Position numbers and translations under genes: made by a program. Under the pieces are notes generated by a model. The model saw only the letters and a list, made by a program, of their open reading frames with translations, ran no database searches and was not told the DNA's origin. Shown here in pieces: positions 1 through 46,614 of a stretch of DNA of 46,614 bases. Positions within the stretch are counted from its first letter, which is position 1, and every line of letters starts with the position of its first letter. This stretch comes from Candidatus Thorarchaeota archaeon (GTDB lineage Archaea; Asgardarchaeota; Thorarchaeia; Thorarchaeales; Thorarchaeaceae). Location of the stretch: the NCBI GenBank assembly GCA_003345545.1, contig PRDH01000024.1, positions 1 through 46,614 on the forward strand, in the 5' to 3' direction.

Positions 1-1
1 C

Positions 2-343
2 TCTACACCAAATCAAGTGTTCACCCTTCTCCATCTTAGTGACAAGTTCCCATTCATGACCTCCAGTGACATCCGGATTCTGGATGACAATCAGCCTTCG
101 ACCTTTTGTGACATTCTCCATTATCGTTCCAGCGCCGCAATTGCTGATCACTATGTCCGCATTACTGTAGTACTCCACGAGGCTTGGAGAGAACCGGATG
201 TGCTCGATGTTCTTTGGAATATACTTCCCTGCTCCCCTCTGTGCAATAACCCGGTCCCTGACTTTTCCCTCACCCACCAGTCTGTCCATCGCTTCTACAA
301 GCTCATCATGTGGAAGTGAAGTACCAACCGTGACGAAGATCAA
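2..343 (-). CDS. Alg13/PssE(CpsG)-like glycosyltransferase, nucleotide-sugar-binding half (GT28 C-terminal-like); runs off the window start
   Basis: Not in the ORF track. Manual translation from TTG at 343: MIFVTVGTSLPHDELV...VIAQRG...YSNADIVISNCGAGTIME...LIVIQNP...HEWEL. It overlaps the stop of the upstream Alg14-like gene (TTGA). Confidence 0.85.
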   Translation of the reverse strand, partial: MIFVTVGTSLPHDELVEAMDRLVGEGKVRDRVIAQRGAGKYIPKNIEHIRFSPSLVEYYSNADIVISNCGAGTIMENVTKGRRLIVIQNPDVTGGHEWELVTKMEKGEHLIWCR

Positions 344-807
344 AATATCATCCCCCGATACTCGACCCCTCTGTAACGTTTTGCGAGGTCTGGCCAACTG
401 CTTAGCCACATATCCACCCTGCCAATTAGGAGTCTCCCTGCAATGGACGGTTCGTAGACTCTGCTAGGACTCTCTATGTAGACTGTCTTCATCCTCAGAA
501 ACCTAGCCAAGAAGAATGGCGGTATTGTGAGTCCGGAACCAGTACTAATCACAACATGGGGCCTGACTATGAGCAAAATCACGAAACTATGTAGGAAAAG
601 GAACAGTGTTCTGAGAATGGTCATAAGGACATTGTCCTTTGCTCTAAACCGCGGAGAGAAGACTCTGAAGTAATTCTTGCCTACCTTGTTTCTGGTGACC
701 TCGGACTCCCATGGAATCATGTAGGTTTTCTCAGCTTTGATTTGCCTACTTAGTATCAGTCCTCTTGTCGTATGCCCGCCTGAGCCAAGTACGAATAAGA
801 TTCTCAT
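340..807 (-). CDS. Alg14/PssD(CpsF)-like glycosyltransferase subunit
   Basis: Motifs LGSGGHT, RPHVVISTGSG, VYIES.SRV..PS.AG and W-P; paired with the Alg13-like gene. Confidence 0.88.
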   Translation of the reverse strand: MRILFVLGSGGHTTRGLILSRQIKAEKTYMIPWESEVTRNKVGKNYFRVFSPRFRAKDNVLMTILRTLFLFLHSFVILLIVRPHVVISTGSGLTIPPFFLARFLRMKTVYIESPSRVYEPSIAGRLLIGRVDMWLSSWPDLAKRYRGVEYRGMIF

Positions 808-1120
808 CAGTGTGTTCTCTCTTCCTAATGTTCCCTTTCTGACTTCTCAAGCTAGCAACATCAATATCATCCTTTTGCTTCACTGGAGACATGATCCTCA
901 GTATAGTGCGAGTCCCGTTTGGCGCCAATCCCCTCTGGATGAATTGGGATTTCTCTGGCAGTAGTCCTTTTTGATACCTGGACTAGTATGTGCATATTAT
1001 TGGGGTAAGACCCAGCAATTCTCTGGATTTGATGTATAGTTTATATCAAAAAGTGTTCTATCTCCAGTGGAAGTTGAGGTCTGTTATCCTACGACCTCCG
1101 AACCTGTGAGATGAGGCAAT

Positions 1121-1906
1121 TTGAGTGCAAAGACACCGACACCACCGTCCAGGATTGAGCCCCTCGGATTGTGGCAATCAGTACGGCTCTTCACGTTGAA
1201 TGATGAAGCAGCCAAGAAACTAACTGGAGCTCAGTTGGCTAGTATCCTCAGCGGCTTGGCTCCTTTCGATGCAGATAAGGAGCCCAAGGCTGGTTTTACG
1301 AATATTGACTCACGTGGAAAGACTGTCATTGCTGACCTTAAGGCAGCTTTCAATGTCGTTGCCCATGAGTTCGATACAGCTGGTGAGCGCATAAGCAAGA
1401 AATATTCTACGATTGAAAGAGGGAATATAACAGTCAGACTCGATGAGAAAGTTGCAGAGGTCAGAGGGTCAGGTCGGCTTGCCATGAGATTCCGAAAGAT
1501 TCTGATGGATATGACTGAAATCGTTGCTGAACCATTGTTTGTCGATAAGGAAGCGAGAAGAGTGATTTTTGACAAACTTGTCAAGCCAACAGAGGCTCCA
1601 CCAAAACCACTAGAGATCAATGTGGAGGACATTGTTTATACCGACATCGAGAAGAAGGAACTGAGGAAGGCGGAATTCCAGGGCGACAAGCTCCAGCACA
1701 AGGCAGAAGTGGGACACTATGGTCGGATGTATGGAGGAACGATCTCTCGGTTTACGGGGATCTTCGTCTATCCTAGCAATACACCATACAAGACCTCTGT
1801 GAACTATGATGGTTCATGCATCATGGTCTTCAAGACATCAGATGGGATTCTCGAGAAAGACCTCCGTTGGATTATCAAGATGCTTGTTGAAAACGCCTCA
1901 CAATAG
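1121..1906 (+). CDS. Hypothetical protein, possibly RdgC/NdpA-like (TBP-like fold) DNA-binding protein
   Basis: 261-aa clean ORF with a TATA-like TTTATAT at about 1040. Pattern W.SVRLFTL...L..LAPF....KAGF, EV.GS.R.A..F...L......EPL and L....EV..Y....GG.I recalls RdgC. The fold is inference only. Confidence 0.5.
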   Translation: MSAKTPTPPSRIEPLGLWQSVRLFTLNDEAAKKLTGAQLASILSGLAPFDADKEPKAGFTNIDSRGKTVIADLKAAFNVVAHEFDTAGERISKKYSTIERGNITVRLDEKVAEVRGSGRLAMRFRKILMDMTEIVAEPLFVDKEARRVIFDKLVKPTEAPPKPLEINVEDIVYTDIEKKELRKAEFQGDKLQHKAEVGHYGRMYGGTISRFTGIFVYPSNTPYKTSVNYDGSCIMVFKTSDGILEKDLRWIIKMLVENASQ

Positions 1907-2116
1907 ATGAAATAGGGTGTAGGCTGTTTCTGCCTCCCCTCTCACATCTTTGTGCACATTTCAGTCAGTCACTAGACAGAATTGAGATCAAGAATCGTCT
2001 CTTTCTCATTAGCAATGCTGGGATTCCGATACTGCATTTTGACGATTCGCTTCATCCGCCACTTGCTTTGGCTCACTCGTTCGATGGATTAAAAAGGTCT
2101 GTTCTAGACTAGAACG

Positions 2117-2857
2117 ATGAGGGATATGCCTGCAGGTTCTGACGACATAGTACGACGTGATTTCCAGCACGGTAAGGTCGCCTATGCCTTCCAATGGAAT
2201 TCATCCAATCACATGCGGCTTGGCAATCAAACTGGCGATCTAGCCTCGCTTTGGGCTCACCTCAAGACAATACAGTCTGGCCGTATTCCAGAGTCTCTCT
2301 TCTCTGACCCTATGTTCACAAGAGCTTCAAGACTTCGTCTCGTGAGCATGCCTCAAGCCAAGAGAGTCGGATTTCGAAAACAGCTCGAGAGAATCGGATC
2401 GATCTCAACCAGGGTTGACGATGACCTCGTTTTAAGACTTCGGGAGTATCATCAGAACCGCAATTATCCGGGCTACTCTGCAGACCACGGAATTCTGCAG
2501 GAATTCCTGTTTCACGATCCTCAGACGATTGCCATCGAGGTGCCTGTTTGGTCCGACAGCTATAGCATCACTGGACATATCGACCTCATTCGCTACGTGG
2601 ACGGTTTCATCCAGATATGCGATTACAAACCTGGCCCCTTAGAATCGACTAAACGAAGGTTCTTCGACTCACTTCCTCAGGTTTCAGCATACGGTGAGAT
2701 GATGGCTCACCTTCTTGCAGGGACTCTCCGATCAGCTCTGGAAGCCCCTCTTCTTCCGCAGATTCGATGCTCGATTTTCGATACGCATTCATGCTGGCAT
2801 TTCGGTGCGGAGTTGTTTGTGCAGCTTCAGACAATGGGATATCTCCAGAACATCTAG
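2117..2857 (+). CDS. PD-(D/E)XK (RecB-type) nuclease family protein
   Basis: Motifs IAIEVPV...ITGHIDLI...ICDYKPG...QVSAYG. Confidence 0.8.
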   Translation: MRDMPAGSDDIVRRDFQHGKVAYAFQWNSSNHMRLGNQTGDLASLWAHLKTIQSGRIPESLFSDPMFTRASRLRLVSMPQAKRVGFRKQLERIGSISTRVDDDLVLRLREYHQNRNYPGYSADHGILQEFLFHDPQTIAIEVPVWSDSYSITGHIDLIRYVDGFIQICDYKPGPLESTKRRFFDSLPQVSAYGEMMAHLLAGTLRSALEAPLLPQIRCSIFDTHSCWHFGAELFVQLQTMGYLQNI

Positions 2858-3693
2858 CCCTTATCATCGGCCACGACTGACATCCTAATGTCTTCTTCAA
2901 CTGTGGGCGGCTCAGTAGCTATCCCACTCCACTTCAGAGAGATCATGGGCCGTTCCGAAACCTGTCCCTCCCTAATTCGTGAGAAGTAGTTTTCGTTCAA
3001 GATACCGAAGTTGCCAAGAGCCGGATCAACAGGGATCCATCCCTTCTGCTCGAGAAAGACTTCACACCAAGCATGCGCCTCGGGTTCTGAATTTCCTCGA
3101 AAGAAATGACCAACAATTCTTCTAGCTGGTATTCTGACGGCACGAAGTAGTGCAACATAGAGATCTGCGTGTTCGTCACAGTCCCCTTCCCTCTCCCGAG
3201 CTGCTCTAGCGGCTCCTATTCTGCTGTCCAGATGAGTCTTCAGTTTCACGCTTTCTCTGACCATATCAAATACCAATCGTGCATACGATTCGTCATCGCC
3301 GGTTCGTTCTGCAGCTTTTTGGGACATCTCCTGTATCACGTCATCAGTTGTTTCCCAGTACTTTTGCATGCTGCAGTAGATTCCTCTGTTTCTTGCCATC
3401 ATCTCTTGTGGTGTGTTTCTTGGCTCCAATAGCCAATCGCGTGAGACTGTATCGATTCGGAGAATGACAGTAGGCGAAAAACTCTCTCCAGGATTCAACT
3501 CCGGAACCTTGACGATTGCGACCATATTCTTCTCTGCTCTCTCTGTCACTCGCGCAGGAGGGAAGACATCAATCATCTCGACGAATTGGTTGTCCATATC
3601 TGTGAAGAGATGCCATGTCATCACTCCTTTTCTAAGCCTAGATACACCTCGATTGTGTACAACTGCCTCCATCTCTATCTTTAGCCGCATCAT
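2854..3693 (-). CDS. Transglutaminase-like (Cys-His-Asp) domain protein, cytoplasmic
   Basis: Motifs GDCDEHA.L.VALLRA..IPAR...G, HAWCEV and GWIPVDP. Start is trimmed from 3906 to ATG 3693 (alternatives 3765, 3729) because the longer ORF overlaps the divergent gene. Confidence 0.85.
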   Translation of the reverse strand: MMRLKIEMEAVVHNRGVSRLRKGVMTWHLFTDMDNQFVEMIDVFPPARVTERAEKNMVAIVKVPELNPGESFSPTVILRIDTVSRDWLLEPRNTPQEMMARNRGIYCSMQKYWETTDDVIQEMSQKAAERTGDDESYARLVFDMVRESVKLKTHLDSRIGAARAAREREGDCDEHADLYVALLRAVRIPARRIVGHFFRGNSEPEAHAWCEVFLEQKGWIPVDPALGNFGILNENYFSRIREGQVSERPMISLKWSGIATEPPTVEEDIRMSVVADDKG

Positions 3694-3804
3694 CCTGCCT
3701 TCTAGAGTCCGAAGTATTGGTGGGTGCATTCCGCGAATAGATTTATGTGTTGTCGGGCTCTTCATTCCACCTGCCCTTCTTGAAATTAGCAGAGAGGTTT
3801 TCGC

Positions 3805-5256
3805 ATGGCTAAGGCCCCCGATAAAGAACCAACCGATGGCGCAGATAGCAAGAGAGTCGTTGATGGTCTTCTCTCCGAGCTTGGCGTTGATGATGAAATG
3901 CGGCATGAGCTGATTCAGTCTGGACGAATGTCAAGCGATGTGATGCGTGTAGAATCAGCAACGCAGGTTCGCCACCGAATGGAGCTTGATGAAAGCATTA
4001 AGCGGCTACGCGATAGTCTCTCCCTTCTAGAGAGGAATGTTACGACTGTTGAAGGGGCAATCGATAGAATCGAGCGCGATCTTGTTCCTGTAGTCCTCTC
4101 ATTTCTTGTTGGTCTGAAGGGTAATCTCGTGAGCATGAGAGGTGATATAGTCAACAAGAGCAAGCGCAAGGCCAAGACCAATCTTCAGAGCATGTTTGTG
4201 GATGCAGAGGTTCAACCTATTGTCCAAGAGGAGTTCACGAGAGTTGAGGAATCGCTGACCTCGGGCATGTCCACGCCAATACTTGAGAAGATGCGCGACA
4301 TCACAGAAAGCATGAAGGAATCGATGAAACTCACTCTGCAGGAACTTGCTGCTTTGAAAGGCAATGTTGATGATTACACTCAAAGAGCGACGACCGAGGT
4401 TGAATTCCTCTCCACTGAACTAGGAATGAAAGCGCGCGTCGAAGTTCCAAAGGAAGTCGAAGTTCAACTGAAGCAGTTCCAGAGCACAGCCGAAGTGCTC
4501 AAACAGGAACTGAATCTAGAGAAGAAAAAGACTGAGAACCGTGAATCAGAAAATGCTGAACTGCGAAAGAATCTTGCTGAATTGAAGGTCCGAAACGATG
4601 ATCTGGAGGACACGGTCATGGGCCTTCAGGCCGCTCCAAAGGTCGACATGGCGACCCTTACTGAACTGCGACATACTGTGAAGTCACTCGAGACATCAAA
4701 TGAAGTCCTAGAACGGAAGGTTGCGGAGCTCGAGGCACTGACCACAACCGCGGAGGCAAAGGAAAAGGACTACCTCACTCAGCTCTCCCAAAGGGAGCTG
4801 GAGATTGGTGAGCTCAATACCAACATTCGACAGCTAGAGGACGATATGGGCAAGTCTGGGGCAAGGCTAGATGAAATGGAGGAACTCAGGGCTCGACTTC
4901 GCTCCTATGAGTCTGGCGACAAAGCTAGAGAGCTGGAACGCATAAAGACGGAACTGGAGCGATCCACTGCCAGCCTAGAGAGGATGACGGGTGATTTTGA
5001 GGAAACCAAATCCAAGCTGACTCATACTGAGGAAACCCTCGAGGGTTATCTGAGCCTGATGAACAGCACGGAGAAGACCAAGGCGTTCCTTATGGTAGAG
5101 GAGCATGGCGAGATGTCAATAAGGGAGATAGCTCGCTCCCTTGGAGTTGCTCCAGCCGTGGTCATGAAGTGGGCTGAGGAATTCCAAGCTCTGGGCATTG
5201 CTCGGGTAGTTGGTGGAAGTACTCTCGTGCATCGAGACCATATTAATGCAAAGTGA
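3805..5256 (+). CDS. Long coiled-coil protein with C-terminal winged-helix domain
   Basis: E/K/L-rich heptads over most of its length; C-terminal MSIREIARSLGVAPAVVMKWAEEFQALGIARV; no Walker motifs. Confidence 0.75.
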   Translation: MAKAPDKEPTDGADSKRVVDGLLSELGVDDEMRHELIQSGRMSSDVMRVESATQVRHRMELDESIKRLRDSLSLLERNVTTVEGAIDRIERDLVPVVLSFLVGLKGNLVSMRGDIVNKSKRKAKTNLQSMFVDAEVQPIVQEEFTRVEESLTSGMSTPILEKMRDITESMKESMKLTLQELAALKGNVDDYTQRATTEVEFLSTELGMKARVEVPKEVEVQLKQFQSTAEVLKQELNLEKKKTENRESENAELRKNLAELKVRNDDLEDTVMGLQAAPKVDMATLTELRHTVKSLETSNEVLERKVAELEALTTTAEAKEKDYLTQLSQRELEIGELNTNIRQLEDDMGKSGARLDEMEELRARLRSYESGDKARELERIKTELERSTASLERMTGDFEETKSKLTHTEETLEGYLSLMNSTEKTKAFLMVEEHGEMSIREIARSLGVAPAVVMKWAEEFQALGIARVVGGSTLVHRDHINAK

Positions 5257-5265
5257 GAATAGAAC

Positions 5266-5712
5266 TTACTGAATCCGTTCGATTCTTTTCATGAACTGCA
5301 TCACTTCGATGAGGCTGTCTATCTTTAGGGCGTTCATGTATAACTTCTCGATATCTCCCTTCGCACATGACTCACTCTGCAGATATCGCTTGAAAGCCGG
5401 CTTGAGCATGCTCTCCAGATATGTCGAGCGAAGATTTTCAAGTGCATCCATGAGGCCTGTATTCAGCTGCAGTGAATCTAGCGCACTCTTGACGTTTGAT
5501 AGGCTTCCTTGGCAGTCATCCACGTCTGCGATACCCAAGCTTTTGGTGCTCAAGGTCTTTCTTACGAGCTTCACATACTCATCACTGGCGCGTTCATAGT
5601 CAACAATGGCAAGGAACTTTGTCTTAGAGCATTTTTCGAGGAAGGGCTTGCTTTTGTCGGAGAGTGTACTGAATAGACTACCGACCCTCTCAATCTGCTT
5701 TGGCGCTGACAT
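5266..5712 (-). CDS. Hypothetical alpha-helical protein
   Basis: 148-aa ORF filling the gap between flanking genes; natural composition; no recognised motif. Confidence 0.6.
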   Translation of the reverse strand: MSAPKQIERVGSLFSTLSDKSKPFLEKCSKTKFLAIVDYERASDEYVKLVRKTLSTKSLGIADVDDCQGSLSNVKSALDSLQLNTGLMDALENLRSTYLESMLKPAFKRYLQSESCAKGDIEKLYMNALKIDSLIEVMQFMKRIERIQ

Positions 5713-5842
5713 ACATTGACTCGCGCACTACTGCATTTCTTGTCCTTTAAATGCTGTCTCATTTGTATCAAAAAGGGTGCAAAAGAATGAGCAATTGATA
5801 TACCGTAAGACCGATATACGGTGTATAGATTGGTATATCGAG

Positions 5843-6889
5843 ATGAGAGAGGCTGCACTCTGGACTAAGCTGAAGACTGGAATTCGGTGCGACGTATGTG
5901 CAAGAAGGTGTGTCTTGCATGATGGAGAGACTGGGTTTTGCCGCGTTAGAACAGCCGAGGATGGCACACTCTACACAAAGGTGTATGAACTAGTCGATGG
6001 TATGGCTGCAGACCCAATTGAGAAGAAACCTCTGTTTCATTTTGCTCCTGGCAGTCATGCTTTTTCGATAAGCACCTCCAGCTGCAATTTTCGATGTCAA
6101 TTCTGCCAGAACTATCATTCATCTCAGCGAGAGAGTCCTGTAGGCGAGCACATGACCCCCTCTTCAATTGTCGACCTGGCCCAGAGGTATAGCTGTGGAG
6201 GAATCACCTATACCTATACAGAACCCACGATCTTCATTGAACTTGCTCATGATACTGCGGAGATTGCGCATTCAAAGGGGATGTTCAACACCTTCGTAAC
6301 CAATGGCTACATGACGTCTGAAACAATAGACTATATCGCACCATACTTGAATGCGGCTTCAGTGAATTTCAAGGGCAGTGGAAACAAGAAGTTCTACAAC
6401 GACTTAATGTCAGTTCCGAAGGTGGAACCGATCTTCTCTTCAATGCAGCGTATGCATGAGAAGGGCATTCTAATCGAAATCACCAATCTCATTATTCCGG
6501 AGGTCGGTGACCATCCAGACGACACTCTGAATCTGGCTCGTTGGGTTGTTAAAAACCTAGGGGCTCGAACACCATTTCATGTCCTAGCATTTTATCCGAC
6601 TTTCAAATTGACAAGTGTTCCTCGAACACCTGTCGAGATGCTTGAGAAGCATATTGCCATAGCCAAGGAGGCCGGCCTGGAATTCGTATACTCAGGGAAT
6701 ATACCCGGTCATGACTATGAGAACACCTACTGTCCTGAGTGCGGATTCAAGGCGGTTGAAAGGCATTCCGTCTATCTTGAGAGCAATAACCTGAGTCAGG
6801 AGGGGCGCTGCCCTAAGTGCAATGCAGACCTGAATATGTCTGGGGTGCAGTGGATGGTGCGTGGCAGAGGAAGCATGGGTCTATTCTGA
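5843..6889 (+). CDS. amrS: AmmeMemoRadiSam system radical SAM enzyme (PflA-like)
   Basis: Motifs C.VC.R.C...G..GFC.VR, DPIEKKPLFHF.PG, CNFRCQFCQN, YTYTEP, ENTYCP.CG. Start trimmed to MREAALW at 5843. Confidence 0.9.
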   Translation: MREAALWTKLKTGIRCDVCARRCVLHDGETGFCRVRTAEDGTLYTKVYELVDGMAADPIEKKPLFHFAPGSHAFSISTSSCNFRCQFCQNYHSSQRESPVGEHMTPSSIVDLAQRYSCGGITYTYTEPTIFIELAHDTAEIAHSKGMFNTFVTNGYMTSETIDYIAPYLNAASVNFKGSGNKKFYNDLMSVPKVEPIFSSMQRMHEKGILIEITNLIIPEVGDHPDDTLNLARWVVKNLGARTPFHVLAFYPTFKLTSVPRTPVEMLEKHIAIAKEAGLEFVYSGNIPGHDYENTYCPECGFKAVERHSVYLESNNLSQEGRCPKCNADLNMSGVQWMVRGRGSMGLF

Positions 6890-6898
6890 GGTTTCATT

Positions 6899-7792
6899 AT
6901 GCAGGTTGCTGGAGTCACATGGAAACAAAAGCAAGACACTCGCTTTGATGCAGGTCTGACTGTCTGGAGAGGTGAGGATCAGGAACCTGCCTTTCTGCCT
7001 CTTCCCCCAGGAAAGCAGTTGTCATGGCTGTTGCGTGGACCAAAGAGATGTACCGGTCGCATAAACGCCACGGGAAGACTTGAGCGTTGCCCGAAGAATT
7101 CTGTCATTCTCAGTTCAGGTCAGAAGTGTGGCTCATGTCAGGCCGTAAACCTAGTTGATCCGTGTATTCGATGCAGCGGTCACAGATGTGCCGCTCATGA
7201 AACGCGCCGGCTTCAGTGCGACAGAAGCACCTACGTCGTCTATGCAGTCTTATTCAATGATCAGACATTGAAGGTCGGGGTCTCATCAAAAGGTAGAGCG
7301 CTCACTCGCTGGGTGGAGCAAGGCGCGGACTATGCGTGTGTGCTTCGAGAGCTGGAGGGAGGCCGCAATGCGAGGCGAATTGAGGATAGAATCAGTAGGT
7401 CATATGGAATCACTAAGCAGGTTCGTTCTGAGCGGAAGACCCGCGCTCTTCTTGATAGGCTCAGTATCTCTGAGGCTCGCTCCATACTGGATGACTTGAT
7501 GACGAGTACAGATCTCCTTGATATCGACCAAGAACTGGGCCTCCAGGACCTGTCTGGATACTACACCCTGGGAGAATTGGCGTTTCAGCCCGTGTCCTGG
7601 AGAAAGAGGTCTGACCCGGTCGATGGCAGAGCAATTGTTGGCGAGAATCTCGGACTGAAGGGATCGCTGATGGTTACCAGTGCTGGCACATCACTTACTG
7701 CTGTCGACCTAAGACAAATCATTGGTTATACCATTGACATGGACTCTGATATTACACTGGTAACACAAACTGAACTTGCGGACTTCTTCTGA
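6899..7792 (+). CDS. DUF2797-family protein (Cys-rich zinc-binding region + GIY-YIG-like domain)
   Basis: Cys clusters followed by YVVYAV...LKVGVS......RWVEQGA..A. Confidence 0.75.
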   Translation: MQVAGVTWKQKQDTRFDAGLTVWRGEDQEPAFLPLPPGKQLSWLLRGPKRCTGRINATGRLERCPKNSVILSSGQKCGSCQAVNLVDPCIRCSGHRCAAHETRRLQCDRSTYVVYAVLFNDQTLKVGVSSKGRALTRWVEQGADYACVLRELEGGRNARRIEDRISRSYGITKQVRSERKTRALLDRLSISEARSILDDLMTSTDLLDIDQELGLQDLSGYYTLGELAFQPVSWRKRSDPVDGRAIVGENLGLKGSLMVTSAGTSLTAVDLRQIIGYTIDMDSDITLVTQTELADFF

Positions 7793-7807
7793 CAACCTAT
7801 TTTAGGA

Positions 7808-8710
7808 GTGAAGCATGACGTAAGGACAATGAATGATGAGCAGCAGAAGAAGGCAGAGGTCAGGTATCTCTCTCTTGTGAGAAAAGAGGGAGGTGAGCCC
7901 ATTATTGGCATCCCTTATCGTGAGATGTCAGTAGATCCTGACCTGGTTGCCAGTTTCGTTCTTGCAGTCATCATATTCGAAAACAGGCAGCTAAAGACAT
8001 TCACCAAGGAAGGCTATGTCGTAGTCATCGAGGAAGGCGAATATGTCGTTGGTCTCCTCATCATCGATAAAGTCGATAACGACGAACCTTTCCGAACAGC
8101 ACTGAAGACGATTCTTGAACGATTCGAAAAGAGCTATGAAAGTCAGCTCCTTAGTTGGAAGGGAGACATACGACCCTTCCGAGAATTCGCTCTGGATATC
8201 TTGCAGGTGTATCCATACCGGACCTTCAGCCTTGAGATGATTCCGCGCATCGTTTCCAAATCAGAGGCAACCCCTGACCATCGAGCGAATATACCCTGGA
8301 GCGTTGGCGAGACCGATAAGAAGGTGCAGACTGTTATAGGGTATATTAATGGGAAGAGGACCATTGAGGAGATAATGACTCAGTCCACTCTTGAAGACTC
8401 TGAGATCATTGCCATACTATCAATGCTTGATAAATACAAATGGATTACCCTGACCCGGAAACTGGAAGACACTTCAGTACTCGTTAAACTAATGGAACCC
8501 CCTAGGTTCTTAGTCGGAGCCTATGGAGAGCAGCTGACAAGTATAGTTGAGCACTGCGACGGTAGCAAGAGTCTGGCGGAAATCTGTGAGGTCTTACCCT
8601 ATAACATGGAGGCAGTGAAGCTCGTCGCTAAGAACCTCATCGATGCTGGTGTGTTGGGATTCAGTGACACTCAGCCAGAGAAAGATGGCACATCGGAGGC
8701 TAGTCACTAA
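7808..8710 (+). CDS. Longin domain + tandem winged-helix protein, NPRL2/NPR2-like (paralogue A)
   Basis: Longin pattern YLSLV..EGG...DPDLVASFV.AV..F...F...Y...L..WKGDIRPFREF, then YINGKRTIEEI...L.KYKWI and CDGSKSLAEIC...LIDAGVL. Start is 7808 (GTG) or 7829. Confidence 0.72.
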   Translation: MKHDVRTMNDEQQKKAEVRYLSLVRKEGGEPIIGIPYREMSVDPDLVASFVLAVIIFENRQLKTFTKEGYVVVIEEGEYVVGLLIIDKVDNDEPFRTALKTILERFEKSYESQLLSWKGDIRPFREFALDILQVYPYRTFSLEMIPRIVSKSEATPDHRANIPWSVGETDKKVQTVIGYINGKRTIEEIMTQSTLEDSEIIAILSMLDKYKWITLTRKLEDTSVLVKLMEPPRFLVGAYGEQLTSIVEHCDGSKSLAEICEVLPYNMEAVKLVAKNLIDAGVLGFSDTQPEKDGTSEASH

Positions 8711-9537
8711 TGGGATTCGATTTCTCGAAGGTCCGCTACATCTCTCTGATTCGCATGGAGGGAGGTGAGTCAGTTCTTAATATACCGTATGCCGAGTTGA
8801 CTGTGGACCCAGACCTCATAGCTGGCTTCGTCACTGCAGTCATTATCTTTGCCAAGACACCAATTCGAACCATACGAAAGGCAGCTTATGACATCTTGAT
8901 AGAAGTGGGCGCGAGCGTCCTAGTACTACTGGTTGTAGACCCGGTGCCCGATGAAGCTCCGTATCGCGAGAAGTTGAGACGTATCCTTGATGAGGTGGAA
9001 TCTAAGCATGGTGAGAAACTTCGCCATTTTGAAGGCGATGTACGACGGTTCAGAGAGTTTGCCCTTACCGTAATCAAAGAGTTCCCATTTCAATCGGCCG
9101 ACCTCAATATGGTGCCGATCAAGACAGGTAGTGGTGTCAGAATCCCATTCCGAGTTGGAGCTGTGGACCGAGAACTTGAGCAGGTTGAGTCTTTTATCAA
9201 CGGAAAACGGACCGTTGCTGAGATTATGGACTTGATGGGTCTATCAGATGAGGAGGTTCTCGCACTTGTTTCTGTACTGGCAAGATACCGTTGGATTGAT
9301 TTCAAACGGAGACTGTCTCAGAGCGACTTATTGGTGAGAGCAGACTGTCCACCTATCATTCTCACGCGTCTGAAGTCGCAATATGGAAAGGCTCTCGAAG
9401 ATCTGATGAGCAAGTTTGATGGCAAGACTCCTATTGTAGATATAATGGCGTCTCTGCCATACGACAGAGATGCAATCTGGTTCTTAATCAACAAGCTTGT
9501 CGAGGTCGGATGTCTCGCGCCTGTACCAAAGGGCTAG
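8710..9537 (+). CDS. Longin domain + tandem winged-helix protein, NPRL2/NPR2-like (paralogue B)
   Basis: Colinear with the upstream gene (VRYISL.R.EGGE..L.IPY.E..VDPDL.A.FV.AVIIF; GDVRRFREFAL; FINGKRTV.EIM; FDG). TAATG stop/start overlap. Confidence 0.72.
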   Translation: MGFDFSKVRYISLIRMEGGESVLNIPYAELTVDPDLIAGFVTAVIIFAKTPIRTIRKAAYDILIEVGASVLVLLVVDPVPDEAPYREKLRRILDEVESKHGEKLRHFEGDVRRFREFALTVIKEFPFQSADLNMVPIKTGSGVRIPFRVGAVDRELEQVESFINGKRTVAEIMDLMGLSDEEVLALVSVLARYRWIDFKRRLSQSDLLVRADCPPIILTRLKSQYGKALEDLMSKFDGKTPIVDIMASLPYDRDAIWFLINKLVEVGCLAPVPKG

Positions 9538-10364
9538 AGAACTCTGTCACTCCCGGGAATTCCTACAACATCACTACGACATTGTCTGCAGTGCATGAAC
9601 TGCCTAATGTTGCTCGATGCAGCGCTCCGAGCAACATCAAGTTCTCTCGTCGATGGAGCTCTGAGAGATGACCTAGCGCCGCAAGATATCAGGGGTACAA
9701 TATTCTGTATTTGCGCTCCTACATCTGAGATTCTTCGGGAGAGGGAGACGATATCGCTGCCGTTCAGTTCTGGAATAAGAATCGTATTGACCTTCACACA
9801 GATGCCTGCATCTGCCGCTGTCCGAATTCCGCGGAGCTGCCGTGTCACTATCTCTCTAGCCATATTTGCACCTTGCAAGATGCGTCCGTTGATGGTTGCC
9901 CATTCATAGAGATTTGAAGCGATATCGTAGCTCTGAGTGCTCATTGAAACCGATACCGTTGATACATCAAGGTTACAGAGCATTCCCACTGCCTCTTCGA
10001 GCAGAGTTCCATTTGTGCTAAGACAGAACCTCCCATCCATGCCCCTATCGCGCAGACCCTGAAGTGTTGCGTACGTTTCCCTATTTGCCAACGGCTCCCC
10101 CGGCCCCGATATTGCCACTATCCGAAGTCTCGGGTCTTCAGAGAGCTCCCTCATGGCACATTCTACTGCTTCTTCAGGGGTCAGTACACGGGAGGCATAT
10201 CCTGGTTTCGATGTATGACAGGATGATCCCAGATTGTGGTCACAGAAAATGCATTTCACATTACAGTACGTTGCGACTGGCAAGTGAATGCGGGCCCATA
10301 GAGCGTTGCGCGTGTCAGCGTAGCAAGGGTGGTGTGTGAATGGGTATTGTAGAATGGTCGTCAT
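9534..10364 (-). CDS. Stand-alone NifB-like radical SAM protein (no NifX domain)
   Basis: Motifs HPC, ARIHLPVA..CNVKCIFC, SGPGEPLAN, CLSTNG, KVNTILIP..N, HCRQCRSD. Confidence 0.85.
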   Translation of the reverse strand: MTTILQYPFTHHPCYADTRNALWARIHLPVATYCNVKCIFCDHNLGSSCHTSKPGYASRVLTPEEAVECAMRELSEDPRLRIVAISGPGEPLANRETYATLQGLRDRGMDGRFCLSTNGTLLEEAVGMLCNLDVSTVSVSMSTQSYDIASNLYEWATINGRILQGANMAREIVTRQLRGIRTAADAGICVKVNTILIPELNGSDIVSLSRRISDVGAQIQNIVPLISCGARSSLRAPSTRELDVARSAASSNIRQFMHCRQCRSDVVGIPGSDRVL

Positions 10365-10370
10365 GGTGGT

Positions 10371-10763
10371 TCAAGCACTCTGATGCAGGATTTTTCTTGC
10401 ATCTTTTGCTGTACGTTTCGCGTCTGAAAAAATGAGTCCCAGTGCTGCATTCTCCGGAGCAGTCACTGTAAGAATGTAATCCGGAGAGACAGAGATTACT
10501 AACGTCGTACCGAGGTCTCCCTGAATGATAATTGACTTGAGATCTCCCTGTCTCAATTCCTTCACAGTCTGTTCACCTGCTGCATGAATCCCCGCAACCA
10601 TTGCTGCCACAGTAACCTCCTCAGTGCCTGCATGAAAATGGCTCACGAGAGGCAGTCCCTCAACAGAAAAGATTGCCGCGCCTAGTATGGGTGATTTGTT
10701 TGACAGCTCCTTCAACATCGCCAGCAGCTTTTCCTGAATCATCATGGCGGTCTGGTCTTCCAA
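10371..10763 (-). CDS. Roadblock/LC7 (MglB/LAMTOR-like) protein
   Basis: ILGAAIFSVEGLPL.S, VAAMVA.I...GE....EL..G.L..IIIQG..G, A.LGLIF. Confidence 0.9.
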   Translation of the reverse strand: MEDQTAMMIQEKLLAMLKELSNKSPILGAAIFSVEGLPLVSHFHAGTEEVTVAAMVAGIHAAGEQTVKELRQGDLKSIIIQGDLGTTLVISVSPDYILTVTAPENAALGLIFSDAKRTAKDARKILHQSA

Positions 10764-10861
10764 GTCTCATCCCTCGAATAATCCAATCGAATCTTGACTG
10801 ATAAGTCCTCGGATGGGTAAGTTACTGATAAAGGTAATGAGGGCAGTGTTTTTCTTCGTCG

Positions 10862-11869
10862 TCAGCCAATTAGGTGTACAGATGGGACTCTATCACTATG
10901 CAATGAGATCGTGGGTAGTTTCATGACCCGTAGGACCCCCTCGGCCTCCTGCTCTAGACCTGCCTCCTTGAGCATATCCACGAACTCGAATCCTGTTGTC
11001 ACGATGACGCCTTTTACTGGCTTGCCATTTCTCATTGATTCGAGCAATTCCTGCACTGTGAATAATTTGCATTTCAGGTCAAGATCAGTATGTTTTTCGA
11101 GGTGACTCATTCCCTTCTTTGCTATTGCTCTGTTCTCTTTCTGTTCACTAGTGTAGGCTCTTCTCTTATTGATGGTTTTGAGTCTCGCTAGACCCTTCTC
11201 AATGACATCCTGCGCATTCAGGCTCTTGCCATAGAGTGTTTGAACACTCTTTGTAGTAGTCGTGACAAGCCATGCTGTTCCATACACTTCCTGATAGCGC
11301 ATGGCCTTGAGAAGTTCCGACTCGCTGAGGAGCGTCAGTGAACGATATCCCTTGTACTCAACTGATATTGTCCAATCCGGGTCTGAATGATGGACTATTA
11401 GATCTGGTGTAAGCCCTTCTCCTGTTGTCGGGACTGATGTAGTCACTTCCGGGAAGAGATGCATTATCAGGGCAAGAAATGCCTCGTGAAACATATTGTG
11501 TCTAAGGTTCCTCGCCTCCTGAGGATGTCGCAGGCCGGCATCTCTATAGAGAAGAGGCATCTCGACTCGCTGTCCGGTCTTTGCTCTGATCTCGTTTCGT
11601 GTTGTGATGCGGCCCCGAGAGTGATTCATTCTGATCAGCCTCAGGGCAGCTTCGTAACTGATGAGGTCGAACATGATTGCCCCAAGGTTTGATTTCTTGA
11701 TTGAGGATTCTTCTGAGATCCGTCGGGATGCTTCGGAGTATGCCCAGTCTAGCACTTCTTGTCCATCTTTGCCGAGAAGGCTCAATATCGAGTTCATCTT
11801 ATCACTGAGGGTGTGTCTCTTGACATAATTCCTCAGTTCGTTGGCAATTTTGACTGATGTATTAACCAA
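10862..11869 (-). CDS. PD-(D/E)XK restriction-endonuclease-fold protein with helical N-terminal region
   Basis: FHEAFL...TPDLIV......ISVEYKG...ELLKAMRY...AWLVT. Confidence 0.65.
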   Translation of the reverse strand: MVNTSVKIANELRNYVKRHTLSDKMNSILSLLGKDGQEVLDWAYSEASRRISEESSIKKSNLGAIMFDLISYEAALRLIRMNHSRGRITTRNEIRAKTGQRVEMPLLYRDAGLRHPQEARNLRHNMFHEAFLALIMHLFPEVTTSVPTTGEGLTPDLIVHHSDPDWTISVEYKGYRSLTLLSESELLKAMRYQEVYGTAWLVTTTTKSVQTLYGKSLNAQDVIEKGLARLKTINKRRAYTSEQKENRAIAKKGMSHLEKHTDLDLKCKLFTVQELLESMRNGKPVKGVIVTTGFEFVDMLKEAGLEQEAEGVLRVMKLPTISLHSDRVPSVHLIG

Positions 11870-11895
11870 TGCCTTTCTCTCTCGTCTGTGTCGTA

Positions 11896-12510
11896 TCAGC
11901 CTCTTCTGAGGATGTCCTTCGTGAGTGTGACCTCATCGCTTTCCTCATCGACCTTGACGAGGTTTGCACTTGCAAGGTCATATACAGCTTTTCGTACGAC
12001 CGCAGGCATAATGCCACTACCTGAGGCAATATTCTTCCTAGTTATCGCAGTCTTCACGTCATGCAGTGTATACAGGATCCTTGCATGAGGTTTTCCATAA
12101 AATACAGTCTCGATGAGAGTGATATAGATTGCCAGCAAATCACTGACATCGACCTTCTCTGCAAGCGCCTTCTTCTCCGCCGACGCCTCTCGGTAGAGTT
12201 CGGAGACTCTCGTAAGTTGCTGGCTGATTTCATCTAGTTCTTTCTTGAACTCATCCCGTTCCTGGCGAATTTTGTCGACCTCACCCGTTTTTGAGGCTTC
12301 TGCCTCTTTGACTTGAGTCTTGAGACTGGAGACCTCTTCGTTCAGTTGATCGAGTTTGCTCTCCGCAGCCCAGGCCTTTTCTTCTGCCTCTCTTCTGCCG
12401 GCTCTGACTTCCTCGCTTTCATTTTGCAGCGTATCCCGTTCATCCATTATCTTGACTATGGTGTTTTGAAACTCATCCAATAACTGTAACATTCTTTCTC
12501 TATCGGTCAT
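11896..12510 (-). CDS. Coiled-coil protein with C-terminal winged-helix domain
   Basis: About 120 aa of heptad repeats, then HARILY.L....ITRKNIASGSGIMPAVVRKAVYDLASANLVKVD. Start placed at ATG 12510 after GGAG. Confidence 0.8.
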   Translation of the reverse strand: MTDRERMLQLLDEFQNTIVKIMDERDTLQNESEEVRAGRREAEEKAWAAESKLDQLNEEVSSLKTQVKEAEASKTGEVDKIRQERDEFKKELDEISQQLTRVSELYREASAEKKALAEKVDVSDLLAIYITLIETVFYGKPHARILYTLHDVKTAITRKNIASGSGIMPAVVRKAVYDLASANLVKVDEESDEVTLTKDILRRG

Positions 12511-12546
12511 AGGGACGCTCCTCATCTCCTTAGTGAACAACCGGCT

Positions 12547-13692
12547 TTATATCACTTTCACATCAAGGCCGGCAGCCTTCGTTTTTAGATACTTTAGATA
12601 CAATCCCCTCAACTCGCCCAGTGGCAGACCAAACGATTTGAAAGCTTCAAGCTCTCCTTTGCGTTTCTTTCTGAGCATTGTTTCATTCTGTTTGCCAAGA
12701 ATTTCATCATTGCTGATTGCCGGAATACTCCTATTCTGCTCCGCGCACTTCAGGTCTGACTTTGTCATGGACTCAAGAGAGTGTTCAATCTCCGTCAGCA
12801 ACCCATGCCTGTTCCAGAAGTCATCTGTCGTAAGGCCAAGCAGTTTTGCCTCTGGTGTTGCCAATCCTTTGATATTCGCCAGTTCTATCGAGTTACTCTT
12901 AATCGTGGAGAAGATACGCAGCGACCAGGGCGACATGTCAACAAGCACCAAAATCGGTATCTCTTCATCTGCAAGTCTTCGTATCCACGCTCTCATGTTT
13001 CTCCCCGGCTGACCGAATAGAGAACCAACGCCAATTCTCAAGTCTTCAGGTATACCAAGTTCAATCAGATTCCTAGCCATCGCCTCTTTCTCGATGAAGA
13101 CTGCAGCATCAATGTTTATGTCATGTATCGTCACATCAAAAGGCCTGCTTGATATGAACCACCCGTATTCCCCTGCTGACGCGCAATTCAGCCTCTTTCC
13201 AGACATATCTGAGATTGTGACATCGCCATAAAACGTGCCCTTCGGCGAACTGACAACTCCGAACTCTTCGCGTGGAATAGATGCACCACCATGTCGCATA
13301 ATGCGCTCGCAGAGATTGATCATGCGATTGGTTTCATTCTGGTCAGTGATTTTCATGATGTCCTGGACATGCTTTACTTTATGCATGTAATAGAAGTCCC
13401 TGAGACTCATCGACATGTTCTGTTCTAGGTGCTCTTTGAATCGTGAGAGGCCGTACACAAGCCCCGCAACGATTTTTGCGCTCTCGACCTTTCGACCGTC
13501 AATATAGGATGGTGTTTCATCAATCGAGACGTATCCCTTGTCTTCCTGATAGTCGACGTTCTTTTTCGAGGCTCCGTAATATCCGATCTCCGGGAAGACT
13601 CCGTCTTCTACTGTTTCAGCCAGGGTATTGAGAACCTCATCGATGAGCCCAAGAACTTCTGAGGTTGCGTTTTCCGACCTAGAGTAGCTCAT
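12547..13692 (-). CDS. top6A: DNA topoisomerase VI subunit A / Spo11 family, with divergent TOPRIM motif
   Basis: LRDFYY (catalytic Tyr), DQ.E.N..I, PREEFGV....KG..YG, IEKEA, GQP....R, K.ELEA. ATGA overlap with top6B. Confidence 0.88.
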   Translation of the reverse strand: MSYSRSENATSEVLGLIDEVLNTLAETVEDGVFPEIGYYGASKKNVDYQEDKGYVSIDETPSYIDGRKVESAKIVAGLVYGLSRFKEHLEQNMSMSLRDFYYMHKVKHVQDIMKITDQNETNRMINLCERIMRHGGASIPREEFGVVSSPKGTFYGDVTISDMSGKRLNCASAGEYGWFISSRPFDVTIHDINIDAAVFIEKEAMARNLIELGIPEDLRIGVGSLFGQPGRNMRAWIRRLADEEIPILVLVDMSPWSLRIFSTIKSNSIELANIKGLATPEAKLLGLTTDDFWNRHGLLTEIEHSLESMTKSDLKCAEQNRSIPAISNDEILGKQNETMLRKKRKGELEAFKSFGLPLGELRGLYLKYLKTKAAGLDVKVI

Positions 13693-15224
13693 TCAGCATC
13701 CCCTCCTTCTCTCAGAAGACGATCAAGCCGTATATCTCTGCCAGTTGCTTTGCTTAGTGTCTCAGCTATGAACATATAGTAGGATGTAAGGCGAGTTTCG
13801 CGTTTGCTAGACTTCTGCGTTCTGTTCCGTCTTCTGAGCTTCTCACTTAGGTCCCTTAGGCAGTCCTTGAAGCCCAGTTCAATCTCTCTCCGAACAACAT
13901 CAACATCAGCAATGTACTCCTTGCCTACCGTCTTGTAGGGGATTCTGGTCGAGCAGATGTGAATAATGAACGTCAGGGGGTCTTCATGGCTTAAACCATA
14001 GTTCTTGAGGTTGAGATCTCTCACGACTCTGTACGACACATCTGACCGTTCATCATAGAGCAGAGGTATGCGGTTGGCAAACCTCACCACGGTCGCACCT
14101 GCATTTAAGCTGCCTCCGTATGCAACTCCTGTTTCAACGATGAAGGGATGGCCTTCGTGCACACATGGAGGCCTCTGTCTGAATGTTGCTAGCTCAGGAG
14201 CCAGTCTTTCCACGCCTGCAAGGAGTATCTCTTCCCCGACGGGAGACAGAGAATTCGCTGAGGGTGGTAGAAATCCGTCATAGCTCTCTATCGATTTCAT
14301 CACTCTGAGAAGTTCATCCATGGTCAGTGAATTTGGTTGTCTTTCTGAATCTAGGTGTGCGAAGGCTAAGAATTCGCTAGCCTTTGTGTTTCCTACTCTC
14401 TGGAAGGTGGTTGTAAGGAATGATTTCAGAGTCTTTGCACGTGTCATCGAAATCATGCGTCTGAGCATCTCAACATCAATTCCCTTTGGATGCGGCCTTG
14501 CGGCAACTGTGGGTTTTGGGGAGGCATGAATGACTCTATCATACCTGATGATCCCTGCATCTGGAGTTTCGAATAGGAGTGATGCATACGGCACAATAAT
14601 GGCAGTCTGAGCGAAATACTCAATGATCCGCCGCTTACTTCTGAGCCAATCTCCCTGAAGGGAAAAGGTGACCATAGTACCCCGCTCATCCTCCGACTTT
14701 GCGACCTCATGTTCATCAAGAATGACCGGCCGATTGTTCTCAATATCAAGCCGCATCTTCACCTGGTGGCCAAATGGCTCTCCTATTTGCCCCGTGACAA
14801 TTTCGATGGGCTTCTGAGTGGTCACCTGTCCGTAGAGCAGAGCAAGACTTCCTCCAAGACCGAATGTTCCCCGGCTCTGCCGATGAGTGAACTTCGTGCC
14901 AGTCAGCATCTTTCCAAGTAGTAGCGGGACTGTCTTTCGCTTCATACCTATGCCGTTGTCCTTTACCACCAGTTCGAAAATCTCGGGTCCCTGAGTCATG
15001 ATGTCATCTTTAGGACCTTCGTCTTGGCATCTGAGTAGTACTGTAATCTCCGGAAGAACGCATGCTTCTTCACATGCGTCAAGACTATTCTCAACGAGCT
15101 CCCGAACTGCAACGTAGAGGGACCGCGCTGGATTATCAAAACCCGCTATCGCTCTGTTCCTGTAGAACCATGCTGAAACTGATAGCTCTGTGATGTCGTT
15201 TGTCTGAGTACTCGGTGTGAGCAA
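13689..15224 (-). CDS. top6B: DNA topoisomerase VI subunit B (GHKL ATPase)
   Basis: RELVENSLDA, DNGIG, QSRGTFGLG, H2TH region, RFANRIPLLY, PYKTVGKE. GGAGG precedes the TTG start. Confidence 0.95.
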   Translation of the reverse strand: MLTPSTQTNDITELSVSAWFYRNRAIAGFDNPARSLYVAVRELVENSLDACEEACVLPEITVLLRCQDEGPKDDIMTQGPEIFELVVKDNGIGMKRKTVPLLLGKMLTGTKFTHRQSRGTFGLGGSLALLYGQVTTQKPIEIVTGQIGEPFGHQVKMRLDIENNRPVILDEHEVAKSEDERGTMVTFSLQGDWLRSKRRIIEYFAQTAIIVPYASLLFETPDAGIIRYDRVIHASPKPTVAARPHPKGIDVEMLRRMISMTRAKTLKSFLTTTFQRVGNTKASEFLAFAHLDSERQPNSLTMDELLRVMKSIESYDGFLPPSANSLSPVGEEILLAGVERLAPELATFRQRPPCVHEGHPFIVETGVAYGGSLNAGATVVRFANRIPLLYDERSDVSYRVVRDLNLKNYGLSHEDPLTFIIHICSTRIPYKTVGKEYIADVDVVRREIELGFKDCLRDLSEKLRRRNRTQKSSKRETRLTSYYMFIAETLSKATGRDIRLDRLLREGGDAE

Positions 15225-15293
15225 GAGCCTGCCTCCAGAGATGTCTCATGAAGGCACAGCATTGTTCTGCTATGAAGCGTGGTATTATGTCAG

Positions 15294-16187
15294 TCACGCT
15301 ATATTCGGAATAACGAAATAGCCGACAATAAGCATCGATAGAAGTGCTAGCGTCAGGATAAGCCAAAGGGGTTTGCTCCAGTCCTTGACAGCAGCACCAT
15401 CGAACGGTGGGATAGGTATCATGTTGAAGAGACCTAGAACGGAGTTGATTATGATTCCATATCGCACGAGAAACATGAGATAGTTCAAGGTCGAAGGGCC
15501 TAATAGAAAGACAGAGAGCATGGCAGTGATTACCAGTCCCGAGGCGAACAGGAAATTGCTCAAGGGACCTGCTAGGCTCGTTTTTGCGTTAACTTCTTTG
15601 CTAGAGGCGCCACTTGTATACATTGTGCCAGTGCCAAAGATCGGTATCGAAAAGATGATGGCGATAGCTGAGAGATAGTAGCCCATCGATGTCATCCGAA
15701 ACTCGGACCACATACCATAGTGCTGAGCGGTGAATTTGTGGGCCAGTTCATGACCCATGAACGAAAGCAGGAAGACCGAAATCATACCAACAGGGACCCA
15801 CCAATAAGGTCCCGTGAGAAAGGAGGCGAATACAACGATTCCGTTTATAATCCCAGTAGGTGCCCCAAATATCGAGATGCTCACAAGAATGACTAGTATT
15901 GAGGCAATGAGCAGGTCCCTCTTCTCGGTGGCAGAGAATCGTGCCCTCTTCGTAGGTCGTCGTGCCATCTTCTTTTCTGGCACTATGGGTGTCCATGTTT
16001 GATTCTCTTCTTGGTAGTCTTCTGTCTCAAGTGATTCGGAAACCCGATGTTTCGCATCTTCACGAACCCGCTGAATCCCAGGACAACCATGGCTCTCAGG
16101 AAGCCTGTGCTCTCCGCAATAGATCCCATTGCAGTAAGGGCATTTGAAGTTTAGGTCCTCTTTCCCGCACAGAGAGCATTGCATCAT
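15294..16187 (-). CDS. AN1-type zinc finger fused to M50 (site-2) intramembrane metalloprotease
   Basis: CSLC...FKCPYCNGIYCGEHRLPESHGC; HELAH; AGP.SN; FNMIPIPPFDG; multiple TM segments. Confidence 0.9.
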   Translation of the reverse strand: MMQCSLCGKEDLNFKCPYCNGIYCGEHRLPESHGCPGIQRVREDAKHRVSESLETEDYQEENQTWTPIVPEKKMARRPTKRARFSATEKRDLLIASILVILVSISIFGAPTGIINGIVVFASFLTGPYWWVPVGMISVFLLSFMGHELAHKFTAQHYGMWSEFRMTSMGYYLSAIAIIFSIPIFGTGTMYTSGASSKEVNAKTSLAGPLSNFLFASGLVITAMLSVFLLGPSTLNYLMFLVRYGIIINSVLGLFNMIPIPPFDGAAVKDWSKPLWLILTLALLSMLIVGYFVIPNIA

Positions 16188-16354
16188 TGAAACACCTGAC
16201 CAGACTGATTTGTGACTCCTCAACTGTTGTAGTATATCCGTATTCCTATCTGACCCATGGTACCATTGGCCCTCAGGAACAAGCTCTCACACAACCCTTA
16301 AGTAACGATTGAAGTGAGCCGAAGATAGTTCTGGGAGACTCGGAGAGAGAATCA

Positions 16355-17743
16355 TTGGACTACGACGTCGCTATCGTGGGCAGCGGCCCTGCCGGAATAT
16401 TCTGTGCTCTCGAACTCATTCAGCACAATCCTGATCTTAACATCGTAATGATCGAACGGGGAAAGAGCATCGAGAAACGCGATTGCCCGAACTCGGATGC
16501 CACTCCTGGCTGCAGGAAATGCAGTCCCTGCAACGTCTTGGCTGGGTGGGGTGGAGCAGGTTCTTTCTCAGATGGCAAACTATCGAAATCCACCCAAGTC
16601 GGAGGTTGGCTTGATGAGGTCTTGGGCACAAAAAGTCTGACGGACCTTATCGAGTATGTCGACCAGACATATATTGACTATGGCGCCCCCACAAAGATCT
16701 ATGGCGAGGATGAAGACGCAGTTGAGGCCTATTCTGACAAGGCTGTGTTGAATGGCATGGAGCTCATACCGCAACGGGTACGCCATATGGGTCGTGAAGG
16801 CAGCATCCATGTCCTGCAGCGAATGTACGAGAAGATTAGTGAGCATGCCACTGTGCGGTTCAATACTGAGGCGAAGGATATTCAGATCAATGGACATGCA
16901 GTCCAGGGACTTGTAACAAATGGTGGAGAAATCGTCAAGGCAAGATACCTCATCGCTGCTCCAGGTAGAATTGGTAATGAGTGGTTATCCAAACAGGCGG
17001 ATAGATTGAGCCTGCACACTGAAAACAATTATGTGGACATTGGTCTTCGTGTTGAGATTCCAGAGCCAGTGATGCGAGAGGTTGCGGAGGCTCTCTATGA
17101 GCCCAAGCTGATATACTACTCAAAACGATTTGATGACAAGGTCAGGCTCTTTTGCTTCAATCCTGGCGGGGTCGTCACAACAGAGTACTATGATGATATT
17201 CTCACGGTGAATGGGCAGTCATTCGCAAACAAGAGAACGCCCAATTCGAACTTTGCACTTCTTGTATCGACCCGATTCACGGCACCATTCAAGGAGCCTA
17301 TCGCATATGGCCAGTCTATCGCACGTCTTGCCAACATGCTTGGCGATGGAGTGATTGTTCAGCGACTTGCTGATCTGCGAAGGGGGAAGAGGAGCACTTT
17401 CGAACGAATCGCTCGAAGTCCCATCAAACCAAGCCTCCACAGTGCCTCTCCAGGAGACCTTAGCTTCGTTCTTCCCTTTAGACACTTGAACTCCATCCTG
17501 GAGATGCTGGAAGCTTTGGACAAGCTCTGCCCGGGTGTCGCTGATGATGGAACACTGCTGTATGGAGTAGAGGTCAAATTCTATTCGTCGCGGCTCAAGC
17601 TAAGCAGTGTTCTTGAAACTGAGGTGAATAATCTTTACGCAGTTGGTGATGGAGCTGGAATAACCAGAGGTCTCATGCAGGCATCCGTGTCAGGTGTCAT
17701 TGCTGCACGCGATATTCTTGGCAAGGAGAAGGCAAAGGTCTAA
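16355..17743 (+). CDS. NAD(P)/FAD-dependent oxidoreductase (COG2509-like)
   Basis: IVGSGPAG, GWGGAGSFSDGKL, VDIGLRVE, E.KFYS, YAVGDGAGITRGL.QAS. Confidence 0.85.
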   Translation: MDYDVAIVGSGPAGIFCALELIQHNPDLNIVMIERGKSIEKRDCPNSDATPGCRKCSPCNVLAGWGGAGSFSDGKLSKSTQVGGWLDEVLGTKSLTDLIEYVDQTYIDYGAPTKIYGEDEDAVEAYSDKAVLNGMELIPQRVRHMGREGSIHVLQRMYEKISEHATVRFNTEAKDIQINGHAVQGLVTNGGEIVKARYLIAAPGRIGNEWLSKQADRLSLHTENNYVDIGLRVEIPEPVMREVAEALYEPKLIYYSKRFDDKVRLFCFNPGGVVTTEYYDDILTVNGQSFANKRTPNSNFALLVSTRFTAPFKEPIAYGQSIARLANMLGDGVIVQRLADLRRGKRSTFERIARSPIKPSLHSASPGDLSFVLPFRHLNSILEMLEALDKLCPGVADDGTLLYGVEVKFYSSRLKLSSVLETEVNNLYAVGDGAGITRGLMQASVSGVIAARDILGKEKAKV

Positions 17744-17776
17744 CTGCCCCTCCAAAGTGATGAGCACTTCCTAAGG

Positions 17777-17846
17777 TTTATATACCTAATATACCAAGTG
17801 GTATTAGTATACCAAGTGGTATACTAGGTGTTGACTAGCACCTATA
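17777..17846 (+). promoter_or_regulatory. TATA box plus tandem palindromic operator upstream of hsp20-cdc48
   Basis: TTTATATA at 17777-17784. TATACCAAGTGGTAT occurs at 17790-17804 and 17808-17822. Perfect inverted repeat TAGTATACCA-AG-TGGTATACTA at 17805-17826. Confidence 0.75.
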
Positions 17847-17910
17847 TAGAAAGGGGCCCCACATGATGACTCAAGGGCGGCATTGCCGCCCGGGGCTCTG
17901 CAATTGGAGG

Positions 17911-18354
17911 ATGGATTCTCATATGATAGACGACGACTTTGAGTCAGTGTTCAGAAGACTGCTCGAGTCCCTAAGGGGCTCCCTTGGAGCGTTTCCAGAG
18001 GGTACTACGTCATTCAGCTACGTCACTGGCTCAGTATTCAGTGATACCGATACTGAGGGCAGAATCCTTTCGGATTCGGAACCAGATATTGAACGAATCG
18101 ATTTAGAAGATGAAGTGCTATTCATCGCCAACATTGGTTACAACGACCCGAGCGAATACTCAATCAAGGTGGAAGCGAAGACTCTTAGAATCATTCACGA
18201 GATTGATGGCAAAGAAAGACGCGTCGACTTAGACTTTGACGTTGAAATCAATCACTCACACGCATCTTTACGAAACGGTGTTTTGGAGATATCATTGAAG
18301 ATTGAAAAGAAAGGCAATTCTGGAAATAGAGAAGGATATTTGACGATAGATTAG
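17911..18354 (+). CDS. hsp20: Hsp20/alpha-crystallin small heat-shock protein
   Basis: C-terminal ASLRNGVLEISL and I-x-I-like tail; directly upstream of cdc48. Start is 17911 or 17923, after GGAGG. Confidence 0.8.
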   Translation: MDSHMIDDDFESVFRRLLESLRGSLGAFPEGTTSFSYVTGSVFSDTDTEGRILSDSEPDIERIDLEDEVLFIANIGYNDPSEYSIKVEAKTLRIIHEIDGKERRVDLDFDVEINHSHASLRNGVLEISLKIEKKGNSGNREGYLTID

Positions 18355-18368
18355 AGAGGGAAACAAGA

Positions 18369-20558
18369 ATGAGCGAAAAAACAATACGACTGAAAGTCGC
18401 CGCTGCTATGCCCAAAGATCAAGGACGCGGCATCATCAGATTGAACTCTGACGTGAGAAGTCACCTTGGAGTTAGGTCCGGAGACTACGTCTTGGTCAGA
18501 GGCAGCAAGGAAACAATAGCTGTCTGTTGGCCCAGTCTTAAGGAGGATGAAGTCTTGGACATGGTCCGGATGGATGGCTTGATTCGTAGTAATGCAGGCG
18601 TAAAGCTAGGAGAGTTGGTGGAAGTATGTAGCGTGTCTGTTCCTGATGCAACACGCGTTGTCATTGCACCTAGTCAGCCTGTCAGATTTCAGCAGGGCTT
18701 TGATAACTACCTGAAGCAGCAGATACTCAATCGGCCAATCACCAAGGGCGATACGATTCTTATCTCCTCGATTGGACAGGGAATGCAATTCACGGTCACA
18801 GCTGTAGCGCCTGGCAAGTTTGGCAGAATCACACCTGACACGTCGGTTGACGTGTTGACCAAGCCAGTTCGACCAGAGGACATTTCAGTTCCCCAAGTTT
18901 CGTACGAAGATATCGGAGGGCTTGGCAAAGAGCTGGTCAAGATTCGTGAAATGATAGAACTGCCCATGAAGTCGCCAGAGTTGTTCAAGAGACTTGGAAT
19001 CACTCCCCCCAAGGGCGTGCTTCTTATGGGGCCTCCGGGAACCGGAAAGACCCTGATTGCCCGGGCCGTCGCCAATGAGTCGGGTGCGAACTTCAAGGTG
19101 ATAAATGGTCCTGAGATCATGTCGAAGTTCTATGGAGAGTCCGAACAGAAACTGCGTGAGACCTTTGAAGACGCAGAGAAGAATGCGCCATCCATTATCT
19201 TCATTGACGAGCTGGATAGTATTGCACCGAAACGTGCAGAAGTCACCGGAGAAGTCGAACGGAGAGTTGTTGCGCAGCTTTTGGCGCTCATGGACGGTCT
19301 CGCCAGTCGTGGCGAGGTAATAGTCATTGGTGCGACTAACCGTCCGGATGATATTGATGAGGCTCTGAGAAGACCTGGTAGATTCGATAGAGAGATTATC
19401 CTCGGAGTGCCTGATAAGAAGGGGCGACTTGAGATTCTTCAGATTCATACAAGAGCTATGCCTTTGGAGGAAGGTCTTGATTTAGAGAAGCTGGCTGCAG
19501 TCACTCACGGATTCGTCGGTGCTGACCTCTCAGCACTGGCGCGAGAGGCTGCAATGCAGGCTCTACGAAGAGTATTGCCGCATGTCGATCCAGACACAGG
19601 AGACATTCCGGCCGATGTTCTGAATAGCCTCTTCGTCACTCAAGCTGATTTTGATATGGCTCTCACTGAGGTGTCTCCCTCAGCTCTGAGAGAGGTTCTT
19701 GTCGAGAAGCCTAATGTCCGGTGGGACGATGTAGGCGGTCTTGCTAAGGTCAAGATGCAGCTACGCGAGGCCGTTGAGGCGCCTCTGAAATACCCTGAAG
19801 TCTTTGAAGGGATGGGCATAAGGACACCAAAGGGAGTACTCCTATTTGGGCCGCCTGGGACAGGTAAGACTCTGCTTGCAAAAGCGGTAGCCACTGAAAC
19901 CGAGGCCAACTTCATATCCGTGAGGGGTCCTGAAGTGTTCAACAAGTACGTCGGAGAGTCTGAGAAGGCTGTACGCGAGGTGTTCAAAAAAGCACGTCAG
20001 GTGGCTCCATGCGTGCTCTTCTTCGATGAGATTGACGCGATACTTGGCGCACGAGGGACGCGTGATGACACTGGCGTAAGCCACAGAATTGTGAATCAAT
20101 TCCTCGCTGAACTTGATGGTATGGTGTCCCTTCAAAATGTGCTTGTAATAGGTGCCACTAACAGAGCAGACATCCTAGACCCAGCCGTGCTTCGACCCGG
20201 CCGTTTCGATTCTGTGCTATTCGTTCCGCCTCCAGATCGTGATGCAAGAGTCGAGATATTCAAGGTACACACACGTAACATGCCATTGGCTGATGATGTG
20301 AGTATCGAGAAACTGGCTGACATGACCGATGGCTTCTCTGGGGCTGACATTGAAGGTCTTGTCAGAGAGGCCGCAATGGCCGCAGTTCGAAGTGACTGGA
20401 AGGCAAAACCCGTTCACATGAAGCACTTCAAGGCTGCACTAGAGGAGATCCGTCCAAGCATCTCGCCAGATGATGTGAAACGGTTCATGGAACTTGCTGA
20501 ACAAGTCAAGAAGCGGCAGCCTCAGAAATCATCTGACGTGTTACCTGGCTACATGTGA
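18369..20558 (+). CDS. cdc48: Cdc48/VAT/p97 family double AAA+ ATPase
   Basis: N-domain, two GPPGTGKT Walker A motifs, Walker B IIFIDE and VLFFDE, two RPGRFD motifs, C-terminal GYM (HbYX-like). Confidence 0.97.
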
Positions 20559-20763
20559 GATGACTGAATCGGACTGGATGAATCACAATAGTCCAGTCCT
20601 TCTTTCTTCTTTCTTGCTGCGCACGGTTTGCTACTGCTGATGTGGTTCTCACGAAAGGCTTCCCATCGAGACGGGCAAAAATGCACTTTGACCTACAATC
20701 ACGATACCCTTTTGAATGGTAATTCAATGATGAGAAATGCGCCCACTCTCTGGAGGTAAGGAA

Positions 20764-21651
20764 ATGTCTGACTTCTATCCCATATCGCCACTTGTTGGCA
20801 TTACGAACACAAGCTATGGCGCACAAGCTGGCGTTCTAAATGAAATGTGGGCTGTACGTGTTGTACACGGGAGAAAGATTATCGCCGAGAAGACCATTCC
20901 CTGTCTTGAGCTTGACAACATTGTAGGTGTTGCGTACGGCCATATTAGAGTAGAGGGACTGAGCCGACATGCTGTGGCCGCGATGGCAGGCAGATTGATG
21001 CAGTATGCACGCAAGTATCAAGAGAGTGGTGTATGTCCGAATTATGAGCTGGCTGAATTCACCTACGATGATGGTTCAACTGCAGGCGCACAAACAGCTT
21101 CATCGGGTGGTAGTTCCGAAGGTGCCTCACCGGAGGTGGCAGCAACAGCAACACTTCCTGACCTTAGAGTGGCAGAAGTGCCGCAAATACCTAGAACAAT
21201 TGGAGACGCTGCATGGCAGCAACTCATCGAAGCGCATGCTGCCCTGATTTACGAGGTCTCTGCATATGCCAAGAGCCTTCCCACAGGACACCTAGAAACA
21301 ATGTTCAGTAAAGCCGCTGACCAACTGATACATTTCTGGGTCACATCTAATCCCGCTGACCAGTCCGCAGTGCTGAAGGGTTTCGGAGCATTGATTCAGA
21401 GCTGTTCGAAGGAGAGTCAATTGCCAAATACTAGTACTGGTAGTGCAACAATTGAAACAGGAACCTGCGAGCTATTACGTATCTGCAGATTGCTTGATCC
21501 AAATATGTCCATGATGCCCGCGGGGTACCCATGTACGTTTCATGAGATGATTGCCAAGAAGATTAGTGTCCTGTCAGGTATCAAAGTCAGTGTCAATACC
21601 TCATCAATAGGCTGCATTGTTGGTATGTCTGTTGAGTCATCGGTCTTTTGA
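20764..21651 (+). CDS. Two-domain protein: unknown N-terminal alpha/beta domain, low-complexity linker, C-terminal V4R-like metal-binding domain
   Basis: S/G/A/T linker; C-terminal IETGTC...C...YPCTFH...GC pattern. Start 20764 after GGAGG. Confidence 0.55.
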   Translation: MSDFYPISPLVGITNTSYGAQAGVLNEMWAVRVVHGRKIIAEKTIPCLELDNIVGVAYGHIRVEGLSRHAVAAMAGRLMQYARKYQESGVCPNYELAEFTYDDGSTAGAQTASSGGSSEGASPEVAATATLPDLRVAEVPQIPRTIGDAAWQQLIEAHAALIYEVSAYAKSLPTGHLETMFSKAADQLIHFWVTSNPADQSAVLKGFGALIQSCSKESQLPNTSTGSATIETGTCELLRICRLLDPNMSMMPAGYPCTFHEMIAKKISVLSGIKVSVNTSSIGCIVGMSVESSVF

Positions 21652-21754
21652 AACCAGAACAATACTCCTCTTAGCCACCCAATAATCTTAAATCGCTTGA
21701 ACCGATTCATGTACAATTAGACGAGACAACGTGGTGAGTCTCGAGCAGGAGCTT

Positions 21755-22045
21755 ATGACATTGAGCTACTTAACTTGGCGTGAATACACGCGTTCTGGTC
21801 CTGTGTGTCTGGGCGCACTCCTTGTGATTGTTGGCGCAGTTCTTGCACTGTTGCCTGGGTATAACCCAGCCTACGACTTCATACCTGGATACACTGTACT
21901 AATCGGCGCTGCTTTAGCAATCGTTGGAGTATTATTCATAATAATGGGCTTCCTCTTCACAAAGAAGAAACGTGACTCTGTCACTACCCCAATCGACACC
22001 AGGAAGCTGAGTGACACTCCACCACCGCCACCGCCACCAGACTAA
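21755..22045 (+). CDS. Small two-TM membrane protein with basic stop-transfer and C-terminal polyproline tail
   Basis: Two hydrophobic segments, KKKR, then DTPPPPPPPD-stop. AGGAG precedes ATG 21755. Confidence 0.75.
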   Translation: MTLSYLTWREYTRSGPVCLGALLVIVGAVLALLPGYNPAYDFIPGYTVLIGAALAIVGVLFIIMGFLFTKKKRDSVTTPIDTRKLSDTPPPPPPPD

Positions 22046-22099
22046 TCCTCACTGGATCCATCATTACACCTGAGCTCTTGGGTCACTAAGATCCTTGGG

Positions 22100-22121
22100 C
22101 TCTCGTTCTCTTTCTCTTTTT
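22100..22121 (+). terminator. Putative pyrimidine/oligo-T archaeal terminator
   Basis: ctctcgttctctttctcttttt downstream of the membrane protein gene. Confidence 0.4.
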
Positions 22122-22227
22122 GACCAATAAAGAACCGATTTATTCCATTCGCTTCATCGCGCAAATCCTAATATGTGACCGAGATAGTTTCTCCTTAGGA
22201 CAGACTACTGGATGGTGCACAGTCTAG

Positions 22228-22521
22228 ATGAAGATTAACCTCGAATATCGTAATAGTCAATTCCACGAGTGCTCGGGGCAACCGACTACTGCCATTAGCT
22301 TGACCGTGGATGATTCACAGAAGAAACTGATTCTTGTGATACCAACTGGTGCTAGCATGATAGAGCGCAGAGCGGCAGAACGAAATGCTCGTGGTATTGA
22401 GAAGGTGGGATTTCAGACTGCGAAACACGGACGCGTGGGGCGCGGCTATGAACTTGTAATTGAAGGGCATGGTGGTGGACTTCCAGACCGTTTGACGCAC
22501 TCACCGCGCGAAGTGTACTAG
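22228..22521 (+). CDS. Single-domain, divergent gelsolin-like protein
   Basis: LTVDD..KKLILVIPTGASMIERRAAERNARGI...LVIEG pattern parallels gelsolin D..I..W.G..S...E+..A...A..I...EG. Confidence 0.55.
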   Translation: MKINLEYRNSQFHECSGQPTTAISLTVDDSQKKLILVIPTGASMIERRAAERNARGIEKVGFQTAKHGRVGRGYELVIEGHGGGLPDRLTHSPREVY

Positions 22522-22623
22522 TACGTCAATTTTGTGAAACGTATGAATGGTCTTGCTGAGTCTGAAAAGAGAACGATCAATGAACCAAGAGAATCCCTGA
22601 TTCGTGTAGGAGTGTAATGGACA

Positions 22624-24321
22624 ATGTCGGACGACAGAGCGAAAAGATGGATTGAGGAATCACAGAAAGACACTACGCGCCAGTCTGCAGGAAGAATGCA
22701 CCTTCAAGCTGCTGCTCAGGCAGAGCGTGCAGGTGACATAGCCACTATGGAACGCGAGTACTCATTGGCTGCTCAAGCTTTCGTTAAGTCTGCGGATGAG
22801 TACAGAGCTGGTAGAAGCTATAAGAAGGCAGCACTGAACATGTGCGAGGCTGGTGACGTGTTTTCAGAGTTGGGTGATGCCAGCAAAGCTGTTGCGGCAT
22901 ACCAACGCGGAGCCGATGACCTCCTAGCAGCATCATCTGAGCACCTGTTGTGGGGTGATGATGCAGAGACCAGCAAAGGCACAGCCATTGCCGTCACTGC
23001 CTGCATGATCTATATCATGATTGGCAAGGAGGCGGATGCGTTCTACAAGGCTCGTGGCTTTGCTGCAGAGAATGCTTCAAAGATTAGACTTCCTGCTGTT
23101 GTCAGGCTGAGTCAGATTCCTCAGATGCTTGAGAACTCCATTCAGAGTGTGAATCTCGAGTCCTTTGCAGAGGCCGAGAACGCAGCTGTCACTGAACTCA
23201 AGTCCGCACTCGCGAACTCATCCAGTCAGGAGTTCTCCAAGTATGTCGACAGGGGACTCGACATGGTTCGAGAGATATTGAGAGGAAAACTGAAGGTACC
23301 CAAGATCTCATCACAATTGACAGTGCCGATTGACCTCACTTTCACAGAGAACTTCACTGTTCGTCTAAGTGTCAGAAACTCAGGTGATGGCGACGCTTCA
23401 AATATGAAACTCGAGTGGCATCTTGATGACGGACTGAGGCTCATTTCCAGCGAAAAGATGAGGACGATTCCACGACTTCCCGCTGGAGAAACCGTGAATA
23501 TGGATGTCACCCTTAGGGGTGCAGAAGCCCTTGGGGGGATGCGTGACTATTCTCTGGTCGTTCGAGGGTCCTATGAAGACAAGCTAAAGACAGTCTACAG
23601 TCTTCAGGCTGGTCCAACCGTAATCACGCTGAAGGATTTCAAGGAGAGTGAGAAGCTACTCCAGGATTCTGACGTCACCGGTGGGAGGGTCGGTTTCCTG
23701 CGCGCCTCAATCGAGGAGTCTGAGTTCGAGGCACTACCCCTACTTCGTATCATTGACGGTCTGACTTCATCATTGAAGGAAAGCAGAGCTGAGGTACAGA
23801 GAGGTGAGCTCGACTCCGCAAAGGCGCGAATCCGTGTCATCAATGACGTTGTGGATCAGATTGATGCATTAGTTGGTGACGAAGCCCTGGCTGAACAGGT
23901 TGCAGATGCAAAGCTTGCAGAGAAGAAGGCCTACGCTCTGCAGACCTTGGTCCCGGTCTTTGACAAGGCCATTGCCTGTGTAAGGAATCAGGAGAAGAAG
24001 GTAGAAACTGAAGTGCCTCTCGCCCTCACTGAGTGGGAATCAGTAGCAGGGAAGAAGAAGAGGATACTTGCGGCTACAGGAAAGATCAAGTCAATAGCTA
24101 ACGACATGAAAGGCAAGCTCACAGCTCCCGAGCATCGCGTTCTTCAGAACAGCATATCTGATTTGCAGATGGAGGCAGAGAAGATACTCATCGACTCATT
24201 GCTCGTCGTTGGTGAGCGTCCGTCCTCCCCAGAGAAGACTGAAATGGCCCTGGTCGTAGCTCGGTCAATTCGAAACGAGATCACTCAATTGATGGAGTCA
24301 AAGAAATCCGAACTGAAGTAG
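22624..24321 (+). CDS. Alpha-SNAP/TPR-like solenoid + CARDB/Ig-like domain + helical C-terminal region
   Basis: Ala-rich repeats AAQAFVKSADEY, KAALNMCEAGDVF, KAVAAYQRGAD. Ig-like FTVRLSVRNSGDGDA...LPAGETV...V.L...GSYED. Confidence 0.6.
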   Translation: MSDDRAKRWIEESQKDTTRQSAGRMHLQAAAQAERAGDIATMEREYSLAAQAFVKSADEYRAGRSYKKAALNMCEAGDVFSELGDASKAVAAYQRGADDLLAASSEHLLWGDDAETSKGTAIAVTACMIYIMIGKEADAFYKARGFAAENASKIRLPAVVRLSQIPQMLENSIQSVNLESFAEAENAAVTELKSALANSSSQEFSKYVDRGLDMVREILRGKLKVPKISSQLTVPIDLTFTENFTVRLSVRNSGDGDASNMKLEWHLDDGLRLISSEKMRTIPRLPAGETVNMDVTLRGAEALGGMRDYSLVVRGSYEDKLKTVYSLQAGPTVITLKDFKESEKLLQDSDVTGGRVGFLRASIEESEFEALPLLRIIDGLTSSLKESRAEVQRGELDSAKARIRVINDVVDQIDALVGDEALAEQVADAKLAEKKAYALQTLVPVFDKAIACVRNQEKKVETEVPLALTEWESVAGKKKRILAATGKIKSIANDMKGKLTAPEHRVLQNSISDLQMEAEKILIDSLLVVGERPSSPEKTEMALVVARSIRNEITQLMESKKSELK

Positions 24322-24328
24322 CGGAATC

Positions 24329-25528
24329 CTATCTCTTCGCCATGAATCCTTCGAGTCGATCCATGGCCTCGTCAATCATGTCTTTTGGAGGAAGGAAGAC
24401 ACTGCGGAAGTGTCCAGCTCCATGTTCTGCCCCGAAACCTGACCCTGGCACGAACACGACGCCGGTTTCCTTCAGGACATCCTTCACGAACTCAGTATCA
24501 TTCGGCCATCTCTCACGAAGCTCAATCTTGGGCATGATGTAGAATGCTGCCTCGGGCAGTCTTGTTGAGATGGAATCAATCTCATTGAGTCGCTTGTAGA
24601 TGAGGTCTCTTCGGGCTCGCATCTTCCTCATCGTTCCTTTCAGGTGGCGACCGTCGCTACGCAGTGCGGCAATAGAGGCAATCTGAGCAGTAGCATTCAG
24701 ACATATTCTGACCCGTGCTTGACGGACCATTGCATCATAGAGAGGCTCCAGTTCTCCATTGCTATCGTGGAAATACGCATACCCGACACGCCAGCCCGGT
24801 GCAAGGTATACCTTGCTGACACCATTGAAGCCGACCACAGGCACATCGCCTGAAATGCGGACCATTGGAATCTGTGGTTCGTCGTAGGTGAGCTGGTCAT
24901 AGATTTCGTCTGAGATGAGAGGAAGCCCATGCTCTCCTGCAATATCCACGATTTCTTTGAGGGTCTTCTCATTGTAGACTGATCCAGTCGGATTGTTGGG
25001 GTTGATGACAAGAATGCCTACAGTCTTATCTGTGATCTTCTTTCTCAAGTCATCAGTGTCTGGATTCCAATCTTCTTCCTCGACGGTTCGGTACGCTACT
25101 GGTTTTCCTCCGAAGAATTTGACATAGGAAATGTAGGGCGGGTAGCTTGGTCCAGGAACAAGAAGCTCTGCTCCGTCACTGACCAGAGCTCCAGTCAAGA
25201 ACTGAATTGCTTCAGATACACCGGCAGTCACGATTATTCTGTTGGGATCAACATCAATACCATTGACTCGCTTCTCTTTCTCTGCGGCTGCTCGTTTCAA
25301 TTCCGGTTCTCCATCGGATGGAGAATATCCATTCCATCCATCTTGGGCTGCCTTGCAGAGAGCATCTACCATGAACTGTGGAGTCTTCCAATCATAGGCA
25401 ATGGGGTCTCCGATGTTTAGGTAGAGTGGCTTCTTGCCTGTCTGCTTCTCATACTGTTTGGCTAGTACGACAATATCTCGAATGGCATATTGAAGATTCG
25501 CTGCCCGCGCAGTGATATTGAGTTTCAT
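24329..25528 (-). CDS. PLP-dependent class I/II aminotransferase (alanine aminotransferase-like)
   Basis: YAIRD, LNIGDP, INPNNPTG, SDEIYD, SKVYLAPGWRVG, VPGSGFG. Confidence 0.92.
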   Translation of the reverse strand: MKLNITARAANLQYAIRDIVVLAKQYEKQTGKKPLYLNIGDPIAYDWKTPQFMVDALCKAAQDGWNGYSPSDGEPELKRAAAEKEKRVNGIDVDPNRIIVTAGVSEAIQFLTGALVSDGAELLVPGPSYPPYISYVKFFGGKPVAYRTVEEEDWNPDTDDLRKKITDKTVGILVINPNNPTGSVYNEKTLKEIVDIAGEHGLPLISDEIYDQLTYDEPQIPMVRISGDVPVVGFNGVSKVYLAPGWRVGYAYFHDSNGELEPLYDAMVRQARVRICLNATAQIASIAALRSDGRHLKGTMRKMRARRDLIYKRLNEIDSISTRLPEAAFYIMPKIELRERWPNDTEFVKDVLKETGVVFVPGSGFGAEHGAGHFRSVFLPPKDMIDEAMDRLEGFMAKR

Positions 25529-25790
25529 CTTTACCCCTGCGCGTTGTGCCAAGCATCCTGCGTATATTGTTTCCTATCAAACCAAAGCGGTTCAAGCCAC
25601 TACTCCGGTCGTATTTGGACACCAGCGAGGGGATTAGCCGGATTGAATGACGGAATCGCTTTCTCTGCTCTCCTACTTGTCCAATGGTAAAAGCGATCAG
25701 TCTAACGCCGTAGAGAACTAGTTGTATGGCACAATTCCAAATTCTGCGCTGTTGATAAATCACGAATGAAGCGTCGTCGTCCAGAGGAAC

Positions 25791-26249
25791 ATGAGTGACT
25801 ACACGTTTTCCAAACATATATCTCATGAACAGCAGGATATCGAAACCATCCAGAAGGGAATGACTGCAATCTATTCCGGCCTGGGCCAGAGTATCATTGA
25901 GAAGACAGGCACGTCTGAACTCGGAAGGCCACTAAGAATCTTCATGTGGAATAGAGATGGCGGAATAGTGGGTGGGTTGACGGGAACAATGTTCGGAGGC
26001 TGGCCATACATCTCTCTTCTGTGGATTGAGAAGTCCCTGAGGGCCAGTGGCCGTGGAACGAGACTGATGAGAATGGCAGAAAAAGAGGCGGCAAAAGCAG
26101 GGTACAAGAATGTTCACCTGGACACATACAGTTTCGAGGCAAGGCCCTTCTATGAGAAACTCGTGTATCAGCTCTTTGCGAAGTTGGATGATTATCCCCC
26201 GGGATACTGCAAGTATTTCCTGAAGAAGCAGCTAATGCCCAGACTGTGA
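25791..26249 (+). CDS. GNAT family N-acetyltransferase
   Basis: LWI...LR.SG.GT.LM..AE.EA, LDTYSFEARPFYEK. Confidence 0.9.
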   Translation: MSDYTFSKHISHEQQDIETIQKGMTAIYSGLGQSIIEKTGTSELGRPLRIFMWNRDGGIVGGLTGTMFGGWPYISLLWIEKSLRASGRGTRLMRMAEKEAAKAGYKNVHLDTYSFEARPFYEKLVYQLFAKLDDYPPGYCKYFLKKQLMPRL

Positions 26250-27242
26250 TGCTGCGGGGCTATTGCGGACTTTATCATATGCATGCCCTTGGATTGCCTC
26301 GAGAAGCATCTTCAGGTTTCTAGAGAACACTGGTAGATCATTTCTTGCCGCTTCTGGCGTTGACACCTTCAGTTTCTCGCAGAGAGCTATTACCACATCG
26401 TCATTCCCAGCGCATTCAAGAATCGATGAAGTCTCTGATTCGGTCAAATTCCCAAGCTCAACTGCTCGCGATACGACTTCCTTGTTGGCAGGACATCTCA
26501 GTTGACAACGCAGGCAGCCTATGAGCGCATTATGCGCTCGTACCGGAATCCACCCGGGTATCTCTCCCACAATTTCATTGTAAAGCGAGACGCACCTTTC
26601 AACATCAATCACAAAACGCCCATCAGATATTGCATGAGTCAGGCATTCATTGATGCATATTCTGCAGCTCCGACAGAACTCCATCATACAGACTTCTCTC
26701 CAATGGTCCTCTTTGAATGCATAGTCTGTGAAAAAGGCATAGAGCGATAACATGCTGCCCATTCCTTTGACATAGCAGATATTATTCCTGCCGTATTCAG
26801 CTAGACCCGAGCGAACAGCAAGGTGTTTCAGGAACAGACGATTGCGTGAACCTTCAATCCTGTATCCATTTTGAGTAACAACCTTCTTGGCAATAGTTGT
26901 ACGTAGTTGCTCTGTGGTGAAGTCTTGGACACGATAGTTTGGCGGGATGAGTATTTTGTGGATTTGATTCTGATAGTGCACATTTACACTGGCGAGAGGC
27001 ACATAGACCGCGACCACAATGATGGATTTCGCGTCTGGAAAATCCTGCGGTACCTTGAAACTCTTATTATCCACATATGATCTGAAGACACTATTAGTGC
27101 TGAATAAGCCCTTCCTCCGAAGCGCATCCATGTAGTCCTGCATGTCCTGCAGATGTTCGACGGATACTGTTCTGTATTGGAAAGCATCATCCTGCAGCAG
27201 AGAGAGGTGAGCAAGGGAGTGTCCACCATCTACCATGAACAT
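26232..27242 (-). CDS. QueG/reductive-dehalogenase-like 4Fe-4S double-cluster protein
   Basis: K.LAVRSGLAEYGRN, GS, CRSCRICINEC...AI, C...GCLRCQLRCP.N. Start uncertain (27242 or 27236). Confidence 0.75.
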   Translation of the reverse strand: MFMVDGGHSLAHLSLLQDDAFQYRTVSVEHLQDMQDYMDALRRKGLFSTNSVFRSYVDNKSFKVPQDFPDAKSIIVVAVYVPLASVNVHYQNQIHKILIPPNYRVQDFTTEQLRTTIAKKVVTQNGYRIEGSRNRLFLKHLAVRSGLAEYGRNNICYVKGMGSMLSLYAFFTDYAFKEDHWREVCMMEFCRSCRICINECLTHAISDGRFVIDVERCVSLYNEIVGEIPGWIPVRAHNALIGCLRCQLRCPANKEVVSRAVELGNLTESETSSILECAGNDDVVIALCEKLKVSTPEAARNDLPVFSRNLKMLLEAIQGHAYDKVRNSPAASQSGH

Positions 27243-27409
27243 ATCTGACGAATCTTGTTCCTTTTCAAGTATCTTGAGCAAGCAAGCGTTCTGCCTTTGT
27301 CTGATGAATCTGCTTGCAATGCTAATCTGTATCAAATGCATTGGAGACTCGATTTGACTTGAGGAGTTTCTTTGAATCGCAACAATACCGCTAATCTGTC
27401 AAGACCTGG

Positions 27410-29056
27410 CTAACTGAATGCAAGCCCGCACTTCTGACAAAACTTGGCGTCTTTTTCATTTACAGTACCGCACTTGGGGCACTTGCCTGAGTATCTGGAC
27501 CAGAGCGTTACGAACCTCTCCTTGTCTGTACTCTGGATGAGTCTTCTTTGTATTAATGCATCAAGACCCTCAGAGAGAAGTTGTGTCGCCTCACTTTTCA
27601 TTAGCAGGTTTCCTGCTTGGCAGCTCTTAAGAAAAGTACCCTTCATTGTTTGGTCAAGGCGCAGCCAGTCATTCAGGCTTCCGATTAGCACTTCATCAAG
27701 CTCCTGACTGATTGGTTTTCCTCTTGTGCTCAGTGAGATTTCGGTGTCTGGTGTGAAGCAGGGTGTTAGGACCTGATGCGAGCCACTGTCGTATTTTGCG
27801 ATAAAAACCTCGACATCTAGCAGTGTGAGGGGCATGAGTCCATTGATGGAATCGTTCTCAAGCGTCCATGCCATCAGGTCGAGATACTCTCTCTGAAGCA
27901 AAGTGATTCGTTCATCAACAAGCCGCTCACATCTTTCACACGCTTCCTTTATGCGCGCATAGAGCTGATTGAGCTCTTGCGTCTTGTTCTCCATCTCTTT
28001 CTTTGTGTCTTCAAGCCTTTGATTGCGTTCCTTGACTTGCAACTCATATGCTGCTTCAATAGAGGCCTTCTGGGTTTCAGATTCCTTTGTGACGTCATGA
28101 AGACTCTTTAGCATCTTCTCAGATCTTTCATCCATGATTTTCAAAGGCTGGCTACTTCGCTGGATTTTGGAGGACAGAGTCTTCGCAAGTTCCCTGTAGA
28201 TTGACACAGCACCTTCGATGTTGTCTTCCTCCTTGCCAATCCGTGTTCTTGCTGCGCGTATACTGTCTATCATTTCATTGAAGAACATCTCAAGATCGTT
28301 TGCAGACCTTGAGAAGTCAGCAGTCATTGCACGCAGGTCCATCTTGGTCTTCTCCCGAAGATCATAGATTTGCTTGTCTCTGGTCTTGGCCGCGTCGCTG
28401 CTCTCCTGCCTTGTTCGTTCCTCCATGGTTCTTATGCGGACGTTTCCGCGTTCTCTCTCCACAGCTATGAGGTTCTCAAGGACTTTCAGATGCCCACCAA
28501 GCTTCTCAGTCATCACCTTCTTGATCGATTCGATTGCTTCGACACGAAGTCTAGCCGACTTCTGCACTTCTCTGAACTCCTCAGTTCTCTTCAGAGCATC
28601 AGGTGAATCAGCCCTCATATCCAGCCGGTTTGGCTTGGCGGAGGGACTTGATTCGAAAATGAACTGACCTGCACCTGCTAATGGGGACGGTGAGAACAGG
28701 TTTGCCAGCTGAACGGTTATGGTATCGGTCTTTTCCAACAATGCTTCGATTCTCTTAACGGCCGCTGGAACATCTTCGGGTTGCGGCACACCAGAAGTCA
28801 AAATCTTTCGTATCTCTGTTGCACCCTTTGTGTCAGTGAACCTGAATTCCTGCCGGGAGCTGGCTGCGGCAGAAAGCACAATGGATTTGGTTTCAGAAGT
28901 CTGGACTACCCAGAAAGGAATTGCTATTCTGCTTAGCATTGTGATTCGTTGATTCCGCTCCTTACGCCCTTCTGCCAAAGCAAAGGCCACTGCAATAGTG
29001 GTTGTTTCGGGCTCTGGCTCTATTCTTGAGCCGAACTTGCGGAGTAAGAAGTTCAT
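27410..29056 (-). CDS. Coiled-coil protein with globular ends and C-terminal zinc ribbon
   Basis: Central heptad-rich region of about 240 aa; C-terminal CPKCG......KFCQKCG. Start uncertain (29083, 29074 or 29056). Confidence 0.7.
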   Translation of the reverse strand: MNFLLRKFGSRIEPEPETTTIAVAFALAEGRKERNQRITMLSRIAIPFWVVQTSETKSIVLSAAASSRQEFRFTDTKGATEIRKILTSGVPQPEDVPAAVKRIEALLEKTDTITVQLANLFSPSPLAGAGQFIFESSPSAKPNRLDMRADSPDALKRTEEFREVQKSARLRVEAIESIKKVMTEKLGGHLKVLENLIAVERERGNVRIRTMEERTRQESSDAAKTRDKQIYDLREKTKMDLRAMTADFSRSANDLEMFFNEMIDSIRAARTRIGKEEDNIEGAVSIYRELAKTLSSKIQRSSQPLKIMDERSEKMLKSLHDVTKESETQKASIEAAYELQVKERNQRLEDTKKEMENKTQELNQLYARIKEACERCERLVDERITLLQREYLDLMAWTLENDSINGLMPLTLLDVEVFIAKYDSGSHQVLTPCFTPDTEISLSTRGKPISQELDEVLIGSLNDWLRLDQTMKGTFLKSCQAGNLLMKSEATQLLSEGLDALIQRRLIQSTDKERFVTLWSRYSGKCPKCGTVNEKDAKFCQKCGLAFS

Positions 29057-29219
29057 AGAGAGATTTCTGACCATAGAAAGCACGGACCCGATACTGTTCA
29101 GGTGTCATACCGCAGATATGCTTTTCCAAGATAGGCCCTTTTCTAGGTTTAAGCCGAAATCCTCCGATACTTCTCAAGCTTCAATGAAAGAGAATAAAGG
29201 CATGAGCCACTGACAACAG

Positions 29220-29927
29220 ATGAGGCAATTGTTGATGGATGAAGAGTCATTTCGCCGTTTTATGAAACGTAACAGCAAGTCGGAGAGCACGATTCGGGAA
29301 GCGCTCCTTAACTGGCGTTCTTTTGGTGAACATATGAAAGAGGGAGGAGCAAGTATTGACGCCGCGACGGAAAAGAATCTTGAGGAGTATGCCTCAAATG
29401 TTGCAGATGAACGTGTCATAAGAAACATGATGCACAGTCTCCATTACTGTTTCAAGTTCGTGGGAAGACAAAGCATGGAAGAGAAATGCATCGAGATACG
29501 CAGTCGGTACCTGAAGCGAGAGCCACTCAAGTTGAAGGATTTCTTGGGCGTTTCGACTGACGTAATTGGCAAGCTCAAAGATGCTGCATTACGAAACATC
29601 GACCAACTACTAGAAGCAGGTAGGACGGACAAGTTGAGGCGAAGCCTATCACAGGAGCTGGGGATTCCGCTCGATGTTGTTGTTGAACTGGTCAAGATGT
29701 CTGATCTTGCGAGAATCTTCGGTCTGAAAGCGATACGCGCAAGGCTCTACCATGACGCTGGAGTCGATACGATTGAGAAGATGTCTTCGATGAATTCCGA
29801 AGCGCTAATCCGAGTAACAAGTGACTACATCAAGAGAAGCAATTTCAATGGAATTCCTCCGACTCCAAAGGAGGCCGAGTTCACCATCAAGGAGGCAAAG
29901 AGAATGGCCAGGCTTGTGGAGTGGTGA
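29220..29927 (+). CDS. DUF4332-like helix-hairpin-helix protein with integrase SAM-like N-terminal domain
   Basis: KL..A....I.QLL.AG.T...R..L, SDLARI.G....RA.LY..AGVDT. Confidence 0.7.
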   Translation: MRQLLMDEESFRRFMKRNSKSESTIREALLNWRSFGEHMKEGGASIDAATEKNLEEYASNVADERVIRNMMHSLHYCFKFVGRQSMEEKCIEIRSRYLKREPLKLKDFLGVSTDVIGKLKDAALRNIDQLLEAGRTDKLRRSLSQELGIPLDVVVELVKMSDLARIFGLKAIRARLYHDAGVDTIEKMSSMNSEALIRVTSDYIKRSNFNGIPPTPKEAEFTIKEAKRMARLVEW

Positions 29928-29968
29928 GCTGTAGCAGCAGACTCTGAAGACTATGAACTGGTAATGCA

Positions 29969-31492
29969 CTATGAGCTGCTCGTATCTTCTTTTTCGCTTT
30001 CACTTGTTTCCGTTGAACGTGCCTGACTTCGCGAGGACCGAAGGGCATGTGCCAGCGGTATGACGATTGAATGCCTCAAGCCATCTACTGTAGATAGAGT
30101 CCTAAGTCCTCTGCCTGCCTGTGCCAGCATTGCATCCAAGACAGTTCTTTGGTCTGCCTCACCAGCCTCTCGTACTATCGCAAGGCGATGAATCGCATAG
30201 AGTCCTACAAAAAAGGAAATCAGAAAGACAAAGTCCAAACCACGGATATCGATCAGACCAAAGTCGAATGAGAAACCAAGCCCCTGCCAGGCGAGACGGA
30301 AAGACAGGTAGCTGTCACTCAGTGAGTCTGCAATGATTCCGCCAGCGAGTGGCGCCATGACGGCTGCAATCGAGTTGACCACGCTCCACCCTGCAAGGTA
30401 TGATGTGCTCTCTCCTCTAGGTGCAAGCTTCAGTGCCAGGTTGCCGTGAGCTAGATTGACTGCAGCAGCCGATTGACCCAGCATCACGTGAATCAGTATC
30501 AGAAGAGGCAGGGTAAGCATGTGAATTCCAGGCACTGTCGTGAAAGTCCAAAGAAGCATTCCTACAACATAGATTGGAGTTGTCACACGCAATACTGATT
30601 TGTTGCTGAACCTATCAGAGAGACGCCCCCACCACTGGTAGAAGAGCATGCTCGTAACCTGTGATAAGACAGCCAGTCCAGTCACAATTGATAGATCGTA
30701 TCCAAGTACCTCTAGAAGATACACTGTAAAGAATGGACCCGCAAGTGTGACTGCAAAACTCCAAGCGGCTGAGAACATCATCAGTTTACGGAAATCTTCA
30801 TTCTGAAATGGCCGTCGAAGAGTGTCCAAGAACTTCTGATTGAGGGATTCGATTATCATGCGAGGCTCAGGGATTGTGTAGATGAAGTAGACGCCAATTA
30901 TGCCTGCTACCATACCAACAAAGAAAACAATCGAGTACGGCGCGAGAGATGCTGGTTCATTGCGTAACCATTGGTCGATTAGAATACCTCCGCCAAGAGT
31001 GGTGAGAATACCCACGAGTGCTTGGACAGCTAGCCGCTTTGAGAAGAATCGACCTAGTATCTCCTGAGGGATGAGGTCTTTCATCCATGAGTTCCATGCA
31101 GCGGCTGTCACAGCATTGAATACAGCATGCGAGGTAACTCCGAATAACAATAGTAGAATGCCTGGAATCCCTGGTGTGACGAAGGGAATGAGAACCATGG
31201 CCATTATTGACAGACGGCTGACTGCTGAGAAAAGCACGCAGATTCTTCGGCGGATCTTGGTTCTTTCTATGAGTACGATTGATGGTATCTGGAGTAACTG
31301 TGCAAGAGGAGGGATTGCGGCGATGAGTCCGATCACCGCATTGGAGGCTCCCAGGGCCACTGCGAAGGCAATCAGGAATATGCTCTCTGTCAAGGTCATC
31401 TTGATTTGGGATGTGATGCCGTCTCTCACAACGGCATCTAAGCCCTTTTTCAGACTCTCATCAGAGAGCGTGTCATGCACAGGGAACTCCAA
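29969..31492 (-). CDS. MFS transporter
   Basis: About 12 TM segments; W.SWM.DLIP....GRFF..R; WGRLSDRF.NK. Confidence 0.88.
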   Translation of the reverse strand: MEFPVHDTLSDESLKKGLDAVVRDGITSQIKMTLTESIFLIAFAVALGASNAVIGLIAAIPPLAQLLQIPSIVLIERTKIRRRICVLFSAVSRLSIMAMVLIPFVTPGIPGILLLLFGVTSHAVFNAVTAAAWNSWMKDLIPQEILGRFFSKRLAVQALVGILTTLGGGILIDQWLRNEPASLAPYSIVFFVGMVAGIIGVYFIYTIPEPRMIIESLNQKFLDTLRRPFQNEDFRKLMMFSAAWSFAVTLAGPFFTVYLLEVLGYDLSIVTGLAVLSQVTSMLFYQWWGRLSDRFSNKSVLRVTTPIYVVGMLLWTFTTVPGIHMLTLPLLILIHVMLGQSAAAVNLAHGNLALKLAPRGESTSYLAGWSVVNSIAAVMAPLAGGIIADSLSDSYLSFRLAWQGLGFSFDFGLIDIRGLDFVFLISFFVGLYAIHRLAIVREAGEADQRTVLDAMLAQAGRGLRTLSTVDGLRHSIVIPLAHALRSSRSQARSTETSESEKEDTSSS

Positions 31493-31631
31493 TCAGTTCA
31501 CCACCTAGATTGATATTGTCGAAATCGCTTCACTGAGCTTCATTTTGGAATGCGTTGTCCATTTCAACCAATCGCTATTGCGGCGTGTTTCTTGAGTGGT
31601 CATTGTCGGCCAATCAGTTCAGGGGCAATGT

Positions 31632-33521
31632 CTACAGTCTTAGGATGAATGTGTATTGATTATCTTCGATGCTTAGTCGGCTCTCGATAAGCTTTCCCGT
31701 TCTGTGTATGAAATTGATCATAGCAACATTCTTTGGATGAACATATGCAATGAATGCATTGACTCCCTTGCTTTTTGCAATACGCATCATCTGATTCAGA
31801 ACAAATGTACCAATGCCTCGGCCCTGGTACTCGTCCTTAACGAGCAATGCAAACTCCGCTTGATTCTTGCTTCTATTCAGTAGATATCTTCCCGCGCCAA
31901 CGATTTTCTCGCGTTCTCCCTCTCCTCCATTTTCTGCCACTGCGACAAGGGAGATATCTGATTCTTGGTCGACTCGATAGAAATCCTGCAGTGTCTGCCG
32001 TCTAAGACTTCTCAGCGGCGTCAAGAATCTGAAGAAAATCGAGTCCTCACTGAGACCGTAGAAGAGGTCCTTGATACGGTCACTGTCGTCGGGTCGGATC
32101 AACCGAACGCGAACACTGATCGGCCCATCTGGCATTTGGGCCTCAGTGATAGCTTCGTATTCAATCGGAAAGTAGGTGCCTCTGGCAAGGAATGGAACTT
32201 GATCCTCGAACACGTATTTCATCTCTTTGGCTGCTTCAAGTAATCCATTCCTGAAGTCCGGGTGTGCGATTGCGATGAGAGACAGTACTCTCTCGCGTAT
32301 GGTCTTCCCTCGAAGCGAAGCGTGCCCATATTCCGTGATTATCACGTCCACGTCCCCCCTCGTTGTAACCACACCTGCACCCTCGCTCAGGTGGGCCACA
32401 ATCTTTGATACAGTCCCCTGCAGTGCAGTGGACTTGACACAGATGATTGATTTTCCTCCCTCTGATCTCGATGCTCCCCGTATGAAGTCGACCTGTCCTC
32501 CGATGCCGCTATAGAAGGCGTGTCCAATCGAGTCAGAGCATACTTGACCGGTAAGATCAACTTCCAGAGCAGAGTTAATCGCTACCATCTTTCGATTCTG
32601 GCAGATCACAGCTGGATCATTAACGTAGGAAGTCTCCCTGAACTCGAATAGCGGGTTATTATTCACAAAATCGTAAAGCTTCTTGGTGCCCATCGCGAAG
32701 CTTGCTGTCACCTTGCCTTTGTTAATGCTCTTCTTCTGGTTTGTGACCACACCACTTTCAATCAGGTCGATGATGCTGTCACTGAAGGTTTCAGTATGGA
32801 TGCCCAGATCTTGAACTCCAGAGTTGATTAGATTCTTTGTGACAGCTTTGGCTATTGTGCCGATTCCTACTTCGATGGTTGATTCATTTTCAATGAGTTT
32901 CGCGGCATATTCTCCAATTCGGTTCTTCCGCTCGCTTACGTCTGGTGTGTTGAACTCGCGTAGCGGCTCCGTGAAAGGCACAAGATAGTCAAATTCCTTC
33001 ACATGAATGAACGAGTCACCATATGTCACAGGCATGCGCTCGTTGACTTGGGCAATCACCAGATCTGCATATTCTACTCCCGACTTTGTGATATCTACTG
33101 AAATGCCCAACGAACAATAGCCAAACTCGTCGGGTGGACTCACCTGTATCAGCGCCACATCCAGCGGTATTCTTTTTGTCCTAAACAGGAATGGGATATC
33201 CGAGAGAGGCGCCGGTGTATAGTCGGCCCGGCCTTCAGCGACCGCACTACGAATATTGTCAGAAACAAAGAAAGTATTGTGTCTAAATTGATTCTGAAAC
33301 TCAGGGTCTGCTGATGGCGTGTTCCCAATCGTAAGCAAGTGCACTATTTCATTGTCTGCCATCTCACGTGCATTCTTACTTAGTTCTTGAACGAGGTGGT
33401 ACGGAACTCCACAACCTGTCCCGAGAAGAATGCGTGTTCCTCTTCGGATCTTTGATATGGCGACCTTGGCCGAAACAACTTTGTCCTTGTACTTTTCGGT
33501 CCAATCCTCTTTGACGGCCAT
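31632..33521 (-). CDS. Acetyl-CoA hydrolase/4-hydroxybutyrate CoA-transferase family protein fused to C-terminal GNAT
   Basis: VSPPDEFGYCSLG, LGIHTE (catalytic Glu), INSALEVDLTGQV, SGIGGQVDF.RGA; GNAT part AEFALLV.D.YQGRGIG. Confidence 0.92.
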   Translation of the reverse strand: MAVKEDWTEKYKDKVVSAKVAISKIRRGTRILLGTGCGVPYHLVQELSKNAREMADNEIVHLLTIGNTPSADPEFQNQFRHNTFFVSDNIRSAVAEGRADYTPAPLSDIPFLFRTKRIPLDVALIQVSPPDEFGYCSLGISVDITKSGVEYADLVIAQVNERMPVTYGDSFIHVKEFDYLVPFTEPLREFNTPDVSERKNRIGEYAAKLIENESTIEVGIGTIAKAVTKNLINSGVQDLGIHTETFSDSIIDLIESGVVTNQKKSINKGKVTASFAMGTKKLYDFVNNNPLFEFRETSYVNDPAVICQNRKMVAINSALEVDLTGQVCSDSIGHAFYSGIGGQVDFIRGASRSEGGKSIICVKSTALQGTVSKIVAHLSEGAGVVTTRGDVDVIITEYGHASLRGKTIRERVLSLIAIAHPDFRNGLLEAAKEMKYVFEDQVPFLARGTYFPIEYEAITEAQMPDGPISVRVRLIRPDDSDRIKDLFYGLSEDSIFFRFLTPLRSLRRQTLQDFYRVDQESDISLVAVAENGGEGEREKIVGAGRYLLNRSKNQAEFALLVKDEYQGRGIGTFVLNQMMRIAKSKGVNAFIAYVHPKNVAMINFIHRTGKLIESRLSIEDNQYTFILRL

Positions 33522-33638
33522 CTAGTACTCCACCATGCCGATGTAAACACTAGGCTCAGAATGATTTGAGCGTTTCGGGATACATATGACGAGGCGACCA
33601 TCTTTTGAATCAGGTTTCACTCCTTAGTCCATACTCAC

Positions 33639-33655
33639 AGCACTGATTCAGTGCT
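33639..33655. promoter_or_regulatory. Perfect inverted repeat between divergent genes
   Basis: AGCACTGA-T-TCAGTGCT. Confidence 0.45.
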
Positions 33656-33769
33656 ATCCTCGTCATTTGAAAGAAGAGTTAAATCATGGACCAACTTGAC
33701 CAGATGGACATAGGTCTGAAATCGTAACCTGCACATTTCATTCACAAGCGAATTCGGTGGCTAAAGTAT

Positions 33770-34783
33770 TTGACAAAGAAAATAGGAATGCTCTGCGTCG
33801 GAGTCGGTTTCGTCGGAGGGGCTGCTCATGTTCCGTCATTCAGAAAGGTTGATGGATCAAGACTAGTCGGTGTGGTTGCTCGTAAAGGCCGGGAGAGTGA
33901 AGTGTACGCTAAGAAGCAGCAAGAGAAACATGGCATTGAGATCTTCTACGACTATGATAAGGCTCTGAAGGATAGCAGAGTAGATGGTGCCTGCATAGCT
34001 GTACCTACCCCACTTCACTTCGAATTCGCCGAGAAGGCAATACGAGCCGGCAAGCACGTCTATCTGGAGATGCCGGTGACTCCGAATGTCGATGACATAA
34101 AGAAACTCAAAGAGATGGCCGAGAATGCAGGCGTTATAGTAATGCCAGTACTGAACTTTCGCTTCACTCCCAGCTACGTGAAGGCTAAGGAGCTCTTGGA
34201 GGAGGGTGTTATCGGTAAACCGATGTGCTTGACATTCAGGGAATTCATCACAGCAAAGGATCTTGCAGCTCAGTGGCCGCTAGACTCCTGGGCCTGGGAT
34301 ATTGAGAGAGCCGGTGGCTTTCCTGATTATACGCTCTCGGTGTGGTCATTGGACATGTTCAGGTGGCTCTTCAAGACTGAAATTGAGGCAACAGAGTGGT
34401 ATCCAAACTATATGGAAATCGAAGGAATTAGTGATTTCAGAGGATACCAGACAGTGGGCATCATCAGGCTCAAGAATGGTGTCGTGGGTACAATACAGCT
34501 TGGATCAAGTGTTGCCGAGGGCATGGGCGAAAGCAGGTTTGAGATCTTTGGGAACAATGGAAAGGCGATTTGCTGCTACTGCAATAACATCGTCAAGCTG
34601 ATAGGTGGAGTAAGTGAACCCAGAGTCTGGGAACTGGGATCGAAAGGCCCGGAGGTCTGGGGTCACAGGCAGCTGGCCCAGCACTTCATCAATGTCTGTC
34701 TGGGCAAGGAGAAGCCAGTCTGCACTCTTGATGATGCGATTGCTGCACAAATTCATGCCAATAATATCCTGAGACACTGTTAG
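33770..34783 (+). CDS. Gfo/Idh/MocA family oxidoreductase
   Basis: GVGFVG..H, IAVPT.LH...A..AI.AGKHVYLEMP, NFRF.P. Confidence 0.88.
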   Translation: MTKKIGMLCVGVGFVGGAAHVPSFRKVDGSRLVGVVARKGRESEVYAKKQQEKHGIEIFYDYDKALKDSRVDGACIAVPTPLHFEFAEKAIRAGKHVYLEMPVTPNVDDIKKLKEMAENAGVIVMPVLNFRFTPSYVKAKELLEEGVIGKPMCLTFREFITAKDLAAQWPLDSWAWDIERAGGFPDYTLSVWSLDMFRWLFKTEIEATEWYPNYMEIEGISDFRGYQTVGIIRLKNGVVGTIQLGSSVAEGMGESRFEIFGNNGKAICCYCNNIVKLIGGVSEPRVWELGSKGPEVWGHRQLAQHFINVCLGKEKPVCTLDDAIAAQIHANNILRHC

Positions 34784-34922
34784 AGATACTCAAGGCGCCA
34801 GCGTGAGCCGTACAGCGAAAGCTGCGCGAGTCTTTTCTCCTCATGACGCTGCATCCATGCAGACCTCTACTGGCTCCTGACGCCTCAGTTATCGTTTAGC
34901 GCATTAGATTCTTTGTGGCCCA

Positions 34923-34946
34923 TATTTAATTTCTAAATTTCGAAAT
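34923..34946 (+). promoter_or_regulatory. TATA-like box with adjacent near-palindromic operator
   Basis: TATTTAA followed by ATTTCTAAA-TTTCGAAAT (34929-34946, one mismatched pair) upstream of the regulator gene. Confidence 0.55.
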
Positions 34947-34996
34947 ACCGCAATATGTATATTCATAAGAATGGCACATTAGATCAAGGGCTCAAG

Positions 34997-35488
34997 ATGA
35001 AATCTGACAGTCTGCGAACTGAATTTCTCCATGCGATGGGTGAAGCATACGAAAAGTACGGATACCCTGACTACTGCGGTTGGATAGAAGGATTGCTCCT
35101 TCTGGAACCTCGAGAATGGTCCCAGAGGGGAATTGCGGATCGTCTGCGCGAGCTGCTCCCGGCTTCAAAGTATCCTACGTCAATATCGTCAGTGAATAGA
35201 GCTCTCAAGATGCTGGAAATCTACGGTGTTGTCGAGAAGGCAGGTTCAAGAAAGATGGGTTACAAGTATCGCCTTCTTTCCTCTTCAAGTTTAGTGGCCT
35301 CAATGTTGCGGCAGTTGACAGTTCTGAATCAGGAATACATAACGAAGATGGAGGGCCTTGCATCACGAGATCAGAAGGGCGATTCAGATCTTGAGAGAGC
35401 CATCACCTATCAGATCAGTGTAGCTCGAGTATGGAATAGGGCAGTCGAAGACCTGCTTGAGGCAATATCTGAGGATACGGGAGAGTGA
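34997..35488 (+). CDS. GbsR/MarR-like winged-helix transcriptional regulator
   Basis: F...MG..YE.YG.P...G.I.GLLLL....S...IA..L...S.SSV.RALK.L...G.V.K...R...Y. Confidence 0.8.
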   Translation: MKSDSLRTEFLHAMGEAYEKYGYPDYCGWIEGLLLLEPREWSQRGIADRLRELLPASKYPTSISSVNRALKMLEIYGVVEKAGSRKMGYKYRLLSSSSLVASMLRQLTVLNQEYITKMEGLASRDQKGDSDLERAITYQISVARVWNRAVEDLLEAISEDTGE

Positions 35489-35495
35489 ATTCAAA

Positions 35496-37004
35496 TTGAA
35501 CAAAAGATCCATTGTCATCATTGGAGCTGGTCTGGCCGGTCTTTCAACGGGAATCTATGCTCAGATGAACGGATATGATAGCAGTATTGTGGAACACCAC
35601 TCGAAACCTGGAGGCCTAGCAGCTGCTTGGAGACGAGGAGAGTATCTGATAGATGGCGGGATACATTTTCTGATTGCTCATAGGCCCCCTAGTCCAATCT
35701 ATGATGTCTACACAGAGATTGGAGTCGATGTGCCTGAGTCAACTGTCGACATGAAGAACTATCTGCGTTTTGTCGATGACACTGGTGAGAGAGAGGTGGA
35801 CTTCACTTCAGATCTGCGGCAGCTTGAACATGACCTGATTGCCATTTCCCCTGAGGATGAGAAAGAGATACGGCAGTTCTTGAGAGAAGTAGAATGGATG
35901 AAGGACTCGCCATTACTCACCGACCTGGGGATGAGCGCAGCCCCTCCTGAATTAAAGGGCCGATTCGATTCTCTGAAAGAGCTGTGGCAGATGCGCGGAT
36001 TCATGAAGTATTTCTATGGCAAGTACAGCCGGCCGGCAGCAGAGTTCGCGAAGAATTTCCATAATCCGTACTTGAGAACTATGTTTGAGAACCTGTTCTC
36101 TCCGGATGGCCCAATCTGGTTCGTCATCATGATTCTAGCAACAGTTGGTGCTGGTCAGCTCGGACTTCTGAAGGGGGGCTGTCCCGGGTTTGTCCTTCCT
36201 ATTGAGCAGAAGTACAAGGATTTGGGAGGCAAGATTCGATATAACGCTACTGTCGATAAGATACTGGTCGAAGATGACAGAGCTGTTGGTGTGCTTCTCA
36301 GGGATGGAAGCGAACATAGAGCAGATGTGGTCGTTTCCGCTGCTGACGGAAGGAATACGATATTTGGACTACTTGGCGGGAGATACGTTGACGACCGCAT
36401 AGAGAAGGTATACGGCACTTGGAAACAATATGATCCGTCTGTGATTGTCAGTCTGGGTGTGGCCCGTACATTCAAAGATGCTGCTCCTCTGAACATGTTC
36501 ATGTTGAAGGATACTTTCTTGCTCGGACAGAGAACCATCAAGGTCCTGCCCCTTAGAGTACTAAACTACAGCGATGTATTTGCTCCGCCTGGAAAGGCAG
36601 TGATTCAGGTCATGTTGGAAACTGACTGGAAATATTGGACCGAACTGCATAACGACAAAGATGCCTATGATGTAGAGAAACAGCGCGTGGCAGAGATGGT
36701 CATTCAGCGACTTGAACGCCTATATCCTGGAATACGGCCCCAAATAGAGCTCGTAGATGTTGCTACGCCATTAACAACCTGGCGATATACCTTGAATAAC
36801 CGAGGCTCTCCAATGGGTTGGTTGATGACCAAGGAAACGCTTATGACACAGTTGCCTCGAAGACTACCAGGTCTAGATGGATTCTATTTGGCAGGGCAAT
36901 GGATTCTGCCCGGTGGTGGCGTACCGGGATGCATTTATTCGGGGCGGAATGTCGTTCAGCTTCTCTGCAAGGAGGATAAGAGAGCGTTTCGGACAAGTGC
37001 CTGA
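35496..37004 (+). CDS. Phytoene desaturase (CrtI)-family FAD-dependent oxidoreductase
   Basis: IIGAGLAGL, E.H..PGG...W.R..Y..DGGIH, ATPLT..RY, FYLAGQW..PGGGVPG. Start set at TTG 35496. Confidence 0.85.
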   Translation: MNKRSIVIIGAGLAGLSTGIYAQMNGYDSSIVEHHSKPGGLAAAWRRGEYLIDGGIHFLIAHRPPSPIYDVYTEIGVDVPESTVDMKNYLRFVDDTGEREVDFTSDLRQLEHDLIAISPEDEKEIRQFLREVEWMKDSPLLTDLGMSAAPPELKGRFDSLKELWQMRGFMKYFYGKYSRPAAEFAKNFHNPYLRTMFENLFSPDGPIWFVIMILATVGAGQLGLLKGGCPGFVLPIEQKYKDLGGKIRYNATVDKILVEDDRAVGVLLRDGSEHRADVVVSAADGRNTIFGLLGGRYVDDRIEKVYGTWKQYDPSVIVSLGVARTFKDAAPLNMFMLKDTFLLGQRTIKVLPLRVLNYSDVFAPPGKAVIQVMLETDWKYWTELHNDKDAYDVEKQRVAEMVIQRLERLYPGIRPQIELVDVATPLTTWRYTLNNRGSPMGWLMTKETLMTQLPRRLPGLDGFYLAGQWILPGGGVPGCIYSGRNVVQLLCKEDKRAFRTSA

Positions 37005-37044
37005 TTCCTTCTCTCAAGGTGAGTTCACATGTCGACTAGGAGTC

Positions 37045-38319
37045 CTACGTGAGCAACAGAGAAACCAATGCAAGATAGACGAAACAAATAGCCAGATGTA
37101 CTAGACCGAGCGGTATCACCACACGATTGAACTCTGACCAGCTAAGTGGTTTTAGGTTCTTCTCACATATCGATACCACAACCATGTTTGGTGCATCTCC
37201 GAATGGGACGACATATCCCCCTGCATTGGTGCCGGCAACAAGGGAGAGTGATACTGCCGTAGAAAGACCTTTTGCCGCTGGAGCGAGCAGGATACCGACT
37301 GCTTTTGCATCTACAGGCGACATGAGTCCACCTGACACAAAAATCATCAAGAACATGGCAAGGAAGGCGTTATTTGTTGAAAGCCACTGGAGGCCAACCG
37401 CAAGACCATCAATCATTTTAGTTACCACAAGACCCTGTACGATTCCCATCAGACCCAATAGGAAAAACACAGTATCCCACGAGAGGCGTCTCAGCAAATC
37501 CTTAGCTCTGTCTCTTGATAGGATGAGGAGAGCTCCTGCAACAACAAGCGCAAGCATCGCTGTCTGCTCAGGTAACAGAATAAGACCAAGGACCAAGACG
37601 AACATGCCAATTAATGATATGACAAGATCCTGCTTGGACCGGATTGTCACATTTGGGTCTATGGCAAAGAGCTCTGTCATGTCTCGTTCCTGATGGTCTT
37701 CAATTACATTTGCATACTTCCTCCTCATGTAAAGTAAGGTCGCAAGGAACAAGATGATTGAGAGTGGAAACATCACGATGAACATAAGCCCAACAGGAAT
37801 CTCCGCAATGTAGACAATGACTAGGTTTGTCACGGATCCGATTGGCGTGGGCATCGATGCCAATCCAGCAACAACGGCTTCTGTCATTAGGTATGGTCTG
37901 AAATCGACATCGATGGCGTTGCAGACTTCCACGGTGAATGCACTTACGATCAACATTGTAGGCAACGGATCGAATAGCAGGGATATGATAAAGACAAGAA
38001 CCATGAAGTAGTAGAAGATCTTCCGCGGGTTTCCGAATGTTCGTAGTGCCATGATGATTGCCACATATTGAAAGAAACCTGAGGACGCGACTACGGATAC
38101 TATGATCATCATCGCCGCAACAAAGACTATGACATCCCATCCAATCCCTGATGCATAGGTGGCAAACGTAGGATGTTCTTCATCCAAGAAGAAGACAATT
38201 GTGGCGGAAACTCCGAAACCCATTAGGGCTGTTGCTGTGTCGTTGACTCGTTCACTCATTATCAGGAGTAGAGTGACGATAAAGACTGCCAAGACCAACA
38301 GACCAGCAATCAGACTCAT
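37045..38319 (-). CDS. ArsB/NhaD/SLC13 (ion transporter superfamily) permease
   Basis: Multi-TM; TPIGS..N and PFGDAPN repeats; W..I.F...M. Confidence 0.82.
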   Translation of the reverse strand: MSLIAGLLVLAVFIVTLLLIMSERVNDTATALMGFGVSATIVFFLDEEHPTFATYASGIGWDVIVFVAAMMIIVSVVASSGFFQYVAIIMALRTFGNPRKIFYYFMVLVFIISLLFDPLPTMLIVSAFTVEVCNAIDVDFRPYLMTEAVVAGLASMPTPIGSVTNLVIVYIAEIPVGLMFIVMFPLSIILFLATLLYMRRKYANVIEDHQERDMTELFAIDPNVTIRSKQDLVISLIGMFVLVLGLILLPEQTAMLALVVAGALLILSRDRAKDLLRRLSWDTVFFLLGLMGIVQGLVVTKMIDGLAVGLQWLSTNNAFLAMFLMIFVSGGLMSPVDAKAVGILLAPAAKGLSTAVSLSLVAGTNAGGYVVPFGDAPNMVVVSICEKNLKPLSWSEFNRVVIPLGLVHLAICFVYLALVSLLLT

Positions 38320-38552
38320 ATGCCTCTCTCAAACCGTTGTCATGCAACTCATATTTAGGTACCTTGTATAGTTAACAGATTATTGCGCAATTACGTCCCT
38401 GACGCGCCTCAGAGCATGAGTGCACTGCTCATTCACATTCCCAACTACCTATGCACGAGCCGCTATAGCGGCATCCGCCATTCATGATTCTTCTCTAGAA
38501 AAAGCAATATGGTATGAAAGCAACAGGGCGCAATATTGAGAGAGGAAGAGAA

Positions 38553-38975
38553 ATGCGAAATCAGACACAGTTTGCACTCTGTATCATTGGTGGTCTGTTA
38601 CTACTTGGTACGAGCTATGCAGGAGGTGTCAGCACAATCGTGCTGATCCGTTCATTCCTACATTCTCTGGCTGCACTGGCTCCATTCTATCTATTAATTG
38701 ATATTGTATTGTTCTTCCTTTGGATCATAGCATGGCTGGGCGGACTCGCAGTGATAATCGGTGGCTATCTGTTGACCACTTCACATATTCGACTAGGCAA
38801 ATTCATAATTGCTGTGGCAGCAGGATTCGGGCTAATCAGTCTAGTACTGGTGATTCTCTGGGTACTCCTTACTTATGGGTGGGGTGGACTTGTTATCCTG
38901 GGATGGCTCCTCATGCATACATCCTGGGCCTTGGGTCTGATTCTGACGATCTTAGCAAGGAGTACGGCTCATTGA
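38553..38975 (+). CDS. Hypothetical 4-TM membrane protein
   Basis: Gly-rich hydrophobic helices. Confidence 0.65.
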   Translation: MRNQTQFALCIIGGLLLLGTSYAGGVSTIVLIRSFLHSLAALAPFYLLIDIVLFFLWIIAWLGGLAVIIGGYLLTTSHIRLGKFIIAVAAGFGLISLVLVILWVLLTYGWGGLVILGWLLMHTSWALGLILTILARSTAH

Positions 38976-39148
38976 TTCTCATCGTTTCGAGAAGAGGAAC
39001 GTAGAGAGAACTATTGGTCCTGCCCTCATTTCCCTCAGAATCTTGGAGATGAGTCCGTAAGGTGTTCAAGGATGAGCCGCCAGATAGACGAATTTGGTCC
39101 TCATAATTCGCTTACTGCCGTTGCTGATAAATCGCTAATCGTCTGAAA

Positions 39149-39192
39149 TATAAAGCAGTGGAGTTCAACTGCGTAGAAATCTACCTAGTTGA
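39149..39192 (+). promoter_or_regulatory. TATA box and palindromic operator of the PadR-led operon
   Basis: TATAAA at 39149-39154; TCAACT-GC-GTAGA-AA-TCTAC-CT-AGTTGA at 39165-39192. Confidence 0.65.
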
Positions 39193-39199
39193 TGTAAGA

Positions 39200-39751
39200 A
39201 TGAGCAAACAGATCAAGTTGTTCCTTCCAACTCCTGCAAAGCTCACTCCAATTCAACTACTGATCATGATTCAGCTTCTTGAGTCTCCCAAGTATGGATA
39301 CGAAATCCTTACTGACCTGAGAGGCGGATTCAAGGGATGCTGGGAGCCCAAGACTGGGACAATCTATCCGGCCCTGCAGTCTCTCGAGAAGAGGAAACTG
39401 ATTGCTTCTGCCCTGCAGAGCGGAAAAATTCACTACAGTCTCACAAGAGAAGGACGGTCCATGATAGATGAGATGAGCAATTATGTGGCAGAGTATCTCA
39501 TGTTCAACTCAAAATTCATCGAGTCAACAGTGGCGAACATGCCGGCCGATTTCACACAAGATGTCTTCAGCAAGATACACGCTTCTGGAATTGATGAAAT
39601 AATACCCGAGGCCCCCATCCTTGAAGCAATCAGCAGATTGTCTGATGTCTCTCTGAAACACGAATTCCTAGAACAGCGCAAGAAGGTACTCAAAAAGAAG
39701 CTGAACCTCGTTGGCAGATACTTGAACAATCTAGACACTGAGGTGCCCTAA
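39200..39751 (+). CDS. PadR family transcriptional regulator
   Basis: P.YGYEI...L......W.P..GTIYPAL..LE...LI......YSLT..G. Confidence 0.92.
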   Translation: MSKQIKLFLPTPAKLTPIQLLIMIQLLESPKYGYEILTDLRGGFKGCWEPKTGTIYPALQSLEKRKLIASALQSGKIHYSLTREGRSMIDEMSNYVAEYLMFNSKFIESTVANMPADFTQDVFSKIHASGIDEIIPEAPILEAISRLSDVSLKHEFLEQRKKVLKKKLNLVGRYLNNLDTEVP

Positions 39752-41163
39752 TGAAAGAATATGACGTGATTATCGTAGGTGCTGGCCCTGGCGGTTCCAC
39801 CGCAGCAAAAGAAGCAGCTGAGAAAGGCTTGAGAACAATATTCTTCGAGCGTGGCCGAAAGCCCGGAGAGAAGAACTCCTCAGGATGCGGTCTTGGGCCG
39901 AGAATGTGGCGAGATTTCGATATTATGAAAGAACTGACCCCCGAGAAATGCCCCTCGATGCGCGAGGGAGCCGCGGCCAGGAACTACTTTGTCAACAATG
40001 ACGGAGATGTATCGGGCTACATCATGACCAAGCCTACAGATTCGGTGACCTATGAGCCTGCAAGAAGTTGGATCACAATGAACTGCTATCGAAGCGAATT
40101 TGATCCTTGGATTGCCAAGTTTGCTACTGCCGCGGGCGCCGAGTTGAAGACATCGACACTTGTTACTGGACTTCTGAAAGAACGGAATAGAGTCATTGGT
40201 GTGATTGATGAGCATGGCGAGAAATACAGGGGTTTCGTGATTGGAGCCGATGGTGCTGTTTCAATGGTTGCCAGAGAGAGTGGCTTGAGGGAACGATGGA
40301 AACAACAACAAGTCACAATAATCCCTCAGTATGACTTTCAATGTTCTCCGTCAAAGATTGATGATATCATGGGTGACGAAGCTCTCGCTGTCTGGTGGTC
40401 TGCCATTTTTCCTGCGTCCTACCAGGTCTTCTTCCACGACGGTTTCCATATAGGTCTAGGTAACTGGATGACTTGGTGGGACAAGAATCCTCTGTACTAT
40501 CTGAACAAGGTCGTGAACTTGGAGTACTTCCAGCGACTAGCTCGAATCCTTGAGGGAAAGCCGCGAGAGTTCCATGCTCATCTGCTCCCGTGGCAAGGTG
40601 GTCCACACGATACGCATACTGATAATGTGATTCTGATTGGTGATGCTGGAGGGTTTCCATGTCCCCTAGAGGCTGAAGGCATCTATCCAGCCATGGTCAC
40701 AGGCAGGGCAGCAATAGAAACTGCCGCTCAGGCACTATCTGCCGGCGACACCTCAAAGAACTTCCTAGATCTATATGACAGGAAGTGGATGGCAAGTTCA
40801 GTTGGCGAGGAATTCAAGACAGGTCCTGAACTGGCGAGCATCTGGAGAGCCCTTCCATTCAGCCCACATGCTACGATGTCATGGTTTGTGCCTATGCTAA
40901 TGGAATTGATTGGTGGAATCATTGATTGGTCTGAGCCTCATGCTGTGCGCGTACGACAGATAGCAAGGAGGATGAAGCGATATCTCCCTCAGGCCATTCC
41001 TTTCATTATGAAAGAGGTCATCCCACTATTGACAGCAATCCTAGGAGAGGAGAAGATGAATCTGCTTACTGATCCTGGAAAGCTCATGGCAACGATGCCT
41101 GAGGTTGAAGAAGCCATAGCGCTTGCATTCATGGAGAGTGACAAGGAGGAGAGAAAGAATTGA
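39751..41163 (+). CDS. FixC/geranylgeranyl-reductase family flavoprotein
   Basis: IVGAGPGG, ERG..PG.KNSSG, R..FD.W....A..AGA, GADG, IGDAGG...P...EGI..AM..G. TAATG overlap with padR. Confidence 0.85.
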   Translation: MKEYDVIIVGAGPGGSTAAKEAAEKGLRTIFFERGRKPGEKNSSGCGLGPRMWRDFDIMKELTPEKCPSMREGAAARNYFVNNDGDVSGYIMTKPTDSVTYEPARSWITMNCYRSEFDPWIAKFATAAGAELKTSTLVTGLLKERNRVIGVIDEHGEKYRGFVIGADGAVSMVARESGLRERWKQQQVTIIPQYDFQCSPSKIDDIMGDEALAVWWSAIFPASYQVFFHDGFHIGLGNWMTWWDKNPLYYLNKVVNLEYFQRLARILEGKPREFHAHLLPWQGGPHDTHTDNVILIGDAGGFPCPLEAEGIYPAMVTGRAAIETAAQALSAGDTSKNFLDLYDRKWMASSVGEEFKTGPELASIWRALPFSPHATMSWFVPMLMELIGGIIDWSEPHAVRVRQIARRMKRYLPQAIPFIMKEVIPLLTAILGEEKMNLLTDPGKLMATMPEVEEAIALAFMESDKEERKN

Positions 41164-41429
41164 ACATAGACCACAAGAGCCTGATACCGAGAACACCATG
41201 CACAGGGAATTACATCACTCTAGATAACAAGAAGTGTACGCTGTGCGGGCGTTGCTTAATCATATGCGTGATGAATCTTTGGAAAAAGCGCGGCAAGACT
41301 GTCTACTTAGTGGGCGACTATGCTTCACAATGTATTGAATGTGGCGCCTGCTACCAAGTATGCGAATCTGGGGCTATAGATTTCAGATATCCCCCGGGCG
41401 GTACAGGAATCGTCTGCGAACGAGGTTGA
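41160..41429 (+). CDS. FixX-like 2x[4Fe-4S] ferredoxin
   Basis: CTLCGRC...C, CIECGACYQVC, F.YP.GG.GI....G. Confidence 0.88.
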   Translation: MNIDHKSLIPRTPCTGNYITLDNKKCTLCGRCLIICVMNLWKKRGKTVYLVGDYASQCIECGACYQVCESGAIDFRYPPGGTGIVCERG

Positions 41430-41451
41430 TGAAACAGGTGGTTGATGCAAT

Positions 41452-42894
41452 ATGACCGAAGGCATGAAATCTGCAATGACTGACATTGTTGGGATTGACA
41501 ACGTTTCTGATGATTGGCTTATGCTGGTAGAGTACTCTGGAGAATATGTGCCTTCACTCATCGTATGGCCAAGGACAGCAGATGATGTCGCCAAGATTGT
41601 ACGACTGGCCAACAAGAACAGGCTCTCGCTGCTGCCCATTAGCTCCGGAGGACCTAAGCTCAGAGATGTAGCATCGCCTCGAGTCCCCAATACTATCATA
41701 GTGAATCTCAGCAGGATGAATAAGATATTACGTGTTGACTCTCAAAACAAGGTTGTAATGATTGAACCTGGAGTCACCTACGGTGTGCTCATTGATGTAC
41801 TCAAGAAGAATGGACTAAGAATCTCCATGCCGTTTCTCCCTGCGGTTTCGAAATCCGTTCTCTCTGCATGCCTTGATAGAGAACCAACTACAATGCCTCG
41901 ATTTCATTGGGACTCCTCTGATCCGCTCCTGTGTACTGAAACTGTCTTTGGCACTGGTGATGTCTTACGAACTGGTGCTGCCGCAGGGCCTGGCAGTCTA
42001 GAAGAGCAATGGGCATCTGGACAGGCACAAAAGAATCCACAGGGGCCATCGCAGTTTGATCCATTCAGGATTGTTCAAGGTTCGCAAGGAACCATCGGCA
42101 TCGTGACATGGATCTCTATGAAGTGTGAACTCCTTCCTGACGTTCATCGTATCTATCTGGCAGGAGCAAGCAGTTTGGACAGCTTTCTGGATTTCAACTA
42201 TGCAATACTGAGGCGCAGACTTGTAGATGAGCACTTCATGCTGAATGGAGTCAATCTCAGTGCTGCTCTAGGAACCACCATGTCCCTGCCAAACTGGATT
42301 CTTGTTCTTGGCATATCTGGACATGGTATAATTGCGGAGGAAGAATTGGAGTATCGGACGGCAGATGTCGCAGACATCGCAAAGGGCACTGGCGTGGAAC
42401 TTGTTGATGCTCTTGGTGGGATCAAAGGAACCAGTGTTCAGTCCCTCCTAGGCAGGCCAAGTGATGCGATCTATTGGAAACTACAACCAAAGGGTCAGTG
42501 CCAGGAGATATTCTTCACAACCACTCTGGATAGGTGCCAGGAGTTCTATGAATCGTTCAAGGATACCGCAAGTGAGGTTGGATTTCCTCTCGACCAAATA
42601 GGCGCGTATGTTCAGCCCATTGTTCAAGGAACCAATGCCCACTGTGGCTTTGACCTGTACTACAACCACAGGGATGACAGTGCAGTAGAGAAGATGATGC
42701 TGCTATCAACGAAAGGTCAGCAGAGGCTCCTCTCTGAAGGAGCCTACTTCAGTAGACCATACGGGGCAATCACGGACGCCGTGTATGAGCGTGCTGCTCC
42801 TGGCACTGTAAGAGCCATGCGGCAAGTGAAATCCATCTTCGACCCCAGCAATATCTTGAATCCGGGAGCTCTCTGCTTCAAGGAGGTACTATAA
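41452..42894 (+). CDS. FAD-binding oxidoreductase, VAO/PCMH (GlcD-like) family
   Basis: P..IV.P.T..DV..IV..AN, L.RMNKI, IEPGVT, GSQGT.GIVT, K..FDP.NILNPG. Confidence 0.88.
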   Translation: MTEGMKSAMTDIVGIDNVSDDWLMLVEYSGEYVPSLIVWPRTADDVAKIVRLANKNRLSLLPISSGGPKLRDVASPRVPNTIIVNLSRMNKILRVDSQNKVVMIEPGVTYGVLIDVLKKNGLRISMPFLPAVSKSVLSACLDREPTTMPRFHWDSSDPLLCTETVFGTGDVLRTGAAAGPGSLEEQWASGQAQKNPQGPSQFDPFRIVQGSQGTIGIVTWISMKCELLPDVHRIYLAGASSLDSFLDFNYAILRRRLVDEHFMLNGVNLSAALGTTMSLPNWILVLGISGHGIIAEEELEYRTADVADIAKGTGVELVDALGGIKGTSVQSLLGRPSDAIYWKLQPKGQCQEIFFTTTLDRCQEFYESFKDTASEVGFPLDQIGAYVQPIVQGTNAHCGFDLYYNHRDDSAVEKMMLLSTKGQQRLLSEGAYFSRPYGAITDAVYERAAPGTVRAMRQVKSIFDPSNILNPGALCFKEVL

Positions 42895-44165
42895 TGACTC
42901 TTGGCGACTATGAAGACATGATGGACAGCTGCGTGCGGTGCTCACTCTGTAAGTTTATCCCACAGCTTGCAATCCGGAGCAAACGATTCTCAAGCATATG
43001 CCCGTCCATTGACTTCTACGACTTCCATGCATACTCTGGTGGGGGCAGGATGATTGCGGCGAACGCGTACCATAAGGGCCGCGTCGAACTCACCCCGGAG
43101 ATGCTGGATGTCCTCTACAGATGTACAAACTGCGGAGGCTGTGAGGTGTCGTGCAAGTGGGTCTACGACCTCGAGCCCAACGAGGCAATTCATGCCCTCC
43201 GTGCGGCTGCTGTTGAGGCTGGAGCAGGTCCCATGCCAAAGCATAAGAAATACATCAAGCTGGTTGAACGAAAGAAGAATCCCTATGGAGAGGAGCCTCA
43301 GAATAGACCTGCATGGCTCACCAAGGACATTAAGTTGGATGAATCATCTGATACTCTGTACTTTGTCGGTTGCACTGCTGCCTACCGACGAGAGGAGATA
43401 GCTGTAGCTACTGCCAAGATCCTGAACGCCGCAGGGGAAGGATTTCGAATCATGGGCTCAGATGAACAATGCTGCGGCTCACCTGTGTATAGAGTCGGTG
43501 ATGAGAAACGGGCTATCAGAATAATGGAGGAGAATATCGAGAGCTTCAAGCGTGCCGGAATCAAGCGAATCATCACGAGCTGCTCTGGCTGCTACAACAT
43601 GTTCAAGATAGAGTACCCCAGATATGTAGAGCATGACATCGACGTTGTTCACACCTCTCAACTAATCGAGTTTCTTCTCAAAGATGGTAGGCTCAAACTC
43701 ACGAAAGATGTACCTCTGAAGGTCACCTATCATGATCCCTGTCATCTTGGCAGAATGGCTGAGCCCTACGAGAAGTGGGAGGGCGAGAAGATAGAGGTGC
43801 TCACTCTCGTATACATCTATGACCCACCAAAACCAGAACGTCGCGGTGCAAACGGAGTCTATGACGCCCCCCGTAATGTGCTGAAGCAGATACCAGGAGT
43901 TGAGCTGGTGGAGATGGATCGAATTCGTGAGTATTCCTACTGCTGCGGCGCAGGTGGTGGATGCAAGTCTGCGTATCCTGATTTTGCCATGGCAACCGCG
44001 AATGAACGCGTGGAAGAGGCAGAGTCTACCGGAGCTGACGCCTTAGTTTCAGCCTGTCCGTTCTGCGGCACGAACTTCCGTGACAGCCTGGAATCTCGCA
44101 ACTCGTCAATGCAGTACTTTGACCTGACTGAACTTGTACTACGAAGTATTGGAGGTGAGCAGTAG
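42894..44165 (+). CDS. HdrD/GlcF-like Fe-S oxidoreductase (ferredoxin + two CCG domains)
   Basis: CVRCSLC, CTNCGGC..SC, CCG, YHDPCHLGR, CCGAGGG, ACPFC. Confidence 0.9.
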   Translation: MTLGDYEDMMDSCVRCSLCKFIPQLAIRSKRFSSICPSIDFYDFHAYSGGGRMIAANAYHKGRVELTPEMLDVLYRCTNCGGCEVSCKWVYDLEPNEAIHALRAAAVEAGAGPMPKHKKYIKLVERKKNPYGEEPQNRPAWLTKDIKLDESSDTLYFVGCTAAYRREEIAVATAKILNAAGEGFRIMGSDEQCCGSPVYRVGDEKRAIRIMEENIESFKRAGIKRIITSCSGCYNMFKIEYPRYVEHDIDVVHTSQLIEFLLKDGRLKLTKDVPLKVTYHDPCHLGRMAEPYEKWEGEKIEVLTLVYIYDPPKPERRGANGVYDAPRNVLKQIPGVELVEMDRIREYSYCCGAGGGCKSAYPDFAMATANERVEEAESTGADALVSACPFCGTNFRDSLESRNSSMQYFDLTELVLRSIGGEQ

Positions 44166-45749
44166 ATGTTGGAGAAGAACGTCTATGACGCCCTCAAGAG
44201 AGTTGTAGGAGCGAGATACATCTCACAGGACCCCGCAGTGATGGATACCTATGCTTTCCAATGGTGCAATGAGATTGAGAGTGCTCAGCGAGGAGAAGAG
44301 CCACAGAGATTCGGAGTCCGTCCTCTCGCAGTGCTTCTTCCTGCATCCACGGAAGAAGTGCAAGCGATTGTGAGATTGTGCAATAAGCACAATGTCGGCT
44401 TTAAGGCGCTGACAACTGGGATGGGCCCTTGGGCTGGGCTCAGTATTCCTAAGTCAATTCAGATTGACATGAGAAGAATGAATCGCATCCTTGAAGTTGA
44501 TGAGAGGAACATGTATGCCGTGATTGAGCCCTACGTCACGAACGCACAACTTCAGAGTGAGCTTCTCAAATATGGCATCATGCATCACGCACAAGGCGCA
44601 GGCCCGCAGACATCTCCCCTCGCCAGTCATACCTCATTTGTCGGTCCGGGGTTTACCTCCCCCTATACCGGCTTTAGCGGGAGGAATGTTCTTGGTGTTG
44701 AATGGATTCTTCCGACTGGGGATATACTCAGGCTTGGGTCTTTCGACCACAACGGCAAATGGTTTACGGGCGATGGTCCTGGTTTCAGTCTGAGAGGCAT
44801 CATGAGAGGTTGGCTTGGAGCCTATGGAGGGCTCGGTGTGTTCACAAAGGCTGCAATTAGGCTGTTCTCATGGCCAGCACCGAAGGATTGGAAGTGGGAA
44901 ACAAGTGGTACAATTCCAAACTATGAGTGGAAAGTTCCCCCCTACTGGAGATTATACGTTCTCAACTTCGAAGAGTGGAGTGAGTACGAAGCAGCCATGT
45001 ATGAATTGAATGATCGAGAGGTATGCATGGTCGCCACTACGTCTGCGCCAGAGGGACTTGCCGCTCTCTTCACAAACACGAAGACCGAGGCAATCGAGGC
45101 TATCTTCGCGGGGCTTCTGGCACGGACAAGAAACTACATTGTCGTCCTGGTAGCTGCGCACACTGAACGAGAATTTGAGTTTCGGAAGAAGCTCGTCAAG
45201 CTCATCCTGGAGAAGTATCGTGGAAACGACCTTATCGAGGAGGGTGTGATAGCCCCAAGACCCATGCACTATGGCGAGACAGTACGGAACATGTTAGGCC
45301 AACATGCATTCCGCTTCTCTAACTGCTTCCAAAGCACTCATGGCGGGATGGACACTATTGCCATGGCTGTGCGGCTCGCTCAACTGAATCAACCGGTCAA
45401 ACAGAAGTATATTGAGAAGGGCGTCATTGGCGACGATCGAGGACTTGGTGTCTGGATTACGAGCTATGAGTCTGGACACATGGCACATATGGAAACCCCG
45501 ACCGTGTACGATCCCACGTCCACGAAGTCATGCCTTGGCTATGCAGCATACCAAGACGAATGTAATCAAATGGATCTTGACCAAGCGCTTGGCATGCCGT
45601 TCTTTATCGTAGGTGACGAAGTGCATAAGTTCTATGCAGAACGTACGATGAACTACCCTGACTGGTTGAGAAGAATTAAGACAACCTTTGACCCCAATGG
45701 GGTCTCAGATCCAAGCCATTACGTGAAAGGAGAAAAGAGACAAAAATGA
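44166..45749 (+). CDS. FAD-binding oxidoreductase, VAO/PCMH family (second paralogue)
   Basis: P.AV.LP.STEEVQ.IV..CN, DMRRMNRILE.DE.NMYAVIEP, GVEW.LPTG, K..FDPN. Confidence 0.88.
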   Translation: MLEKNVYDALKRVVGARYISQDPAVMDTYAFQWCNEIESAQRGEEPQRFGVRPLAVLLPASTEEVQAIVRLCNKHNVGFKALTTGMGPWAGLSIPKSIQIDMRRMNRILEVDERNMYAVIEPYVTNAQLQSELLKYGIMHHAQGAGPQTSPLASHTSFVGPGFTSPYTGFSGRNVLGVEWILPTGDILRLGSFDHNGKWFTGDGPGFSLRGIMRGWLGAYGGLGVFTKAAIRLFSWPAPKDWKWETSGTIPNYEWKVPPYWRLYVLNFEEWSEYEAAMYELNDREVCMVATTSAPEGLAALFTNTKTEAIEAIFAGLLARTRNYIVVLVAAHTEREFEFRKKLVKLILEKYRGNDLIEEGVIAPRPMHYGETVRNMLGQHAFRFSNCFQSTHGGMDTIAMAVRLAQLNQPVKQKYIEKGVIGDDRGLGVWITSYESGHMAHMETPTVYDPTSTKSCLGYAAYQDECNQMDLDQALGMPFFIVGDEVHKFYAERTMNYPDWLRRIKTTFDPNGVSDPSHYVKGEKRQK

Positions 45750-46614
45750 CAGACAATATCAATCCGAATGTCAAAGAGGGATGGACTGGTCCCGGCAGAA
45801 GAGATGGAGTAATCAATCCTCTCTTGCCTGCAGATGATGCCTTGCATATCGATGTGGGCAAGAAAAACCAATTTGAGTGGTGGTATTTTGACGCTCATCT
45901 CGATGGGGGCTACACGCTTGTTGCCTTCTTCTACGCGGCGAATCCGAATCCTGGTCTAACCCAAGGCAAGATTGGCGTCGAGCTCGTTTTGCTCCGTCCA
46001 GATGGACGGAAGTCACAGAGGTTCATCAAGTACAAGAAGTCCGACTTCTCAGCTTCACGTGAGAGAGCAGAGGTAGCAATAGGAGGCAACCACCTGGAGG
46101 TTGACTACTCTCAAGGTGATCTGCCGATATACCGGATTCATCTGGATGAGAAGGAACTCGCTTTTGACCTGACATACAAGAGCCTTGTGAATGGCTGGAA
46201 ACCGGGAACTGGTTTCTCACACTTTGGGAACCTAGGGTATTTTGCATGGGTTGTTCCTTTTGCCAGAGCAGCAGTGAGTGGTACTGTCCGTGACGGAGAC
46301 AAGACTATGCAGGTTTCTGGGGTTGGCTATCATGACCATAATTGGCTCAACTTTGCCTTCTCGAGTATAATTGAATACTGGATGTGGGGACGAGTGTATT
46401 CGAAGAATTTCACAGTGTCATATGCCTTTATTCAGTGCAACCAGAAAGTGGACCGCCATGCTGTGAAAGTCCTTATGCTGGCAAAGGGCAGGGAAGTCAT
46501 TCTGAGCTCTGGCGAGTATGATTTCAATCAAGAGAACTTCGAATACAGCGAAGCGGCTGGCCATAGTTTTCCGAGGACTATCACTATCGCCGCCCCGGAA
46601 ACAACGAGTGTTCG
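45746..46614 (+). CDS. CrtC/AttH-like (lipocalin-fold) hydratase; truncated by the window end
   Basis: Not in the ORF track. Manual translation from ATG 45746 (ATGA overlap): MTDNINP...FEWWYFDAHLD...W.VP...A.VSGT...GVGYHDHNW...W.WGR. Confidence 0.82.
   Translation, partial: MTDNINPNVKEGWTGPGRRDGVINPLLPADDALHIDVGKKNQFEWWYFDAHLDGGYTLVAFFYAANPNPGLTQGKIGVELVLLRPDGRKSQRFIKYKKSDFSASRERAEVAIGGNHLEVDYSQGDLPIYRIHLDEKELAFDLTYKSLVNGWKPGTGFSHFGNLGYFAWVVPFARAAVSGTVRDGDKTMQVSGVGYHDHNWLNFAFSSIIEYWMWGRVYSKNFTVSYAFIQCNQKVDRHAVKVLMLAKGREVILSSGEYDFNQENFEYSEAAGHSFPRTITIAAPETTSV

Follow-up and report, generated by a model that had tools for sequence, protein, structure and literature searches.

Archaeal topoisomerase VI, represented by the enzymes of M. 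mazei (2q2e), S. shibatae (2zbk) and M. jannaschii (1d3y), is an A2B2 complex with adjacent, overlapping genes for the B and A subunits. In Asgard archaea, a second Top6A/Top6B copy occurs in various clades and a third in Thorarchaeia, according to the main text of a survey (Nat Ecol Evol 2025, PMC12680538). There, the extra Asgard copies are described as related to those of other archaea and without the eukaryote-like motif, and the third Thorarchaeia copy is placed outside the conserved Asgard/eukaryote clade that is the source of eukaryotic Top6A/Spo11 (PMC12680538). Relatives of Top6A are also found in eukaryotic Spo11/Topo VI-like complexes with their accessory factors (Rec102/Rec104/Ski8, Mer2/IHO1, Rec114-Mei4; RHL1/BIN4 in plants) and in the defence protein Wadjet JetD, a Top6A-like TOPRIM nuclease. 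Mrr-type PD-(D/E)XK nucleases (Mrr_cat; AF1548, 1y88; domains of LlaBIII, AspBHI and MspJI) have a common core fold with an E...D...ExK signature. Here, we compare a four-gene locus of a Thorarchaeota genome with these systems.

The window, i.e. the whole stretch of 46,614 nucleotides analysed, contains four co-oriented ORFs on the minus strand at 13689-15224, 12547-13692, 11896-12540 and 10862-11869 (window coordinates), as expected from the tight packing described in the original prediction. The top6B gene (13689..15224) has a TTG start with GGAGG 8 nt upstream and overlaps top6A (12547..13692) by 4 nt (13689-13692). The longest ORF of the third gene begins at a TTG at 12540 (214 aa), whereas its orthologues and the ESM Atlas record begin at the ATG at 12510 (MTDRERM..., 204 aa). 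With the latter start (gene at 11896..12510), the gap of 36 nt to top6A that had been given is correct. Another 26 nt separate this gene from the nuclease gene (10862..11869, TTG start). The four genes lie inside a longer co-oriented syntenic run with an AN1/M50 protease gene upstream and Roadblock and radical SAM genes downstream. Profile matches, predicted structures and motifs upheld all four predicted gene identities. The proposal that the genes form one four-component module for DNA breakage, segregation or defence is unsupported, as its parts do not co-occur across genomes. Instead, the cluster probably consists of two separate, vertically inherited units, a Topo VI and a downstream gene pair, which have been adjacent since the time of the Thorarchaeaceae ancestor.

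The genome holds three top6B-top6A pairs, of which the window pair (top6B-3/top6A-3) is the third; the two others, on contigs C77 and C39, answer the question whether a canonical top6AB exists elsewhere. The B subunit comprises a GHKL ATPase and a transducer as in archaeal Topo VI. It matches NCBIfam PRK04184 with 531.5 bits (cut-off 274), TIGR01052 with 422.7 bits (cut-off 380.7) and Pfam Topo-VIb_trans with 169 bits in addition to HATPase_c, and its translation shows the motifs ENSLD, DNGIG and GTFGLGG (N-box, DxGxG and GxxGxG). Its identity is 38% to the canonical Top6B of its own genome and 45-49% to the Top6B proteins found in other Asgard families. The A subunit passes both Pfam domains, TOPRIM with 83 bits (cut-off 24.1) and TP6A_N barely (26.2 bits, cut-off 26 bits). 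It misses every NCBIfam equivalog cut-off (top match PRK04342.1-4, 260.3 bits against 424) and is thus indeed divergent, as had been predicted. Its identity to the other Top6A proteins of the genome is only 26-27%, making the window pair the most divergent of the three in the A subunit; moreover, it is found in part of the lineage only. Based on copy number, divergence and partial distribution, we infer that the window pair corresponds to the third copy in the main text of PMC12680538. The existence of a third Topo VI in Thorarchaeia is already known from the literature. Points that go beyond that main text are the sharing of DxS by the whole clade, the occurrence of this Topo VI in Atabeyarchaeia, its repeated deletion and the genes around it.

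The catalytic features of archaeal Topo VI are largely retained in the A subunit, which carries a 5Y-CAP domain with the RDxYY motif and the TOPRIM Glu and first Asp. R98 and Y101/Y102 in LRDFYY (R-D-x-Y-Y context) are invariant across the clade and in the two paralogues. In the TOPRIM domain E201 and D252 are kept, whereas the second Asp of DxD is replaced by Ser (D-M-S-P-W-S), leaving the acidic triad (Glu + DxD) incomplete. In the alignment to M. mazei Top6A (2q2e), DGDPWS stands opposite DMSPWS; compared with archaeal Topo VI, the Gly that follows is likewise Ser. The D-(M/L)-S motif occurs in 12 of the 12 clade members aligned, and the Atabeyarchaeia orthologue has DLSPWS; in the two other paralogues the motif reads DGD and DSD. 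The second Asp, D290 in Spo11, is a non-essential site-B ligand whose conservation is not strict and without which breaks can still form (PMC11746154). As DxS leaves the essential Glu and first Asp intact, the enzyme is probably active. The pair would represent an accessory third A2B2 type IIB topoisomerase of Thorarchaeia, in which the ATPase, the transducer, the catalytic Tyr/Arg and the Glu and first Asp of metal site A are intact and Ser replaces Asp as site-B ligand. The enzyme has most likely retained the ability to cut and reseal DNA, possibly with a changed metal dependence or for a specialised task. Within the family, top6A-3 is more conserved (70-77%) than its B partner (55-66%), which points to a constraint beyond the present explanation. 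With Wadjet JetD, top6A-3 shares the Top6A-related TOPRIM domain. Unlike JetD, it combines a 5Y-CAP domain containing the catalytic Tyr with a full Top6B partner. Neither JetD nor any other PADLOC model matched top6A-3, and JetABC genes were not seen.

The third gene encodes a coiled-coil protein with a single helix of about 115 residues followed by a C-terminal winged helix-turn-helix (wHTH) domain. The AF2 model (pLDDT 82) places one long helix at 13-127 and the wHTH at 132-206, and the conserved part comprises residues 94-214. Foldseek returned winged helices of MarR, TFE-alpha and Z-alpha (E 3e-3 to 1e-2); otherwise, only compositional coiled-coil matches were obtained in Pfam, NCBIfam and PADLOC. 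The nuclease consists of an N-terminal helical domain (1-110), a PD-(D/E)XK domain (~115-305) and a short C-terminal part. Searches of Pfam (E 0.1, including Mrr_cat), NCBIfam and PADLOC assigned it to no nuclease family, and its profile found nothing among PDB sequences. Its AF2 model (pLDDT 89.4, pTM 0.76) adopts a restriction-endonuclease-like fold with AF1548 (1y88) as best solved match (Z 9.2, rmsd 2.6 over 113 residues); next came AspBHI, LlaBIII, Can2, FokI and Hjc, and the fold matches included 4oc8 (Z 7.6) and 4xqk (Z 7.3). The Foldseek matches were weak, every one of them to a restriction-type nuclease, and Pfam Mrr_cat is found in the nearest ESM Atlas clusters. E118, D156 (TPDL) and E171-Y-K173 (E171-x-K173) are invariant in 24 sequences. 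Thus, core fold and signature are those of Mrr-type nucleases. In contrast to these, the window protein also has a helical N-terminal domain of its own, its gene is always partnered by one for a coiled-coil/wHTH protein, and this gene belongs to the single-copy core of one archaeal order instead of being a sporadic restriction gene.

It is unlikely that the four genes act as one module in Thorarchaeaceae, in which a Topo VI with a weakened TOPRIM site is positioned by the coiled-coil protein and makes or holds breaks whose ends the nuclease processes, in a Spo11-like manner with accessory factors. Such a module would fit the four-gene order, which was found again without variation in 52 genomes of the family, the tiny gaps without an obvious terminator between top6A and the coiled-coil gene, the exchange of DxD for DxS in every top6A-3 member and the unusual conservation of this subunit. 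However, the Asp lost in DxS is the one that can be dispensed with (PMC11746154), and the predicted linkage of the downstream genes to top6AB does not hold across genomes. The nuclease gene is present in single copy in 75 of 87 Thorarchaeales genomes and, as part of the downstream pair, in 24 of 24 high-quality ones irrespective of Topo VI-3. In contrast, top6A-3 was found in 59 of the 87 genomes, 17 of the 24 high-quality ones and 12 of 17 genera, with a patchy occurrence even within genera (g22, 5/7; g25, 4/17); in five genomes that lack it, the other two paralogues (26-29% identity) are the only copies. Conversely, all three Atabeyarchaeia genomes, one of them CP147779.1, carry the same Topo VI type (identity to the window pair 62-63% for A and 45-46% for B, shared DLS motif) between Roadblock/Endo_dU and AAA_18/M48 genes, and no homologue of the coiled-coil or nuclease gene was found in these 3 genomes. 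Co-oriented, adjacent B and A genes, as in the Topo VI holoenzyme, are common to all orthologous loci and Atabeyarchaeia. Since either unit can be found alone in related genomes, the two probably sit side by side by inheritance and are not parts of a four-part machine.

Conservation of the downstream pair is in line with this reading. The pair is equally constrained with and without top6BA (53-61% versus 53-64% for the nuclease), and genomes lacking top6BA are scattered in the nuclease tree. A profile search detected the nuclease in none of 123 other Asgard genomes, and only 12 representatives were retrieved from among 1.84 billion proteins. Whenever both genes reside on one contig (52 genomes), top6A-3 is located ~0.7-0.8 kb upstream of the nuclease gene, and within Thorarchaeaceae the two units are never apart in assemblies allowing the check, the fragmented genome G055 aside. 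As the AN1/M50 and Roadblock flanks are also syntenic, this adjacency reflects inherited synteny. All of it traces back to a single ancestral arrangement within a syntenic block, so that there was no independent re-association. Topo VI-3 is dispensable because it has been deleted several times. Likeness to the Spo11 complexes is restricted to the general idea of a Top6A relative beside a coiled-coil protein and a nuclease. Unlike there, the B subunit is a full ATPase, and Topo VI and the downstream pair fail to co-occur. In the Pfam search neither downstream protein resembled Spo11 accessory factors in sequence, as the third gave compositional coiled-coil and weak wHTH matches and the fourth none; such a miss is weak evidence since these factors diverge quickly. 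All four products act on DNA, a counterpoint to the division into two units.

The assumption of shared transcription is challenged by a BRE/TATA-like element, GTGAAAGTGATATAAAG, at 12545..12561 (minus strand); the coiled-coil gene has its ATG 35 nt downstream. This candidate promoter contains the top6A stop codon (...DVKVI*). Across loci with and without top6BA, the TATA-like GTGAAACTGATATAAAG is positioned 33-45 nt upstream of the coiled-coil gene start. Of 14 loci with top6BA, 11 keep the BRE/TATA-like element (at most 3 mismatches; 0 of 500 shuffles as good), as do four of five Thorarchaeaceae genera without top6BA. In the four genera with top6BA deleted, it persists as non-coding DNA, and at one locus (G054) it is preceded by about 50 codons left over from top6A, which are decayed and frameshifted. 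Because the top6A gene of Atabeyarchaeia likewise ends in ...VKL*, the element originates in the 3′ end of top6A, and independent deletions left it in place. From its position and conservation we infer that it is probably the own promoter of the downstream pair. A second conserved element, ATAATAC-N5-TTCATAG, is located at 15270..15288 (minus strand), 4-5 nt after the AN1/M50 stop codon and ~65 nt before the top6B start. It is recognisable upstream of top6B in 12 of 12 loci inspected, unique in the window and loosely matched at only one other site in the genome. It may serve the top6BA cassette as a promoter or regulatory site. As the top6A stop lies inside the downstream element and a T-rich terminator-like tract is absent between top6A and the coiled-coil gene, read-through co-transcription of the four genes is plausible. 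That the DxS-type Topo VI-3 of Thorarchaeaceae is joined in this way with the coiled-coil protein and the nuclease in a programmed DNA-break or break-processing machine, a Spo11-like analogue, while the pair also keeps a Topo VI-independent role, seems improbable to us.

We regard it as similarly doubtful that the coiled-coil/wHTH protein chiefly regulates transcription in its neighbourhood and that the nuclease is an unrelated housekeeping enzyme, the two forming no functional pair. The winged-helix head does resemble MarR, IclR and TFE-type regulators, but a long coiled coil is atypical of simple repressors, and in 20 of 20 loci inspected the coiled-coil gene immediately precedes the nuclease gene, separated from it by a short gap, including those of a second Thorarchaeales family with 38-43% identity. 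A restriction-like defence system or mobile cassette, made up of the downstream pair or the whole cluster, is very improbable despite the similarity of the nuclease domain to Mrr-type restriction nucleases and the patchiness of top6BA, as the pair is universal, single-copy and vertically inherited with identities tracking taxonomy and a fixed location, the proposed defence link found no PADLOC model matching the nuclease or either Topo VI subunit, the patterns used retrieved no top6A-3 relative from IMG/VR viral contigs, and deletions leaving remnants explain the patchiness.

According to the favoured explanation of two neighbouring units, Thorarchaeales possess a core gene pair that is probably expressed from its own TATA-like promoter overlapping the last top6A codons. 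It would encode a rod-shaped, probably dimeric coiled coil with a winged-helix DNA-binding head and an Mrr-type PD-(D/E)XK endonuclease with a complete active site. Both proteins may act jointly on DNA, combining binding or targeting with Mg-dependent cleavage, and might serve housekeeping repair, recombination or chromosome maintenance. With this locus, we add a previously uncharacterised, order-restricted pair of an Mrr-type nuclease and a coiled-coil wHTH protein to the gene inventory of Thorarchaeales.

The four minus-strand genes lie on contig C24 of a 2.69-Mb MAG (92.9% complete), where the ORF list places the third Topo VI pair, top6B-3 (13689-15224) and top6A-3 (12547-13692), with a 4-nt overlap, followed by the coiled-coil/wHTH gene (longest ORF 11896-12540) and, 26 nt after it, the gene for an Mrr-type PD-(D/E)XK nuclease (10862-11869). 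Orthologues and an ESM Atlas record of the coiled-coil protein begin at the ATG at 12510, which is therefore, from the sequence, its most likely start and leaves the originally described 36-nt gap to top6A-3. The gene calls of the original prediction are right, and the four-gene cluster is real and conserved. As the same strand also carries a gene for an AN1-zinc-finger/M50 protease on the upstream side and genes for Roadblock/LC7 and radical SAM proteins on the downstream side, the description "co-oriented, tightly packed" applies to a longer run that extends beyond the four genes.

The B-3 protein is a full-length Top6B (PRK04184, 531 bits against a cut-off of 274) with intact transducer and GHKL motifs. 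A-3 passed both Pfam domains and missed every NCBIfam equivalog cut-off (260 bits vs 424). Its DMSPWS aligns with DGDPWS of M. mazei Top6A (2q2e), and the motif D-(M/L)-S is found in 12 of 12 aligned members of the Topo VI-3 clade, in which R98, Y101/Y102, E201 and D252 are invariant; the two other Top6A proteins of the genome carry DGD and DSD at this motif. According to the structural study of the Spo11 core complex (PMC11746154), metal site A is made up of the Glu and the first Asp, both of them invariant and essential. Conservation of the second Asp (Spo11 D290) is not strict; Asn in its place has little effect, and Ala at this position only lowers break formation. As the essential Glu and first Asp are kept and the replaced Asp is non-essential, the DxS motif is no argument for a dead enzyme in need of a helper nuclease. 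The clade is dispensable and has Ser at the position of the second TOPRIM Asp, and so lends itself naturally to testing what metal site B does in type IIB enzymes.

Further top6AB genes, suggested as a check on the original prediction, are indeed present, giving three top6B-top6A pairs in total: besides the pair studied here, one of canonical size on contig C77 (Top6B 505 aa, Top6A 350 aa) and one of long form at C39:74572-78809 (locus L050:4573-8810; Top6B 672 aa, Top6A 740 aa). B-3 is 38% identical to B-1 of its own genome and reaches a higher identity, up to 49%, with the Top6B proteins of other Asgard families; A-3 is only 26-27% identical to A-1 and A-2. The first ~170 residues of the long-form Top6B gave no Pfam GHKL match. 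In its partner Top6A, helix-hairpin-helix (HHH_5) repeats at the N-terminus precede a canonical core, and five other Thorarchaeaceae genomes have comparable long Top6A frames of 505-739 aa. Several Asgard families (f5, f14, f22, f26) have a Top6B-like match within ORFs of 2,300-4,300 aa (for example G152:C1:2910365-2911933 and G175:C4:231863-233371), which suggests giant fusion proteins with a Top6B module, or inteins. A 2025 paper (PMC12680538) already reports multiple Top6A/B pairs in Asgard lineages: a conserved copy forms the sister of eukaryotes, various clades have a second one, and Thorarchaeia have a third; the additional copies fall outside the conserved clade and are ascribed to transfer. 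The Topo VI copy is thus probably already described, and the extra Topo VI itself is not new.

In its model (pLDDT 82), the coiled-coil protein is a single helix of ~115 residues leading into a winged helix; conservation is confined to the head and the final third of the rod. A PDB sequence search with its profile returned only compositional coiled coils. A 483-aa protein encoded on the plus strand (3805-5256) has the same architecture, a long coiled coil and a C-terminal wHTH with a G..PAVV.K stretch; it was considered as a paralogue, but BLASTP against the 214-aa protein gave an E-value of 4.9, so that the sequence lends paralogy no support. For the nuclease, the model is of high confidence (pLDDT 89, pTM 0.76), and E118, D156 and E171-x-K173 are invariant. 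Its best structural matches are AF1548 (Z 9.2), AspBHI, LlaBIII, Can2, FokI and Hjc, together with Mrr_cat clusters in the ESM Atlas, all Foldseek E-values being weaker than 1e-3. It had no sequence family match, and its profile had no match in the PDB sequence search. In the searches for defence and virus associations, no PADLOC model matched the nuclease or either Topo VI-3 subunit, and IMG/VR returned no relative of top6A-3 with the patterns used. A complex prediction for the nuclease with coiled-coil residues 85-214 scored 0.11 (mark 0.32) and speaks neither for nor against an interaction. A search for Hjc (PF01870) found none in the same genome and none in 23 of the 26 Thorarchaeaceae sampled, and Hjc is patchy across Asgard families generally. 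A role of the nuclease as Hjc replacement was discarded, as many Asgard families without the nuclease likewise gave no Hjc and there is thus no clean complementarity.

The two halves of the cluster differ in distribution. The nuclease gene is present in single copy in 75 of the 87 genomes of the order Thorarchaeales, including all 24 of high quality and all 17 genera; its profile had no match in 123 Asgard genomes outside the order and only 12 representatives among 1.84 billion proteins. Directly upstream of it lies the coiled-coil gene in 20 of 20 inspected loci, among them those of the second family of the order (38-43% identity). The top6A-3 gene is found in 59/87 genomes, 17/24 of high quality and 12/17 genera and is polymorphic within two genera; five genomes without it hold only the other two Topo VI paralogues. 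In a set of 400 Asgard genomes, top6A-3 is otherwise carried only by the three genomes of one family, Atabeyarchaeia (including CP147779.1), with 62-63% identity for A, 45-46% for B and the motif DLSPWS. Their Topo VI-3 genes are neighboured by Roadblock, Endo_dU, AAA_18 kinase and M48 peptidase genes, and no relative of the coiled-coil or nuclease gene was detectable in Atabeyarchaeia.

Two distant nuclease homologues, P0249 and P0250, on metagenomic contigs (L061, L062; 305 and 291 aa; profile E-values 4.5e-36 and 1.8e-29) lack the first ~60 residues. A kinase-like AAA_18/AAA_17 gene comes after each of them, and one of the two matches Hjc weakly (E 0.01). Their upstream genes are unlike the coiled-coil protein. 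The AAA_18 neighbour recalls the Atabeyarchaeia locus but was rejected as a link to it: it is only distantly similar, and Atabeyarchaeia have no P0250-like genes. Roadblock genes lie beside Topo VI-3 in both lineages, at 10371-10763 downstream of the nuclease gene in Thorarchaeaceae and at L072:4260-4820 upstream of top6B in Atabeyarchaeia. The proteins gave no tblastn match at 1e-3 and thus are not close relatives; as Asgard genomes carry many Roadblock genes, the coincidence is probably due to chance.

A functional unit of four genes, proposed in the original prediction as a DNA break, segregation or defence module, would fit the invariable arrangement: in the 52 genomes with top6A-3 and the nuclease gene on one contig, the two are always separated by 0.7-0.8 kb that hold the coiled-coil gene, and most remaining cases are contig ends. 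However, these loci also share their AN1/M50 and Roadblock flanks. Every case of adjacency therefore descends from one ancestral arrangement, and its regularity does not count as independent evidence for function. The only possible exception is G055, a fragmented MAG in which top6A-3 and the nuclease gene lie on different contigs (C98 and C372; L074, L075). Here, the 2.4-kb contig with top6A-3 runs on for only 78 nt past the stop, with unusual sequence, and the coiled-coil/nuclease pair sits behind 800 nt of unrelated DNA holding a 172-aa reverse ORF; this could reflect a strain mixture or an insertion.

A TATA-like element, GTGAAACTGATATAAAG (also given as GATATAAAG), is located 33-45 nt upstream of the coiled-coil start codon, with a Shine-Dalgarno-like GGAG/GAGGAG in between, and presumably acts as a promoter. 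In genomes with top6BA, it codes for the final residues of top6A (...DVKLI) and the stop codon; Atabeyarchaeia top6A also ends in VKL and a stop, so these codons belong to the top6A gene. In genomes without top6BA, the element is kept as non-coding DNA just after the AN1/M50 gene in four of five sampled Thorarchaeaceae genera, with at most 3 mismatches (0 of 500 shuffles were equally good). One such genome, G054, retains a decayed and frameshifted remnant of the top6A 3′ end, ~50 codons long. This genome, which has the freshest deletion scar, also has one in-frame stop at codon 42 of the coiled-coil gene, in its variable N-terminal part (L030:8058-8801), perhaps through an assembly error or incipient decay; its nuclease gene is intact. 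Genomes without top6BA are scattered across the poorly resolved nuclease tree. In the simplest history, top6BA-3 would have been present in the ancestor of Thorarchaeaceae and deleted at least four times, each deletion sparing the TATA-like element, as the downstream pair depends on it. Conservation of the pair is the same with or without top6BA-3, and identities gave no signal of relaxed constraint after its loss. A different conserved element, ATAATAC-N5-TTCATAG (15270-15288), precedes top6B; a genome-wide search for a regulon with both elements returned one extra loose match only. No T-rich tract lies between top6A and the coiled-coil gene, so read-through is possible besides internal initiation.

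As the halves occur apart and the second keeps its own presumed control element, the evidence is against a single module, and a functional link between Topo VI-3 and the downstream pair in Thorarchaeaceae appears improbable. We read the pair as a housekeeping DNA-binding and DNA-cutting pair specific to Thorarchaeales. One machine of four genes would have set an archaeal precedent, among relatives of eukaryotes, for Topo VI/Spo11 action that depends on accessory factors; with the evidence against it, effort on that idea can be saved. Still new are the order-restricted pair, the clade-wide DxS motif, the Topo VI-3 type common to Thorarchaeaceae and Atabeyarchaeia, and the deletion history of top6BA-3. 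The locus offers a clean description of an accessory third Topo VI clade common to both lineages and a worked example of repeated deletions sparing a presumed promoter that lies within the 3′ end of the gene they removed. The uncharacterised nuclease and its coiled-coil wHTH partner, core to one Asgard order, may serve DNA repair or chromosome biology.
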